From NCBI GenBank assembly GCA_976226885.1, contig OZ320321.1, forward strand, positions 2,046,001 to 2,110,000: a DNA stretch of 64,000 nt, in the 5' to 3' direction. Position 1 is the first letter of the stretch; every line of letters starts with the position of its first letter. The notes under the pieces are model-generated. The model worked only from the letters and a program-made list of their open reading frames with translations. It had not been told where the DNA came from and ran no database searches. Of this stretch, positions 1 through 64,000 are shown one piece after another. A program made the position numbers and the translations under genes. The DNA is from Iphione sp. A-MEVVRFRX5. Taxonomy: Eukaryota.

Positions 1-540
1 AACGAAACAACGTAGTCGACTGGGTAAATGCTTCATGTGATACCAACATCCCTGAGTAGACATGTAAACACGGATGTAGGACATGAATTCATAACTTCAC
101 CAATTCTCAGACTATATTACACTTATAGATCTATAGTAGTTCGACGAACGCTGCCATTTCAAGTAAAAGCTACCATAGTTCATCATCTTGGATCTAAAAT
201 ACTCCCACTAGTAATGGTGTGTGTCCAAACTCCTCCTCCTCCTAAAGCGGAGGTGGAACTCTGCCGAACTTGACTCCCTGGCTGATAACACGAACTGACG
301 TTTGTTCTGTACCTCAGGCCTCAAGCACTGTTATCTGATAAGAGGGTCATCAACACGAGGCAAAGTAAACCAACATGATTTACTACTTGTCACCAACAAC
401 GCGTGGCTGCTTGCATACCATATCATAATGATACATCATAACGTTTCAGGACGGTGAGGTAACAGGTTCTAGCGAAGGAGGGGGAGCCTGGATGACAGCG
501 TTTTAAAACATCACCACGACTGCCTCCAGTTTCATCTCCT

Positions 541-1370
541 GAATCACCGTGCCTGACTCTGGTCCTTCCCCTATGTCATCATGCCTGACTCTGGTCCTTC
601 CCCTATGTCATCATGCCTGACTCTGGTCCATTCCCTTATGTCACCATGCCTGCCATGCCTGACTCTGGTCCGTCCTCCTGAATCACAATGCCAGACTCTG
701 GTCTGTCCCCCTATGTTATCAGGACTGACTCTGGTCCGTCCCGCTGAATCACCATGCCTGACTCTGGTCCATCCTCCCATGTCACCATGCCTGACTCTGG
801 TCTGTCCTCCTATGTCACCATGCCTGCCATGCCTGACTGTGGTTCCTCCTCCTGAATCACCATGCCTGACTCTGGTCCGTCCCCCTGAATCACCCTGCCT
901 GACTGACTCTGGTCTGTCCCCCTATGTCACTATGCCTGCCATGCCTGACTCTGGTCTGTCCCCCTGAATCACCATCCCTGACTCTTGTCCATCCCCCTAT
1001 GTCACCATGCCTACCATGCCTTGACTCTGGTCCATCCCCCTATGTCACCAAGCCTGACTCTGGTCTGTCCCCCTGAATCACCATGCCTGACTGACTCTGG
1101 TCCGTCCCCCTATGTCACTATGCCTGACTCTGGTCCACCCCCCTATGTCACTATGCCTGCCATGCCTTACTCTGGTCCGTCCTCCTATGTCACCATGCCT
1201 GACTCTGGTCTGTCCCCTATGTCACCATGCCTACCATGCCTGACTCTGGTCTGTCCCCCTATGTCACCATGCCTACCATGCCTGACTCTGGTCCATCCCC
1301 CTATGTCACCATGCCTGACTCTGGTCCTTCCCCCTATGTCACCATGCCTACCATGCCTGACTCTGGTCCA
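541..1370. repeat. Minisatellite, 33-42-bp units (cctatgtcaccatgcctgactctggtcc core)
   Basis: Tandem units are directly visible and account for ORFs 571..780, 581..967 and 985..1455. Confidence 0.95.
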
Positions 1371-1481
1371 TATCATGCATGAACAGAGCATCATGACTGG
1401 CTTCCGTCTAATATCATGTAGCCTGGAATCCCCAGTCTTCAACATGTCTTCATGAATCAATGTACAGTCCTGGGAAATTAC

Positions 1482-1890
1482 CTTTCTCTGGTCAGAGCGA
1501 TTCAAACACCATCGGCCAAGCTGGAGGGGTCTTTTTTGTAACAAACCACTTTTCACTTTTGTCACTATGGCCTCCCGTTGCCACAGGTTATATTTGATAT
1601 TTACTGTGTGAAATAGAGCGGTGCTGACATTTCCAATAAATTAAACAGAAGTCCACCCTCATCTTTGTTGTTTATTCAAATGAATGCTACATAAACAATA
1701 TTTGTTTGTGATTACAGCATGTTGCAGACAAATCAAGTACATGTACGTTTCTTTAAAAACTAACCATTCTCATCAATAGTATTTTGCACAAAGAGTAATG
1801 CATTGCTGCCTGCATCTGGACAACTCACAGAGACCAACGGATATCAACTTACATTCACCTGACGTTAGTCTGTCTTCACAGTACCGGTGG
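1482..1890 (-). other. Possible spliced exon pair (1853-1890 and 1482-1603) of an unidentified transcript
   Basis: ttgtag acceptor/gtaagt donor around a 38-nt exon, and cacacag acceptor/gtaatt donor around a 122-nt exon. Spliced reading is open: HRYCEDRLTSGE-LNIKYNLWQREAIVTKVKSGLLQKRPLQLGRWCLNRSDQRK. No homolog recognised. Confidence 0.25.
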
Positions 1891-1971
1891 CTACAATTAC
1901 AACCACATTAAGCTTGTTACTGAACAGGGCCTTCACATTAACAGATTAATCCCATCAGAACATCAACAACA

Positions 1972-3160
1972 CAGTCACAGAACCAGCCTGTCATACAGGG
2001 CCTCGCTCCACACATTAAAGCTATCATTAAACACATCCTCCACACATTAGAGTATACTACGGTGGAACATCGACAATACAGTCACCATTCATTACAGCCA
2101 ACAGTCACAGCAATAACCTGTCATACAGGGCCTCGCTCCACACATTAAAGCTGTCATTAAACACATCCTCCACATATTGGAGTATACTACGGTGGAACAT
2201 TGACAATACAGTCACCCTCCATTACAGCCAACAGTTACAGCAATAACCTGTCATACAGGGCCTCGCTCCACACATTAAAGCTATCATTAAACATATCCTC
2301 CACATATTGGAGTATACTACGGTGGAACATTGACAATACAGTCACCCTCCATTAGAGCCAACAGTCACAGCAATAACCTCTCATACAGGGCCTTGCTCCA
2401 CACATTAAAGCTATCATTAAACATATCCTCCACATATTGGAGTATACTACGGTGGAACATCGACAATACAGTCACCCTCCATTAGAGCCAACAGTCACAG
2501 CAACAGCCTCTCATACAGGGCCTCGTTCCACACATTAAAGCTATCATTAAACATATCCTCCACATATTGGAGTATACTACGGTGGAACATTGACAATACA
2601 GTCACCCTCCATTAGAGCCAACAGTCACAGCAATAACCTGTCATACAGGGCCTTGCTCCACACATTAAAGCTATCATTAAACATATCCTCCACATATTGG
2701 AGTATACTACGGTGGAACATTGACAATACAGTCACCCTCCATTAGAGCCAACAGTCACAGCAACAGCCTCTCATACAGGGCCTCGTTCCACACATTAAAG
2801 CTATCATTAAACACATCCTCCACATATTAGAGTATACTACGGTGGAACATCGACAATACAGTCATCCTCCATTACAGCCAACAGTCACAGCAACAGCCTC
2901 TCATACAGGGCCTTGCTCCACACATTAAAGCTATCATTAAACATATCCTCCACACATTAGAGTATACTATGGTGGAACATTGACAATACAGTCACCCTCC
3001 ATTAGAGCCAACAGTCACAGCAACAGCCTCTCATACAGGGCCTCGTTCCACACATTAAAGCTATCATTAAACACATCCTCCACATATTGGAGTATACTAC
3101 GGTGGAACATCGACAATACAGTCACCCTCCATTACAGCCAACAGTTACAGCAATAACCTG
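1972..3160. repeat. Tandem repeat, 130-bp unit, about 9 copies
   Basis: cacattaaagctatcattaa recurs at 130-bp spacing (e.g. 2401, 2531). Confidence 0.95.
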
Positions 3161-3461
3161 TAAACTGTTTAGCTAACTATTGTCAAATACCAACCATGAT
3201 TGTAGCCTGTTGTCTGCTGTTGAATGTCACTGCAAACGTTGGTAGCTTTAGGGGTACCATGGAACAGGTGAGGGTGAGCTTGCCACCAGACCTTCTGTAC
3301 CCTGTTGGTTCAGTGATTCTCCTCTGAGCCCACCACACTCACACCAATCCCTTGTTATGTCAGTGCTGTTAGTGGTATCGCTTAATAGGTACTTTGTAAG
3401 TGTTGTGGCCATATATGTCACCTGACTGTATGCCTGAATAATACAGTAGACAGCCATCTTA

Positions 3462-3872
3462 GGGAACATCTCCAGTAGGGATATGCCTCTAATACGGACA
3501 CATCTCCAGTAGGGACACATCTCTGGTGGGGACATATCTCTAATAGGGACATGCCTCTAATAGGGGCACGTCTCCAGCAGGGACATGCCTCTAATAGGGA
3601 TATATCTCCGATAGGGACATACCTCTAATAGTGATATATCTCTGATAGGGACATGTCTCTAATAGGGATATATCTCTGATAGGGACATGCCTCTAATAGG
3701 GATATATCTCCGATAAGGACATGCCTCTAATAGGGATATATCTCTGATAGGGACATGTCTCTAATAGGGATATATCTCCGATAAGGACATGCCTCTAATA
3801 GGGATATATCTCTGATAGGGACATGCCTCTAATAGGGATATATCTCCGATAGGGACAAGCCTCTAATAGGGA
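3462..3872. repeat. Minisatellite, 34-bp dimer of two 17-bp subunits
   Basis: Alternating agggacatgcctctaat / agggatatatctctgat. Confidence 0.9.
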
Positions 3873-4372
3873 CACTAACAGGGAGAACAGATTCTACTTT
3901 CCCTGTATTAAAAGAAGTCTCCAGTAGGGACTCCCCTTAATAGACCCATCGCTTTCTTACTGCATCAGCAAAACTACATCACACTAACAAGAAATTCACC
4001 ATTAAAACATCAGTTTTGAGATACTTAAATGTCTCTTTTTTGCTTTCTATGATGAAATGAATACAAATGCATTATCACAGAGGTTTGGAAATATTTGACA
4101 GAATGCAGAAGATATGTTGTAGTTTTTATATGTTCTGCTGAAATACACCAAAACCAACGTTATCTGAAAGGGTCTATTAGTGACAGTTTCAGAAAGAACC
4201 AAAGATGTCCCAATTAGAGGTTTTCTGCTACATATTACTTTTCATAATGAAAATCGACCAGAAGGTGACAACTGTATTGTCAAGTTGAACGCATTCCTCA
4301 GCATTTCGTGTATCACCTTATACACAGGGCTGGTCCTGGCCACTGTATTCTTGAGCTGACCATATCATAAGG

Positions 4373-5843
4373 GTACTGAACACGACCTAACCCCACACGT
4401 TCCAGCTGTTACTACTACAGGGCCTCACACACATCAGTTAAGTGAACACGACCTAACCTCACACATTACAGCTGTTACTACTACAGGGCCTCACACACAA
4501 CAGGTAAGTGAACACGACCTAACCCCACACATTACAGCTGTTACTACTACAGGGCCTCACACACAACAGGTAAGTGAACACGAACTAACCCCACACATTA
4601 CAGCTGTTACTACTACAGGGCCACACACACGTCAGGTAAGTGAACATGACCTAACGCCACATGTTACAGCTGTTACTGCTACAGGGCCTCACACACATCA
4701 GTTAAGTGAACACGACCTAACCCCACACATTACAGCTGTTACTACTACAGGGTCTCACACACGTCAGGTAAGTGAATACGACCTAACCCCACACATTACA
4801 GCTGTTACTACTACAGGGTCTCACACACGTCAGGTAAGTGAACACGACCTAACCCCACACATTACAGCTGTTACTACTACAGGGCCACACACATGTCAGG
4901 TAAGTGAACACGACCTAACCCCACACATTACAGCTGTAACTACTACAGGTAACTACTACAGGGCCTCACACACGTCAGGTAAGTGAACACGACCTAACCC
5001 CACACATTACAGCTGTTACTACTACAGGGCCACACACACGTCAGGTAAGTGAATACGACCTAACCCCACACATTACAGCTGTTACTACTACAGGGCCTCA
5101 CACACGTCAGGTAAGTGAACACGACCTAACCCCAAACATTACAGCTGTTACTACTACAGGGTCTCACACACGTCAGGTAAGTGAACACGACCTAACCCCA
5201 CACATTACAGCTGTAACTACTACAGGGCCTCCCACACGTCAGGTAAGTGAACACGACCTAACCCCACACATTACAGCTGTAACTACTACAGGGCCACACA
5301 CACGTCAGGTAAGTGAACACGACCTAACCCCACACATTACAGCTGTTACTACTACAGGGCCTCCCACACGTCAGGTAAGTGAACACGACCTAACCCCACA
5401 CATTACAGCTGTTACTACTACAGGGCCACACACACGTCAGGTAAGTGAACACGACCTAACCCCACACATTACAGCTGTTACTACTACAGGGCCACACACA
5501 CATCAGGTAAGTGAACACGACCTAACCTCACATGTTACAGCTGTTACTACTACAGGGCCACACACACGTCAGGTAAGTGAACATGACCTAACCCCACACA
5601 TTACAGCTGTTACTACTACAGGGCCTCACACACATCAGGTAAGTGAACACGACCTAACCCCACACATTACAGCTGTTACTACTACAGGGTCTCACACACG
5701 TCAGGTAAGTGAACACGACCTAACCCCACACATTACAGCTGTTACTACTACAGGGCCACACACACGTCAGGTAAGTGAACATGACCTAACCCCAAACATT
5801 ACAGCTGTTACTGATACATGGCCTCCATGTGTGTCTGGTAAGT
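4373..5843 (+). repeat. Minisatellite, 66-bp unit, about 22 copies, containing splice-site consensus motifs
   Basis: Unit gtaagtgaacacgacctaaccccacacattacagctgttactactacagggcctcacacacgtcag. Confidence 0.95.
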
Positions 5844-6347
5844 TTATATGGTACACTCTGAGTTAGTTTCTCCAGGACGAACATCGTTAACAAGACCCAG
5901 GAATTCTCCAGGCCAAACCTCCTCATCAGTTTAATAACCCGTTATTTGTAAAATGTAACTGGTGGAACAATTCTAGATAAGGAATTTTAAACATATTGCT
6001 AATGTGAATGATGAATTTCATGCTGACATTCGTAACCTTTTATATTCACAGGCTTCAAGCAAAAACAATTCATCTACATGAGTTAATCTCTAACTCACCA
6101 ATGAATCACACCATATTGAATAGTTATTCTCTTTATTGTTTGAACTGTTGATTCAAAGATGTTGAAATACATAAATTTCAGAATCTAATGAATTATTAAT
6201 TATACCGGCCAAGTTTTAAGATTATAGTAATAGTTATGACAAAATACCAAACTAAATACTTAAATTGACTGAACCTCTACATATCCCTACCAACCGTTAC
6301 AATGCAAAAAGTTAATGACCTGAATCATAGCAGTTGTTCTCTCATAC

Positions 6348-6385
6348 TGCCAGAAGAAGTCCTCGAGAGAGGACGAAACGTTGCA
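6348..6385 (+). ncRNA. Degenerate minimal type I hammerhead-ribozyme-like motif (Penelope-like element type)
   Basis: TGC-CAGAAGAA-GTCCTC(GAGA)GAGGAC-GAAACGT-T-GCA, with AATAAA about 20 nt downstream. The core reads CAGA instead of CUGA. Confidence 0.5.
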
Positions 6386-6804
6386 CTTCTGTCATTGTTT
6401 CATGTCAATAAAAGCCCCAAAACAAGGCACTTATAGTGGTTGGGAGTTTTCTTAACTTTGCTAATTCTAGCTAACAATAAAGATCCTCAAGGAAATCTAA
6501 AAAAAAAACTTACAGAGCTTTCAATGCTTTCCTGAAAGTGACATCCTAACTGCTGAACTATCTGAGTCACAGCCACGACACCAATGCCCGATGATGAGCT
6601 CAAGAAATGTGAGTCGCCAGAGTGGACAGAGCCTCAGCCTTGAGAGGAGGGGTAGGCACCCGTACACAAACCTACAGGATTATAGCGTTCCTCTTATGGG
6701 GTGTCTGTGGGGGGGAGGGGGAGGGTGTCATCCGTACACAGAAGGACACCCGCTAAGACTTCCTCCACATGAGACTGTAACCTACACGTTTATTATGTTC
6801 CTCG

Positions 6805-7100
6805 TGTGTGTGTGTGGGGGCTGCATGTGTTTGGGTGCGTGTACCTATGTGTGTTTATGTGTATGTGTGGGGGTTTGGTGTGTGCATGGCTGGTGTGTGG
6901 GTGTGGGGGGCTGCATGTGTTTGGGTGCGTGTATCTATGTGTGTTCGTGTGTATGTGTGTGGGTTTGGGGTGTGCATGGCTGTGGGTGTGGGTGTGTGTG
7001 GCTGTGTATAGGGGGCTGTGCGTGTTTGTGTTGGTACGTATGTCTGTGTGTTTGTGTGGGGGTTTGGTGTGTGCATGGCTGTGGGTATGTGTGGTTGGGG
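6805..7100. repeat. GT-rich low-complexity repeat
   Basis: Degenerate (GT)n with internal duplications; source of the C/V-rich ORFs. Confidence 0.9.
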
Positions 7101-7629
7101 GGGGGGGCCCCTCAAGACACGTCTGAAATAGTGGGAATTTTTTCTACTGTATATCCGAGGGTACACATGCGGAGAAGAACACAATATACAATATACAATA
7201 TACAACTAAATGAAGAGGAAAAAACACGCATAAAAAACAGTCCGAGACAAGCGATGCTCTTTACTGTTTGCTAAAGGCCCTGGGCCCGAGTTCATCATCT
7301 TGTTTGGTTTAGTGGTACCAGTGACCCCTGGTGCCCTGCCCTCCTGTGTGGGCCTCTCCTGGTGCCGCCTCCTACGAGGTCTACTGAATGCCAACGATAG
7401 CGTATATCAGTAAGGGCGGAGGGCGGGGGGGGGAGGGGCTGCACGTGGTGTCTGTAGTATTCATGATGTAAACGAGAGAATGGCTTCTGGGAGTCAGATA
7501 AAGATGGAAGATATCCTGTCAGGTGGGAACAAACGCGCTCCGACCGACAGTTGTACAACCAACGCTAATTTCCAGCACTCGTCAGCCAGGCGAGCCAGCT
7601 TTACTTGGAGCAACTAACTGACGCGTCAC

Positions 7630-8180
7630 TGTCAAGGATGAGAATTTCCTATAACTAACACATCACTGTCAAGGACGGGGGATCCTTCCATAACTAACAC
7701 ATCACCGTCAAGGACGGGGGATCCTTCCATAACTAACACATCACTGTCAAGGACGGGGGATCCTTCTATAACTAACACATCACTGTCAAGGACGGGGGAT
7801 CCTTCTATAACTAACACATCACCGTCAAGGACAGGGGATCCTTTTATAACTAACACATCACCATCAAGGACAGGGGATCCTTCTATAACTAACACATCAC
7901 TGTCAAGGACGGGGGATCCTTCTATATCTGACATCACTGTGAAGAATCGGATCCTTCTACAACTAACACATCACTGCCAAAGATAGAGGATCCTCCTTTA
8001 AGTGACACATTACTGTCAGGGAGGGGGACAAGGAGATAATTCTATAATTGACACACCAATGTCATGGACGGGATTCTCCTATAACAAACGCATCAATGTC
8101 AAGGATGGAGGATTCTCCTATAACTGACAATTCACTGTCAAGGGTGGAGGATTTTTTTCCCATAACTGTCAGGGCCAGGA
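7630..8180. repeat. Minisatellite, 39-bp unit, decaying to the right
   Basis: taactaacacatcactgtcaaggacgggggatccttcta; 13-aa periodicity in ORF 7632..7937. Confidence 0.9.
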
Positions 8181-8659
8181 TCCTCCTTGTAACACAGTCT
8201 AGATAAAGGTGATAGTGTGTCTTTAGAAAAGATGTTCTTAAAGTGTAAAATATTGTATAGTGTACAGATAGAAATACTGAAGTAAAGCCTTATTACAAAG
8301 TACTGTAAGTGGCGCATACAAAATTTTTGTCTGGCAGGTACTTGTGTTCTTCATATCAGCACTAAGCAGAACTAGTCCTATAAAATAGTGTAAAGCCATT
8401 GTATTTCGTATCGAGTCACTCTGTGAACAACGAAGATGTTATCAGTGATCCTTTACAAGTCCCTGGACACCGGGCGCTTGTGACGTCATGAAACCTAAGT
8501 CGTGATGACCTACTGTGTACTTGACATGTAATGAATAACTATGTCCAGTCGGCACGAGTAAACTGCATTGTCACTCTTAGCAAGTAGAGTATATAACGAG
8601 AGTGGTCTGACACTCTTGTCGGACTCGCCTTCCTGCTGCTGCTGAATTGCTGACTCGCT

Positions 8660-9138
8660 GTACTAGTGACTGACTCGCTGTACTAGTGACTGGCCAGTAG
8701 CACAGTGACTGGCGAGTAGCATAGTGACCGGTGAGTAGCACAGTGACTGGTGAGTAGCACAGTGACCAGCAAGTAGTGCAGTGACTGGCAAGTAGCACAG
8801 TGACTAGCGAGTAGCATAGTGACCGGCGAGTAACAGTGACTGGCGAGTAGCACAGTGACCAGCAAGTAGTGCAGTGACTGGCAAGCAGCACAGTGACTGG
8901 CGAGTAGCACAGTGACTGGTGAATAGCACAGTGACTGGTGAATAGCACAGTGACCGGCGAGTAGCATAGTGACAGGCAAGTAGCACAGTGACTGGCGAGT
9001 AGTACAGTGACTGGCAGGTAACACAGTGACTGGCGAGTAGCACAGTGACCGGCGAGTAGCATGGTGACCGGTGAGTAGTGCAGTGACTGGCAAGTAACAA
9101 AGTGACTGGCAAGTAGCACAGTTACTGGCGAGTAGCAA
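8660..9138. repeat. Minisatellite, 19-bp unit
   Basis: cacagtgactggcgagtag tandem copies. Confidence 0.9.
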
Positions 9139-9252
9139 TATTTTGATGCTACTGGTCACCATGTTTATGATGGAAAATGACACACTTGAAGGGAAGTTAA
9201 ACTAACAACCTGATCACTACCTCAGTTTCTTAAACTATCCATCTGACTTCGG

Positions 9253-9870
9253 TGTGAATAACATTCCAGCACAGGATGTGACTGCAGTGGGAATAAATTA
9301 TCCTAGGACACAGCATGACTGTGGTGTGAATAACATTCCAGCACACAATATAATGGTAGTGGGAATAACATATCAGCACACAGTGCGACTGTGGTGTGAA
9401 TAACTTATCACTGCACACAATATAATGGTAGTGGGAATAACATATCAGCACACAGTGTGACTGTGGTGTGAATAACTTATCTTGGCACACAATGCAACTG
9501 CTGTGTGAATGACATATCCCTGCACACAATATAACGGTAGTGGGAATAACATCAGCACACAGTGCGCCTGTGGTGTGAATAACTTATCTTGGCACATGGT
9601 GTGACTGTGGTGGGAATAACTTATCTTGGCACATGGTGTGACTGTGGTGGGAATAACATATCCCAGCACACAGCATGACTGTGGTGTGAATAAGTTATCT
9701 TGGCACATGGTGTGACTGTGGTGGGAATAACTGATCCTGACATCCCAGCACACAGTGCGACTGTGGTATGACTGTAGGGTGAATAACATATCCCAGCACA
9801 CAGCATGACTGTGGTGTGGATAACATCCCAGCACACAGTGCGACTGTGGTGTGACTGTAGGGTGAATGAC
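9253..9870. repeat. Irregular minisatellite, about 38-41-bp units
   Basis: Recurrent gactgtggtg(t/g)gaataac...cagcacaca. Confidence 0.85.
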
Positions 9871-10892
9871 ATCTTTCTCAGGATGAGGTCAACAGGTCAA
9901 CACGACGCTGGTGATTGTCAGTAGTCATAGTGACTAATCCAACTTCAAGCTGCTTCTTATCACGAACACCCTCAAGCTGTGGTGGGGGGGGGGGGGTGGA
10001 GAGTGAGCCTGTAGCTCCATGGCTACCGTTCCTGCTAGAAAGGGAGGCTGTCTGGCTTTCCACCACCTCACTCAATCTAGCGGTCGCCCGGGCCCTGCCC
10101 AGTAGACACCTTCAACCCTGAACCCCAATCACAGCTAAACAGATACTGCAACCATGAAGTCAATCTTGACGGAGTTGAAGTGACAAAAGGCACTTCTTCC
10201 AAGCGAAACATGAATATAAAGACTATTAAGCTAAAATACATGGGTATACATGTATTTATAGAAATCTTTCCACGTCTGTCTGAACTGTACAAGAGAGCCG
10301 CTACCTCCCAGCCACGGGTCATCATCACTGACTCACGATTCCCTCCAAGGCGGGGGTGGGGGGGAGTTATTCCCTTGGATACGTCATTCCTCCGCTAGAC
10401 TGAGTCTTCTCAAGGCCAAAAGAAACACTTCTAATGGTCCAATTGTAATAACATTTATACCAAATGAAAGCTAAGGACCTAAGGAAGAAAGTGAGCTACA
10501 GCTCATCTTCTTAACTGCCTTACATCAGGAGATACATGCATGGGTATCTAAAATATCACCACCGACTTGTGGTAAAATGATGTAAAAGGGTGTCTTTCCT
10601 GCTAGCAGTAAAAAACATCATTTTTACCGTGAATCTGCAGCGAAACTTTACATGGCTATACAATCCTTCATAATGCTATGGGTTCACTGTCTTCCTTATA
10701 TTCTAAGCTTTCATTTGAAATATGTTCTATGACAATCTGTTCATTAGAAGTGATAGTTGGAGCCTTGGATTACACTGAGTGTAGGAACATGGTAACTTTC
10801 ACTGACTTAATCCCTGGACTAACTCTCCACACACTAAACTCTCCAGAGGGAATAGCTATTCCCATCACTAGTCCAGGGAATAGCTGTTCCCT

Positions 10893-11830
10893 GGGAGTTT
10901 AGATATTGGCGAGGCACTGACTAGAAGTGAGATGGGGACTCCTGCAGGGCTGGGACCTTAGATATTGGCGAGGAACTCCTGCAGTGCTAGGAGTTTAGAT
11001 ATTGGCGAGGCATTTAATAGTGGTGGGACACAGACTCCTGCAGTGCTGGGGCCTCAGATATCAGCGAGGGACTCCTGCAGTGTTAGGAGTTTAGATATCG
11101 GCGGGGCATTTACTAGAAGTGAGATGGGGACACCTGCAGTGCTGGGGCCTTTGATAGCAGCGAGGGACTCCTGCAGGGCTGGTGACTAAGATATTGGCAA
11201 GGGACTCCTGCAGTGTTAGGAGTTTAGATATTGGTGAGGCATTGACTAGAAGTGAGATGGGGACTCCTGCAGGGCTGGGACCTTAGATATTGGCGAGGAA
11301 CTCCTGCAGTGCTAGGAGTTTAGATATTGGCGAGGCATTTAATAGTGGTGGGACACAGACTCCTGCAGTGTTAGGAGATTAGATATTGGCGAGGCATTGA
11401 CTAGAAGTGAGATGGGGACTCCTGCAGGGCTGGGACCTTAGATATTGGCGAGGAACTCCTGCAGTGCTAGGAGTTTAGATATTGGCGAGGCATTTAATAG
11501 TGGTGGGACACAGACTCCTGCAGTGCTGGGGCCTCAGATATCAGTGAGGGACTCCTGCAGTGTTAGGAGTTTAGATACTGGTGCGGCATTGACTAGAAGT
11601 GAGATGGGGACCCCTACAGTGCTGGGGCCTCAGATATCAGTGAGGGACTCCTGCAGTGTTAGGAGTTTAGATATTGGCGAGGCATTGACTAGAAGTGAGA
11701 TGGGGACACCTGCAGTGCTGGGGCCTTCGATAGCAGCGAGGGACTCCTGCAGGGCTGGTGACTAAGATATTGGCAAGGGACTCCTGCAATGTTAGGAGTT
11801 TAGATATCAGCTGGGCATTCACTAGAGGTG
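10893..11830. repeat. Higher-order minisatellite, 96-bp unit built from two related subunits
   Basis: 32-aa periodicity; ORFs 10965 and 11445 start identically 480 bp apart. Confidence 0.9.
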
Positions 11831-12939
11831 AGTAGTACTACTATGCAGTGGCTCTTATATGATATTTTATAAGTTTCTTTATATATTTTCTGCAGAGGAA
11901 AGTACATAGTGGACTTGGGATGCTCTGAACCTTATATATGTTGATGAAAAGGTATTCTGTCTTGGACTCTCATGATTGCTATTTCAGAATGGATGACAGC
12001 TGTAGGAACTCCATCTATCAGTTATGCCCTCTTTATTACTCTATTTTGACTTTTTTTATTTAAGATATTAGTTTTTATATCAACTGTTGGTCAAATCATA
12101 TCCATGTATGTAATCATAATATTGGATATATACATAAAATTTGAAATTACAGACCTAAATACATTGACTGGTTCAGTGGGTGTGTCTTTCGACAGTATAA
12201 TACTAGGAAACATTTCCGATTTCTTATTAGTTGGTGATACAACCATACACTGTGTTTTCACTGTGTTCAAAGCTTGCGAATTACTTATGCAATATATTTT
12301 TACTGGTATATATGTATATCCTACGAATGTCTACTGTAAAATTCCATGATATGTGAGTATCGTTATATACGTAGGTCCATTGTTATTCAAGTTATTTTTC
12401 TGTTAACCGATTATTCTAGGAGATCGACTAAGGCTGAAAACTACCACTTACCGCTGATGCCTTTGTTGTATTCATTCTCTTGAAATTTAGTATTTTTAAT
12501 TAGTATGTAGTTTTCTGAAATTAGTATGTAGTTTTCTTAAATGTGGTTTCTAAGACTCCCGAACTCGGCAGGACTGAATGTGAACACTACTAGGTCTTCC
12601 ACTTCATCCTTTCATGACTTTTCTTCTCTTGAAGGATTATCCTTAGGTTCTTGTTTCAGATGTGTGCTAACAATGTTTGGTAGCATGATATATACATCAG
12701 GTAAAAGGTATATGTATATATATATATATACATGATGTAGATTTTACATGCGTATTACACCATAATACTAGTATATATCAGGTTTGAACAAGTACAAGGT
12801 GTTCTCAAACTTAACGTGTATTAAAATGAGCTTCTATTTACCTAGTGCCCAATTTCAAGTGTATTTCTGACCGAATACCGCATTTCGTATCAGATAATTC
12901 TCACGTGCACACTATAATTAAAACACCGATGTGGCCATG

Positions 12940-13125
12940 TTCTCCCGTCCGCCCTGAACCTGGCTTGACGGTTCCTCTTTGGAAGCGACTTTCTGCGGAG
13001 AGATTGGGGGTATTTCTCGTCTATTCCGGTTCCGTTTGGCCGCGCCGCCATCGCCGTCAATACGTACAGGACGGAGCCGCGCCGCCAGCATGAGCCAACG
13101 CTGAGTCAGCAGCTGTCATGACCTG
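12940..13125. promoter_or_regulatory. Small CpG-rich island, possible internal promoter or first exon
   Basis: High CpG density, ttccggttcc (ETS-like), and a minus-strand ATGGCGGCG at 13051. No recognisable protein. Confidence 0.3.
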
Positions 13126-13131
13126 GTAGGG

Positions 13132-14055
13132 GTGACTACCAGGTCCACACAGTAAGGACTACCAGGGCCTGGCATTGAAGACTACCAGGACCACACAGTG
13201 GAGACTACCAGGGCCACACAGTGAGGACTACCAGGTCCACACAGTAAGGACTACCAGGGCCTGGCATTGAAGACTACCAGGACCACACAGTGGAGACTAC
13301 CAGGGTCACACAGTGAGGACTACTAGGGCCAGACAGTGGGGACTACCAGGGCCAGACAGTGAGGACTACCAGGGCCAGACAGTGAGGACTACCAAGACCA
13401 CACGGTGAGGACTACCAGGGTCAGTGAGGACTACCAAGACCACACAGTGAGGACTACCAGGGCCAGACAGTGAGGACTACTAGGGCCTGGCAATGAAGAC
13501 TACCAGGACCACACAGTGGAGACTACCAGGGTCACACAGTGAGGACTACCAGGGCCACACAGTGGGGACTACCAGGGCCAGACAGTGAGGACTACCAGGG
13601 CCACACAGTGAGGGCTACCAGAGCCACACAGTGAGGACTACCAGGTCCACACAGTGAGGACTACCAGGGGCCTGGCACTGAGGACTACCAGGGCCACACA
13701 GTGGGGACTACCAGGGCCAGACAGTGAGGACTACCAGGGCCACACAGTGAGGGCTACCAGAGCCACACAGTGAGGACTACCAGGGCCACACCGTGAGGAC
13801 TACCAGGGACAGACAGTGGGGACTACCAGAGCCAGACAGTGAGGACTACCAGGGGCCTGGCACTGAGGACTACCAGGGCTAGACAGTGAGGACTACCAGG
13901 GTCTGGCACTGAGCACTACCAGGGTCTGGCACTGAGAACTACCAGGGTCTGGCACTGAGCACTACCAGGGCCTGGTAGTGAGGACTAACAGGGCCAGACA
14001 GTGAGGACTACCAGGGCCTGGCACTGAGGACTACCAGGGCCTGGCACTGAGGACT
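13132..14055. repeat. Minisatellite, 23-bp unit
   Basis: gactaccagggccacacagtgag tandem copies. Confidence 0.95.
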
Positions 14056-14531
14056 TGTCCAGCTCCCAGGAGGTGCAATGACTAAGAGAAGAACTGGAAG
14101 TTACTGAACGGAGAAATAATCTAATCCTGGACTAGATGCCACTCAGGATCCGGTTACGAAATGCTACTGCAGTGTTTAGATACACTCCTACTTATGAGTG
14201 CCAAATTATCTGGTCGAATCTGAGAACGGTAGAAACGAATTCTGGTGAAAAGGAGGTGAGGGCTCCATGAAAGAAAAAGCGACAGCATTCAAAAGATACT
14301 GTGACGAAATAGCAGCTGTGTTCTCACCAGTAGACTACCCTGTTATGACAAATGGAATCATGTTGTCATGCCCCCTGCCAGTGGTTGCCTAGTCACAAGT
14401 ACTTCTTTTTGTTTAACAAAATAGTGCCTATATTAATAGTGTCATGTGGGGTCTTGGATCATAAGATATGATCCTGTATCCAAATAAATGATAGAAAGTC
14501 CCTTTATTGGTGTTGTTATCATTAAATGGTT

Positions 14532-14570
14532 GACAGGAACAGGGTTTCGCTCCTCTGAGCTCCTCAGGTC
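14532..14570 (-). ncRNA. Hammerhead-ribozyme-like motif (Penelope-like element type), stem III degenerate
   Basis: Minus strand GAC-CTGAGGA-GCTC(AGAG)GAGC-GAAAC-CCTGTTCCT-GTC, with AATAAA about 25 nt downstream. Confidence 0.5.
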
Positions 14571-17060
14571 TATAGTTCTGGTGTAGTAAAAAAAAAGCAT
14601 TCAAAAGAGAAATGCAACTTTAGGGCGTAATAGATGTAGTGATTAATACTTTGCCAATAGTACATAGTAAACCCTTCTATAGTCTGGATGTGATCCAAGA
14701 ACTACCCAAAGGTAACTGTAAAGAAATCCAATTATGAAAATATAGATGACACATGGTTACCTGTAGTTAACTGACTACAATAGTCTGGATGTGATCCAAG
14801 AACTGTACGACGCAATTACACACGGCTTAGAGAGCGGTGAAGCTGACAGGACGTGAACCCTGTACGCATCATTTATAGTAGCACTTGGATGTATACTAAT
14901 AACAGAAATAACACATGACAGATAACCCACAAATTAGATGGATGGAATCCATGTACTGTATTATATTTTCAAACAGGGTGTAATCCTTTAAACTGCTACA
15001 AAGATGATATATTTGCTTAAACTCTTGGAAACATGACATTAGAAATATTAACTCTCAACATATACTCTAACATGTAGAATACTTGAATTACTACTAAAAT
15101 TACTCAGTCCCATGGGTCTATATACATAAATATTATATAAAAATCAGTTCAGTTAACTGAAGGGTTTTAGAGTTATAAGACCGGCAAGAGTGCGATGGAA
15201 GGTCAGATGGTCAGCAGTACTCATAAGGAGCCCCCCCCCCTCTCTCTATGAGGCGTCCACTCTACAGGTCTTCAGGAAGGATGCCCGTCGCCTGCGTAAA
15301 ACCACTAATCCGCTGCTACTTACGATTACACCCGTCAGTCTACCTAGAAATGTCTCCCCCACACAGCGGGAAACAACGACCTCATCCGTCTCCAGATAGT
15401 TTGAACGCTACTGACAACGACAGGGGGTGTCACCTATACTTAGCGAGGCGTTATTCCGTGATCTGAATTCTTGGTGAAGCGTTATTTGCTCTCCCAAATA
15501 AAGGTGAAGCGTTTTTCAGCAATTTCTGGCTATTGGGGATCAAGGATTAAATTCTTGGTGAACCTTTATCTACGATAAGCGTTTATATTCGCAGACACTG
15601 AAGCCTAACAACACAGAATCATGACCAAGATAGGCGAATCGGAGTCGAATGGTACACCTGGACAAGCAAGCTTCACGAAGACTTGGCATTCTGAGTATAA
15701 TGAGGCAGCGAATTGTAATACTATGAGATGTACGAGTTATTAACCACCCTTTAGACTAGGTTTCCCCAATGGGAAATGTTCCATTTTCCACGGCGTCACG
15801 GCATGTTGGACCTAGTAGTACATGAAAAGTGAGGATGAGATGGCTTTGTCAGCAATGTTCTGCGTAAAAAGACACATATTTACACATATTTCCGGACATC
15901 TGTTCCCTAGTTTTGCCATTTTTTTTCGAAATACGTTCTTTTGGGCTGCTTTTACGAAAATACTACATGATTTGGCGGTTCTCTCCCCTTTTTCGGCCTA
16001 GTTTGCAGCAATCTTGCCCTTTTCTGCCAACTTACCATCATTTTGCATCGTTTTTGCATTGTTTTCATTGCCAAAGAAACACGTTGTACATGTCACGCGC
16101 TTCGCTTATATAGTAGTTATTGGATTAACTTTTCATGCAGAAATATGGCAACAAGCTTACATGAAGACCTAGCCTTAAATACGCGTAGAGCGAGGAGCTG
16201 GAGACCGCGATCAGTTAACTCGGAGGTGACTGAGGACAGCGCGCAGTCTGCCGCCAGATTAAAACACGGAGAAATAACCAAGGTTAATAAGCCAGTCTAG
16301 AGTTGATTTATAAACTGAGAGTGCGGTCTTGGACCGCGGCTCACCGTACGGTGTGCTGTGATATTAGAAATAACAGTCCAACCTAGGTGACCGATTTTGT
16401 CGGTTAATCACACACATTTCAACGCGTGGAGTTTCATTTTTTTATAGTTGGGTGTACTGGATCCCCGACTTAACTTCACAGATTTACGAGGACCAGATGC
16501 TGATCAGATGAGCGGCGCCAACTGTATTCCGAAAATACTGCTTCTAGAGATCTGTGGACAATTCAAAACAAAGAGCCTTTCCAGAGGCCGTCACGGAGAA
16601 CACGAACCATATCCAACAGTGGTTTCTCTCGATTTTTTTCCATTTACAATATCATTTTTTTTAGATATTGAGATTTCTTGTGTACAACAAGTTTGCATTT
16701 TTAATGTATACTTTGCAATGATATCATTTAAACGAGTTGCAAACTATTTCTAAGACCGTCCAGTCTGGGAGGGATTCTGCAGTGCATTAGTATGAAATGA
16801 CAGCTGACTCTGAACCTACGTGATAAATACAGCGCGACGTCTCTAAACGTCATGGATGAATGAAGCGTCGCGTTAAGAAATCGTCAACTATAAATGATGA
16901 ATATCATGTTCGAGGAAATTCACATACTGTTTACTCCTATCACGACGGTGATGTGTACTATACCCCCCCCCCCACACACACACACACACTTCCCATGCAC
17001 ACCCTGCCCAGGCAGCGGACACGGTCCAAGTCCGGAAAGTGTCCATTTATATAGTTACAG

Positions 17061-17127
17061 AGGACGTTACGTCATAAACTTGGCTTACGCCTTTCCAAAA
17101 ACAAAAAAAAAAAAAGGACGTTACGTC
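17061..17127 (+). mobile_element. Extremely 5'-truncated L1/Tx1-type retroinsertion (about 40 bp) with 13-bp TSD
   Basis: aggacgttacgtc at 17061-17073 and 17115-17127 flanks ataaacttggcttacgcctttcc plus an A-tail. The insert resembles the 3' end of the full-length LINE. Confidence 0.7.
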
Positions 17128-17929
17128 CATAAAGCCACCAGAGGGACCAATAATGACATTTCAAAAAAATCATTATGCTTACTTAGAAGTTCCAATCGAA
17201 CCATGAATAATCTCGCTATTTTCGGGGTCTAGCTCAGGTCTGAAATAAAATTATTTTGTACAATTCCTCCTGCTAACCATACCCAGTCCTGGTGTCCTGG
17301 TGCCTCTACACTTGACTGCATTCTAGATAAGTCGATCCTAGCTAACACTGAACTACCCAGGATGATTCATACAACAAATACCACGTCTGACTTCATTCCC
17401 TCTTGATAACTAACGAAACACTTCCTAGTGTCGAAGGCGAAGAGATACGGGAAATTTACCTGTACATCCTATTCCATGTACATATGTACACAGTTTGCAA
17501 AGCTACTCACCCCCCTCACCCCACACCATGGCCCGGAATGCTTTTACCGGGAAGTGGTTTACACTCAGAGAGTAGTGCGACCCTTACGTCTCAAATGTCT
17601 ACCCTGAGTGCTATGTAATTGTTAATGCAATGACAACGACGCTGTTAACCCTATCCACTAGTACTGCCTATGTGTGTCTCCTGGCTAATTACTATAAATT
17701 ACAAAAACTCTAGCTTAACGTTCATGAGGAGGGACCGTGGTGAGTATTTGATCATTTTAGATCTTGTATTTTCTTTTCAAATGCGCAGCATGTGTAGATG
17801 TGTGTAGTACATGTACGTCTGTCATCTAAACATGCTTGACCGTTCTGTAGTGGGTTTTGTTTTTTCCTCCCATGAGTTCGGGTATGTTTCCTTCTGTCTG
17901 TCTGTGAATAACCTTGTTGTCCGTCCCCT

Positions 17930-18041
17930 CCTTCCAACGATCCAGGACTGCCTCTGCTGCTGCTGCTGCTGTTACCTCACTACAGCTGCAGCGGCTGCTG
18001 CGGCTGCTGCCACTGTCAACACCACCACCACCGCTGCCGCC

Positions 18042-18076
<35 letters not shown>

Positions 18077-18270
18077 AGCGCTCAGTACTAGCGCTACTGT
18101 CTACTGCCGTCGTCGCCGTCGTGGAAGCTGGATCGGTTAGACAACCGGACCATAGACGGCCGGCTGCTGGCCAAACACCCAGTGACGGCCTGTCACCCGA
18201 TGACAAGCCGAGGCCACTCGAGACGGGTCGGACCGCCTAGCGGCGAATAGGGCTCCGCCATACCCAACAA
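17930..18270. promoter_or_regulatory. CpG island with (GCT)n/(GCC)n/(ACC)n triplet runs at the start of the ANKS1-like intron 1
   Basis: Very GC/CpG-rich; (GCT)~9 at about 18046-18072 and (CTG)~6 at about 17954-17971. Confidence 0.6.
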
Positions 18271-18411
18271 GCCAGTCTTAAACCTATCTGATCGTTCAAA
18301 TAAACATAGGCCATCCTTCTGCGGTGAAAGAAACGTAACACGAGGGGGTAAATGTGCCTGAAAATGAACATCGTCTGCAAATTGAACGTCAAATGTAGAG
18401 ATTGAGCTTAC

Positions 18412-18524
18412 CTGGCCAGTGGTCCTAGAGGGCCTTTGAGCTTGGCTCGCTGGCTCAGGATTTTGTCGATCACTGGTACGTTTCCAGTCCTGGCGGCTTC
18501 AAGGAGGTCTTGTTCCTTCCCCAT
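18412..18524 (-). CDS. ANKS1: First coding exon of an ANKS1A/ANKS1B-like ankyrin repeat and SAM domain protein
   Basis: Translates MGKEQDLLEAARTGNVPVIDKILSQRAKLKGPLGPLA(S), matching the ANKS1 N-terminus as I recall it (MGK[DE]QELLEAARTG). Ends in a phase-2 AG|gtaagc donor. The next exon was not found in the window. Confidence 0.8.
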
Positions 18525-18633
18525 TCTTAAATCCCTCGTCGTACTCCAATTATGGTCGCTTTTATTCACGTATTTTCATCCCCTCGACGGACTGAATTTC
18601 CTCAATCGCCATCATTCTACTAATGACGCACGT

Positions 18634-18810
18634 GCTGCCCCCTAGTGCTTTGCTTATACAATAAAATATGCAACGCGAGCATTCATTGGTCTATTGATGC
18701 GCCGGCTGCGCGTGTTGACCAATCAGAATTGGCCTTAGAAGCCTCTGAGTGAGCAGATCCGCTCCGTCCATCTGATGATGGTCTGCCTGACAGTTGCTCA
18801 CAGATGGCGT
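18634..18810. promoter_or_regulatory. Putative promoter of the ANKS1-like gene
   Basis: CTCF-like gctgccccctagtgc (18634-18648), three CCAAT boxes in both orientations (18685, 18719, 18728), YY1-like agatggcg (18802) and CpG enrichment, 110-290 bp upstream of the ATG. Confidence 0.55.
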
Positions 18811-19733
18811 CACTTTGACTTAAATAGGAATGTAATGTAATGTGTTTAGTACACTTGTCAGAGTAAAGTGAGGTATTTAAAGTGTAAAGTACATCGTGTA
18901 GAAAACAATAATTTGATGATCCTCGAAGTCTTGATTTTCTTCATGTCTTTCTCAGCATCTGGTAATCTATTCCAACCACCAATTCCTTTACAATAGAAAC
19001 TATTTCTTATAAATTTGGTCTTAGGCTCAATTTGATGAATCTATTTCGATTTCGCCTGCCGGGTCTGTCCCCTACTTTCTGGTCATTACACACCTGGTAA
19101 CTGCAACCTATGAATCAAAAGAACAGATCTGGATATTGATAACTGGTGAATGGACCAATCGCCAGTGGCTGAAGAAACATTGTCCCGATTTTAAGCAATC
19201 TGATTGGTTGATTCCCACTAAGACGTCACAAATAGTAAAAATGACGTAGACTACGCGTTTCTTCAACCTTTCGTGATTGGTCCATTGAAGGCAAAGATAA
19301 CCTATTCTTGAGTTTCTCTGCAGAGACCTCTCTTTGTGAATCTCCATGTAGAATCACACGTTTCACAGCATTATTGAAATCTAAGGATCCCAAATGTCAG
19401 ACCTTGATGACAAACTAGAGGATGATGTCAGAGGCAACATGCAAAAGAAAAGAACACACAGACTTCCAAGTACTTTTAATTTGTAATCTCAAAAGCTTTA
19501 TACTTTTACCAATATCAGACCACTACTGGCACCATAGGTAAACCTTAATAAATTGCCAGTATTGGGCTATTATTCTTTTTTTTTTTTTTTGAAATGGCAC
19601 CAGCCAGTTTATTACAAGAAGATATTACAATTGATCAATCCGTGGTGCTTTTTGAAGTTTTTTTAGATAGAAAACAAAATAACAACAATAACATGAATAC
19701 TTAATACTAACAAAGAAAAAGGTGGATTTGTAT

Positions 19734-22700
19734 TTACATTTGTTCAAAAATATAATCCCATACATTAAACTTAGACGACATACCTCTGTATTTCCAAACA
19801 AGTCTCTCAGTTAATAAAATCCGTTTAAATTCGAGTAACCAGTCGTACAAATCAAAGTGACCGTTATGAAACCTTTTTTGACGGAATAAATAATATTTAC
19901 CCCATAATAATAAAAAGTTAATTTGATGCTTATTCTTATATCCTGATTGGACTCCAAAGAGAAATTCCCTAATTTTAAGGTCATATAGTGATTCATTTGT
20001 TACTCTGAACCACCAATCAAGGATATGTTCCCAGAAAGATTGTGCTACAGGACAATCCACGAAAAAGTGAAATACATCATCAATACCATCACAAAAAGTA
20101 CATTTAGGTGTAGACAAAATGTGACGTTTACATAAAAAGGCATTAGTGGCAATAATATTATGATTCACCTTGTATTGAAAAGTATGCCATTTGGTATTTA
20201 CAGTACAACGGAAGGGTGTCAAGTAAATATTAGACCAAGTATAGTTTTCATCAGACAAATGGGACATATAAGTAGACCAATAATTACAACCAGCAGATTT
20301 AGACAAATAGGATCGAACAAAGATCCAATAAAGCTCCTTAGCAGATAGTCTTAGAATATTAATTACAGAGTTATTTATCTGTATTAGTAAAGCATTTTTT
20401 TGAAAAACAGCAAATGATGACTTTAAAGTCTGAATATATTCCCAGGGGGGGATACATTGAAGCAGGTTGAATTCAGCTTGTGTACAATTTAGGTGGTGCC
20501 GAGAATTAAATTGAGTTAAAGTAAGGAAAGATCCATGTGCAAATATATCACCAACTGCTATAACTCCAGCTGGTTTACATATACTTTCCAAAGATTTGCA
20601 ATGTAAATTGTTACTTGCATCATTATTCCACAACGGAGCATTAATCATCAAGTCAGGATGAGCTACATCAGCAAAGTATAATTTAGACCAGGCTCGAAGA
20701 ACTTCTTTACCAAATGGCCAGGTACAATTTTTATGTAATTTTTTTGATTTAGCAAAAAAGAAATAGTAAAGGTCATGTGTTGTAAATAAACCTTCCAAAA
20801 GATAGGCAATATCAGGAAATACTCGGTTAACCCATCGGTTAACCTGAAATACTCGGTTAGCTTGGAACCTGGAGAAGAAATCCGCCAACTTTAACCCACC
20901 ATCAGAGATTTCCTGAGTCAGTACATTTTTTCTAATTTTGGCAGGTTTTTGATTCCAGATGAATTTGGTGATAATAGTGTTGATTTCTGAGAAGACCTTA
21001 GTAGGTACCGCTGTCACAGACATTATGTATTGAAGCCTAGGTAGTAATAACGAGTTAACAATGGTAATATTCCCCTTAAGCGATAAAGACTTAAATTGCC
21101 AACGTTGTATCAATGTACGAATTGCTTTAAAATGGGGTAAGTAATTAAGGGTATAATGTAGATCTTCATTATAACTTTCTAAAAACCATACACCAAGTAT
21201 ACGGATTGTAGAGACAAGAGGGATATTGAATGTAGGATGAGGGGTAAATATAGAAGAACCCAAAGGTAACAACTGAGATTTTTCAGGGTTGACTTTAAGA
21301 CCAGACAGTTTATAAAATTCATCAAGAATAACAGCAATTTCGTCTAGATCAGACTGATTTGCTACAAACACCGTTGTATCGTCTGCATATTGAACTAGCT
21401 TATATGACATGTTACCAACACAAATCCCATTAAAAGTAGCAGATGTTCTAATCATATAAGATAATACTTCAACGACTAATATAAACAATAATGGTGAAAT
21501 CGGACATCCTTGATGGACTCCTCGTTGCAATGGAAAATAATTAGAGGTGTAACCAGCATTGAATATACAACATTCTGAATTCATATATAAAGTTTTTATC
21601 CAATGAATCATCTGAGAAGAGAAATTAAATTTATGTAGGACCGCACTCAAAAAATTCCAAGAAACACTATCGAAGGCCTTTTGAAAATCTAAACTTAACA
21701 CAGCACCCGGCAGTTTTAAAGTATTAATATAATGTGATATATCATTAATAAGTTGTAAGTTATCATGGATTGTACGACCTGGGAGAAATCCTGTTTGGAA
21801 GGGTGAAATGTAATCACCAAGAATTTTTTTCAAACGGGTTGCTAAAGTTTTCGCTACAATTTTATAGTCGGTGTTAAGAAGTGCAATGGGTCGCCAATTT
21901 TTTATATATAATTTATCTTTTAAAGGTTTAGGGAGAAGGGTAATGAGAGCTCTGCGTTGTTCCATACTCATCTGACCACCTTTATAGGCAGCATTAAAAT
22001 TTTCTAAGAGGAAAGGAGCCAAAATTGACCAAAAATGTAGGTAGAATTCTCTAGTAAGGCCGTCACTGCCTGGGGATTTGTTAGGTGCCATGTCTTTTAG
22101 TGTTTGGTACAATTCATCTACTGTAAAGGGAGCATCCATAAATTCGTTATCAACATCATTGATTTTTGGTAACTGCATATGTTGTATTTCGTTAAGTAAT
22201 TTTTGTTCCCCTTGAGTAGAAAAACCTTCTCCTGAGTATAGAGTACGGAAGAAATTATGTTGATATCTTAATAATTCTTTAGGGTTCGTAATCACATCCC
22301 CCTGATCATTCTTTAGAATTGAAATCGATTTTTGCTTTGCTTTTTCTTTTTCCAAACGTAAGAAATAGCCCGAGGGTTTTTCCCCAAAGGAAATCCATTT
22401 TGCTTTTGAACGTAACATAGCACCTCTGGCCTTTGCATTTTCAATCTCTCTCAAGTCTTTGGTACATGATTTAATTTCCATTTCCTCCGAGCTAACATCG
22501 ATGGAGGAGGTAGCAGAATCTATAACAGATTGTAAATGTAACAATCTAGTCAATAGCTCATTCTCAGACTCTTTAGCTTGTTTAGCCTTAATTTTACCAT
22601 ATGAAATAGTATACGCACGTATTTTGTACTTAACATAATCCCATTGCATAGATAGACTACACTCAGATGCCTCCTGAAACCAAAGAGGAAGGAGTGCTGT

Positions 22701-23510
22701 TATCTCAGCACAGTAGGAGGAATCCTGTAACAACATATTATTCATTTTCCAGTACCCAGGGCCAGGTTTATGGGACGGAGTATAAAACTCACATATAACT
22801 GGATTATGGTCAGACTGTGAATTAAAACCAATGGAAGAGTTAACCACTTTAAGCTCTAGTTCCTTAGAGACAAAAATGTAGTCTATACGAGTAGCTGCAG
22901 ATGGTCCATGCCACGAATACCGACGAACTTGAGGGTGTTGTGTTCGCCAGATATCTGTAAGGTTGAAAACGTCCAGTAGATTTTGTAGAGCCTTTGCAGA
23001 TTGAGAAGGCGTCCGTGAGGTAGAAAGTGAAGATTTCTTGTCAAGAAGCGGATTAAGAGTAATATTAAAGTCACCAAGAATACACCAGGGGTATTCATCA
23101 TCTATACCTGAGATAAAGTCTGTAATTTGTTCAATCAAAGATATCTGGTCCTTTGCTTCATTAGAAGTGAAGCAATAAATGTTGATAATGTGAAAAGTCA
23201 TATCTGAAATCGTTACCCTTGCGTAGATATAGCGACCCTGCGAGTCATTTTGGGTGGTATGGATCTTATAGGTCAATTGAGAGGAAAATAAAAGCGCAAC
23301 ACCTGCTGATCTGGTGGATCCATGAGAACACACCCAATCCCCTGACCATTGTGAAGACCAGTAGGGTTGTGAATCTGGAGCACTATGAGTCTCCTGTACG
23401 GCAATTACATCATATTTACTAAGCTTAAAGTTCTCTAAAATTGCCTTGCGCTTTATCTTACCACCTAACCCTCTAACATTTAAAGTAGCAATCTTAAGTG
23501 TAGAAAACAT
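19734..23510 (-). CDS. LINE ORF2 protein, 1258 aa: APE endonuclease + reverse transcriptase + C-terminal CCHC zinc finger
   Basis: EN motifs ATLNVRGL, VQETH, GDFN, IDY, SDH. RT motifs WRPIALLNTDYK, LDFQKAFD, QGCPISP, YADD. C-terminal CTFC...HFFVDC. Confidence 0.97.
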   Translation of the reverse strand: MFSTLKIATLNVRGLGGKIKRKAILENFKLSKYDVIAVQETHSAPDSQPYWSSQWSGDWVCSHGSTRSAGVALLFSSQLTYKIHTTQNDSQGRYIYARVTISDMTFHIINIYCFTSNEAKDQISLIEQITDFISGIDDEYPWCILGDFNITLNPLLDKKSSLSTSRTPSQSAKALQNLLDVFNLTDIWRTQHPQVRRYSWHGPSAATRIDYIFVSKELELKVVNSSIGFNSQSDHNPVICEFYTPSHKPGPGYWKMNNMLLQDSSYCAEITALLPLWFQEASECSLSMQWDYVKYKIRAYTISYGKIKAKQAKESENELLTRLLHLQSVIDSATSSIDVSSEEMEIKSCTKDLREIENAKARGAMLRSKAKWISFGEKPSGYFLRLEKEKAKQKSISILKNDQGDVITNPKELLRYQHNFFRTLYSGEGFSTQGEQKLLNEIQHMQLPKINDVDNEFMDAPFTVDELYQTLKDMAPNKSPGSDGLTREFYLHFWSILAPFLLENFNAAYKGGQMSMEQRRALITLLPKPLKDKLYIKNWRPIALLNTDYKIVAKTLATRLKKILGDYISPFQTGFLPGRTIHDNLQLINDISHYINTLKLPGAVLSLDFQKAFDSVSWNFLSAVLHKFNFSSQMIHWIKTLYMNSECCIFNAGYTSNYFPLQRGVHQGCPISPLLFILVVEVLSYMIRTSATFNGICVGNMSYKLVQYADDTTVFVANQSDLDEIAVILDEFYKLSGLKVNPEKSQLLPLGSSIFTPHPTFNIPLVSTIRILGVWFLESYNEDLHYTLNYLPHFKAIRTLIQRWQFKSLSLKGNITIVNSLLLPRLQYIMSVTAVPTKVFSEINTIITKFIWNQKPAKIRKNVLTQEISDGGLKLADFFSRFQANRVFQVNRWVNRVFPDIAYLLEGLFTTHDLYYFFFAKSKKLHKNCTWPFGKEVLRAWSKLYFADVAHPDLMINAPLWNNDASNNLHCKSLESICKPAGVIAVGDIFAHGSFLTLTQFNSRHHLNCTQAEFNLLQCIPPWEYIQTLKSSFAVFQKNALLIQINNSVINILRLSAKELYWIFVRSYLSKSAGCNYWSTYMSHLSDENYTWSNIYLTPFRCTVNTKWHTFQYKVNHNIIATNAFLCKRHILSTPKCTFCDGIDDVFHFFVDCPVAQSFWEHILDWWFRVTNESLYDLKIREFLFGVQSGYKNKHQINFLLLWGKYYLFRQKRFHNGHFDLYDWLLEFKRILLTERLVWKYRGMSSKFNVWDYIFEQM

Positions 23511-23607
23511 AACAAAAGAAACGAGAAAAGTCGTAGAGTAGGGGGTGGACAGCTAGAGAAGGGGAGAGAAGCCAAGAAGAGATAAAAAGAGGGAGGCTTG
23601 ACGACGT

Positions 23608-25062
23608 TCATGCTGAAGCTGCGCCTTGGGGGGGAGCTGCCGATGCCCTGCGAATCTGGCTGCGAACATCCATAAGCATGGCACCTAGACGATTGGCGCC
23701 ACGCCACGTTGCGATGTCGGAAGCATACGGGGAAGAGATGGTTTGACCAGTACCCCAAACCTGGTCACGAGCTGCCCATCCGATCCTTCGTTCTGCCGTC
23801 TCAAGAAGAACGCGACGTGGGTAGGGGTGTGCCTTGTAGAAGACTGGAAGCGCCTGCTGTAGGATGATGATTTCTCTCTGCACCGATTGATCCGAATGCG
23901 TCTTCCTCAGTGCATGCAACAGAGGGGTAAGACGACGAGGATCTGGGTCGCATCGTGCTCGCCGTGCTGTCAAAGCATCTCCAACCTGCTTTGCAATTTG
24001 AACAACGAGGTAATTGAGGAGCGATGGAAATTCTTCAGCCTGAAACACGGTGGGAGCGTAGAATTCCAACGCAAGAGGATGATGCAACCCGAAATAAGCA
24101 TAAGCTTCATTGGACACCTTCGAACACAGGACCTCCGGAGCCACAGCTGCAGGTAGCATATCAAGGGATTTAACCGTGTAGACCTTGCCGTCCAGGTGTA
24201 ATTCTTCATCCTTCAAACGAACCGAGGTGAAAGCCCCAGACTGCTTGGCCGCTTTAACTACTCGATATAAAATAGCACGGTCCTCCCGAATTTTATCCGG
24301 CAAGTCCTCTCGCACCCATATTTGAGCCGCTTGGTAATTACGAAGATGTGTACGTGCGTTCCAAACTCTATTGCGGTCATAAAGCGTTTGAAAGCGTACA
24401 ATCACTGATCTACGAGGTGTACCAGCTGGGCCTAAGCGATGAAGTGTATCAATTTGAACATTCGTAAGACCCAATTGATACTGAAATAAGTCTATCATAG
24501 TGGAATAAAGTAGATCATTCGACTCTGACTGTCTCTCGAAAATTCCGTCGAAACATAGGTTGAGTCTTCTTGTATAACGTTCATGTTTCAAAGTATGTTG
24601 CTCCAGATTGGAGAGCTTACGAGAATCAGCCTCAAAAAGCCTGGTGAGCGAAGTGATTTGATCTCCCATTTTCGAAATCAGCTGTTCATGATGAGCAAGG
24701 GTGTTATCAATTCTCTGAGAAGTTTTAGTTGAGACTCCGATATCTTTTTGGACGTGTTCTAGCCTACCTTCTACCATAGTTACTCGTGTACGAACAGAAT
24801 CACTATCCTTATTGAGTGTAGCAATATGAGTATTCAATTTCTGAAGCTCTTTAAGAACAACCTGTAGCTCACCAGATGATCCCTCAGCATCAGGCAATGT
24901 CGGAACGTTGGGAGTCGGAGTGTCTTCAACAGCAAGAACTTTGACGGGAATTTCAGGCGAGCTGTTTGTAGAGTGTGCTCGATCCGCTTGTTTCCTTTTA
25001 GTAGAAACCTTGTCAACATCCATGTCTGTTGGTTCGTCACATTTCTCCACCGTTGAGGCCAT
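23608..25062 (-). CDS. LINE ORF1 protein, 484 aa (530 aa from the upstream in-frame ATG at 25200): coiled coil + RRM + CTD + C-terminal NADAR/YbiA-like domain
   Basis: Heptad-like region, then L1-ORF1 motifs RRLNLCFDGI, HRLG, VIVRF, VREDLP. The C-terminal ~155 aa contain LLET..RIGWAARDQVWGTG...WRGANRLGAMLMDVR, matching the NADAR signature. Confidence 0.9.
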   Translation of the reverse strand: MASTVEKCDEPTDMDVDKVSTKRKQADRAHSTNSSPEIPVKVLAVEDTPTPNVPTLPDAEGSSGELQVVLKELQKLNTHIATLNKDSDSVRTRVTMVEGRLEHVQKDIGVSTKTSQRIDNTLAHHEQLISKMGDQITSLTRLFEADSRKLSNLEQHTLKHERYTRRLNLCFDGIFERQSESNDLLYSTMIDLFQYQLGLTNVQIDTLHRLGPAGTPRRSVIVRFQTLYDRNRVWNARTHLRNYQAAQIWVREDLPDKIREDRAILYRVVKAAKQSGAFTSVRLKDEELHLDGKVYTVKSLDMLPAAVAPEVLCSKVSNEAYAYFGLHHPLALEFYAPTVFQAEEFPSLLNYLVVQIAKQVGDALTARRARCDPDPRRLTPLLHALRKTHSDQSVQREIIILQQALPVFYKAHPYPRRVLLETAERRIGWAARDQVWGTGQTISSPYASDIATWRGANRLGAMLMDVRSQIRRASAAPPQGAASA

Positions 25063-25575
25063 ATTGTGGATGTAGCGTCGAATAACAACACGGAACGGGG
25101 GAGAGAAATGCCAGTTGGGAGGAGGATAGCAGACGACTTTTGCGGGAAGTAAATACCGCGTGACGTCACGACATAATGTGGTGCGCATGCTCACATACAT
25201 TATCGTCCGCGGAAATAAATAAGCAAGAAAAAGCAGAAAGATACGAAGAGCGTGATGAAATACAGTAAAATAATAACTCCTCCATGTTCTAGGAACCTTC
25301 AGACATTATATGGCACATTTTGAGCCTAAAATAATAAGAGAAAATAAAGAAAAATAAGCTTCTCTCACGACCGTCCGTTCAGAGCGTCATTGCTTGCTGT
25401 TGCCAACCGGAAGTCCCGGGCTATTATTCCAGCCTTGTGCTGGGATACAGTGAGCTTACTGACCTCTAGTGGGGGGTATGGTAAACAAGTGTGTACCAAC
25501 ACTGTTGGTATGCAAAAGAAAATAGTTCCACATACTAAAAATATGTGATTTATTTAAATCTCAAGGCTAGAATAA

Positions 25576-25726
25576 AGACAAAACCAGTACAGTGAGCTAT
25601 GGATGATGCCAAATACTCGTTCAGGTAGCATTATCATACCAAACTCGGCCTTCCGGCCTTGTATGGTATTCATGCTACCTGAACTTGTATTTGGCTTCAT
25701 CCAAGCACACTGTACCAGTTTTGTCT
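25576..25726. repeat. Imperfect foldback palindrome (arms about 72-75 bp, loop ttcc), likely part of a MITE-like element
   Basis: Left arm agacaaaacc...ctcggcc pairs with the reverse complement of ggccttg...ttttgtct at roughly four in five positions. Confidence 0.8.
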
Positions 25727-26169
25727 AAGTACCAGTGTGACTGCACTGTTCCTTCAGTATATATTCAAGTGCAGTGTAGGTCTGCCATTGGCACTGCACT
25801 TGAATATATAGGTACTGATTGTTTGACGAGGCTAAGCCCTTTCCTCTCTGAAAGCTACCGAGTCAGTGTTCCTGCCAGCTTTTTGCTAGAGACCATATAG
25901 CCTTTTTTGTTGTGGTTGTAACTATGGTGACAGCTGCTTCCTGCCTTATTCAGGTATCACTGCAGTGTCCCTTTTCATGAATAAATAAATAAAGGCTTAA
26001 TGTTTTGTTACCTATGACACGGTTTAGACGGTTGTCTCATCAGGCTTTTGGTGTATGATAGTAATGTGTGGAGTCTATATGGGGAGCATAATGGTTTTGC
26101 TTATAGCATTATTTGGTTAGAAAAAAACAGATAGTGTTTTTTTTTATATTATATATATTTTGAATATAT

Positions 26170-26460
26170 ACTGAGTGTCAGTACTGGGCCATTAGGCAGA
26201 CAATTTACATTTCTGTACTGGCCCAGTACTGATAGCCTGTACTGGACCGTTATCTTAAAGTGTACTGGTCTGGTATGGGTCTATTACAGTTATGTTAACT
26301 GGGCCAGTACAGGGTTGATACTGCACATGTAAGGACTGCCAGTACTGGACTGTTGGGCAGCTAATTGGCATTTTGGTACTGGCCAAGTACTAATAGCCTG
26401 TACAGGACCATTATCTTAAACTGTACTGTCCAGTATGGGTCCATTATAGTCATATTTACT
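26170..26460. repeat. Diverged tandem duplication rich in cagtactg/gtactgg
   Basis: atagcctgtac...ttatcttaaa..tgtactg...gtatgggtc occurs twice, about 160 bp apart. Confidence 0.7.
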
Positions 26461-26479
26461 GCGAACCCCCTCTGAAGCC

Positions 26480-27260
26480 ATAATCATAACATCAACAGAT
26501 TAGGCCCACTTACGGTTGCATGTATAGTGATACATCATCAGCATAAATCATAACCTGCCATTTTGATATTACCAGGCAAATCATTTATCCTAACAGCAAA
26601 TATGAGGGGCCCCAGGACACTCCGCTGGGGAACCCTCCCATAACTTCAGTCTGTTCTGAGTAAGCTCCATTGCACGAGACATTGAAATCGATTCACAAGA
26701 TAGGATTTTATAAACATAATTTACCCAACCCCATTTTAGTTTATTTATGAACAAGGACCTGATGATTCACAGCATCCAAAATCTTAGAGAAGTCTACATT
26801 AGAACTGTGCCGAAGTATTTACCATTACTAATCGTATGATAGGCTGGAATTGATAGAGAAGCTGTTGCGGTGTCTGTCCCCCGCCCTTTGCAAAAGCCAT
26901 GCTGGTATGGTGACATCAAATGCTGCCTCTGAAGGAGAGATATTAACTGATCATAAACTAATCTTTCTAGCAACTTGCCAACTACCAGGAGTATTGATAC
27001 CGGCCGAAAATTCTTATCATAGAAATTCCCTTTCTTAAGTATTGGTGAGATACGGGCTGTCTTCCAGGGGTGAAGGAAGTTGTTGCTGAAAATACAAATA
27101 TTGAACAGATCCCTCAACTCGTCTCTTTAATAAGAGCCCATCTTTCAGAACTCTCATGGGTAACTCTTGTATACCCGTGGGTTTATGCATTGATAAACCG
27201 TTGACTACCTGCCTTTCACTTCTTTCACAGTGACATACTGAAATTTGCCTTCCTTCACTG
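26480..27260 (-). mobile_element. Decayed CR1/L2-type LINE reverse transcriptase fragment
   Basis: WKTARISPILKKG..KNFRPVSIL, QHGFCKGRGT, VPQRSVLGPLIF and LYADD, with stops and frameshifts. Confidence 0.85.
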
Positions 27261-27319
27261 CCTCTTCCAGAAGATATAACCACACCACTTCAATGGAGTA
27301 TTTCAGACTTGGCCAAAAT

Positions 27320-27620
27320 CTCCATGAAAGAGCTATTTTTCCGCACTCTCTCCCTGAAATTCGTCATTTTTCGGCATTTCCCCATGGAATTTGCCAGAAT
27401 CTCTGTGATATAGCTGTATTTCTGCACTTTCTCCCTGAAATTCGTCATTTTTCGGCACATTCTCCATGGGATTTGCCACAATCTCATGGATTTGTTGGTT
27501 CATAGACGCAATGTTAATAGACACCCAGGCTGTGCGTTGAGTTGCGTGAGTGGAAAACGTATGCAAAACGCATGTTAACGCACACGGATGAGAAACGCAG
27601 GTATGGAACCCGGCTCTTAA
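27320..27620. mobile_element. Probable end of a non-autonomous DNA transposon, with an 81-bp internal duplication
   Basis: ccctgaaattcgtcatttttcggca occurs twice 81 bp apart. An acgca-rich segment ends gtatggaacccggct-cttaa, resembling Harbinger-type MITE termini. No partner TIR found. Confidence 0.35.
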
Positions 27621-28721
27621 GCGGGGTCTGGAGATGCTTGCACTAATGTCCTACCACCTGTTTCCTTTAGAACCGTGCGAAACGAAATGTTATGGCTCAG
27701 CTTAGAATCCCGTAGAATCTCAACTCCTGCCGCTGCAAGCCTTCCCCCATCTTCGTTTCTCCGTTATAAAACTGCCCAGACGCCTCGCCTGGTCACTATT
27801 ATTAATTAAGCTTCACATTGGAACTCGGGCCAAAAAAGAGAAAACTATACTAAAGTTATCCATGTATTACAGAGTAGTGATATAGAAAATCTCACTACAA
27901 TATAGTCTTAGCAAATGTATCCTACATGGTTATATAATATGCATTAAAACTTCTAGGTAGAGCTCAGAAACACTTTATTAAATTGTACAAGAGGTCCTTT
28001 GCCATGTCCAGCCTAGAAGTGGCGTTAGCGTGAATTCACAGAAGTATGCTTACGTTCTTTTAATCGTTTGTATTGTGAGATATCTTAAACATTTAGGTAT
28101 GAAATGAAACAATGCCTGGTATATTGCCTGGAATGATTTTATCTGGAATTTTCATGTTACATGACTGTGATGTCATGCAAATATATCTTGACTAAGAAAA
28201 TACCTTTTTTGTTCCTTCATTTTTCATAAGGGTTATGTATCTCTCTCTATATACATCTGTATGTTAAGTTAATTGGATTCAGAACTGGGTTGGTAACAAT
28301 CTGGATGCCTTCAGCATCCTAGCTACAGCAGCTTTTTCACCCAAGCTTGCACTGACCCACGTTCACCCCGTGCGTTGGTGAGTGGTAAAAGGAAGTGGAT
28401 AGGTTAGCATGAAACAGGAGAGGGGCGAGGAGAAGCCAGCAATTGGATATCTGAGCATTGTGAAAAAGGATGTAGGCCTCGGGTTGTGTCCTCCCCCCCC
28501 CCTCCACCACTCTCCAGACTGTGTTTTATATGAGTGGTGCCCTCACTTTGTCTTGTAAAATGTCAAATCCAACCCATTCCAATTTGCATCCCTTACACAT
28601 ACATGAGGTTGAGCACCTCTCCTGAAGAGGCTATCTGAGGATACAGATACTGATGGACAGGCTGATAGTGGAACAGAGCCTGCTTCTTAATTGCCCTTCT
28701 CTTGAAGCCCCTGTTTACTGC

Positions 28722-29372
28722 TGGAGTTGGGAGTCTGGGGATGTTTGTGAGCTGGGAGTCTGGGGATGTCTGTGAGCTGGGAGTCTGGGGATGTCTGTGA
28801 GTTGGGAGTCTGGGGATGTTTGTGAGATGGGAGTCTGGAGATGTCTGTGAGCTGGGAGTCTGGAGATGTCTGTGAGTTGGGAGTCTGGGGATGTTTGTGA
28901 GCTGGGAGTCTGGGGATGTCTGTGAGTTGGGAGTCTGGAGATGCCTCTCAGCTGGGAGTCTGGGGATGTCTGTGAGCTGGGAGTCTGGGGATGTCTGTGA
29001 GCTGGGAGTCTGGAGATGTCTGTGAGCTGCGAGCCTGGGGACATCTGTGAGTAGGGTGTCTGGGGATGTTTGTGAGTTGGGAGTCTTGAGATGTCTTTGA
29101 GCTGGGAGTCTAGAGACGTCTGTGAGCTGGGAGTCTAGGGACGTCTGTGAGCTGGGAGTCTGGGGATGCCTGTGAGCTGGGAGTCTGGAGATGTCTGTGA
29201 TTTGGGAGTTTGGAGATGTCTGTGAGCTGGGAATCCGAGGATGTCTGTGAGCTGGGAGTCTGGAGATGTCTGTGAGCTGGGAATCTGGAGATGTCTGTGA
29301 GCTGGAAGTCTGGGGATTCCTGTGAGTTGGGTGTCTGGGGATGTCTGTGAGCTGGGAGTCTGGAGATGCTCC
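28722..29372. repeat. Minisatellite, 25-bp unit
   Basis: gagctgggagtctggggatgtctgt; accounts for ORFs 28593..29546 and 28715..29044. Confidence 0.95.
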
Positions 29373-30115
29373 TCTCATCTGCAGCATCTCCATTAGACTT
29401 ACATGACTGTGAAGTTCATAGCTGGGGTGGTCAGAGTTACCCCCTCCCACCCCACCTAGAAGTTCAAAACTGGGGTGGTTAGAGATGGAAGGGGTCAAAG
29501 CACAGGCTGCCATGCACCACACACACACACACTTACTCACACACACACGACGAGCGCATTGGTAAGTCTCTCTGGAGAAAATAGGGCCACATTAAAATTA
29601 TATGATTTTTGGTAGTAAGTATTCTACATACACAGAAGGTGCATAATTATCATTTGCCTTACAATATCCTAATGGATCAATCACACATATAATAGTGTAT
29701 TATCACATTCATACGAGAGGGCAGTCCTATGGTCGGACCTATTTTGGCGCAATGTTATATATAGGTAGAGTAATAATTGATCGGTGTGCGGGCTCAGATG
29801 TGCAGATGTACGTTATAGTTTGCTCGATGTATCACGTGGGTTAATAAGTCTTTCCGATCGTACGGATGACACGGGCTGTAAGAGTATGCTGGTGGACATG
29901 TGCGGCCCGGCGCGATTGGTGATCTGACTGGATAGGGTGGTCGTGATAGTATTTATCATACACGACATTTTAAACATGTGCTTGTTTGCAACAGTCAGGC
30001 TGGCGCCTATGAGACATAGAAGTGGCACAGCTCACCATCATCATCATCAGAAGACCAAGGATTCGGGTCATGCAGCAATTCCACCGTAGCCAATATGTAT
30101 TGCAGTAGGCGGAGT

Positions 30116-30423
30116 GTCATGACCCGTCTGGTATAAACACTGCATCACGGGGACCTTCCAGAGTTCCAATACTCCAATACTTCCACTCCATTACTCTGGA
30201 AATTCGGTAATGGTGCTGGATCAGATATTCGGAAATACTACAAAATATTGTGAAATGTTCTGCATGATACTGCACAGGCCCTCAGGGCACCGTTTGAATA
30301 AATAGACACGTTCTCCCTGCACCTCCCGAGAGAGACGTCCAACTTGGAGTGAACCCGATTTTCGTGTGTGGACATTCGTTATTTCATCATAGCATCTCAC
30401 CCTCGCACCAGGCCCACGTTACA
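30116..30423. mobile_element. LTR-like segment (TGTCATG...CGTTACA)
   Basis: TG..CA near-inverted termini, plus-strand TATAAA and AATAAA, preceded by purine-rich agtaggcggag. No TSD or PBS seen. Confidence 0.3.
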
Positions 30424-30479
30424 ATATAGCGCTCCCAGTGACGTGAGTCGCGAGTCTTGGCAGTGATGAGCCACCAGGT

Positions 30480-32520
30480 ATAGGGATATGACTGAGATGT
30501 TTCAGCACGCTTCGTTCACACTCAGGATATCCTCAAGAGCCGCCAGTAGGTCCCTCATCCAGACACATCAGTGTTTAAGTCACACACAAAGGCCACAAGG
30601 GCCTAACGGGTTCAGGCCAGACGTGTCCGTGGCGCACGTTGGGTGTGGGCTAGGCTGGCTGTTGTTGAACACCTGGCACATGTTGCTGAATGGTTGGTCC
30701 AGCAATGACTGTGGCCGAGGGCGACCACTCCTCTCTGGTACAAGGTGTTGCTAGACTGACACGTCTAAAAGACAATCCTCAAGCCCATAAAACATGTATA
30801 TCAATTAAATGTCTCACGAAATACATTTCTGGTCTTGGCCCATAACTACCTGGCTGTTAATGAATTTTTAATTTTACTCCTGCAATTAATTCAACTGCCC
30901 CAACGCCCTCATCACCCTGAACTTGGCTGCACTAACAACCATTATCCTAAAAAAACATTGCCTCAGCAGGAGATTCAATACATGCAGCACACTGGTAACA
31001 AAGATCCTCAATGTCCATGTCATTGGATGACCACCAAACATAAGAACATCACACTTCTTTCATTTTAACTATGCCAGGGTGGCATGCATGCAGCTCCTGG
31101 AGGATTTGATCTTGCAGCTTTGGTAGAATGATTACATGACACCCCCAGAGTAGGCAGTTGTCCTTCCGAGAGAGGACAAACCAATGCCTCCAGTAGGGGT
31201 TGATAGCCGTATCTGTACAAAGGTTAGGCTAGCCATTTCATTTCATTGTATCTTTTACCAGGAACTAGATATTCACCTATCATATGACAGGGCTCTTCCA
31301 CATCCTTTGGCCTTGGAGCATCGTTAATACATTGCAACGTATCTCTAACAGGTCTGATTCCACTGACATCCAGCAGGTGATTTCCAACATAAGAAATTGG
31401 CATTTGGCTTCACTTAATTTGACATTTGACAGTTCCAAACACTGGTACTATATCTCCGCTGTAGAAGCGGAGGCAGATGGTTGAGGCTGACAGTGGATAC
31501 TGCTGGAGCTTGCACTGGTACACCAGCTCACTAATGGTGGACACTGAAACCCCTGAATCTACTTCCATTTTGATAGTAGATGACCTTATTTTAGCATTAA
31601 CAATGTAGGATGAACACATTCAGTGTTATAAATTCTGGGTAGCTTACATTTACATTGACAAACCAGATCCTGGTGCACAGAACTGAGACCAAAAGAGGCC
31701 TCACTTCCATCTGATTCGGTGTCATAATCCTCTATTTTGTCCTACTCAACATGTTTGGTAGAACAACTGCACCCTGCTCAGAAGCTGTGCCTTGGTGTGG
31801 AGTTACCCTGATGTTTAAAGAGACACACACATGAAATGTGCCCTTTGCCACTGCAATTATGGCAGACTGCATCCTTCAGACTACATCAGCAACATGGTTG
31901 TTGTTGCCACAGCTTGGCAGTTAGGAAACTTTTCCGCAGGCCTATCATGCTGGCTATCCTGTCATCCCTCACACTGCAGTGATTTATCCTATCCATCTTC
32001 TTCTGGCATGGCACCCATCGTACAACTCTCCTTCTGTGCATTTTCATCAGCCTGGGCAGTGGCCAAAGCTGTATTATAGTCAAGCGCTACCTTATCCAGA
32101 AGGTTGGTTTGGGTCCTCTTTATCTTTGAATTTAGGTCAATCACAAGTTTATCCCTGAGGGCTTCCTCAAGGAATGTGCTAAGATTACATGCAGCGGCCA
32201 ATGATCTGATGCGAAGTGATGAATATGTTTGGATGTTCTCATCATTTCCTTGGTTGGCAGTCCAGCATTTGTGCCTCTCTGCAATAACTATGGGAGCAGG
32301 ATTGTAGTAGCCCTTCTACAGAGTAGAAAGCTGATCATATGTCTTGGTGCTGGGTCTATATGGGGCACACAAGTCCTTCAGCACACAGTACTTAATGTTA
32401 CCCGATCTCTTATCAACCTTAATGTCTTTGTACCCAATGTGGGCTTCCACAATCCTCCCACTTGTCATCCTTTTCATTGAAGGGTGGAAAACCACTATTT
32501 CCCTGTGCCATGATTGTTAC
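30480..32520 (-). mobile_element. Decayed Ty3/Gypsy (Mag-like) gag-protease-integrase remnant; RT/RNase H largely deleted
   Basis: gag MAQGNSGFPPFNEKDDKWED and LEEALRDKLV; protease KMEVDSGVSVSTI; integrase zinc-binding DNCLLWGCHVIILPKLQDQILQELHACHPGIVKMK. Confidence 0.85.
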
Positions 32521-35500
32521 CACAATGACAGCAACAGTCCAATGCTTAATTTGTTCAAGCCACTATGAATGCACAGGCCTGAAAAGTACACTATGACGCA
32601 CTTAGTGACGATAATGACACAGGTAGATTTACTTACACCAAGAGCAACAGTCATTCACTGTGTTGCCTGCAGCCTTGTTTACTGGGATATGAATGCACAG
32701 GTCCACAGAGTTCATTGCCACACAATGTTTGCATAATCACAATATCATGGCACATGACATGCTGATTTTGATCTCGGTTCCCTTTTAGAAGCATGAAGTT
32801 GGCCCCTAACTTCCTTGTAGATTCTACTGGGGAACACATGTAGTTCATCCTTGGCCTTCTCACCTTGTGTGTGTGGAAATTCAACCATCTCTATCCCTCA
32901 GGAGGATGTGGTAGTTTAATTATCGTTTTTACTTTCCCTTTGAACAGTTTCACATCCCATCCTCATTGCCAGTTTTATATATTTGCAGATTTACTTTTGT
33001 AGGAACACAGAGAGAGACTCACGCCATGTTGGTAGCAAAACTGGAATTATTTATTTAGGCCTCGTAATGATACACCATACTCTACATCCTCCTCCAGTGA
33101 CAAGGCATGTCCTAGTTTCTAAAAGGGAGTACCAGCTTTTCTGTGGCTTATTTTGCCGATGTTTTATGACTTTGAGATGTACGTAGGATTTGGTAACCCA
33201 AACTTCCTTTTTTCCAGTAAAGGAGTTTTTCTTCATAAACTCTGTGCTCTATATTACATTATTGACAGCCGTTTTCTCTGTCATAAATGCCTTATTTCCT
33301 CCTCTAAGGTTAAACAAAACCTATGAATTATTTATAAAGCTCGGTTCCTAATAAATACGATTGCTCCAACTAATCATGTGTCTAGTAAATCAACGGTAAT
33401 GTACTCACAGTATTTTTAGCAAAACTCTCATTGAGAATCTTGGTAACAGCACCACAAGCTAGGGATAACAACAAGCCCAGGTTCCTCCTTTTATTAAGCT
33501 AATTATGACATGACACCAGAGAGAGCTCCAAGCACTTCATTGATGGAGCTGGCATTACCCACTCCTCTCTTCACTCTCTGTGGTATTCAGTCACACTGAG
33601 CTGCTCGGGGGGGGGGAGTTTTAAGTGATGCTATGACAACACCATGCTGAGGTTAGCTTACTATGATGTAAGCAACCCTCTTATCAGACCACATCCTATC
33701 TTGTATTCAGGCATACAAGTTAGAGAAAAGATAACATGATAACAAGTACTTGACAGCAAGAATACAAGTGCCGATTTAAGACAACTACTTACTAAAACAC
33801 TGTTAATAGATTCCTCCCTACTAATCACCTGCAGCCTGTACACAAATATAACTCAAGCATCACATTATCGGCGGCTGTGATTGCATGAAAATATACATTA
33901 GTCTCTATCTAATTGAAATATCCATCCTACTTACTGAATTCTGTATTGAGCAGACATAAAACGTGTTAAGAGATGTACATGTACATGTATACGTATCAAC
34001 ATTCGGAAAGAAAATCTAATAAATACTCGCAATTAAAGGCAAAGTCAGAGCCTGCTCTGGATGTGCAAGAAGCAGGTAGTAATCTCACAGGGGTAGCTTT
34101 GAAATGATTTATGTATTTTTATGTTAAGTATACAGTTTCCTATGCTTTGCTGGTTGCAATGAAAAGTGTAACATATAATTCATTAGATATTTGTGCAGAC
34201 TAGCTAGAACACAGAAAGATAATTTACTGTGTTGAGAGTATAGCATATCGTTTTAATTATGTTAAGTGAGAGCCTCTCTCAGTGTTAAGGTGCTGAATAA
34301 AAGATTTATTGATTTGCTCATGTTTCTTGAGAGTGTACATGTAGGAATATTGTTATTGTGACTACTGAGTTGTGATGTGATGTCATATGCCCATTAACAG
34401 ATGCAATGAATTTAGTGGTATAGTTATAGGAAATTGCCATCATTTAATAACTTTTCCAGGGTAGTACTATTATGTGTTTTGGTGACATGACAGAATGTCT
34501 GGGCAGTGTCTTGGGAAGTATTGGCTTTCCAACTGTGAAGTTAAATAAATACAATCACAAAGACATAATGAACCAGATGTTTAGAGGTTTATAATGAGGA
34601 GTTGCTTGCATCCTCCTTGGACTTGTCACTATGACTGTGTCACATCTTCAGAAATAAACCAAGGCTGAACAAAGAACCTACTAGTGCGGTGAACTCATTC
34701 GCTGTAGTGTTACATACTGTTTTGCTTGTGTATGCATTTTTTTTATAGTTTAAGTGTATGGGCTGAGGCTGAGAGAGGGAACAAACTTTACTGTATGTCA
34801 ATGGGATTCTGTCTGTTATCATGAATAAACAACGTGACACTTTGTCCGCCCCTAATATCTGCCATTCGGAGCCATGTTGATTTGTACCCAGATGCTTGAG
34901 GAAACCTTTCTAACATGTGAAGTATATTTGATGTCTGCACTGTATCAGATTATGCTTTGTAGTTTGTGATCTTTATTAATACAGGACAGTTAATGAAGCC
35001 GGCAGAACACAATACATCATCCAGTTATATTCAAATCCTCAGACTAAACACTGACGTACAGGTCATGTTTCTGTTCATGAATCCTCCCAGAATGCAGCTC
35101 CTTTATAACCAAGTTGCCATTTTGTTAAACTTTCTGTCCTGAGGGCACATTTTACAATCCTATTTTGACAAGACTTGATCAAGAAGGACAGGTAAGTACA
35201 AATATATTATAGTTCTACAGAAACAAATGAATGTGATTAGGTGTGCATAATAGCTATACCTGTAAATAACCTATTCATAGCTTACAGGTGAATGTGAGTA
35301 GGTGTGAATAATAGCTATACCTGTTCATCACCCCTCCCATGGAGCTAGTTCTTGACACTTCACAGAGATTCCAATGGGGAATCTCCACACAACAAAGAAT
35401 CAGAGGGAGGCACTTTATCAGACGTGAGTTTCATGAAATTAGTCGCAAGATCTGACTAATTATCTTCTCAGTTTGGTGAGCCCCTGGAACACAAGGCTCC

Positions 35501-36249
35501 AAGGAAGTCAGTACAGTAGGACTTCCCTTTGTGGACACCAAAATGTTTCCTATAGTTAAGCATTGTAAGAGGACCTCCCTAATCACATATCCTCAGCATG
35601 CCCGTGTATGCATTGAGGGTGGCGGGGAGTGCAAAATTTATCTGTTGCCAGCTTCCCTCTTGAAACCTGGCCTCTTTCAACATGTGAGCCCAGGTGATCT
35701 CATTCATGCAGGGTAGGCCACACCATTCCTAATTAGGTGGCTGAGGACGGGCCTTCCACAAAGCACTAATGGGGTCACACTGATAGTCGCCATAGTCACA
35801 CTGCTCCACAAGGTCAACAATCGCAGGATGAGGAACAGAGGAAAGGTCACCCGAACTAATCAGTCAGCAGAAAGGTCAACACGAGAATCGCCACCACCAT
35901 CCTGAGTTGAGGGAATGCTGCGGCCCACCGAAAGCAGCCGACAGGACTCAAATGGGGGGGGGGTCATTAGCAGCTAGTAAAGCCAAAAACATCAGTATGT
36001 CAGAGGCCTCAGTGCTCAGTAGACCCCCAGTCATCGCCAATGGAAACCCCGTGACAAAGCACCCCATGGTATCTGAGGTCACGTAGCGAGGTCACATCCG
36101 CCCCAGGAGGATATGACCTTTCTGACCTAACGGAAAACCTCAGTACCCCTCTCTCAGTGGCTAATGCCTTGGTAGAGCAAAAGAGCAAAGGTGCTTTGTC
36201 AACTAAGGCTAGTGCCCTCAATGATGTGCAGATACAACACATACACCTT

Positions 36250-36565
36250 CCATGACTGACGACCAGACCCTTACTGCTCATAGAGGCTTATACTGTACAC
36301 TTTACATTAAAGCACAGCTAATTCCATGACTAACGAGCAGACCCTTACTGCTCATAACGGCTTATACTGTACACTTTACATTAAAGCACAGCTAATTCCA
36401 TGACTGACGAGCAGACCCTTACTGCTCGTAACGGCTTATACTGTACACTTTACATTAAAGCACAGCTAATTCCATGACTAACGAGCAGACCCTTACTGCT
36501 CGTAAAGGCTTATACTTGCTTTCTAATAACTGTACAGTTTACATTAAAGCACAGCTTATTCCATG
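36250..36565. repeat. Tandem repeat, 74-bp unit, about 4 copies
   Basis: tttacattaaagcacagctaattccatgac recurs at 74-bp spacing. Confidence 0.9.
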
Positions 36566-37349
36566 ACTGTGTTACATCCGTCCAATCCTCGGGAGATTTG
36601 TACCAAGCAAATAAGTGAAACAGAGTGGTACAAAGGTCTACATAAAGGTCTGCATAGGCATTACAACTAAATGAGAGTCGCACGAATCGAGGGGACATAA
36701 AGCAGACCAGGGAAATCATTGGGGAGAGGAAGAAATAGGTACATGTACAACAGAACACCCAAGGATTTCCCCAGTGCTATCCCTGAAGATGGTGGAGAGA
36801 TAGAAAACGGTATGACTGAATTATAACTCCACCAATATTCACAGTATTATTCCACCTTATAAGTGTCTTAACTCCCTTAACTCAGGAATTCAGTCAACAC
36901 ATTGAATACAGATAGTAACATCATTAGACTATAGTGACCACTTTAGGACCACAGAAACAAGCACATCATATAAGATTATGTACACTATGCAGTGAGGAAG
37001 AGATCTTCTCCCTGGTGCATCATCCTGTATTCCAGGGGAACTTAGTGGAGCCATTACTGGCACCAACTCTGTTCAGGCGGTGGGACTGGCTGGATGAATA
37101 CCTCACACTGTTGGCAACCCCCACTGTTAAATCTCACGGCACACGCAGGCACGACGCATGCGGGTTCAGGGAGGAGAGGAATGGCCTGGACCTGTAGACT
37201 TCCCTAAGAATGATAGATAGGCCTAGTTGAATCCTGCGAGCTGGACTCGGTGGTGGTCAGGGGACTCCCTGAACTGATGGTAACTGGGGCAGACCCTGAT
37301 TATGTTAGGGGGGTTCCAGACGGACACTGTTCACAACCCATCGTCCGCT

Positions 37350-38800
37350 TCCACCAACCCCTCCACATAAACAACAATAACAGCATGTGATCAAAGTATT
37401 GACTGAACTGACAGCTCTCAGCACGCAGCTGAGAGTAGAGGTCCAATCCATAGATTCTGCACCATGTGGTCATATAAGTTCCATTCACTGAGCAACCCTC
37501 GTCTTATTTATGTCAACAAGGTCGGTTAAGGGTTGATGAGCAGCAGTTTTGTTTGGTGCAGCAGGTAGTTCCGGAGTCCATTCTAACACATCATCTACTG
37601 CTTAGGTGGTATAACAAGGGGGTCCCATTCAACTTTACATTCACTCTTTAGCACTGAATATCTCATCATGGCTGTGCCCCTGATCCAATATCAGGGTCCT
37701 CCATTCCGACCTCTTCACCCCCTTGAAGGATCTCGGTGGTTGTTCTGCAGTTCATGAATCTCGTTCTGCCATTCCTGTCCAAACAGTTCGGTTAACGGTT
37801 CCGCTATATCATCTGTGGACAAAAAAAACCATCTGGCCTGATCACATGCTCCAAATACTGTGACTGTGGACAATAAAAATCACACATGCTCATTTTCGGT
37901 TTAAGGCCTGCTTATATAATCTGTGAAACACCATTTAGATATGGTATACATGCATTTTTTGTTGGATGACCACACCAGAATATAATCAATATACAAAGTG
38001 TATATGTACCATTGATATCATCCAGCACCCTTGCCATTAGCTCACAAAACACACTGGGAGCATTACACAGTACGAAGGGCATAAGATTGAACCCGAATAA
38101 CCTCACATGGCAGCCAAAACAGTCATAGGCCTAGATTCATTATCTATGGGGACTTGATAATATCCACTCCTTAAGTCTAACGTGGAAAAACATGTACTCC
38201 CCCCAAGTCGAGCTGTTGGTGTGTACCAAATTTTGTATCTTCTCTTCTACCACTGATTGTCAGGATGATAGGGTTCGATATGGCTTCTAAGTAATAGGCT
38301 CATTGTCTCTGGTATCACTTTCCATTATTACCTGATGGGTTCTGCCTTATTCCACATCCAAAGTGAGCAGATCCTTGATGTGCTCTCACAGTTCCTCGAG
38401 ACTGTTTACAGCCTCAGGAATCATCCGGGCTGGTACCTGCTAGCTGATCTGTACAAGGACCAGCTCCTGCACTTGTCCATCCTCCATAAACTCAATGTCA
38501 GATATGACAGTTTCTGCGCTGACCATTATAGTTCTAGTGGTTGGTTGGTATCCATCTGTCTCGGGAGACAATGGTGGGGTTGCGCCTTGGCTAGTCTGTA
38601 TGGCAGTGCCTGGTGTGGCTGTGCAGGCCTATTTTTGCAGTGAATGCAGACAAAGCCTGCAACTGTCTCTGTTACCCTTGATTGCACTCTCTGTTGTCTG
38701 CACTCTCTCTTTACTTTCCAATTGTCTCTTCTTTTCCTCTCACTCAGCTTAACACTGGTCTAAACAACATATCTGCACGCATTGCGATCAGCAGCTGGAG
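37350..38800 (-). mobile_element. Second decayed Ty3/Gypsy pol remnant (RT region)
   Basis: STLDLRSGYYQVP and LFGFNLMPFVLCNAPSVFCELMARVL, followed by a degenerate YLDD region; many stops and frameshifts. Confidence 0.75.
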
Positions 38801-39269
38801 TTTCGAGGTCAGCTGGGAGGATGTTAGCCCCTGGACATAACTAACTTTCTCAAAGGTGCTGGTTTGTAACTATACAGTGTATTGAAGTGAAATGTGATTT
38901 TTCGTTGATCTGTGATATAAATTGCTGTATGAAGATTCAATTACAGCAGTAATTTATTTTGGTGTTGTTGTGAACTACTCTAAGACATTGTTTGACAATT
39001 GTATTTAACCACCGGAACTATTCCAGACATTACTATCAGATTGTTTTTTTCTCTGGGAGAGCACCCACACCACTCATTCACATTTATTTGTATTGTGCAA
39101 CATTTTTATTTGATACTTCTTATTCTGTTAGCTTGTATGTGGTGTAGACCTGTCATAAAGATTGTGTTAGTGCAATTAAAAATAGTTACTGTAGAGTGAA
39201 TCAATTTCAATGCCGGCCTAACAGGCATCTTTACTTGCTACAGCAGGAAGGGTCTCTTGCATTGTTTGA

Positions 39270-41800
39270 AACTTTGCTATGGTGTGCACTTGTTTCTAAT
39301 CAATGGGAACCTAGCAGTGAGCGGGTTGAAAATAGTGACTTACAATATTTGAAGAAGTCTAGGAAAAAAGTAGATGAATTGAGGGGCGCCTTCAATCTAA
39401 CGATGTCGACATCTGCTGTGTGACTGAAACATGGCTCAATGACACGTACAGTGACTCGGAAGTGAGTATTGAGGGGTCTCATATAGCTAGACTTGATAGG
39501 GCAGTGGGTGGTAAGAAAAAAGGTGGTGGTTTATTAGTGTACTACAGGGACTTTTTCATGTGGAGAGCTTTTGCTGTGAAATGATAGGGGTCAGATTAAA
39601 ACTTGGAAATCAAAGACCTCTTGAGTTACTGGTAGTGTATTGACCACCGCATGACAAAGTCGCTGACTTGATATCAGCAATTTCAAGGGCAATGCACTCT
39701 TTCTACCGTAAGAGAAGGGTGGACAGGATACTGTTAGGCAATCTGAACTATGACTGCAGTGGTGACAGTAGAGGAGGAGTGATGATAACGCACCTATTGG
39801 TAAGAAAAGGGTCTACAGCAGCTAGTCAGTGAGTCAACAATGCTGGCTAATGCACACATTCTTGACCAAATTTGGATCGATAATGCAGAAGTTGAGAGTA
39901 TGTTCCACCTGGAACCACAGGCCGGTGCGAGTAATCTTGAAACATGGGGTTAGGAAGAGTTTGTCTGAAAAAGTCAGGGTGAGAAGATGGAGTAGGGTAG
40001 ATGTTGATGAACTAGTGGGAAGCCTAGAACAGGATCAGCTACTCAAAAGGGATGGTGACCATGAGGAAAGATGGAATAGCTTTGAAGAACAAGTCTCAAG
40101 AACAAGTAACACATAAGATGCCCCGAAGTTGTAATGGAGCTAAAAAAGAGAGAGGGGGGGTTTTATGCCTAGTGAGGGCTTGGTAGAGCTGATGAGGGAT
40201 AGGGCTTATTTCTTCAAGACATATATGAGAGAGGCTTGTATAGACAACGAATATATAAATTCTTTGACAGGCAGATCAGGAAGGTAGTAAGAGTGGAAAA
40301 GACATCGAATTGGGATTGGAAGGTGAGGTCTACTGGTAAGAGAACTAGTGACCTCTGGAGAATAATTGATGATCTTTTGGGTCAATCTAAGAGGATTGTG
40401 CAACTGCTGAATGAGGAGGAGATCCTAGCCAAAACAAGGGTGAGTCTGTTCAACTCATTCAATGAGTTTTTTGTGGAGAAGGTGTGGGACCGCGATGCAG
40501 ATGGAGGGTAGGGAACACCTTTGAAGTATCTCCCCCAACTCCATGCAAGGTAAGCTGAGATAGTGTCAAAACTGGACAAGAAGAAGGCATCAGGGATAGA
40601 GGGCATTCCGACGAAGATTCTTCAGAAAGTACTGCTTAGGGCTCCTTAGTTTGTAGCATGGATCTTTAGTGAGATCCTAAGAACCGGTGTCTATCCCTCA
40701 AGATGGAAAATAGCTAGGATCACTCTGATTTATAAGAGGGGGGACCAAAATGATCTAAATAACTACAGGCCTGTATCAAAACCAAGGCTTTTGACCTGGT
40801 TAGGTATGAGACTGTTCTGGAGAACCTGAAGAGGATGAGTGTAGGGCCAAAAACAAGGCTGCTCATGTCAAGCTGTCTTCAAGGGAGGAAGCAGTATGTG
40901 AGGTGTGGAAGTGGTGAATCAGAGTTACTCCCACTAAGTTGGGGTGTACCATTGTGGGTCCCAACACATTGAATGTGGTGATAGACAGGATTATCAGGGG
41001 ACTGCCTGAAGGCGCAATCCCAATGTTGTATGCGGACAATCTGACAGTGGTCTCTAGTGGGAGGGACCTTCTGAGACCCGGAGTGGAATACATCAAGGTG
41101 ATTTAGGCTGTGACTAAGTGGTGCAGCAGTGGGGGACTACTTGTGAGTGAGGGTAAATGTGTAGCGATGCCTCTGGGAAAGGGCTAGTGGTATTGACCTC
41201 GATCTGCAAATCAAGGGAATGAAACTGAAATGTGCGCTGCATGCAAACTATTGGGAAATACCATAGACAGTTCAATGAATTGCCGAAGCTGTGTTAAGGC
41301 TACCCAGAAAGCCACGTGGACATTAGTGGTAAAATTAGGGAGGATAAAGTGTTCAATCCCAATGCTTGTAAGACTAATGATCTTTGATGCAATGGTACTG
41401 TCTTATTTAAGGTACAATGCCGTGGGATTGTATGGCTTGACAGAATCCGGGCATAGTAAGCTTCAAATTACACAAAACAGGTGTGCTTGTGCTGCACTAC
41501 AATGTGGTAGCTTCCTTAGTGCAAGAAAGCAGTGGCAGGAACTAGGAATAAGAAGGGTGAAAACAAGGCTTGAAGTGAGAACTCTACAAGTTGTACACCG
41601 GCTAGTCGACCTGGGCATCTTACCAAAGAAGGGAAGGACAGCCATCAGGGGAGAGGCAGGAAGAAGACTAAGGATGGTGAAGCCTAGATCTAGCAGGTAT
41701 GCCTACTCTGTGAGCTTCAAGGGATTTGGGAACTGGAACCAGCTACCAGAGGAGATCAGGGGATGGGAAGAGCTCCCAGTGTGAAGCTACTGATGCGGTA
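39270..41800 (+). mobile_element. Decayed CR1/L2-type LINE ORF2 (endonuclease to C-terminus, internally deleted)
   Basis: KVDELR, TETWLN, ARLDR..KKGGG; [35 protein letters not shown]-terminal ORF 41230..41784. Confidence 0.85.
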
Positions 41801-42778
41801 TGTCAAGGCATACAGGACAGGGGAGGGAAGTTAACGGCAAGAATAGGGTGGCCAATGTAGAGGTGGGTAAACAGGGACATGGAGGTTGGGGGAGGGTACC
41901 TAACCGCGAGTGAGGGAACCTTATTTTGAAGGGATGAATCACCTTAGTTTGGTTAAATCAGCTGTCAGGCTAACACTGGACTGATGCACTGATGACAAGG
42001 GAAGAGGGTTTGTGAACACTGCATCTACAGTATTTCTGTATATGTTTTTCTTTTATGATGGGCTTTGTGTACTACAACTTCTCGCCCCTGAGTCAAGGTG
42101 GCAAACATTTTTCCTGGAATATTTGACTTAGGTGTCTACTCAGCACATTCTGTGACAATCCTGTTTCATTATATCCTATAAGTGACAAAGCCAAACATGT
42201 GTTCTTCTGTTGTATCTTACCATATGATGGAAGAATATTAGGAAAACTAGTGCCCACACTGCTATGTTGTGGCATTGTCTACATTTAACACAGTTATAAT
42301 GTTCATTACAGGGTCAAGTTTTGTCATGTTTATGTAACTGAAGTAACAGAGTACCAAAGAGTTTAAAACAAGGACTATGTTGTAGTATGACAGTGCTACT
42401 GTACTTCCTACTATTTGAGGTAGGCGTAATGCTCATCTATTTGGCGTGCTGACTGGTGAAACTCAATGATGTATCCTAGTAAAGATAATTTCTTCTTGTG
42501 CTTTGTCAATCGTTGCACTTCGAGTGCAAAATTGCATTGTATTTCGTACTATGGATATTTGCCCTTCATGATGCTGCATGATGTGATATTGTACATATGT
42601 TATACTGTTATTATGATCAGGACATGGGCCATGTTGTCATGATTTATGTAACTCAAGCAATTTAGCTACAAAAGGAACTAACAACAGGAACTTGCTGTCA
42701 TACGAAGGAGCACTGGTATTTTGTATTCTTTGAGAATCACTTTACATCATTAGTTAACACACGTTATACAGGGGAGTC

Positions 42779-44068
42779 TTAATTTCCAATCTATGCAATA
42801 CCGAGTCCAAAATGGCCATTCTGACCATTTGACCTCGGAACCAAAATAATTTCAATATATGACCTATATGATTGATCATTGATTACCAACCAAATCAATT
42901 TGTGACCATTTTCACCTTCTGACCAATCGATAAAGGTTCAATATAGGTATATTTTACTATCAATCACCTACCAAGTGACTTCTCTGATGAGCTCGCACCT
43001 TGGAGGGGGTGGCAAGAGAGGTCGGAGACGTCAACCACGACTTCTCTGTCGACCTCTCACCCCGGAGAGGGTGGCGGGAGAGGGTGGTAGTCTCCCCAGT
43101 GACTTCTCTGACGAGCTTGGGTATGGAGATGGTCTTCCTCCCTCCACATGCAACTTCAAGACTGCAGCCCCTGGATCAAGGCATCATCCAGAATCTCAAG
43201 ACCATCTACAAGAAGCTCCTCAGTTATTTCCTCCAGGAGGCTAACTCTATGGATGGTCCCATAGATCTTCAGTCCCTGATGAAGTCAGTGGATCTGCACC
43301 GGGTGGTCTACTGGGTGAGGGACTCTCTCCAACAGGTGAAAGCTGAGACAGTCAGGAAATGTTTCCTCAGAGCTGTGGTGAAGCTTCCTGATGAGCCCTG
43401 TCCAGTGGAGGAGCAAGAAGATGACATCCCACTGGCACAGCTAGTGAGGACGGCACAGAGAGTCCTCCCTGTGGTGGGTCCTTGTCTACCATATGACTAT
43501 TGTGGGATGGATGCAGAACTCCCAGCCCACAACCAGGATGTGGACTCTGACTTGCTGCCCAGGAAAGATCAAGAAGAAGATGAAAAAGAGGAAGAAGACA
43601 CATCACCACCTGCAATCTCCCATGTATAGGCAATGGAAACGATATAACAGCTGAGGCATCACTTCCTCCACCATGGTGCCAACACCCCCCTGAAAACCCT
43701 ATTGGCAACAATGAACTCATTTGGGAAACATCTCCAGCAGTCCAAGAAGAAACAGGCCACTATTGATTCTTTTTTTAAGCCACAGTGATTTTTAAAGATT
43801 TACATGTATTCCATTTATTCATACATACCATGTACATACCATGTATTGATTTATTTATCTAATTTATATGCTTGAATAAATGAACACTTCAGTCTGAATT
43901 ATTTCATTTTAATTTTGTTTTAATGTTTTTTTTAGTTTTTTCTTTATTGAACCTTTAATATTGATTATTGATCACTTATCCAATTGATTTCTGTATTTCC
44001 GACCATTCCCGCCAATCTGACCATTTTGGGTCGGACCCAACCACTGGTCGTAAATCGAGACTCTACTG
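42779..44068 (+). mobile_element. Internally deleted Tigger/pogo-type (Tc1/mariner superfamily) DNA transposon with diverged TIRs and TA TSD
   Basis: Left TA|CAGGGGAGTCTTAATTTCC and right reverse complement TA|CAGTAGAGTCTCGATTTAC. DDE_1 motif FLPPHATSRLQPLDQGIIQNLK...VRKCF in ORF 43000..43629. Confidence 0.85.
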
Positions 44069-44070
44069 TA

Positions 44071-44182
44071 TTTTGTATAACAGATATTCCCTGCTTTGTA
44101 CATGTATTCTCGTTTGTTTGTCCTATACTGCTTTTGTCAAACCAAAATCGAGACTGGTTAATAAAAATCTGAAATCTGAAAA
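44071..44182 (+). mobile_element. Probable 3' tail of a CR1/L2-type LINE
   Basis: AATAAA followed by (atctgaa)2. Confidence 0.35.
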
Positions 44183-44189
44183 ACAAAAT

Positions 44190-45260
44190 TTTCCCATAAA
44201 TACAGCTGCTGGTAGTGTTCTGCCCATCTCTCCATCTGCCTGCTATGGTCTCTTATGATTTCCCCAGAGGGAGACCTTAGAGGTGCAATCTTAATGACAA
44301 TTGGACTGAATGCTTTCTTCATGCCCTTGTATATGGCACACATATTCCCACAATCAGCAGATAGCTGGATGCTCTGGCATAGTTTCAGCCAGTAGTTATT
44401 GGCACATTTCCTAGCAATCCTCTGGACGTTGTTTCTGGCCATCCTGAGTATAGTTAGTGTTTTCTCTGTAGGTTCCCTCTTATAGTCTAATAGTGCTGTG
44501 CATTTTGCTGTAATAGCTGGCTTGAGTTCTGTGATCCCTGCCTTAAACCAGTCTTGTTTCCTCCTCTCCTGCTTGCCAAATGTGTCCATGGCAGAGTTGA
44601 AGATAGCCTTGCAGATGTGTCCCAATCTCTCCTCTGTATTACTGGTTAGGCAAACCTTGAGGGCCTCTTGGATGGTTTTTCTGAAGCTTGATTGGAGATC
44701 TGGTGCAGAGATCATGGCAGTATTGATGCATGGCTGCCCTTTCTACTTGGAGGTGTGGATCCACTTTGGCTGAAGTTGCACTTTTGTCCCAACCAGTGAG
44801 TGATCAGTGTCACAGTTGGAGCTGTGGTAGCTGCAGGCTATGCGTACACAGCTCAGTGAGCTTCTCCTGGTGATGATGAGGTCCAGCTGGTGCCAGTGAC
44901 GGGATCTGGGATGATGCCAGGACACTCTATGGATGGGTTTTATCTTGAAGAAGGTGTTTGTAATGCACAGATCATGATATGAGCACAATTCCATTAGTCT
45001 CTGTCCATTTTCATTCAGCTTGCCAATACCAAAGTGGCCGACACAGTGGGGCCAAGAGACATGGTCAGTTCCAATCCAGGCATTGAATTCCCAATCAAGC
45101 ATCTACATTCTAGCTGGGATTGCCTTGTGGTTGTATTCATCAATATTACAGGAATACCATCACCTTTTATGCCGCTAAGGCAGTTCACCACAAGCACCTC
45201 CAGCTCATTAGCCAGAGCTCCTTTTGGGGAACCCTTTACTATCATGAATCACCCTTGGTA
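44190..45260 (-). mobile_element. Decayed RTE-clade LINE fragment (endonuclease and linker)
   Basis: FNAWIG...GIGKLNENGQRLMELC...TNTFF...WHHPRSRHWHQLDLII...TDHSLV, then RWAEHYQQL. Confidence 0.88.
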
Positions 45261-46351
45261 CTTACCCCTAACTTACATAGCCAAACAATCATTCAGGGAC
45301 CCTGACTATAGCATCTATCATTTGCCTCACTAACCTCTAAGGAATCGTGAGGTCTCCACACTCTTTGGCTTTCTAGGGAGGTTTGGGCTGATGAGAGGCT
45401 GAGAAGTATGGATGCTATTGCTCTGAATGTAGCTGTCCGATGAAAAGGGTTAACAAACTGCCTCAACTATTCGGGTAAATGTTAAGTGACATTAATTAAG
45501 CTGATGAGACAACGCGGAAAAATTGTTTGTTTTGTTTATTTTCAACAGAACCTGGCTAGAATGGTTTAGCCATCGGCAGACACATTACATTACACCAACA
45601 GTAACCTTTGCATTCAAATATCAGAAGCGGTCAGAAAGGATTGTGCATTGTTAAATGTTGCCATTTAACAATAATCAATTTAATACCTTACTGCAAATCA
45701 GAAGTGGTGTATGTTACCCACTATTAGCAATGTATGACGAGGGAAGCGAGCTGTTGTGTCTGTTCTGGAGAGGATCCGCATATAGATTGACACAGAGTTA
45801 ACTATCATCCAGTGGAGGCGCCTGCCTCCATACTTGTGTACCTTAAGCTTCATTCATGTCGCCCTTTACATTACACGTAGACACGTAGTGATCCTGCTTC
45901 ACATCTTACTCATGGGAGAAGAAAAACAAGTCACAATAAAAGTCTGTTTATCGGAGAGAAACTGGTTCGGAAATAACATATTTTCATGTACTGAGTGTGA
46001 AGAAATTAAGTCCTGACTGTATCCTGTCACTCTGCTGCGCTTTTGTGGTAGTTTAAAACTGGAACATATAGGTTAGTGCCTGGTTTCTGCAGTGTGGTGA
46101 TCTAAGGTTGGAACATATTGGTTAGTGTGCGATTTGTGCATAGTGTGGTGATTTAAGCCTGGACCCTAGTGATTAGTGTGTGGTTTGTGCATAGTCTGGT
46201 AATTTACGACTGGAACCATCATGTAGTGCATTGTGTGGTGATTTAACCTTTCATGGATTGTTAATAATAAAAACAGATATATGACAGATGCTTGAATTCC
46301 ACAGGCCAGGGCACCCATTGGTTACGTGTACTATCAAACCAGAGAAGAAAA

Positions 46352-46645
46352 ACATGACAATGTTACATAGGGTGGCTGCAGAGGTAAAACATGACAATGT
46401 TACATGGGGTCGCTGCACGTAAAAAAATGACAATGTTACATAGGGTGGCTGCACAGGTAAACACATGACAATATTACATGGGGTCGCTGCACAGGTAAAA
46501 ACATGACAATATTACATGGGGTTGCTGCACAGGTAAAAACATGACAATGTTACATAGGGTGGCTGCACAGGTAAAAACATGACAATGTTACATGGGGTCG
46601 CTGCACTGGTAAAAACATGACAATGTTACATGGGGTCGCCGCTCA
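46352..46645. repeat. Minisatellite, about 38-bp unit
   Basis: acatgacaatgttacatggggtcgctgcacaggtaaaa. Confidence 0.9.
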
Positions 46646-47614
46646 GGTTCTATTTTGGAAAAGCCATTAGTTTATCAAAGAGTAGCAGTCACAGCATCCA
46701 TCAGGACCTCACATATTTACAAAATATTCACAGATAAATATCTCATAAATTCATTTACAATTATGAACGGTCAAATTCAAATCTAGTAAAGAAATATTAC
46801 ACCGTTTGACTTCATGTTGTTATCAGGACTCATTTCCAGAAAAAAACATGAATAGCATAACACATGGTGTCTGGTGGTCTGCAGACATGATATAATACTA
46901 TCTAATTAGTACACCCTTTTCTATAAGTGGGAATATTCTATCACTGTTTCTCATAACAACCGTGACGAAAAGCAGAGCTTCTTTCATTAGAAGCCATTCC
47001 TCGCAAGTATTACTAATCAATCATAATATTATATTTGTGTAATATCCCATAATGCTTGAGAACTGTATACATAATGTCAATGCTGATGCATTCATCTGGG
47101 ATGAAATGTTTAATCTAACAGATCATCTTGAAATCAAAATTTTGTATTAAAATACTGACAATCAGTTCCTGAACACGTTTTCGATGAAGACTTGTCTCTA
47201 CAAATATGATTTAACCCTGCTTCAGAAATATTTTTTGCAAATTATTGTAAAATGTCTGGTATTTTCATGTGCAGTATGGTCTTTTCTGCCTTTCGTGGTT
47301 ACCCTGAGAACACAAATATATAAAACAAAACAGTATCAACAGAAAGTAGGATTTCTTGGCTTTTAAGTATTGCACAGGTTACCCAGGTTCAGAGCTAACT
47401 CAAGGCAGAGGAGTAATTTCTAGCTTTAGTCTCTTCAGTATGAAATCCCCTTGACCAGCCGTTACAGAGTTAAGACTAGACCTATGGGTTAGTGCATGGT
47501 TTGGTGGTTCACATCTGTAACCTACTGCTCGACGTGGCAATGTCTTCACCCAGTGATGCGACCGTAAAAAAAAACATCAAAACTGTAACCTACAGGTTAT
47601 TCTGTGGTGTAGCT

Positions 47615-49225
47615 ATTTAAGACTGGCCTCAATTTATTAGGGTGGAGGGTGTGATAATTTAAGACTGGGCTCTAGTTATTAGTGGAGGGTGTGGTAATTT
47701 AAGACTAGGTTCTAGTTATTAGTGGAGGGTGTGGTAATTTAAGACCGAGCTCTAGTTATTAGTGGAGGGCGGAGTAATTTAAGACTGTGCTCTAGTTATT
47801 GGTGCAGGGTGTGGTAATTTAAGACTGAGCTCCAGTTATTAGTAGAGATGTGATAATTTAAGACTGGGCTCTAGTTATTAGTAGAGGGTGTGGTGATTAA
47901 GACTGAGCTCTAGTTATTAGTGGAGGGTGTGGTAATTTAAGACTGAGCTCCAGTTATTAGTGGAGGGCGGAGTAATTTAAGACTGGGCTCTAGTTATTAG
48001 TGGAGGGCGGAGTAATTTAAGACTGGGCTCTAGTTATTAGTAGAGATGTGATAATTTAAGACTAGGTTCTAGTTATTAGTGGAGGGTGTGGTGATTTAAG
48101 ACTGAGCTCTAGTTATTAGTGGAGGGTGTGGTAATTTAAGACTGGGCTCTAGTTATTAGTGGAGGGTGTGGTAATTTAAGACTGGGCTCTAGTTATTAGT
48201 GGAGGGTGTGGTGATTAAGACTGAGCTCTAGTTATTAGTGGAGGGTGTGGTAATTTAAGACTGAGCTCCAGTTATTAGTGGAGGGCGGAGTAATTTAAGA
48301 CTGGGCTCTAGTTATTAGTGGAGGGCGGAGTAATTTAAGACTGGGCTCTAGTTATTAGTAGAGATGTGATAATTTAAGACTAGGTTCTAGTTATTAGTGG
48401 AGGGTGTGGTGATTTAAGACTGAGCTCTAGTTATTAGTGGAGGGTGTGGTAATTTAAGACTGGGCTCTAGTTATTAGTGGAGGGTGTGGTAATTTAAGAC
48501 TGGGCTCTAGTTATTAGTGGAGGGTGTGGTAATTTAAGACTGGGCTCTAGTTATTAGTGGAGGGTGTGGTAATTTAAGACTAGGTTCTAGTTATTAGTGG
48601 AGGGTGTGGTAATTTAAGACTGGGCTCTAGTTATTAGTAGAGGGTGTGGTAATTTAAGACCGGGCTCTAGTTATTAGTGGAGGGTGTGGTAAAATAAGAC
48701 TGGGCTCTAGTTATTAGTGGAGGGTGTGGTAATTTAAGACTGGGTTCTAGTTATTAGTGGAGGGTGTGGTAATTTAAGACCGAGCTCTAGTTATTAGTGG
48801 AGGGAGTGGTAATTTAAGACTGAGCTCCAGTTATTAGTGGAGGGTGTGGTAATTTAAGACTGGGCTCTAGTTATTAGTGGAGGGTGTGGTAATTTAAGAC
48901 TGGGCTCTAGTTATTAGTAGAGGGTGTGGTAATTTAAGACCGAGCTCTAGTTATTAGTGGAGGGCGGAGTAATTTAAGACTGTGCTCCAGTTATTAGTGG
49001 AGGGTGTGGTAATTTAAGACTGGGCTCTAGTTATTAGTGGAGGGCGGAGTAATTTAAGACTGAGCTCTAGTTATTAGTGGAGGGTGTGGTAATTTAAGAC
49101 TGGGTTCTAGTTATTAGTGGAGGGTGTGGTAATTTAAGACCGAGCTCTAGTTATTAGTGGAGGGTGGAGTAATTTCAAACTAAGATCAAATTATTCATGC
49201 AGGGTGTGGTAATTTAAGACTGACA
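47615..49225. repeat. Minisatellite, 40-bp unit, about 40 copies
   Basis: aagactgggctctagttattagtggagggtgtggtaattt. Confidence 0.97.
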
Positions 49226-49723
49226 CTCATGGGTTAGTGCCAGGTGTGGGAACTCATTAATTGTTAAGGTCCTAATGTCAACCAACCTAAGCTAGTCTCT
49301 TTTTCCATAGAAGAATTAGATATCTTTATCACATGACCTAGACAACAATCAAAGCCCAATATGACACAAAAACATATCAAACGCACAGGTATGCACAATA
49401 TTACTAGCGAGGGATGAAGCATTAGATGATTTTTCGGGGATGTGATCTTTAAAAGCAGGAATAGGACAGTGTTGTTAGGTTGGACTATTTCAACAACTTG
49501 ATCAGCATAAATAGCGTATCTGTGTTGCATGTACTTAACTCGAGTGTTTTCACCTAGCAATTCAATGTACCAATGAAAATCACCCAATGATGATATACCT
49601 GACACACAAGATGTCCTCGGAGGACATGGTTTGACTGTCCTTGAAGCATGGGGAAGCAGCCATTCAGTTGCATCAGCTTCAACAACCAACGCGTACAAAT
49701 CACTAGTCAGAGTAAACCTCCAA

Positions 49724-50120
49724 GGTATGTAGGTATGTACACAAGCCCGATAGTGTTATCCTAGGCCAAGGTCACACTTGAGTAGGTATGTACACAAGTC
49801 AAACGGCATTATCTTAGGCCAAGGTCACACTTGATTAGGTATGTACGCAAGCCCAATAGTATTATCCTAGGCCAAGGTCACACTTGAGTAGGTATGTACA
49901 CAAGCCCAGTGGCATTATCCTAGGTCAAGGTCACACTTGATTAGGTATGTACACAAGCCCAGTGGCATTATCCTAGGTCAAGGTCACACTTGATTAGGTA
50001 TGTACACAAGCCCAGTGGCATTATCCTAGGTCAAGGTCACACTTGAGTATGTACACAAACCCAGTGGCATTATCCTAGGTCAAGGTCACACTTGAGTAGG
50101 TATGTACACAAGCCCAGCAG
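49724..50120. repeat. Minisatellite, about 53-bp unit
   Basis: aggtatgtacacaagcccagtggcattatcctaggtcaaggtcacacttgatt. Confidence 0.9.
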
Positions 50121-51184
50121 GATGCTATGATATATCAAACTCACGACTGGGTGCTACACGCTTCAGTTGGTGGAAAGAATCTTAGAATACTGTCAATCTT
50201 CACTGAAGTTGGTGACTACCACACCTACAGTACAATTTTAATCCAGGACATGGCGCCAAAAGAGATGGTAATGCTGTGTTTTTAAAGCGGAAAATAGTAT
50301 TCCATCATACAGTCTTACTGTTCTTAGTTTATAACCTGGTAAACGTGCAATGCTGACGCCATTTTTGGCCCAGGAGGTAGGCTCAGCACAATCCAGACTA
50401 ATTTCAACATAAAATCTAGTTCAGTTTGAAACTACATGTATTATTCTTTTATAAGTACTTTTCATGTACAGTTGAAGGAAAACCTTATTCCTACTAGAAG
50501 TTTTCTCTCGTGAACAGGCAGCAATGTAAACTAGCAAAAATTACAAAAATCAGAAAAGGAATATTCAGCTAAGGGACTTGTTAAGGGACTAAGTTTACTT
50601 AATTAATGCACTATATGTGTGTACTTAATGCCATGTAAGCAAAATGTTTCCAAGGACAAATGGTTGCTTATTTATAGAAAAACTTATTTCGGAGAATAAA
50701 ATGAACAGAACATAGCATTTAGTTTGCTATTTTTGGATAGTGTGGGTAGTCGGTGTATACAAGTCGATACTATAAAATATTCCAAAACTGAGATGAGTAC
50801 ATATCACATAAGCCTAAGATGTGATGAACATCAAAACATATACACTAACACACTAAAAATATATTGTAATTAACTCTCAATCTGGGGATCGCAAGCTGCG
50901 ATATCATACGCTATCATCGCTCAGATGAAACTTGTTTAGCAGATGATCCTGTAAACAAGCCAGGAGAACATATAGTGTATAATAATTTAAAGTTGTACAT
51001 ACATGTAACTATCTAAAGAAGTATTCTGATTCATATCAAACATACGCTGATAATTATGGCAACTGGTGAACTAGCCTAGAGAGGAGGACTGGAATTGCCC
51101 ACGGGTCCCAACAGAAGGTGGAGGCTAGAGCTGCTGACCACAGCATCACACTGGAACCTAGCTGGCAAACACATCGCAACGGCT

Positions 51185-51545
51185 GGATATGCAACTTCCT
51201 AACACAATGAAAGGAGCACATTATAATAGTGCATGTTCTGCTTTGTGCTGCGACAGGCGTGTGTTTACCAGGGGAGGAGGGGGGATATACTGAAGAAGGC
51301 TCATCATTGGCTGGATATGAAACTTTCAAACACACTGATTGAAGTGAGCACATTATAATAGTGCATGTACTGCTTTGTGCTGCAACAGGCGTGTGTTTAC
51401 CAGGGAAGGAGGGGGGATATACTGAAGAAGGCTCATCCTTGGCTGGATATGAAACTTTCAAACACAATGAAAGGAGCACATTATAATAGCACATGTACTG
51501 CTTCAGTGTGTGACCGGTGTGTGTTTACCAGGGGATGAGGGGGCC
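51185..51545. repeat. Tandem repeat, about 132-bp unit, 2-3 copies
   Basis: gatatgaaactttcaaacac at 51314 and 51446. Confidence 0.85.
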
Positions 51546-52071
51546 TTGGTGTGCATTATTTACAATCTTCTCAACTGTAATGTACACAATCATCACTCAG
51601 TTATCTTGATGGCTATATTACAAAACAATTCCATCTTGGTGAGGAAGAATCATGGTAAGATACATATGAAAATACCACAACCATCCAATTTAAACCTCAT
51701 AACTGCTCTCCATAACGAAGCCTTCTGGACCTGGGTGTCGTGGTAGACGAGTTCTGAGTCAAGCAAAGCCATGTAGGGGACAACATTAAAATCAGACAAC
51801 TAAAGCCACTCGGTAAACCATGCAATAGACTAAAGCTGGATTTCACATCATGTTATGCAGTCTCACACAGTAGGACATCTCCAGTACTACGGGTAATACC
51901 TCACACAATACAGCCCTGTGTACTAGTACACTGCACATACTGCAGCCTCACACAGTAGGACATCTCCAGAGTAATCCTGGGGTTACAAAGACCAAGTCTC
52001 TAAGCTACCAATTCTGATGCTGAAATATCTTACTGGAAGTGGACCTACAGAGTTATAAGCAGTGTGACCTG

Positions 52072-52550
52072 ACTCAGCCCCAGCGCAGTGTGGACTTCAT
52101 GCAGTCACTATCACATAGAGACAGACAGACAGGCACACTCGGCCTCAGCATAATGTGGACTTCATGTAAGGACTATCACAGAGAGACAGACAGATAGGCA
52201 GATAGGCATGCTCAGCCCCAGGATAGTGCGGACTTCATGGAGTCACTATCACAGGGAGACAGACAGACAGGCATGCTCAGCCCCAGCGTAGTGTGGACTT
52301 CATGGAGTCACTATTACGGGGAGACAGACAGACAGGCATGCTCAGCCCCAGTGTAGTGCAGATTTCATATAATCACTATCACAGGGAGTCAGACAGACAG
52401 GCAGACAGGCACACTCAGCCCCAGCGTAGTGCGGACTTCATGTAATGACAATCACAGGGAGACAGGCAGACAGGCACACTCGGCCCCAGCATAGTGCGGA
52501 CTTCATGGAGTCACTATCATGGAGAGGCAGACAGACAGGCAGACAGGCAG
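52072..52550. repeat. Diverged minisatellite, about 65-75-bp unit
   Basis: ctcagccccagc.tagtg.ggacttcatg...agacagacaggca. Confidence 0.85.
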
Positions 52551-52854
52551 AGTGTGTATGTACATAACGCAAGATCTGTGGATAAGTTATGTTTTAAAGC
52601 CACGTTATATGTACGATTAGTCCTTTGTTGCACGTAGGCAACAGCTGCCCAGGGTGAGGTCCCCGTCCCTGGAGTAGGGGTTTATGCTGTTGTAGCAACC
52701 TAGCAAAAAGAGAGTGAAAATATCAGCGATTCCACTGGAATCCAGCAGGATAAGAGTTTCATGTCAGCGATGTCTCCAAATACAGTGACACGTTACCAAT
52801 AAGGATGGCTCAGACCCATTAGAACACATAATAGCCGGCTGGGTGCCTCCATAC

Positions 52855-53390
52855 ATGACCACCTCGTCCCAGTCTGGTGAGGTCTGGGGACCTCGTCAAT
52901 GACCATGCACACTACCACCTTGTCCCCCTCTGGTGAGGTTTGCATGCCTCCCCATTGAACACACACGATTACCTTGCCCCCCTCTGGTGAGATCTATGTG
53001 CCTCCTAAATGAACACACACATGGCCACCTCATCCGCCTCTGGTGAGGCCTGGGTGCCTCCTTAATGACCATGCACACGGCCACCTGGTCCAGTGAGATC
53101 TGTGTGCCTCCTAAATGAACACACACATGGCCACCTCGTCCCCCTTTGGTCAGGTTTGCTTGCCTCCCCATTGAACACACACACGGCCACCTCGTCCCTC
53201 TCTGCTGAGGTCTGGGAGCCTCCCCACTGAACACACACACAACCACCTCGTCCCCCTCTGCTGAGGTCTGGGTGCCTCCTTAATGACCACACACACAACC
53301 ACCTCACCCCCCTCTGGTGAGATCTGTGTGCCTCCTAAATGAACACACACACGACCACCTTGTCCCCCTCTGGTGAGGTCTGGGTGCCTG
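52855..53390. repeat. Diverged minisatellite, about 50-55-bp unit
   Basis: ccacctcgtccccctctggtgagg...tgcctcc...tgaacacacacac. Confidence 0.85.
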
Positions 53391-53784
53391 TCTCATCTTA
53401 CCTCATGCACCTCCTTTACAAAAAATATGGTAGAAGGTACAGCAACCCCTCAAGCATCAAATGAGAAGTTTAATTTTCACATTAAGTCACACAGAAGGAC
53501 TTTCTCATTAAAAGCAAGCACCCAGCTGAATAAAACAGCAATAATCCAAGATCTTCATAAACACAAGACTAAAGCTTCGTATGAAGAAATACGGCGCAGA
53601 AAGGTTCAGGGAACAAGAGAGAGGGAGGCCGAGAAAGAAAACGGAGAGACTGAGAACAAGAGACATGGCGGCTGTAACCTCATATCGCAATATTCTTTGG
53701 TATTCAATCAAAATTCAATACAACGGAACTGTCGGATTAGAAGGGTTTAGTACAACATTGGTTTCTTGATATCTACAAGCGAGC

Positions 53785-53792
53785 AAATATGT

Positions 53793-53844
<52 letters not shown>
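53785..53844. repeat. (GT)30 microsatellite
   Basis: Perfect dinucleotide run. Confidence 0.98.
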
Positions 53845-53848
<4 letters not shown>

Positions 53849-54503
53849 GCCAGTGCCATCTGTTTAACAACATTCATTCTTTCAGATCGTCTCGGAGTTG
53901 TTATGGTTACAGGATGAACAGAATTAAACTCCGATAACTGGTTGCGAAGCCACGACGGTTCAAGTTTGGATTCAGTATCCCATTCATTAATAATAGCAGA
54001 TAAGATTTCATCCAATGTCAGTTAACCGGGATAACTCGGGCTCGTGCTAACACGAATAAGGGGAGAATCTTGGGGTGACGGCCATGGTAGCAGCAACTGT
54101 CAGTGCACTACATGTAGAGACATTCTGTGACAGGAGTTTCTTGATGACGTCCAGGGTTTCCAAGGGAACCCCCAGCGAGCAGGCGCCGGTCTGTCTTCAC
54201 CTCTACACGGTGAGTGTCTCTCGTCCAGCCTTGTACCATCACACCGGTGAATCTCTCGTCTACTCACTGAGAGATTCAAGAGACACCTGGCGGTCGGGGT
54301 GTCACACTGCCCAGCAGGAGCCGCCCCAAGCACCAGCACTAGATCACGTGACCACCGACAGTCCAGCGTCACGGCGTCGACTTAGAGTGTCAGTTGGACA
54401 TTCTGACTAGGATGAAGGGAGGCCATCTGCGCATGCGTGGCCCTCCTGCTGACCAGTGAGGAGTGGGCGGTGGTGGTGGTGGGGGGCGGGGAGTGGGCGG
54501 AGT

Positions 54504-54675
54504 CTATTCGGTGGGGCTGTGGGAGGGGGTACCCGTGCGGTCAGCCAAGCCCAGCAAGTAACCTGTCGTCTCGTAGGCCATCTCGTTCTGATCGGGTTTT
54601 TCCGTGAGTACCCAGGTGTCATCGCGCGCGTCGACTGCGGCTCTGCAGATCGGGCACGTCTTGTGGTTGACGTTC
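54504..54675 (-). CDS. RNF141: RNF141 coding exon 5 (last)
   Basis: tttcag acceptor; (W)NVNHKTCPICRAAVDARDDTWVLTEKPDQNEMAYETTGYLLGLADRTGTPSHSPTE*. Completes the C3HC4 RING. Confidence 0.9.
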
Positions 54676-56019
54676 CTGAAAGAGAAACAGAGTGTCCAGA
54701 TGAGGGAGGCTAAGCAGAAACTTCAACTTCAAGAATCCAAATATACCATTCTTGAAGTCGGCAATCCGGGCACTTCTAGCTTGTAGCATGTAAACAAACA
54801 GCTGTCAAAGCTGATTTCTCACTAATTTAAAAAGCATCATATGGTTTCATTGTGAACAGTGTATAAGTTAACCCTTAATGTAACTGATCACATTAGTGTT
54901 CAGAGTAAAATACTCTTCTAAAAGTTTTAATTTAGCAAAAATACTGCAGAGGTGAAGAGTGGGTGATAATCAGGTAGTTTCTACATATTCTAATATAAAC
55001 TCTAAGGCCTGGTGAAAACAATCTAATGATAAATTTGACATATGCACTTAATCTAGAGGTAGTTCTACATGTATTGTCATCATGATATCATTGTTACCTC
55101 TGAAATCATTGCCAACTGATTATTATAGGCATAAACATTATAATAGTTCAAAGAGAGAAACCCACTTGTTTTCACCTCCACCCCAGGCAACCTGACCTAT
55201 ATGTGACTAAGCTACAAGCCTTATCAGTGACTGTGACGTCATGCCGACTTGTAGAATGGTAAACCGGGGATGACCTTTCATGCTGGGGTCATGGCAGCTG
55301 GTATGAACGGTCATTTCACTACAGGTACCAATACGGGGGACTAAACAGACACTGCAGGCAATATTATGAAGACTACTTGCTGTTTCCAGGTCAAAATAAA
55401 GAGGACTATACAGTCAATACAGTAACAAACTTCTATAGCCTACAAGCTATTCTGCTCTAGTTTTGTGCTGCAAGTATAACGACAGGCCTCAAAATGGTTC
55501 TTATAGAAAAATCCTTCAAAGGTTCAGTTGGTATAGAAACCATCATATCACGTAAATACGAGCGACGACTAAGGAAATTTAATGAACTGTATATAAAGTG
55601 GCAACAAGGATCTACAGGGTCTATTGTCTCCCGCCCGCCATTCAATCAAATGGAACTATTTGCTTCCCGTTGGTCCAGCAGACTCTGACATCTACCTAGC
55701 TCCCTGGTCTCCCGTATGTGCATGTCGCTATTTTTCCCTCATTTTTGTAATGTAAAATTCTCTGAATTATATCAGAATAAACCAGTAGCAAGTATCCATA
55801 TAGTAGAACATCACATTAAGAAATCATGCAAATTGACTGAATGGCACAGGAGGAGACAGAAGCACAAGACTGTCATGGAGGGTCGGGCAGTCGGACAGCA
55901 GTGACCCTACGGTCTTCCCCTCTAGAAAGCGGCAGACAAACTGCTACTTCCAGGTACATACTGAAGATCTATAGTTGTCCGGTAAGTTTTAAAGACAGAA
56001 CGGAAACGAGTGGAAATCT

Positions 56020-56078
<59 letters not shown>

Positions 56079-56090
56079 GGATGGATAGAT
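56020..56090. repeat. (GATA)n microsatellite in RNF141 intron 4
   Basis: Direct tetranucleotide run. Confidence 0.97.
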
Positions 56091-56552
56091 ACACAGACAA
56101 ACACATACAGCACTCCTCAGGAGGTGGGGTGGTCAGGTAATGAACACGGCCATAACAAGCCCAGTCAAAGGCATCGACTGGACCTTCAGGTCGTGGAAAA
56201 GACATAACTATAATTGACTGGCTCCAAATAATCCAAATACGTAACTAATAGGTTAACTTCAAAAGAAATTAAAAAAAAGTTTTTTTTACGTAGGTGTGTG
56301 TGACAAAATACATGTTTAAATAGCTCCTACATAAAATCAAGAGATTAAATTTACATAAGAGATGAAAGTCACAGTCGTAACATAAAAAGGTGCGTTTTTG
56401 TGATATGTTCAGATCATTAACGAAAAGAACAAGAAGTGAGAGAGGGTCTGATTAGTATATACCAGGAACCAAGTACCGACAGAGGGTTATGGGGTTAAAG
56501 TTCCCTCTGTGCATCCCTCACATGACTGCCACGTGGAGCAGTGCTCTCTTAC

Positions 56553-56672
56553 CATTCATCGATGCACTGCTCGCAGTAGGTGTGGGAGCAGGCAAGAATC
56601 ACTTGAGACTTGCGGTCCATACAGATGCAGCATTCTTCTGTTTCTGTTTCTGTTTGTGTTTGATTGTCCAAT
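56553..56672 (-). CDS. RNF141: RNF141 coding exon 4 (RING N-terminal half)
   Basis: ttccag acceptor, gtaag donor, 120 nt, phase 2-2; [39 protein letters not shown](W). Confidence 0.92.
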
Positions 56673-56739
56673 CTGGAAAAATACACATATAAATCTGTCA
56701 AAACTATGCTTAATATCTGTCACTGCTACTGCCTCCTTC

Positions 56740-57330
56740 TATACTATTTTATCATTGTATATTATTTACCTTGTCTACCTGTATGAGTTACCTTAATTAC
56801 CTTGCCTACCTATATCGCTTACCTTACTTAAAGTATTAACCTTTATCATCTCTGTATATTATTTACCTTGTCTACCTGTATGACTTACCTTAATTACCTT
56901 GCCTACCTGTATGCCTTATCTTACTTATACTATTAGTCTTTATCTTTGTACATTACCTTGTCTACCTGTATGACTTACTTTACTTATTGTATTAACCTTT
57001 ATCTTTGTATATTACCTTGTCTACCTGTATGTCTTGCCTTACTAACCTTGGCTACCTGTATGTCATACCTTACTTATAGTATTAACCTTTATCTCTGCAT
57101 ATTAGCTTGTCTACCTGTATGACTTACCTTACTTGTTGTATGAACCTTTTAATTTTCTGTACATGTATTTCTTACCTTATCTACCTGTATGACATGTCTT
57201 ACTTATTGTATTAACCTGTATCTCTGTACTTCTTACCTTGTCTACCTGTATGACTTACCATACTTATTGTTTTAACTTGCATCTCTGTATTTCTTACCTT
57301 GTCTACCTATAGGACTTACCTTACATATTT
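56740..57330. repeat. Diverged minisatellite, about 59-bp unit (RNF141 intron 3)
   Basis: ttaccttgtctacctgtatgacttaccttac recurs. Confidence 0.85.
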
Positions 57331-57539
57331 TAGTTACATGTATATGTGTACAGTATATATGAATATTCGAAGTGCACTGTCTCTTCAACCTTTACTGTTT
57401 TTGTATCAGATGTAGTTTACATTATCAAATATTACGTGAGTAATTTCTTTTTTGTAGAGAATGCAGTTACGCAAAAAGAATATTGTGAATGCGAACCAGG
57501 CCCATGACGGGCCACTTTACTGCAGGAATGAGAAGTTAA

Positions 57540-58590
57540 CAACAGTCTGTTGTCAATCTACTCCCACTGATGCAGTCTGTTGTCAATCTACTCCCACTGA
57601 TGCAGTCTGGTGTCAGTCTACTCCCACTGATGCAGTCTGGTGTCAGTCTACTCCCACTGATGCAGTCTGGTGTCAGTCTACTCCCACTGATGCAGTCTGG
57701 TGTCAGTCTACTCCCACTGATGCAGTCTGGTGTCGATCTACTCCCACTGATGCAGTCTGGTGTCAGTCTACTCCCACTGATGCAGTCTGGTGTCGGTCTA
57801 TTCTCACTGATGCAGTCGGGTGTCGGTCTTCTCCCACTGATGCAGTCTGGTGTCAGTCTGGTGTCGATCTACTCCCACTGATGCAGTCTGGTGTCAGTCT
57901 ACTCCCACTGATGCAGTCTGGTGTTGATCTACTCCCACTGATGCAGTCTGGTGTCGGTCTACTCCCACTGATGCAGTCTGGTGTCGGTCTACTCCCACTG
58001 ATGCAGTCTGGTGTCGGTCTATTCTCACTGATGTAGTCTGGTGTCAATCTACTCCCACTGATGCAGTCTGGTGTCAATCTACTCCCACTGATGCAGTCTG
58101 GTGTCAGTCTACTCCCACTGATGCAGTCTGGTGTCAGTCTACTCCCACTGATGCAGTCTGGTGTCGGTCTACTCCCACTGATGCAGTCTGGTGTCGGTCT
58201 ATTCTCACTGATGTAGTCTGGTGTCAATCTACTCCCACTGATGCAGTCTGGTGTCGGTCTACTCCCACTGATGCAGTCTGGTGTCAATCTACTCCCACTG
58301 ATGCAGTCTGGTGTCAGTCTACTCCCACTGATGCAGTCTGGTGTCAATCTACTCCCACTGATGCAGTCTGGTGTCAGTCTACTCCCACTGATGCAGTCTG
58401 GTGTCAATCTACTCCCACTGATGCAGTCTGGTGTCAATCTACTCCCACTGATGCAGTCTGGTGTCGATCTATTCCCGCTGATGCAGTCTGGTGTTGGTCT
58501 AGTCCCACTGATGCAGGATTGAAATTGAAATTGAAAAATATTTTATTCCCATATGGATGGTGTTGGTCTACTCCCAATGATGCAGGATGG
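57540..58590. repeat. Minisatellite, 30-bp unit, about 34 copies (RNF141 intron 3)
   Basis: tgatgcagtctggtgtcagtctactcccac. Confidence 0.97.
58516..58558 (-). mobile_element. 35-bp LINE-tail-like insertion with 4-bp TSD inside the minisatellite
   Basis: ggat|tgaaattgaaattgaaaaatattttattcccatat|ggat; the minus strand reads AATAAA followed by (tttcaa)3. Confidence 0.55.
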
Positions 58591-58613
58591 CACTACTTTC
58601 TGTATTCACTTAC

Positions 58614-58768
58614 TCTGAAAGAATGATGGAAGCACAGAAGCCCTGGCTTGGTCCTCCAGACTGCACTGTGGCTAAAGATGCCTGTCTTGTGATTTCATTG
58701 TATAGATGGATGTACTGTTTCAAGTTGAGGAGGCGAGTGGATTCAATGGCTCCACTTTCACAGTTCAC
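58614..58768 (-). CDS. RNF141: RNF141 coding exon 3
   Basis: ttccag acceptor, gtaagt donor, 155 nt; VNCESGAIESTRLLNLKQYIHLYNEITRQASLATVQSGGPSQGFCASIILS(E). Confidence 0.9.
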
Positions 58769-60273
58769 CTGGAATAGCAGCGGGAAGATACTTGATCAAG
58801 TTTGAAGTTTCCTCCAGACAAGCTTCTAAAATGAGACACAGTTCAATTCAAACCAAATATGATCTGTTTCTTCACTTTACCTAAAAACATTACGGAGAAT
58901 GACCGCAAGAACTGGTCCAACTCTATGCTCGTGTATTCAGATTATCTACACTTCATAAGATTAATATGCCCTAGTATTCATATGCATTATTTTCCTACAT
59001 AATACATTTTGTGTATGCCACTCTCAGTGAGACAGATGTACTGGCACACAGATACTCCTGAGTATAAAGGTTTTCACTACATTTAGCAAATGTTAATATG
59101 GCTAGCACAACCAATATTATTGTATTGGCAATTGATCATAGTGTACAAATATGTACTAAAAATTCTGTACATAATCCAGAGTGATTAGGCCTCAAGGGGT
59201 ACCAATTTTCTGTTCGCCACCCTGTGTTGATATGGTGGGTTGCTTCCGTGATTATACTCAGGTAATTGTTCAGTCACCAACATAATCCATACACAGCAGT
59301 CGTACGGGGAGTATGCTTCAAACCGAGCCTCGCGAGATCTCCAGGGTAAACCACTTACTCTATATTCCTGTACTCTAAGAAGTCAATAGCATACATCATG
59401 GTTTAATCCACACATGCTCTGTACTCCCATGAAAACCTATTTACCTAAGGGCTGGGAGCAATAAAATCTTGATATCTTTGTGTAAATGCATATTTTTTTA
59501 CAGCGATAAGACTCCTGCATGGAATACTATAAATACAGAGTTTTTGCCATGAAGAAGATACTTAGAGACTGAAATTCAGAGCAACAAAGTTTATATCCCA
59601 AGTGCCCACATTTAGTTTTAGCATCATGAAAATGAGTAAATTATGGAAAACGGCTAGTTTGAAAGCAATGTACCTCCTCTGATAACATGTATCACAAGAT
59701 ATTTAATTGTTGTAAATGTTAATAACAGATTCATATCCAGAAAGATAATCTAAGTAGTCCAATCAAGATTTGTATTTTTATATAGTCCAAATATTGTACG
59801 TTTTTATACATATTTTCACAATTTCATAAATACCACATTTCTTTACATAAGATAATATTATGTTTAGAAATATTCTAAATGTATCTTAATATGATAGTTA
59901 ATACAAAGGTAGGCATGATTCTATCTTTATAATTCTTTGAGATATAGATTTTCAGACTTGCTTGGACTTTCACAGACTGAGATTACCTGTTGTTATGTGG
60001 TACACTGAAAGGTAGTACACACTGGACAACCCAGCAGCATTAATCTGATATAAATTTCTATCAGCTTTCTATGAGATGTGGCACTATCATGACACCAGTT
60101 TCAGAACAATCCGATCGGCAGTTCTGCTACTTCACAAATAGTATTGGAAGAAAAGAGCAGCTTTATTTCTAAGATCAAGGTTAGGTACAGATGAGACATC
60201 TGATTAGACATGAAAGAAGCAGTGCAGATCACGGAATTAATGAAAAGCATCAACATTTAGAAGAAGAACTTAC

Positions 60274-60382
60274 CTTGTGACATCTTATCCTCACCGTCCC
60301 CTTCCACAGTATGGTAACATCTGTGCCTTTCTTCACTTGGAACTGCAGCTGTTTGCCACTGACATCACAGAGTGCTTGTGCT
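60274..60382 (-). CDS. RNF141: RNF141 coding exon 2
   Basis: tag acceptor, gtaagt donor, 109 nt; AQALCDVSGKQLQFQVKKGTDVTILWKGTVRIRCHK. Confidence 0.88.
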
Positions 60383-60974
60383 CTATCCACAGGAAGGAGA
60401 AGCAGTCATGAGCTGATATCTCTACAAGACTCAAGGTGTCTAATTTGTTTTTTGTATTAACATTACCCGAAAAAAGCTGATTACAACCGATACCTCACAT
60501 GACGCCTCTCATAACATACACGAGTTCCAGTGAAAGCTTTACATTGAGGTTTTGCTCAATAAGGCTTTTTGTATTAGAATACTGCACAATCAAAATATTT
60601 GTTTTTTCTCTCTTATTCCCTTTCTCTTTTTATAATCCTTTTCTCTTTTTTCACTTTTTCGTCCTCCCTCGTTTGGCTTTCTCTCTCTTCCCCTACCTCT
60701 TTTTCCTACTTCCTATCTATCCATTTTAATGTCTTTTTTCCTTCCTTTCCTTTTCTCTTTGCTCGCTTTCACATTCCTATCTGTAACCCCTTTTTACTAT
60801 CCCTCTTCCTTTTTCTCTCCTGCTAACTCTCACTCCCTACTTTTCTACCTCCTTTCCTATATCTTCTTCTTTAATTTTTCCCCACTAATGAATGAAGAGA
60901 ACTGGAGGGAAACAGAAACAGAGTGAAGGAGGGAAATGAAAAGATAGGAACAGAGAAATGAAAGGAAATAGAGG

Positions 60975-61560
60975 GTAAAGGTGGACAGGTCGAGGTGAAC
61001 ATAGAGATAAGAGAGGAAAATGAGGGGATAGGTAGACAGATCTAGGTGAACATAGAGATAAGAGAGGAAAACGAGGGGATAGGCAGACAGATCGAGGTGA
61101 ACATAGAGATAAGAGAGGAAAAAGAGGGGATAGGTAGACAGATCTAGGTGAACATAGAGATAAGAGAGGAAAAAGAGGGGATAGGCAGACAGATCGAGGT
61201 GAACATAGAGATAAGAGAGGAAAACGAGGGGATAGGCAGACAGTTCGAGGTGAACATAGAGATAAAAGAGGAAATAGAGGGGATAGGTAGACAGACCGAG
61301 GTGAACATAGAGATAAGAGAGGAAAACGAGGGGATAGGTAGACAGATTCAGGTGAACATAGAGATAAGAGAGGAAAACAAGGGGATAGGCAGACAGTTTG
61401 AGGTGAACATAGAGATAAAAGAGGAAATAGAGGGGATAGATAGACAGACCGAGGTGAACATAGAGATAAGAGAGGAAAACGAGGGGATAGGTAGACAGAT
61501 CGCGGTGAACATAGAGATAAGAGAGGGAAACGAGGGGATAGGTAGACAGATCGCGGTAAA
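60975..61560. repeat. Purine-rich minisatellite, 51-bp unit (RNF141 intron 1)
   Basis: gaggtgaacatagagataagagaggaaaacgaggggataggcagacagatc; 17-aa periodicity in the ORF track. Confidence 0.95.
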
Positions 61561-62025
61561 CATGGCAGTAAGAGAGAAAAGAAGAGAATAACAAGTGAAG
61601 ACTACAGGAAAAACAAGGAAAGAGAAAGCAGTCAAGATAGAGAGTAGTAGAGAATGAAGCTGAAGACAGAAGAAGAAAGGGAGAGACTATATTGAGGGGA
61701 GACTAGGAGTGAGAGAAAGAGAAAATCAGGAGAAAAGGGAAGGACTGAAAGTAAACAAGAGAGAAACAAGCGAACAAGTGAATGAAGATGGAGAGGGACG
61801 AACAAGGAATAGTAAGATAGAGACACTTGGACATGTGGTTAAGCATCATCATAAATGACTTGTGCTGAAAAAAGTAAGGTCGAACACTGTCATGTGTCAA
61901 CTGTGCCAGATCTCTCTCTCTCATATACATGTATATATATATATATATATATAACTACATAAAAACACTAAAGAATGGTGAAGCAATTACGGCCATACAG
62001 TCTAGATTCGAGACAACATACGTAC

Positions 62026-62195
62026 GTTTGGTTGAGTTCAGTTATGGACCCCAGGAAGTTTTCGTAGGAGAGTGTGACTATTTGTTTGAGATGAACAGCG
62101 TGTTTCTGAAGTTTGGCCTGGAGCCAGGCGGGGACGACTGGGGCCGCCTGCTGCCCGTCTCCCGCTCCGACCTCTCCACTCTCCGCTTGTCCCAT
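62026..62195 (-). CDS. RNF141: RNF141 coding exon 1 (start codon)
   Basis: gtgcag|G-ATG; MGQAESGEVGAGDGQQAAPVVPAWLQAKLQKHAVHLKQIVTLSYENFLGSITELNQ(T); gtacgt donor. The five exons total 726 nt = 241 aa + stop with consistent phases. Confidence 0.9.
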
Positions 62196-63019
62196 CCTGC
62201 ACGGGGAGGCAAAGGGCAAATAATGGGTGAATTGACGAAATACACAAATAGCAGAGATTCACTGGTCACAGTAGTGTACACCGCTATATGTCACTGAACT
62301 GACCAGGGATGAAGGGTCACCATTTTTATACAATCTACTTAATCAAAAGGTGACATGACCTTACCACGTGAAATATGACCTTGACGTTGGTAGTATTTGG
62401 AAGACTGATGGCGAACTGAGGAAGCCCCAGTGGCTGAGGCCGAGTCTCACACACCCTGTCAGTCATTAAAGTTGTGATGCACACAGAAGTAAGCAATGGC
62501 ACAGCGATGATTGAAGAACATGGAAGAAAGGGGGGGGGAGGGAAGGGCAGTCCGCCATCAGTGGTCAACATACATGTACTACTTAAGTCAAGGTCAAATT
62601 GCCCTGGTAAGGCCGTGTGATCTCCTTACTTTGCTTCATAAGTTGACCACCAGATGGCCATCTAAAATTTCATGCGCCTCTTGAAGTGTACAGCGTATCA
62701 CCTGCATGGTGTCCTTCAAAGAGAACGGTTTAAAGGTGTTTGTATCACTCCACATGCCCTCTTCATAACCTCAAATACAGAGAGGCCTTTGAAAGGTAAT
62801 CTTAATAATCAAAAAAACGAGGCGTGACGTCTTTTCCTGGTGGATGCTACCTTGAGTATGAAATCTGAATGATTCCATCCTGGACTACCTTTGTCATGGT
62901 GAGATACTGTGATGTCATACATGCTGTTGTTGTTGACAGATTCCCATGGTGATGTATTTCTAGTGAAATATCCTTCTTGATTGAATCATTGTTCAAATCA
63001 CATGATACATATGGTGAAA

Positions 63020-63240
63020 TTTTGCCCTTATATTTCTCATGGGTGTTCGGTTGTCAAGGTTTCGCCTATGTGGCTCCTCAGGCATCATAGTCGCTGTCTC
63101 CAAGGTGATCAACAATTGTTGACTTGAATCCCCAGGTGGATAATTGTCCACATTGGTTTCCAGAAGTATCCCACCATGTTGATATGCATGTTGTATATCA
63201 ATGACACAATGGACTGTCTGTGTGAAAAAAAAAATTGAAA
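63020..63240 (-). mobile_element. Possible Penelope-like element 3' remnant with hammerhead-like core at 63059-63081
   Basis: CTGAGGA-GCC(ACATA)GGC-GAAAC, preceded by HINMVGYFWKPMWTII, loosely resembling PLE C-termini. Confidence 0.35.
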
Positions 63241-63839
63241 GGTAATCTTGGAAAGAGGTTAACACACACCTTAGGCTCCTGAAACAAGGGGGGGGGGGAG
63301 CTTGAGCATGGAAGCCATACAACCCTTCATTGACGGCTTAAGTGTCGAAGTAAAGACAACCTGAACAGAACACAGTCACAACCGTCTTCCAAATCACGGG
63401 TGTTAGAGATGTTTTGGATGGTCTGCATTCTACTGCTGGTATCTAACAAGCAAAGCTCGAGGGACAGTTTTTTGAGAGTGAGAGCCTCCAAATAAAGATA
63501 TGACTTAAAGGAAAACTGACACGAAAGCTACATCCCAAATAGGATTCACTGCGACCACTGTAGGGCTCGAAATGGAAAAACCCAGGGAGAGGCCTAAATG
63601 TGACAGGCTGCTTCCTAAAACTAAAACCTCACAGCAAGGCAATGGGAACCACGTTTATTATGTGACTAATAAGGAACTGCAGTGCTTGCCTCAAGAAAGG
63701 ACTTTAGGGAGTCCTCGACCTATTGACATACCAGAGTTGGATATGTTCCTGGATTTAGGACACAGAATCACTTCATTAGAACCTTCATTATCCTAGGCAG
63801 ATTCTTGCTGTCAAGAGATCAGCAAAGAACTGCCACAAA

Positions 63840-64000
63840 TATGACTGGTCCGAGGTTTGAGGGAATGCTCAGTTATCATGACTGGCCTGAGGTTTGAGGG
63901 AATGCTCAGTTATCACAACCAGCCTGAAGTTTGAGGGAATGCTCAGTTATCATGACCGGACTGAGGTTTGAGGGGAATGCTCAGTTATCATGACTGGACT
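63840..64000. repeat. Minisatellite, 37-bp unit, runs off the window end
   Basis: gaggtttgagggaatgctcagttatcatgactggcct. Confidence 0.9.

What the first reader, a model, noticed from the sequence alone, without database searches (positions are those of the whole stretch)
23608..25062. Intact L1/Tx1 LINE whose ORF1p carries a C-terminal NADAR (YbiA-like) domain
Seen: after a normal L1-type ORF1 core (coiled coil, RRM, CTD ending near LDGKVYTV), the ORF continues in frame for about 155 aa (nt ~24108-23650): YAYFGLHHPLALEFYAP...LLETAERRIGWAARDQVWGTG...WRGANRLGAMLMDVR. This matches the NADAR pattern F..PLSNFY.P...LL.T....LVEA..D..WG.G...W.G.N.LG..LM.VR. Established: NADAR proteins include the riboflavin-pathway N-glycosidase YbiA and antitoxins that remove ADP-ribose from guanine in DNA (DarT1 system). 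LINE ORF1s are known to acquire accessory domains such as SGNH esterase and PHD. I do not recall NADAR being characterised in an L1/Tx1 ORF1p, but cannot check the literature. Inference: the element may carry a counter-defence against host nucleic-acid ADP-ribosylation, or a captured nucleotide-binding module displayed on the ORF1p trimer in the RNP.
Basis: partly seen in the sequence, partly recalled or inferred. Interest (0 to 1): 0.92.

Follow-up and report, generated by a model that had tools for sequence, protein, structure and literature searches.

The report
LINE ORF1 protein with dead NADAR domain
This is a complete, recently inserted L1-type jumping gene whose RNA-binding ORF1 protein ends in a NADAR (ADP-ribose hydrolase family) domain; the fusion is real and belongs to a very large LINE family already mentioned once in the literature, but in this copy the domain has lost its catalytic residues.

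Summary
A full-length L1-superfamily LINE lies at 19576-25417 on the minus strand, with a 12-bp target-site duplication, an A15 tail and intact ORF1 and ORF2. ORF1p has a coiled coil, an RRM and a CTD, followed by a C-terminal NADAR domain (Pfam 54 bits against a cutoff of 35; structural Z 18.5 to P. nicotianae NADAR).

The fusion is not a one-off. An exhaustive search found over 1000 clusters at 50% identity, and the top 150 all span the ORF1 core plus NADAR. The nearest ORF2 relatives also carry an ORF1-NADAR upstream.

It is not unreported. A 2025 Genome Biology paper (PMC12477816) notes NADAR domains in ORF1 of oyster Tx1 LINEs in Repbase, without characterising them. This scan's first readers flagged many ORF1-NADAR LINEs elsewhere in this genome (unchecked notes).

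What is new is that the family keeps the NADAR active site almost invariant, while this copy has replaced all three catalytic positions (E43, K50, E125 equivalents become L395, I402, W475) and four other near-invariant residues. Its NADAR branch is 3.5 times the family median, but its ORF1 core is typical.

An enzymatic counter-defence role is therefore unlikely for this copy, though plausible for the family. No other copies or reads of this lineage could be obtained.

The parts
25418..25429 (-). 5' copy of the target-site duplication, GAATAATAGCCC on the element strand
   Evidence: Exact 12-bp repeat found only at 25418-25429 and 19564-19575 in the window
25063..25417 (-). 5' UTR (355 nt). 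It holds an upstream in-frame ATG at 25200 that extends the mechanical ORF to 530 aa
   Evidence: Sequence between the TSD and M47. Homolog alignments and the structure model begin after M47
23608..25062 (-). ORF1 (484 aa from M47, plus stop)
24868..25062 (-). ORF1p disordered N-terminal region (aa 47-111 in 530-aa numbering)
   Evidence: pLDDT below 50 in the model
24571..24867 (-). ORF1p long helix / coiled coil (aa 112-210)
   Evidence: Single helix at model residues 66-164. Its C-terminal part aligns to the coiled coil of the human L1 ORF1p trimer 2yko
24127..24570 (-). ORF1p RRM plus CTD core (aa 211-358)
   Evidence: Matches 2yko (Z 12.1) and 2w7a RRM (Z 11.8). All 11 near-invariant family positions are kept
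23638..24126 (-). NADAR-fold domain (aa 359-521; Pfam match 366-517 = nt 23650-24105), with degenerate active site
   Evidence: Pfam 54.1 bits; family profile E=3.6e-32; 8bau Z 18.5; 7 of 17 near-invariant positions replaced
24016..24018 (-). Codon L395, at the position of catalytic Glu E43 of P. nicotianae NADAR (Glu in 106 of 106 homologs)
23995..23997 (-). Codon I402, at the position of catalytic Lys K50 (Lys or Arg in 103 of 106 homologs)
23776..23778 (-). Codon W475, at the position of the YbiA-family catalytic Glu E125 (Glu in 101 of 106 homologs)
23511..23607 (-). Spacer between ORF1 and ORF2 (97 nt)
19734..23510 (-). ORF2 (1258 aa): APE endonuclease (nt 22806-23489), reverse transcriptase with YADD (nt 21189-21914), zf-RVT (nt 20031-20213)
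   Evidence: Pfam Exo_endo_phos 4e-17, RVT_1 9e-44, zf-RVT 9e-7. Human L1 ORF2p 8sxt E=1.2e-108 over aa 4-894. YADD at aa 708 and no internal stop
19591..19733 (-). 3' UTR with AATAAA at 19608-19613
19576..19590 (-). Poly(A) tail, A15
19564..19575 (-). 3' copy of the target-site duplication

Best explanation
The locus is a young, full-length L1-superfamily non-LTR retrotransposon (5,842 bp; 12-bp TSD, A15 tail, both ORFs open). Its ORF1p is a standard L1-type RNA chaperone (disordered N-terminus, trimerising coiled coil, RRM, CTD) extended by a C-terminal NADAR-fold domain. The element belongs to a very large, old family of invertebrate LINEs with this ORF1-NADAR architecture, inherited together with the ORF2. 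In almost all members the NADAR active site is intact. For the family, the most likely role is an N-glycosidase or de-ADP-ribosylase held on the ORF1p trimer next to the LINE RNA, cDNA or target DNA, removing base ADP-ribosylation (inference). In the lineage of this copy the domain has become a pseudoenzyme. All three catalytic positions and four other near-invariant residues are replaced by mostly hydrophobic residues, and the domain evolved about 3.5 times faster than the family median. Domain length, the scaffold motifs (DP, L..T, D..WG.G, W.G.N.LG..LM..R) and the reading frame are kept, and the domain has become more basic. The most likely function here is non-catalytic: a structural or nucleic-acid-contacting appendage of the ORF1p trimer, or a constrained vestige. 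Shown: the anatomy, the family, the loss of the active site, and the domain-specific acceleration. Inferred: the lack of activity, the retained non-catalytic role, and the family's substrate.
For: Element anatomy. NADAR identity: Pfam 54 bits against cutoff 35; family profile E=3.6e-32 with a single one-residue gap; 8bau Z 18.5 and YbiA Z 15.7. L1-type ORF1p: 2yko E=1e-8, Z 12.1. L1 ORF2p: E=1e-108. Family size: 3003 representatives at E<1e-3, 1045 at <1e-10, and the top 150 all span core plus NADAR in one stretch. Ten of ten tested hits carry Pfam NADAR at 78-442 bits. Linked ORF2 was seen in L001, L002, L004, L005 and L006; L007 has ORF2 with a contig-truncated upstream NADAR ORF. L005 and L006 hold the two best ORF2 relatives. 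Active site: residue mapping through 8bau and the mutagenesis data in PMC11543638 section 12. Homologs have E 106/106, K/R 103/106, W 106/106 and E 101/106, against L, I, S and W here. Near-invariant positions kept: 11 of 11 in the core, 10 of 17 in NADAR. At the 80% threshold it is 18 of 18 against 13 of 24, Fisher p=8e-4. The median homolog violates 0 and the worst violates 3. Branch lengths: core 0.62 against a median of 0.48; NADAR 1.51 against a median of 0.43 and a maximum of 1.02 for the others. Identity: core 33.3% (typical), NADAR 23.8% (lowest of 107). Charge: +7, rank 6 of 107, pI 10.0 against 8.0.
Against: No biochemical data exist, and NADARs tolerate some variation: Asp two residues upstream in DarT1-linked enzymes and His in phage enzymes replace the last-strand Glu, so relocated catalytic residues cannot be formally excluded. 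The high-confidence fold of this diverged domain depends on the family alignment, since a single-sequence prediction failed (pLDDT 38.7). Only one copy of this lineage could be examined, and no sequencing runs were listed. Purifying selection on the dead domain is therefore inferred only from the kept frame, length and scaffold motifs. Retention of the frame could partly reflect a constraint on where ORF1 stops relative to the ORF2 start. This copy could also have been mobilised in trans.
Confidence: 0.68

Rival explanations
1. The NADAR domain of this copy is still an active hydrolase that uses relocated or different catalytic residues, and serves as counter-defence against nucleic-acid ADP-ribosylation.
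For: The fold and the C-terminal half of the active-site region (D479, W482-G483, G485) are kept. NADAR subfamilies are known to have moved the last-strand acidic residue, to Asp or His (PMC11125620; PMC11543638). [quoted passage not shown]
Against: Three essential positions are lost together, to L, I and W. The near-invariant Ser-Asn, Trp (W89 equivalent) and the Lys of the KF.QN motif (K to F454) are lost as well, and at lower family conservation (over 80%) the Gln and Asn of that motif are replaced too (A457, H458). No other of 106 homologs lacks the first Glu. Position -2 from W475, where DarT1-type enzymes have Asp, is I473.
Confidence: 0.1
2. The domain is a functionless vestige. This lineage no longer needs NADAR, and the segment is drifting neutrally and remains open by chance or only because the ORF1 stop must stay near the ORF2 start.
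For: It has the longest NADAR branch in the family (1.51 against a median of 0.43) and the lowest identity. Active-site residues are gone. The Lys-to-Arg shift and higher GC suggest that composition is drifting.
Against: After about 1.5 substitutions per site the domain still aligns to the family profile over 171 residues with a single one-residue gap and no stop. It still keeps 10 of 17 near-invariant positions, including the last motif W499, N503, G506, L509 and R513 at the extreme C-terminus. The losses are concentrated on polar and ligand-contacting residues, while Gly, Pro, Leu and scaffold Trp residues are kept. That pattern is typical of pseudoenzymes and not of random decay.
Confidence: 0.2
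3. The fusion is an assembly or annotation artefact, or a private capture of a host NADAR exon by this one copy.
For: None found. There is a compositional step, with NADAR at 54% GC and ORF2 at 35.5%.
Against: The same single-ORF architecture occurs in at least 150, and probably over 1000, diverged clusters and next to the nearest ORF2 relatives. The same GC step is seen in three of four related elements. The element has clean TSDs.
Confidence: 0.01

Closest known systems
Tx1 LINE families of Crassostrea gigas in Repbase whose ORF1 proteins carry YbiA-family NADAR domains (noted in PMC12477816, Genome Biol 2025)
   Same: A LINE with ORF1p ending in a NADAR domain, followed by an APE-RT ORF2. 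Function uncharacterised.
   Different: The Repbase sequences could not be compared directly, and the Tx1-versus-L1 clade placement was not tested. This copy is at most 33% identical to any ORF1 and at most 36% to any ORF2 in the searched collections, and it lacks the catalytic residues that the family keeps.
Human LINE-1 ORF1p (PDB 2yko/2ykp, 2w7a, 2ldy)
   Same: Coiled coil, RRM and CTD architecture; 22% identity; Z 12.1 over 176 residues.
   Different: Human ORF1p ends after the CTD, whereas this protein continues into a domain of about 160 residues. Pfam Transposase_22 does not detect this core by sequence.
Phytophthora nicotianae NADAR (PDB 8bau) and E. coli YbiA (PDB 2b3w), YbiA family of the NADAR superfamily
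   Same: Same fold (Z 18.5 and 15.7). The family profile hits both at E=3e-25 and 3e-19. The ORF1-NADAR family has the YbiA-type Glu in the last strand.
   Different: Those are free-standing enzymes with E43, K50 and E125 intact. This copy has L, I and W at those positions, and S in place of W89.
DarT1-associated NADAR antitoxins (BC4488 family) and phage gp30.3 NADARs
   Same: Same superfamily. They are the precedent for NADAR as a counter-measure to guanine ADP-ribosylation, including carriage by a mobile element (T4-like phages, PMC11825919).
   Different: Those use Asp or His in the last strand, have an N-terminal DNA-binding extension, and are paired with a DarT toxin. None of this applies here.
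Ectocarpus Gypsy LTR retrotransposons with NADAR at the N-terminus of Pol (PMC12477816)
   Same: An independent case of a retrotransposon carrying a YbiA-family NADAR domain.
   Different: A different element class (LTR), a different host protein (Pol, N-terminal), and a brown-algal host.
LINE ORF1 proteins with accessory domains, such as the SGNH esterase in CR1/L2-type ORF1 (my own recollection of Khazina and Weichenrieder 2009, not checked here)
   Same: The principle of an enzymatic accessory domain attached to a LINE ORF1p.
   Different: A different fold and chemistry.

Membership tests
L1-superfamily non-LTR retrotransposon (L1/Tx1 group) | ORF2 with an N-terminal APE endonuclease, an RT and a C-terminal Cys-rich domain, closest to L1 ORF2p | tested here: met
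   Pfam Exo_endo_phos, RVT_1 and zf-RVT. Human L1 ORF2p E=1.2e-108 against R2 at 3e-21. YADD present.
L1-superfamily non-LTR retrotransposon (L1/Tx1 group) | ORF1p with coiled coil, RRM and CTD | tested here: met
   Model matched to 2yko at E=1e-8, Z 12.1.
L1-superfamily non-LTR retrotransposon (L1/Tx1 group) | Hallmarks of target-primed insertion: poly(A) tail and target-site duplication | tested here: met
   A15 tail, AATAAA signal and an exact 12-bp TSD.
Tx1 clade specifically (as the oyster ORF1-NADAR elements are classified in Repbase) | RT phylogeny placing the element with Tx1 reference elements and not with L1 proper | not testable with these tools
   No reference Tx1 or L1-clade RT set, and no Repbase sequences, were available.
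ORF1-NADAR LINE family | A single ORF1 product spanning RRM/CTD and NADAR, upstream of an APE-RT ORF2 | tested here: met
   The top 150 of 3003 hits align across both parts. Contexts L001, L002, L004, L005 and L006.
NADAR superfamily (Pfam PF08719) | Profile match above the curated threshold | tested here: met
   54.1 bits against a gathering score of 35.1, E=2.8e-14.
NADAR superfamily (Pfam PF08719) | YbiA-like fold | tested here: met
   8bau Z 18.5, rmsd 2.4 A over 163 residues; 2b3w Z 15.7. Caveat: the model depends on the family alignment.
Catalytically competent YbiA-family NADAR hydrolase | Catalytic Glu (E43), Lys/Arg (K50) and last-strand Glu (E125), in P. nicotianae numbering | tested here: not met
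   L395, I402 and W475 at those positions. Homologs have E 106/106, K/R 103/106 and E 101/106.
Catalytically competent YbiA-family NADAR hydrolase | Hydrolytic activity on ADP-ribosylated guanine or cytosine, or on riboflavin-pathway N-glycosides | not testable with these tools
   Requires biochemistry.
DarT1-NADAR (DarTG1) antitoxin type | Asp in the last strand two residues before the Glu position, and a neighbouring DarT1 toxin gene | tested here: not met
   I473 at that position. The neighbouring gene is a LINE ORF2.

The most novel reading that the evidence does not exclude
ORF1-NADAR LINEs are one side of an undescribed conflict between hosts and transposons over base ADP-ribosylation in invertebrates. 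Host CARP-1/pierisin-type guanine ADP-ribosyltransferases, which PMC12945103 reports as mainly bivalve, would mark LINE RNA, cDNA or integration intermediates. The ORF1p-borne NADAR would erase the mark in cis. The catalytically dead, more basic variant in this window would then be a derived form that binds or shields nucleic acid, or the transferase itself, without hydrolysis, in the way DarG also inhibits DarT by binding.
Probability: 0.12. Interest if true: 0.85.

Novelty: new variant of a known kind. Interest (0 to 1): 0.5.

Why it matters
NADAR enzymes were shown only in 2023-2026 to erase ADP-ribose from guanine and cytosine in DNA and RNA, and what they do in animals is an open question (PMC11125620). 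This work shows that a large part of animal NADAR diversity sits on LINE ORF1 proteins, with the active site conserved across more than a hundred diverged lineages. That points to an enzymatic step in the retrotransposition cycle that nobody has studied. It also gives a natural comparison for experiments: canonical family members against this catalytically dead but otherwise intact, recently mobile element. If the dead-domain element is retrotransposition-competent, NADAR catalysis is dispensable at least in some hosts or lineages. The architecture itself is not new, since PMC12477816 mentions it in passing, so the value lies in the scale of the family, its active-site conservation, and this pseudoenzyme variant.

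Tried and rejected
- The word-indexed homolog search with full ORF1 found nothing, probably because identities are at or below 33% and coiled-coil words dominate. The exhaustive HMMER search replaced it.
- Direct sequence search of the domain against PDB was insignificant (YbiA E=0.28). It became significant only through the family profile and by structure.
- Two attempts to find sequencing runs, with ORF1 and with the whole element, listed none. Read laying was therefore not used, and copy number, expression and selection among copies could not be tested.
- tblastn of ORF1 and ORF2 against the window found no second copy.
- I tested whether loss of the active site marks a subclade. The core-domain tree shows the single-site deviants scattered (9 changes, no clustering) and this copy unresolved with no close relative, so that idea was rejected.
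- I tested whether the GC-rich NADAR segment marks a separate capture in this copy. Three of four relatives show the same step, so that idea was rejected.
- The single-sequence AlphaFold2 prediction of the domain gave pLDDT 38.7, which is uninformative.
- The AFDB cluster search returned ORF1-like and NADAR-only clusters with the organism column blank, so it gave no taxonomic distribution.
- The host organism was not identified. Hints are weak: annelid labels in the ESM Atlas, and LINE ORF2 relatives filed under a lucinid-clam symbiont MAG.
- Literature searches for DUF1768 or YbiA with retrotransposon terms found only PMC12477816.
Full report
**1. Observation**

The minus strand of the window carries an ORF at 23608-25200 (530 aa) followed, after 97 nt, by an ORF at 19734-23510 (1258 aa). 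Pfam assigns ORF1 residues 366-517 to NADAR (PF08719) at E=2.8e-14 and 54.1 bits, above the curated cutoff of 35.1, covering almost the whole profile. ORF2 has Exo_endo_phos, RVT_1 and zf-RVT. The likely start is M47 at nt 25062, because homolog alignments and the structured part of the model lie downstream of it.

**2. Element anatomy**

- An exact 12-bp direct repeat, GAATAATAGCCC on the element strand, occurs only at 25418-25429 and 19564-19575.
- The downstream copy follows directly after an A15 tail (19576-19590), which is preceded by AATAAA at 19608-19613.
- The element is therefore 19576-25417, 5,842 bp, with a 355-nt 5' UTR, both ORFs open, and YADD present in the RT.
- A perfect TSD and a pure A tail indicate a young insertion.
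- It is the only copy in the window.
- ORF2 matches human L1 ORF2p at E=1.2e-108 over residues 4-894, far better than R2 proteins at 3e-21. This places it in the L1 superfamily. L1 proper versus Tx1 could not be resolved without reference sequences.

**3. Structure**

An AlphaFold2 model of the 484-aa protein, built with a 107-sequence family alignment, has mean pLDDT 87.6 and values above 95 in the folded parts. The N-terminal 65 residues are disordered. A single helix spans residues 66-164, an alpha/beta region spans 168-312, and a mainly helical domain spans 314-475.

| Target | PDB entry | Foldseek E | VIA-align |
|---|---|---|---|
| Human L1 ORF1p trimer | 2yko | 1e-8, TM 0.71 | Z 12.1, model 124-312 |
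| L1 ORF1p RRM | 2w7a | 6.9e-4 | Z 11.8 |
| P. nicotianae NADAR with ADP-ribose | 8bau | 2e-7, TM 0.71 | Z 18.5, rmsd 2.4 A, 163 residues, model 308-476 |
| E. coli YbiA | 2b3w | 1.6e-5 | Z 15.7 |

One caveat applies. A prediction of the C-terminal segment without the alignment failed (pLDDT 38.7), so the fold call for this diverged domain leans on the family alignment.

**4. A large family, not a one-off**

An exhaustive phmmer search of 1.84 billion cluster representatives found 3003 proteins at E<1e-3, 1045 at E<1e-10 and 73 at E<1e-30. All 150 listed hits align in one stretch from the ORF1 core, starting at about residues 120-200, to the end of NADAR at about residue 517. Identity is only 23-33%.

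Ten of ten hits tested carry Pfam NADAR at 78-102 bits, and one of them has five tandem NADAR domains. In genomic context, an ORF1-NADAR is followed by an APE-RT ORF2 of about 1250 aa in L001, L002 and L004. The reverse test gives the same answer. The two best ORF2 relatives of this element, at 32-33% identity, each have an ORF1-NADAR upstream (L005 and L006), and the third has a contig-truncated upstream ORF that is NADAR. The module is therefore inherited together with this ORF2 clade.

No close relative of this particular lineage exists in the collections: at most 33% identity for ORF1 and at most 36% for ORF2. This scan's first-stage notes list many ORF1-NADAR LINEs elsewhere in the same genome. 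These are unchecked notes and I could not read those loci.

**5. Prior art**

PMC12477816 (Genome Biology 2025, Ectocarpus TE landscape) describes a Gypsy lineage with a YbiA-family NADAR domain in Pol. [quoted passage not shown] It says the role is unclear and speculates on RNA processing. No other paper in the library links NADAR, YbiA or DUF1768 to LINEs. The architecture is therefore curated and has been noted, but it has not been characterised.

**6. The active site**

Mutagenesis and the ADP-ribose co-crystal define the catalytic residues as E43, K50 and E125 in P. nicotianae numbering. E125 is the glutamate that defines the YbiA family. W89, R93, D130 and W133 contact the ligand (PMC11543638; PMC11125620).

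A profile of the ORF1-NADAR domains hits 8bau at E=3.4e-25 and YbiA at 3.4e-19. The printed alignment lets these residues be mapped; chain numbering is paper numbering plus 2. The family consensus SPLSNH...vEQYLA..(K/R)A...W...AKF.QN...LGEAS.D..WGIG...W.G.NLLG..LM.vR is a canonical active site.

| P. nicotianae position | 106 aligned homologs | This copy |
|---|---|---|
| E43 | Glu 106/106 | L395 |
| K50 | Lys or Arg 103/106 | I402 |
| W89 | Trp 106/106 | S439 |
| E125 | Glu 101/106 | W475 |

This copy also has A377-L378 for the near-invariant Ser-Asn, and F454, A457 and H458 for K, Q and N of the KF.QN motif. It keeps D479, W482, G483, G485, W499, N503, G506, L509 and R513. The five relatives examined in genomic context, including those next to the nearest ORF2s, all keep the full set.

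**7. The change is confined to the NADAR domain**

| Measure | ORF1 core (RRM+CTD) | NADAR domain |
|---|---|---|
| Near-invariant positions kept (at least 90% conserved) | 11 of 11 | 10 of 17 |
| Positions kept at the 80% threshold (Fisher p=8e-4) | 18 of 18 | 13 of 24 |
| Mean identity to family | 33.3%, rank 92 of 107 from the lowest | 23.8%, lowest of 107 (family mean 34.6%) |
| End branch in the ML tree | 0.62 (median 0.48) | 1.51 (median 0.43, next longest 1.02) |

- The median homolog violates none of the near-invariant NADAR positions, and the worst violates three.
- The NADAR/core identity ratio is 0.72, against 1.12 +/- 0.11 for the others, with a minimum of 0.84.
- Single-site deviants in other lineages are scattered on the core tree, and this copy has no resolved close relative, so no "dead" subclade is visible in the databases.
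- Because the insertion is young and both ORFs are intact, the substitutions must have accumulated in the active lineage and not after insertion (inference).

**8. Is the dead domain retained or decaying?**

Despite about 1.5 substitutions per site, the domain aligns to the homolog-only profile over residues 349-519 with a single one-residue gap and no stop. It ends at the family's usual position. It also keeps the scaffold motifs up to the extreme C-terminus. The lost residues are mainly the polar and ligand-contacting ones. That pattern is what pseudoenzymes show, and it argues for continued constraint on the fold. It is indirect evidence, because no other copies or reads of the lineage could be obtained.

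The domain is more basic than 95% of the family: net charge +7 (rank 6 of 107), pI 10.0 against 8.0, Arg 10.9% against 5.0% and Lys 1.9% against 8.2%. This is compatible with a nucleic-acid-contacting role, but also with compositional drift, because the segment has 54% GC. The GC step between NADAR and ORF2 is shared by three of four relatives, so it is not evidence of a separate capture.

**9. Mechanism**

For the family, near-invariance of the catalytic residues across over 100 lineages that are only about 35% identical implies selection for catalysis. Known NADAR chemistry is removal of ADP-ribose from guanine N2 and from cytosine in ssDNA and ssRNA, plus N-glycosidase activity on riboflavin intermediates (PMC11543638, PMC11125620, PMC12945103). 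ORF1p coats the LINE RNA in cis. The most economical hypothesis is therefore de-ADP-ribosylation of the LINE RNA, the cDNA or the target DNA.

Possible antagonists exist in animals. [quoted passage not shown] This link is inference only. The host taxon of this window was not established, and no transferase was examined.

For this copy, hydrolysis is unlikely. I commit to a non-catalytic structural or binding appendage of the ORF1p trimer (about 0.6 to 0.7). The rivals are a neutral vestige (about 0.2) and residual activity through relocated residues (about 0.1).

**10. Verdict**

The architecture is already noted in the literature and curated in Repbase. The scale of the family, the conservation of its active site, and the dead-active-site variant in an apparently mobile element are the new content. 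I rate it a new variant of a known kind, of moderate interest.

Noticed in passing
L003:1734-4961 (protein P0133), with the next ORF at L003:5013-5258: A 1075-aa protein with five tandem NADAR domains (Pfam 442 bits, 5 stretches), followed by another short NADAR ORF, on a 13-kb ENA contig. No reverse transcriptase was annotated among the called genes on the contig.
   Followed up: partly
L001:8714-8872, L002:2352-2510, L004:3069-3407, L005:2341-2466: Related ORF1-NADAR elements have a small extra ORF (41-112 aa, no Pfam hit) between ORF1 and ORF2. The window element has only a 97-nt spacer. First-stage notes on this genome also mention three-ORF relatives with a separate SGNH hydrolase ORF (unchecked).
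   Followed up: no
window 23611-24123 against 19737-23510; also L001, L004, L006: There is a compositional step inside the element: the NADAR segment has 54% GC (GC3 48%) and ORF2 has 35.5% (GC3 30%). Three of four related elements show the same step, so it is a family trait of unknown cause.
   Followed up: partly
window 25576-25726 and 25758-25810: Just upstream of the LINE's 5' TSD there are nested inverted repeats: 32-nt arms at 91% complementarity, flanked by 23-nt arms, and a perfect 19-nt palindrome arm pair. They may be a MITE or hairpin element that the LINE landed next to.
   Followed up: partly
window 26794-27117 (-): A short ORF with a weak RVT_1 match (E=8e-5, below the Pfam cutoff). 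It is probably a fragment of a different non-LTR element, and tblastn with this ORF2 does not detect it.
   Followed up: partly
window 17811-18240: A GC-rich low-complexity stretch that reads as poly-Ala, poly-Ser or poly-Leu in several frames on both strands. It is probably a GCN-type microsatellite.
   Followed up: no
proteins P0196 and P0214: LINE ORF2 relatives (30-33% identity) are deposited at NCBI as proteins of a 'Candidatus Thiodiazotropha endolucinida' MAG, a bacterial symbiont. An APE-RT LINE protein there is most likely animal-host contamination of the MAG.
   Followed up: no
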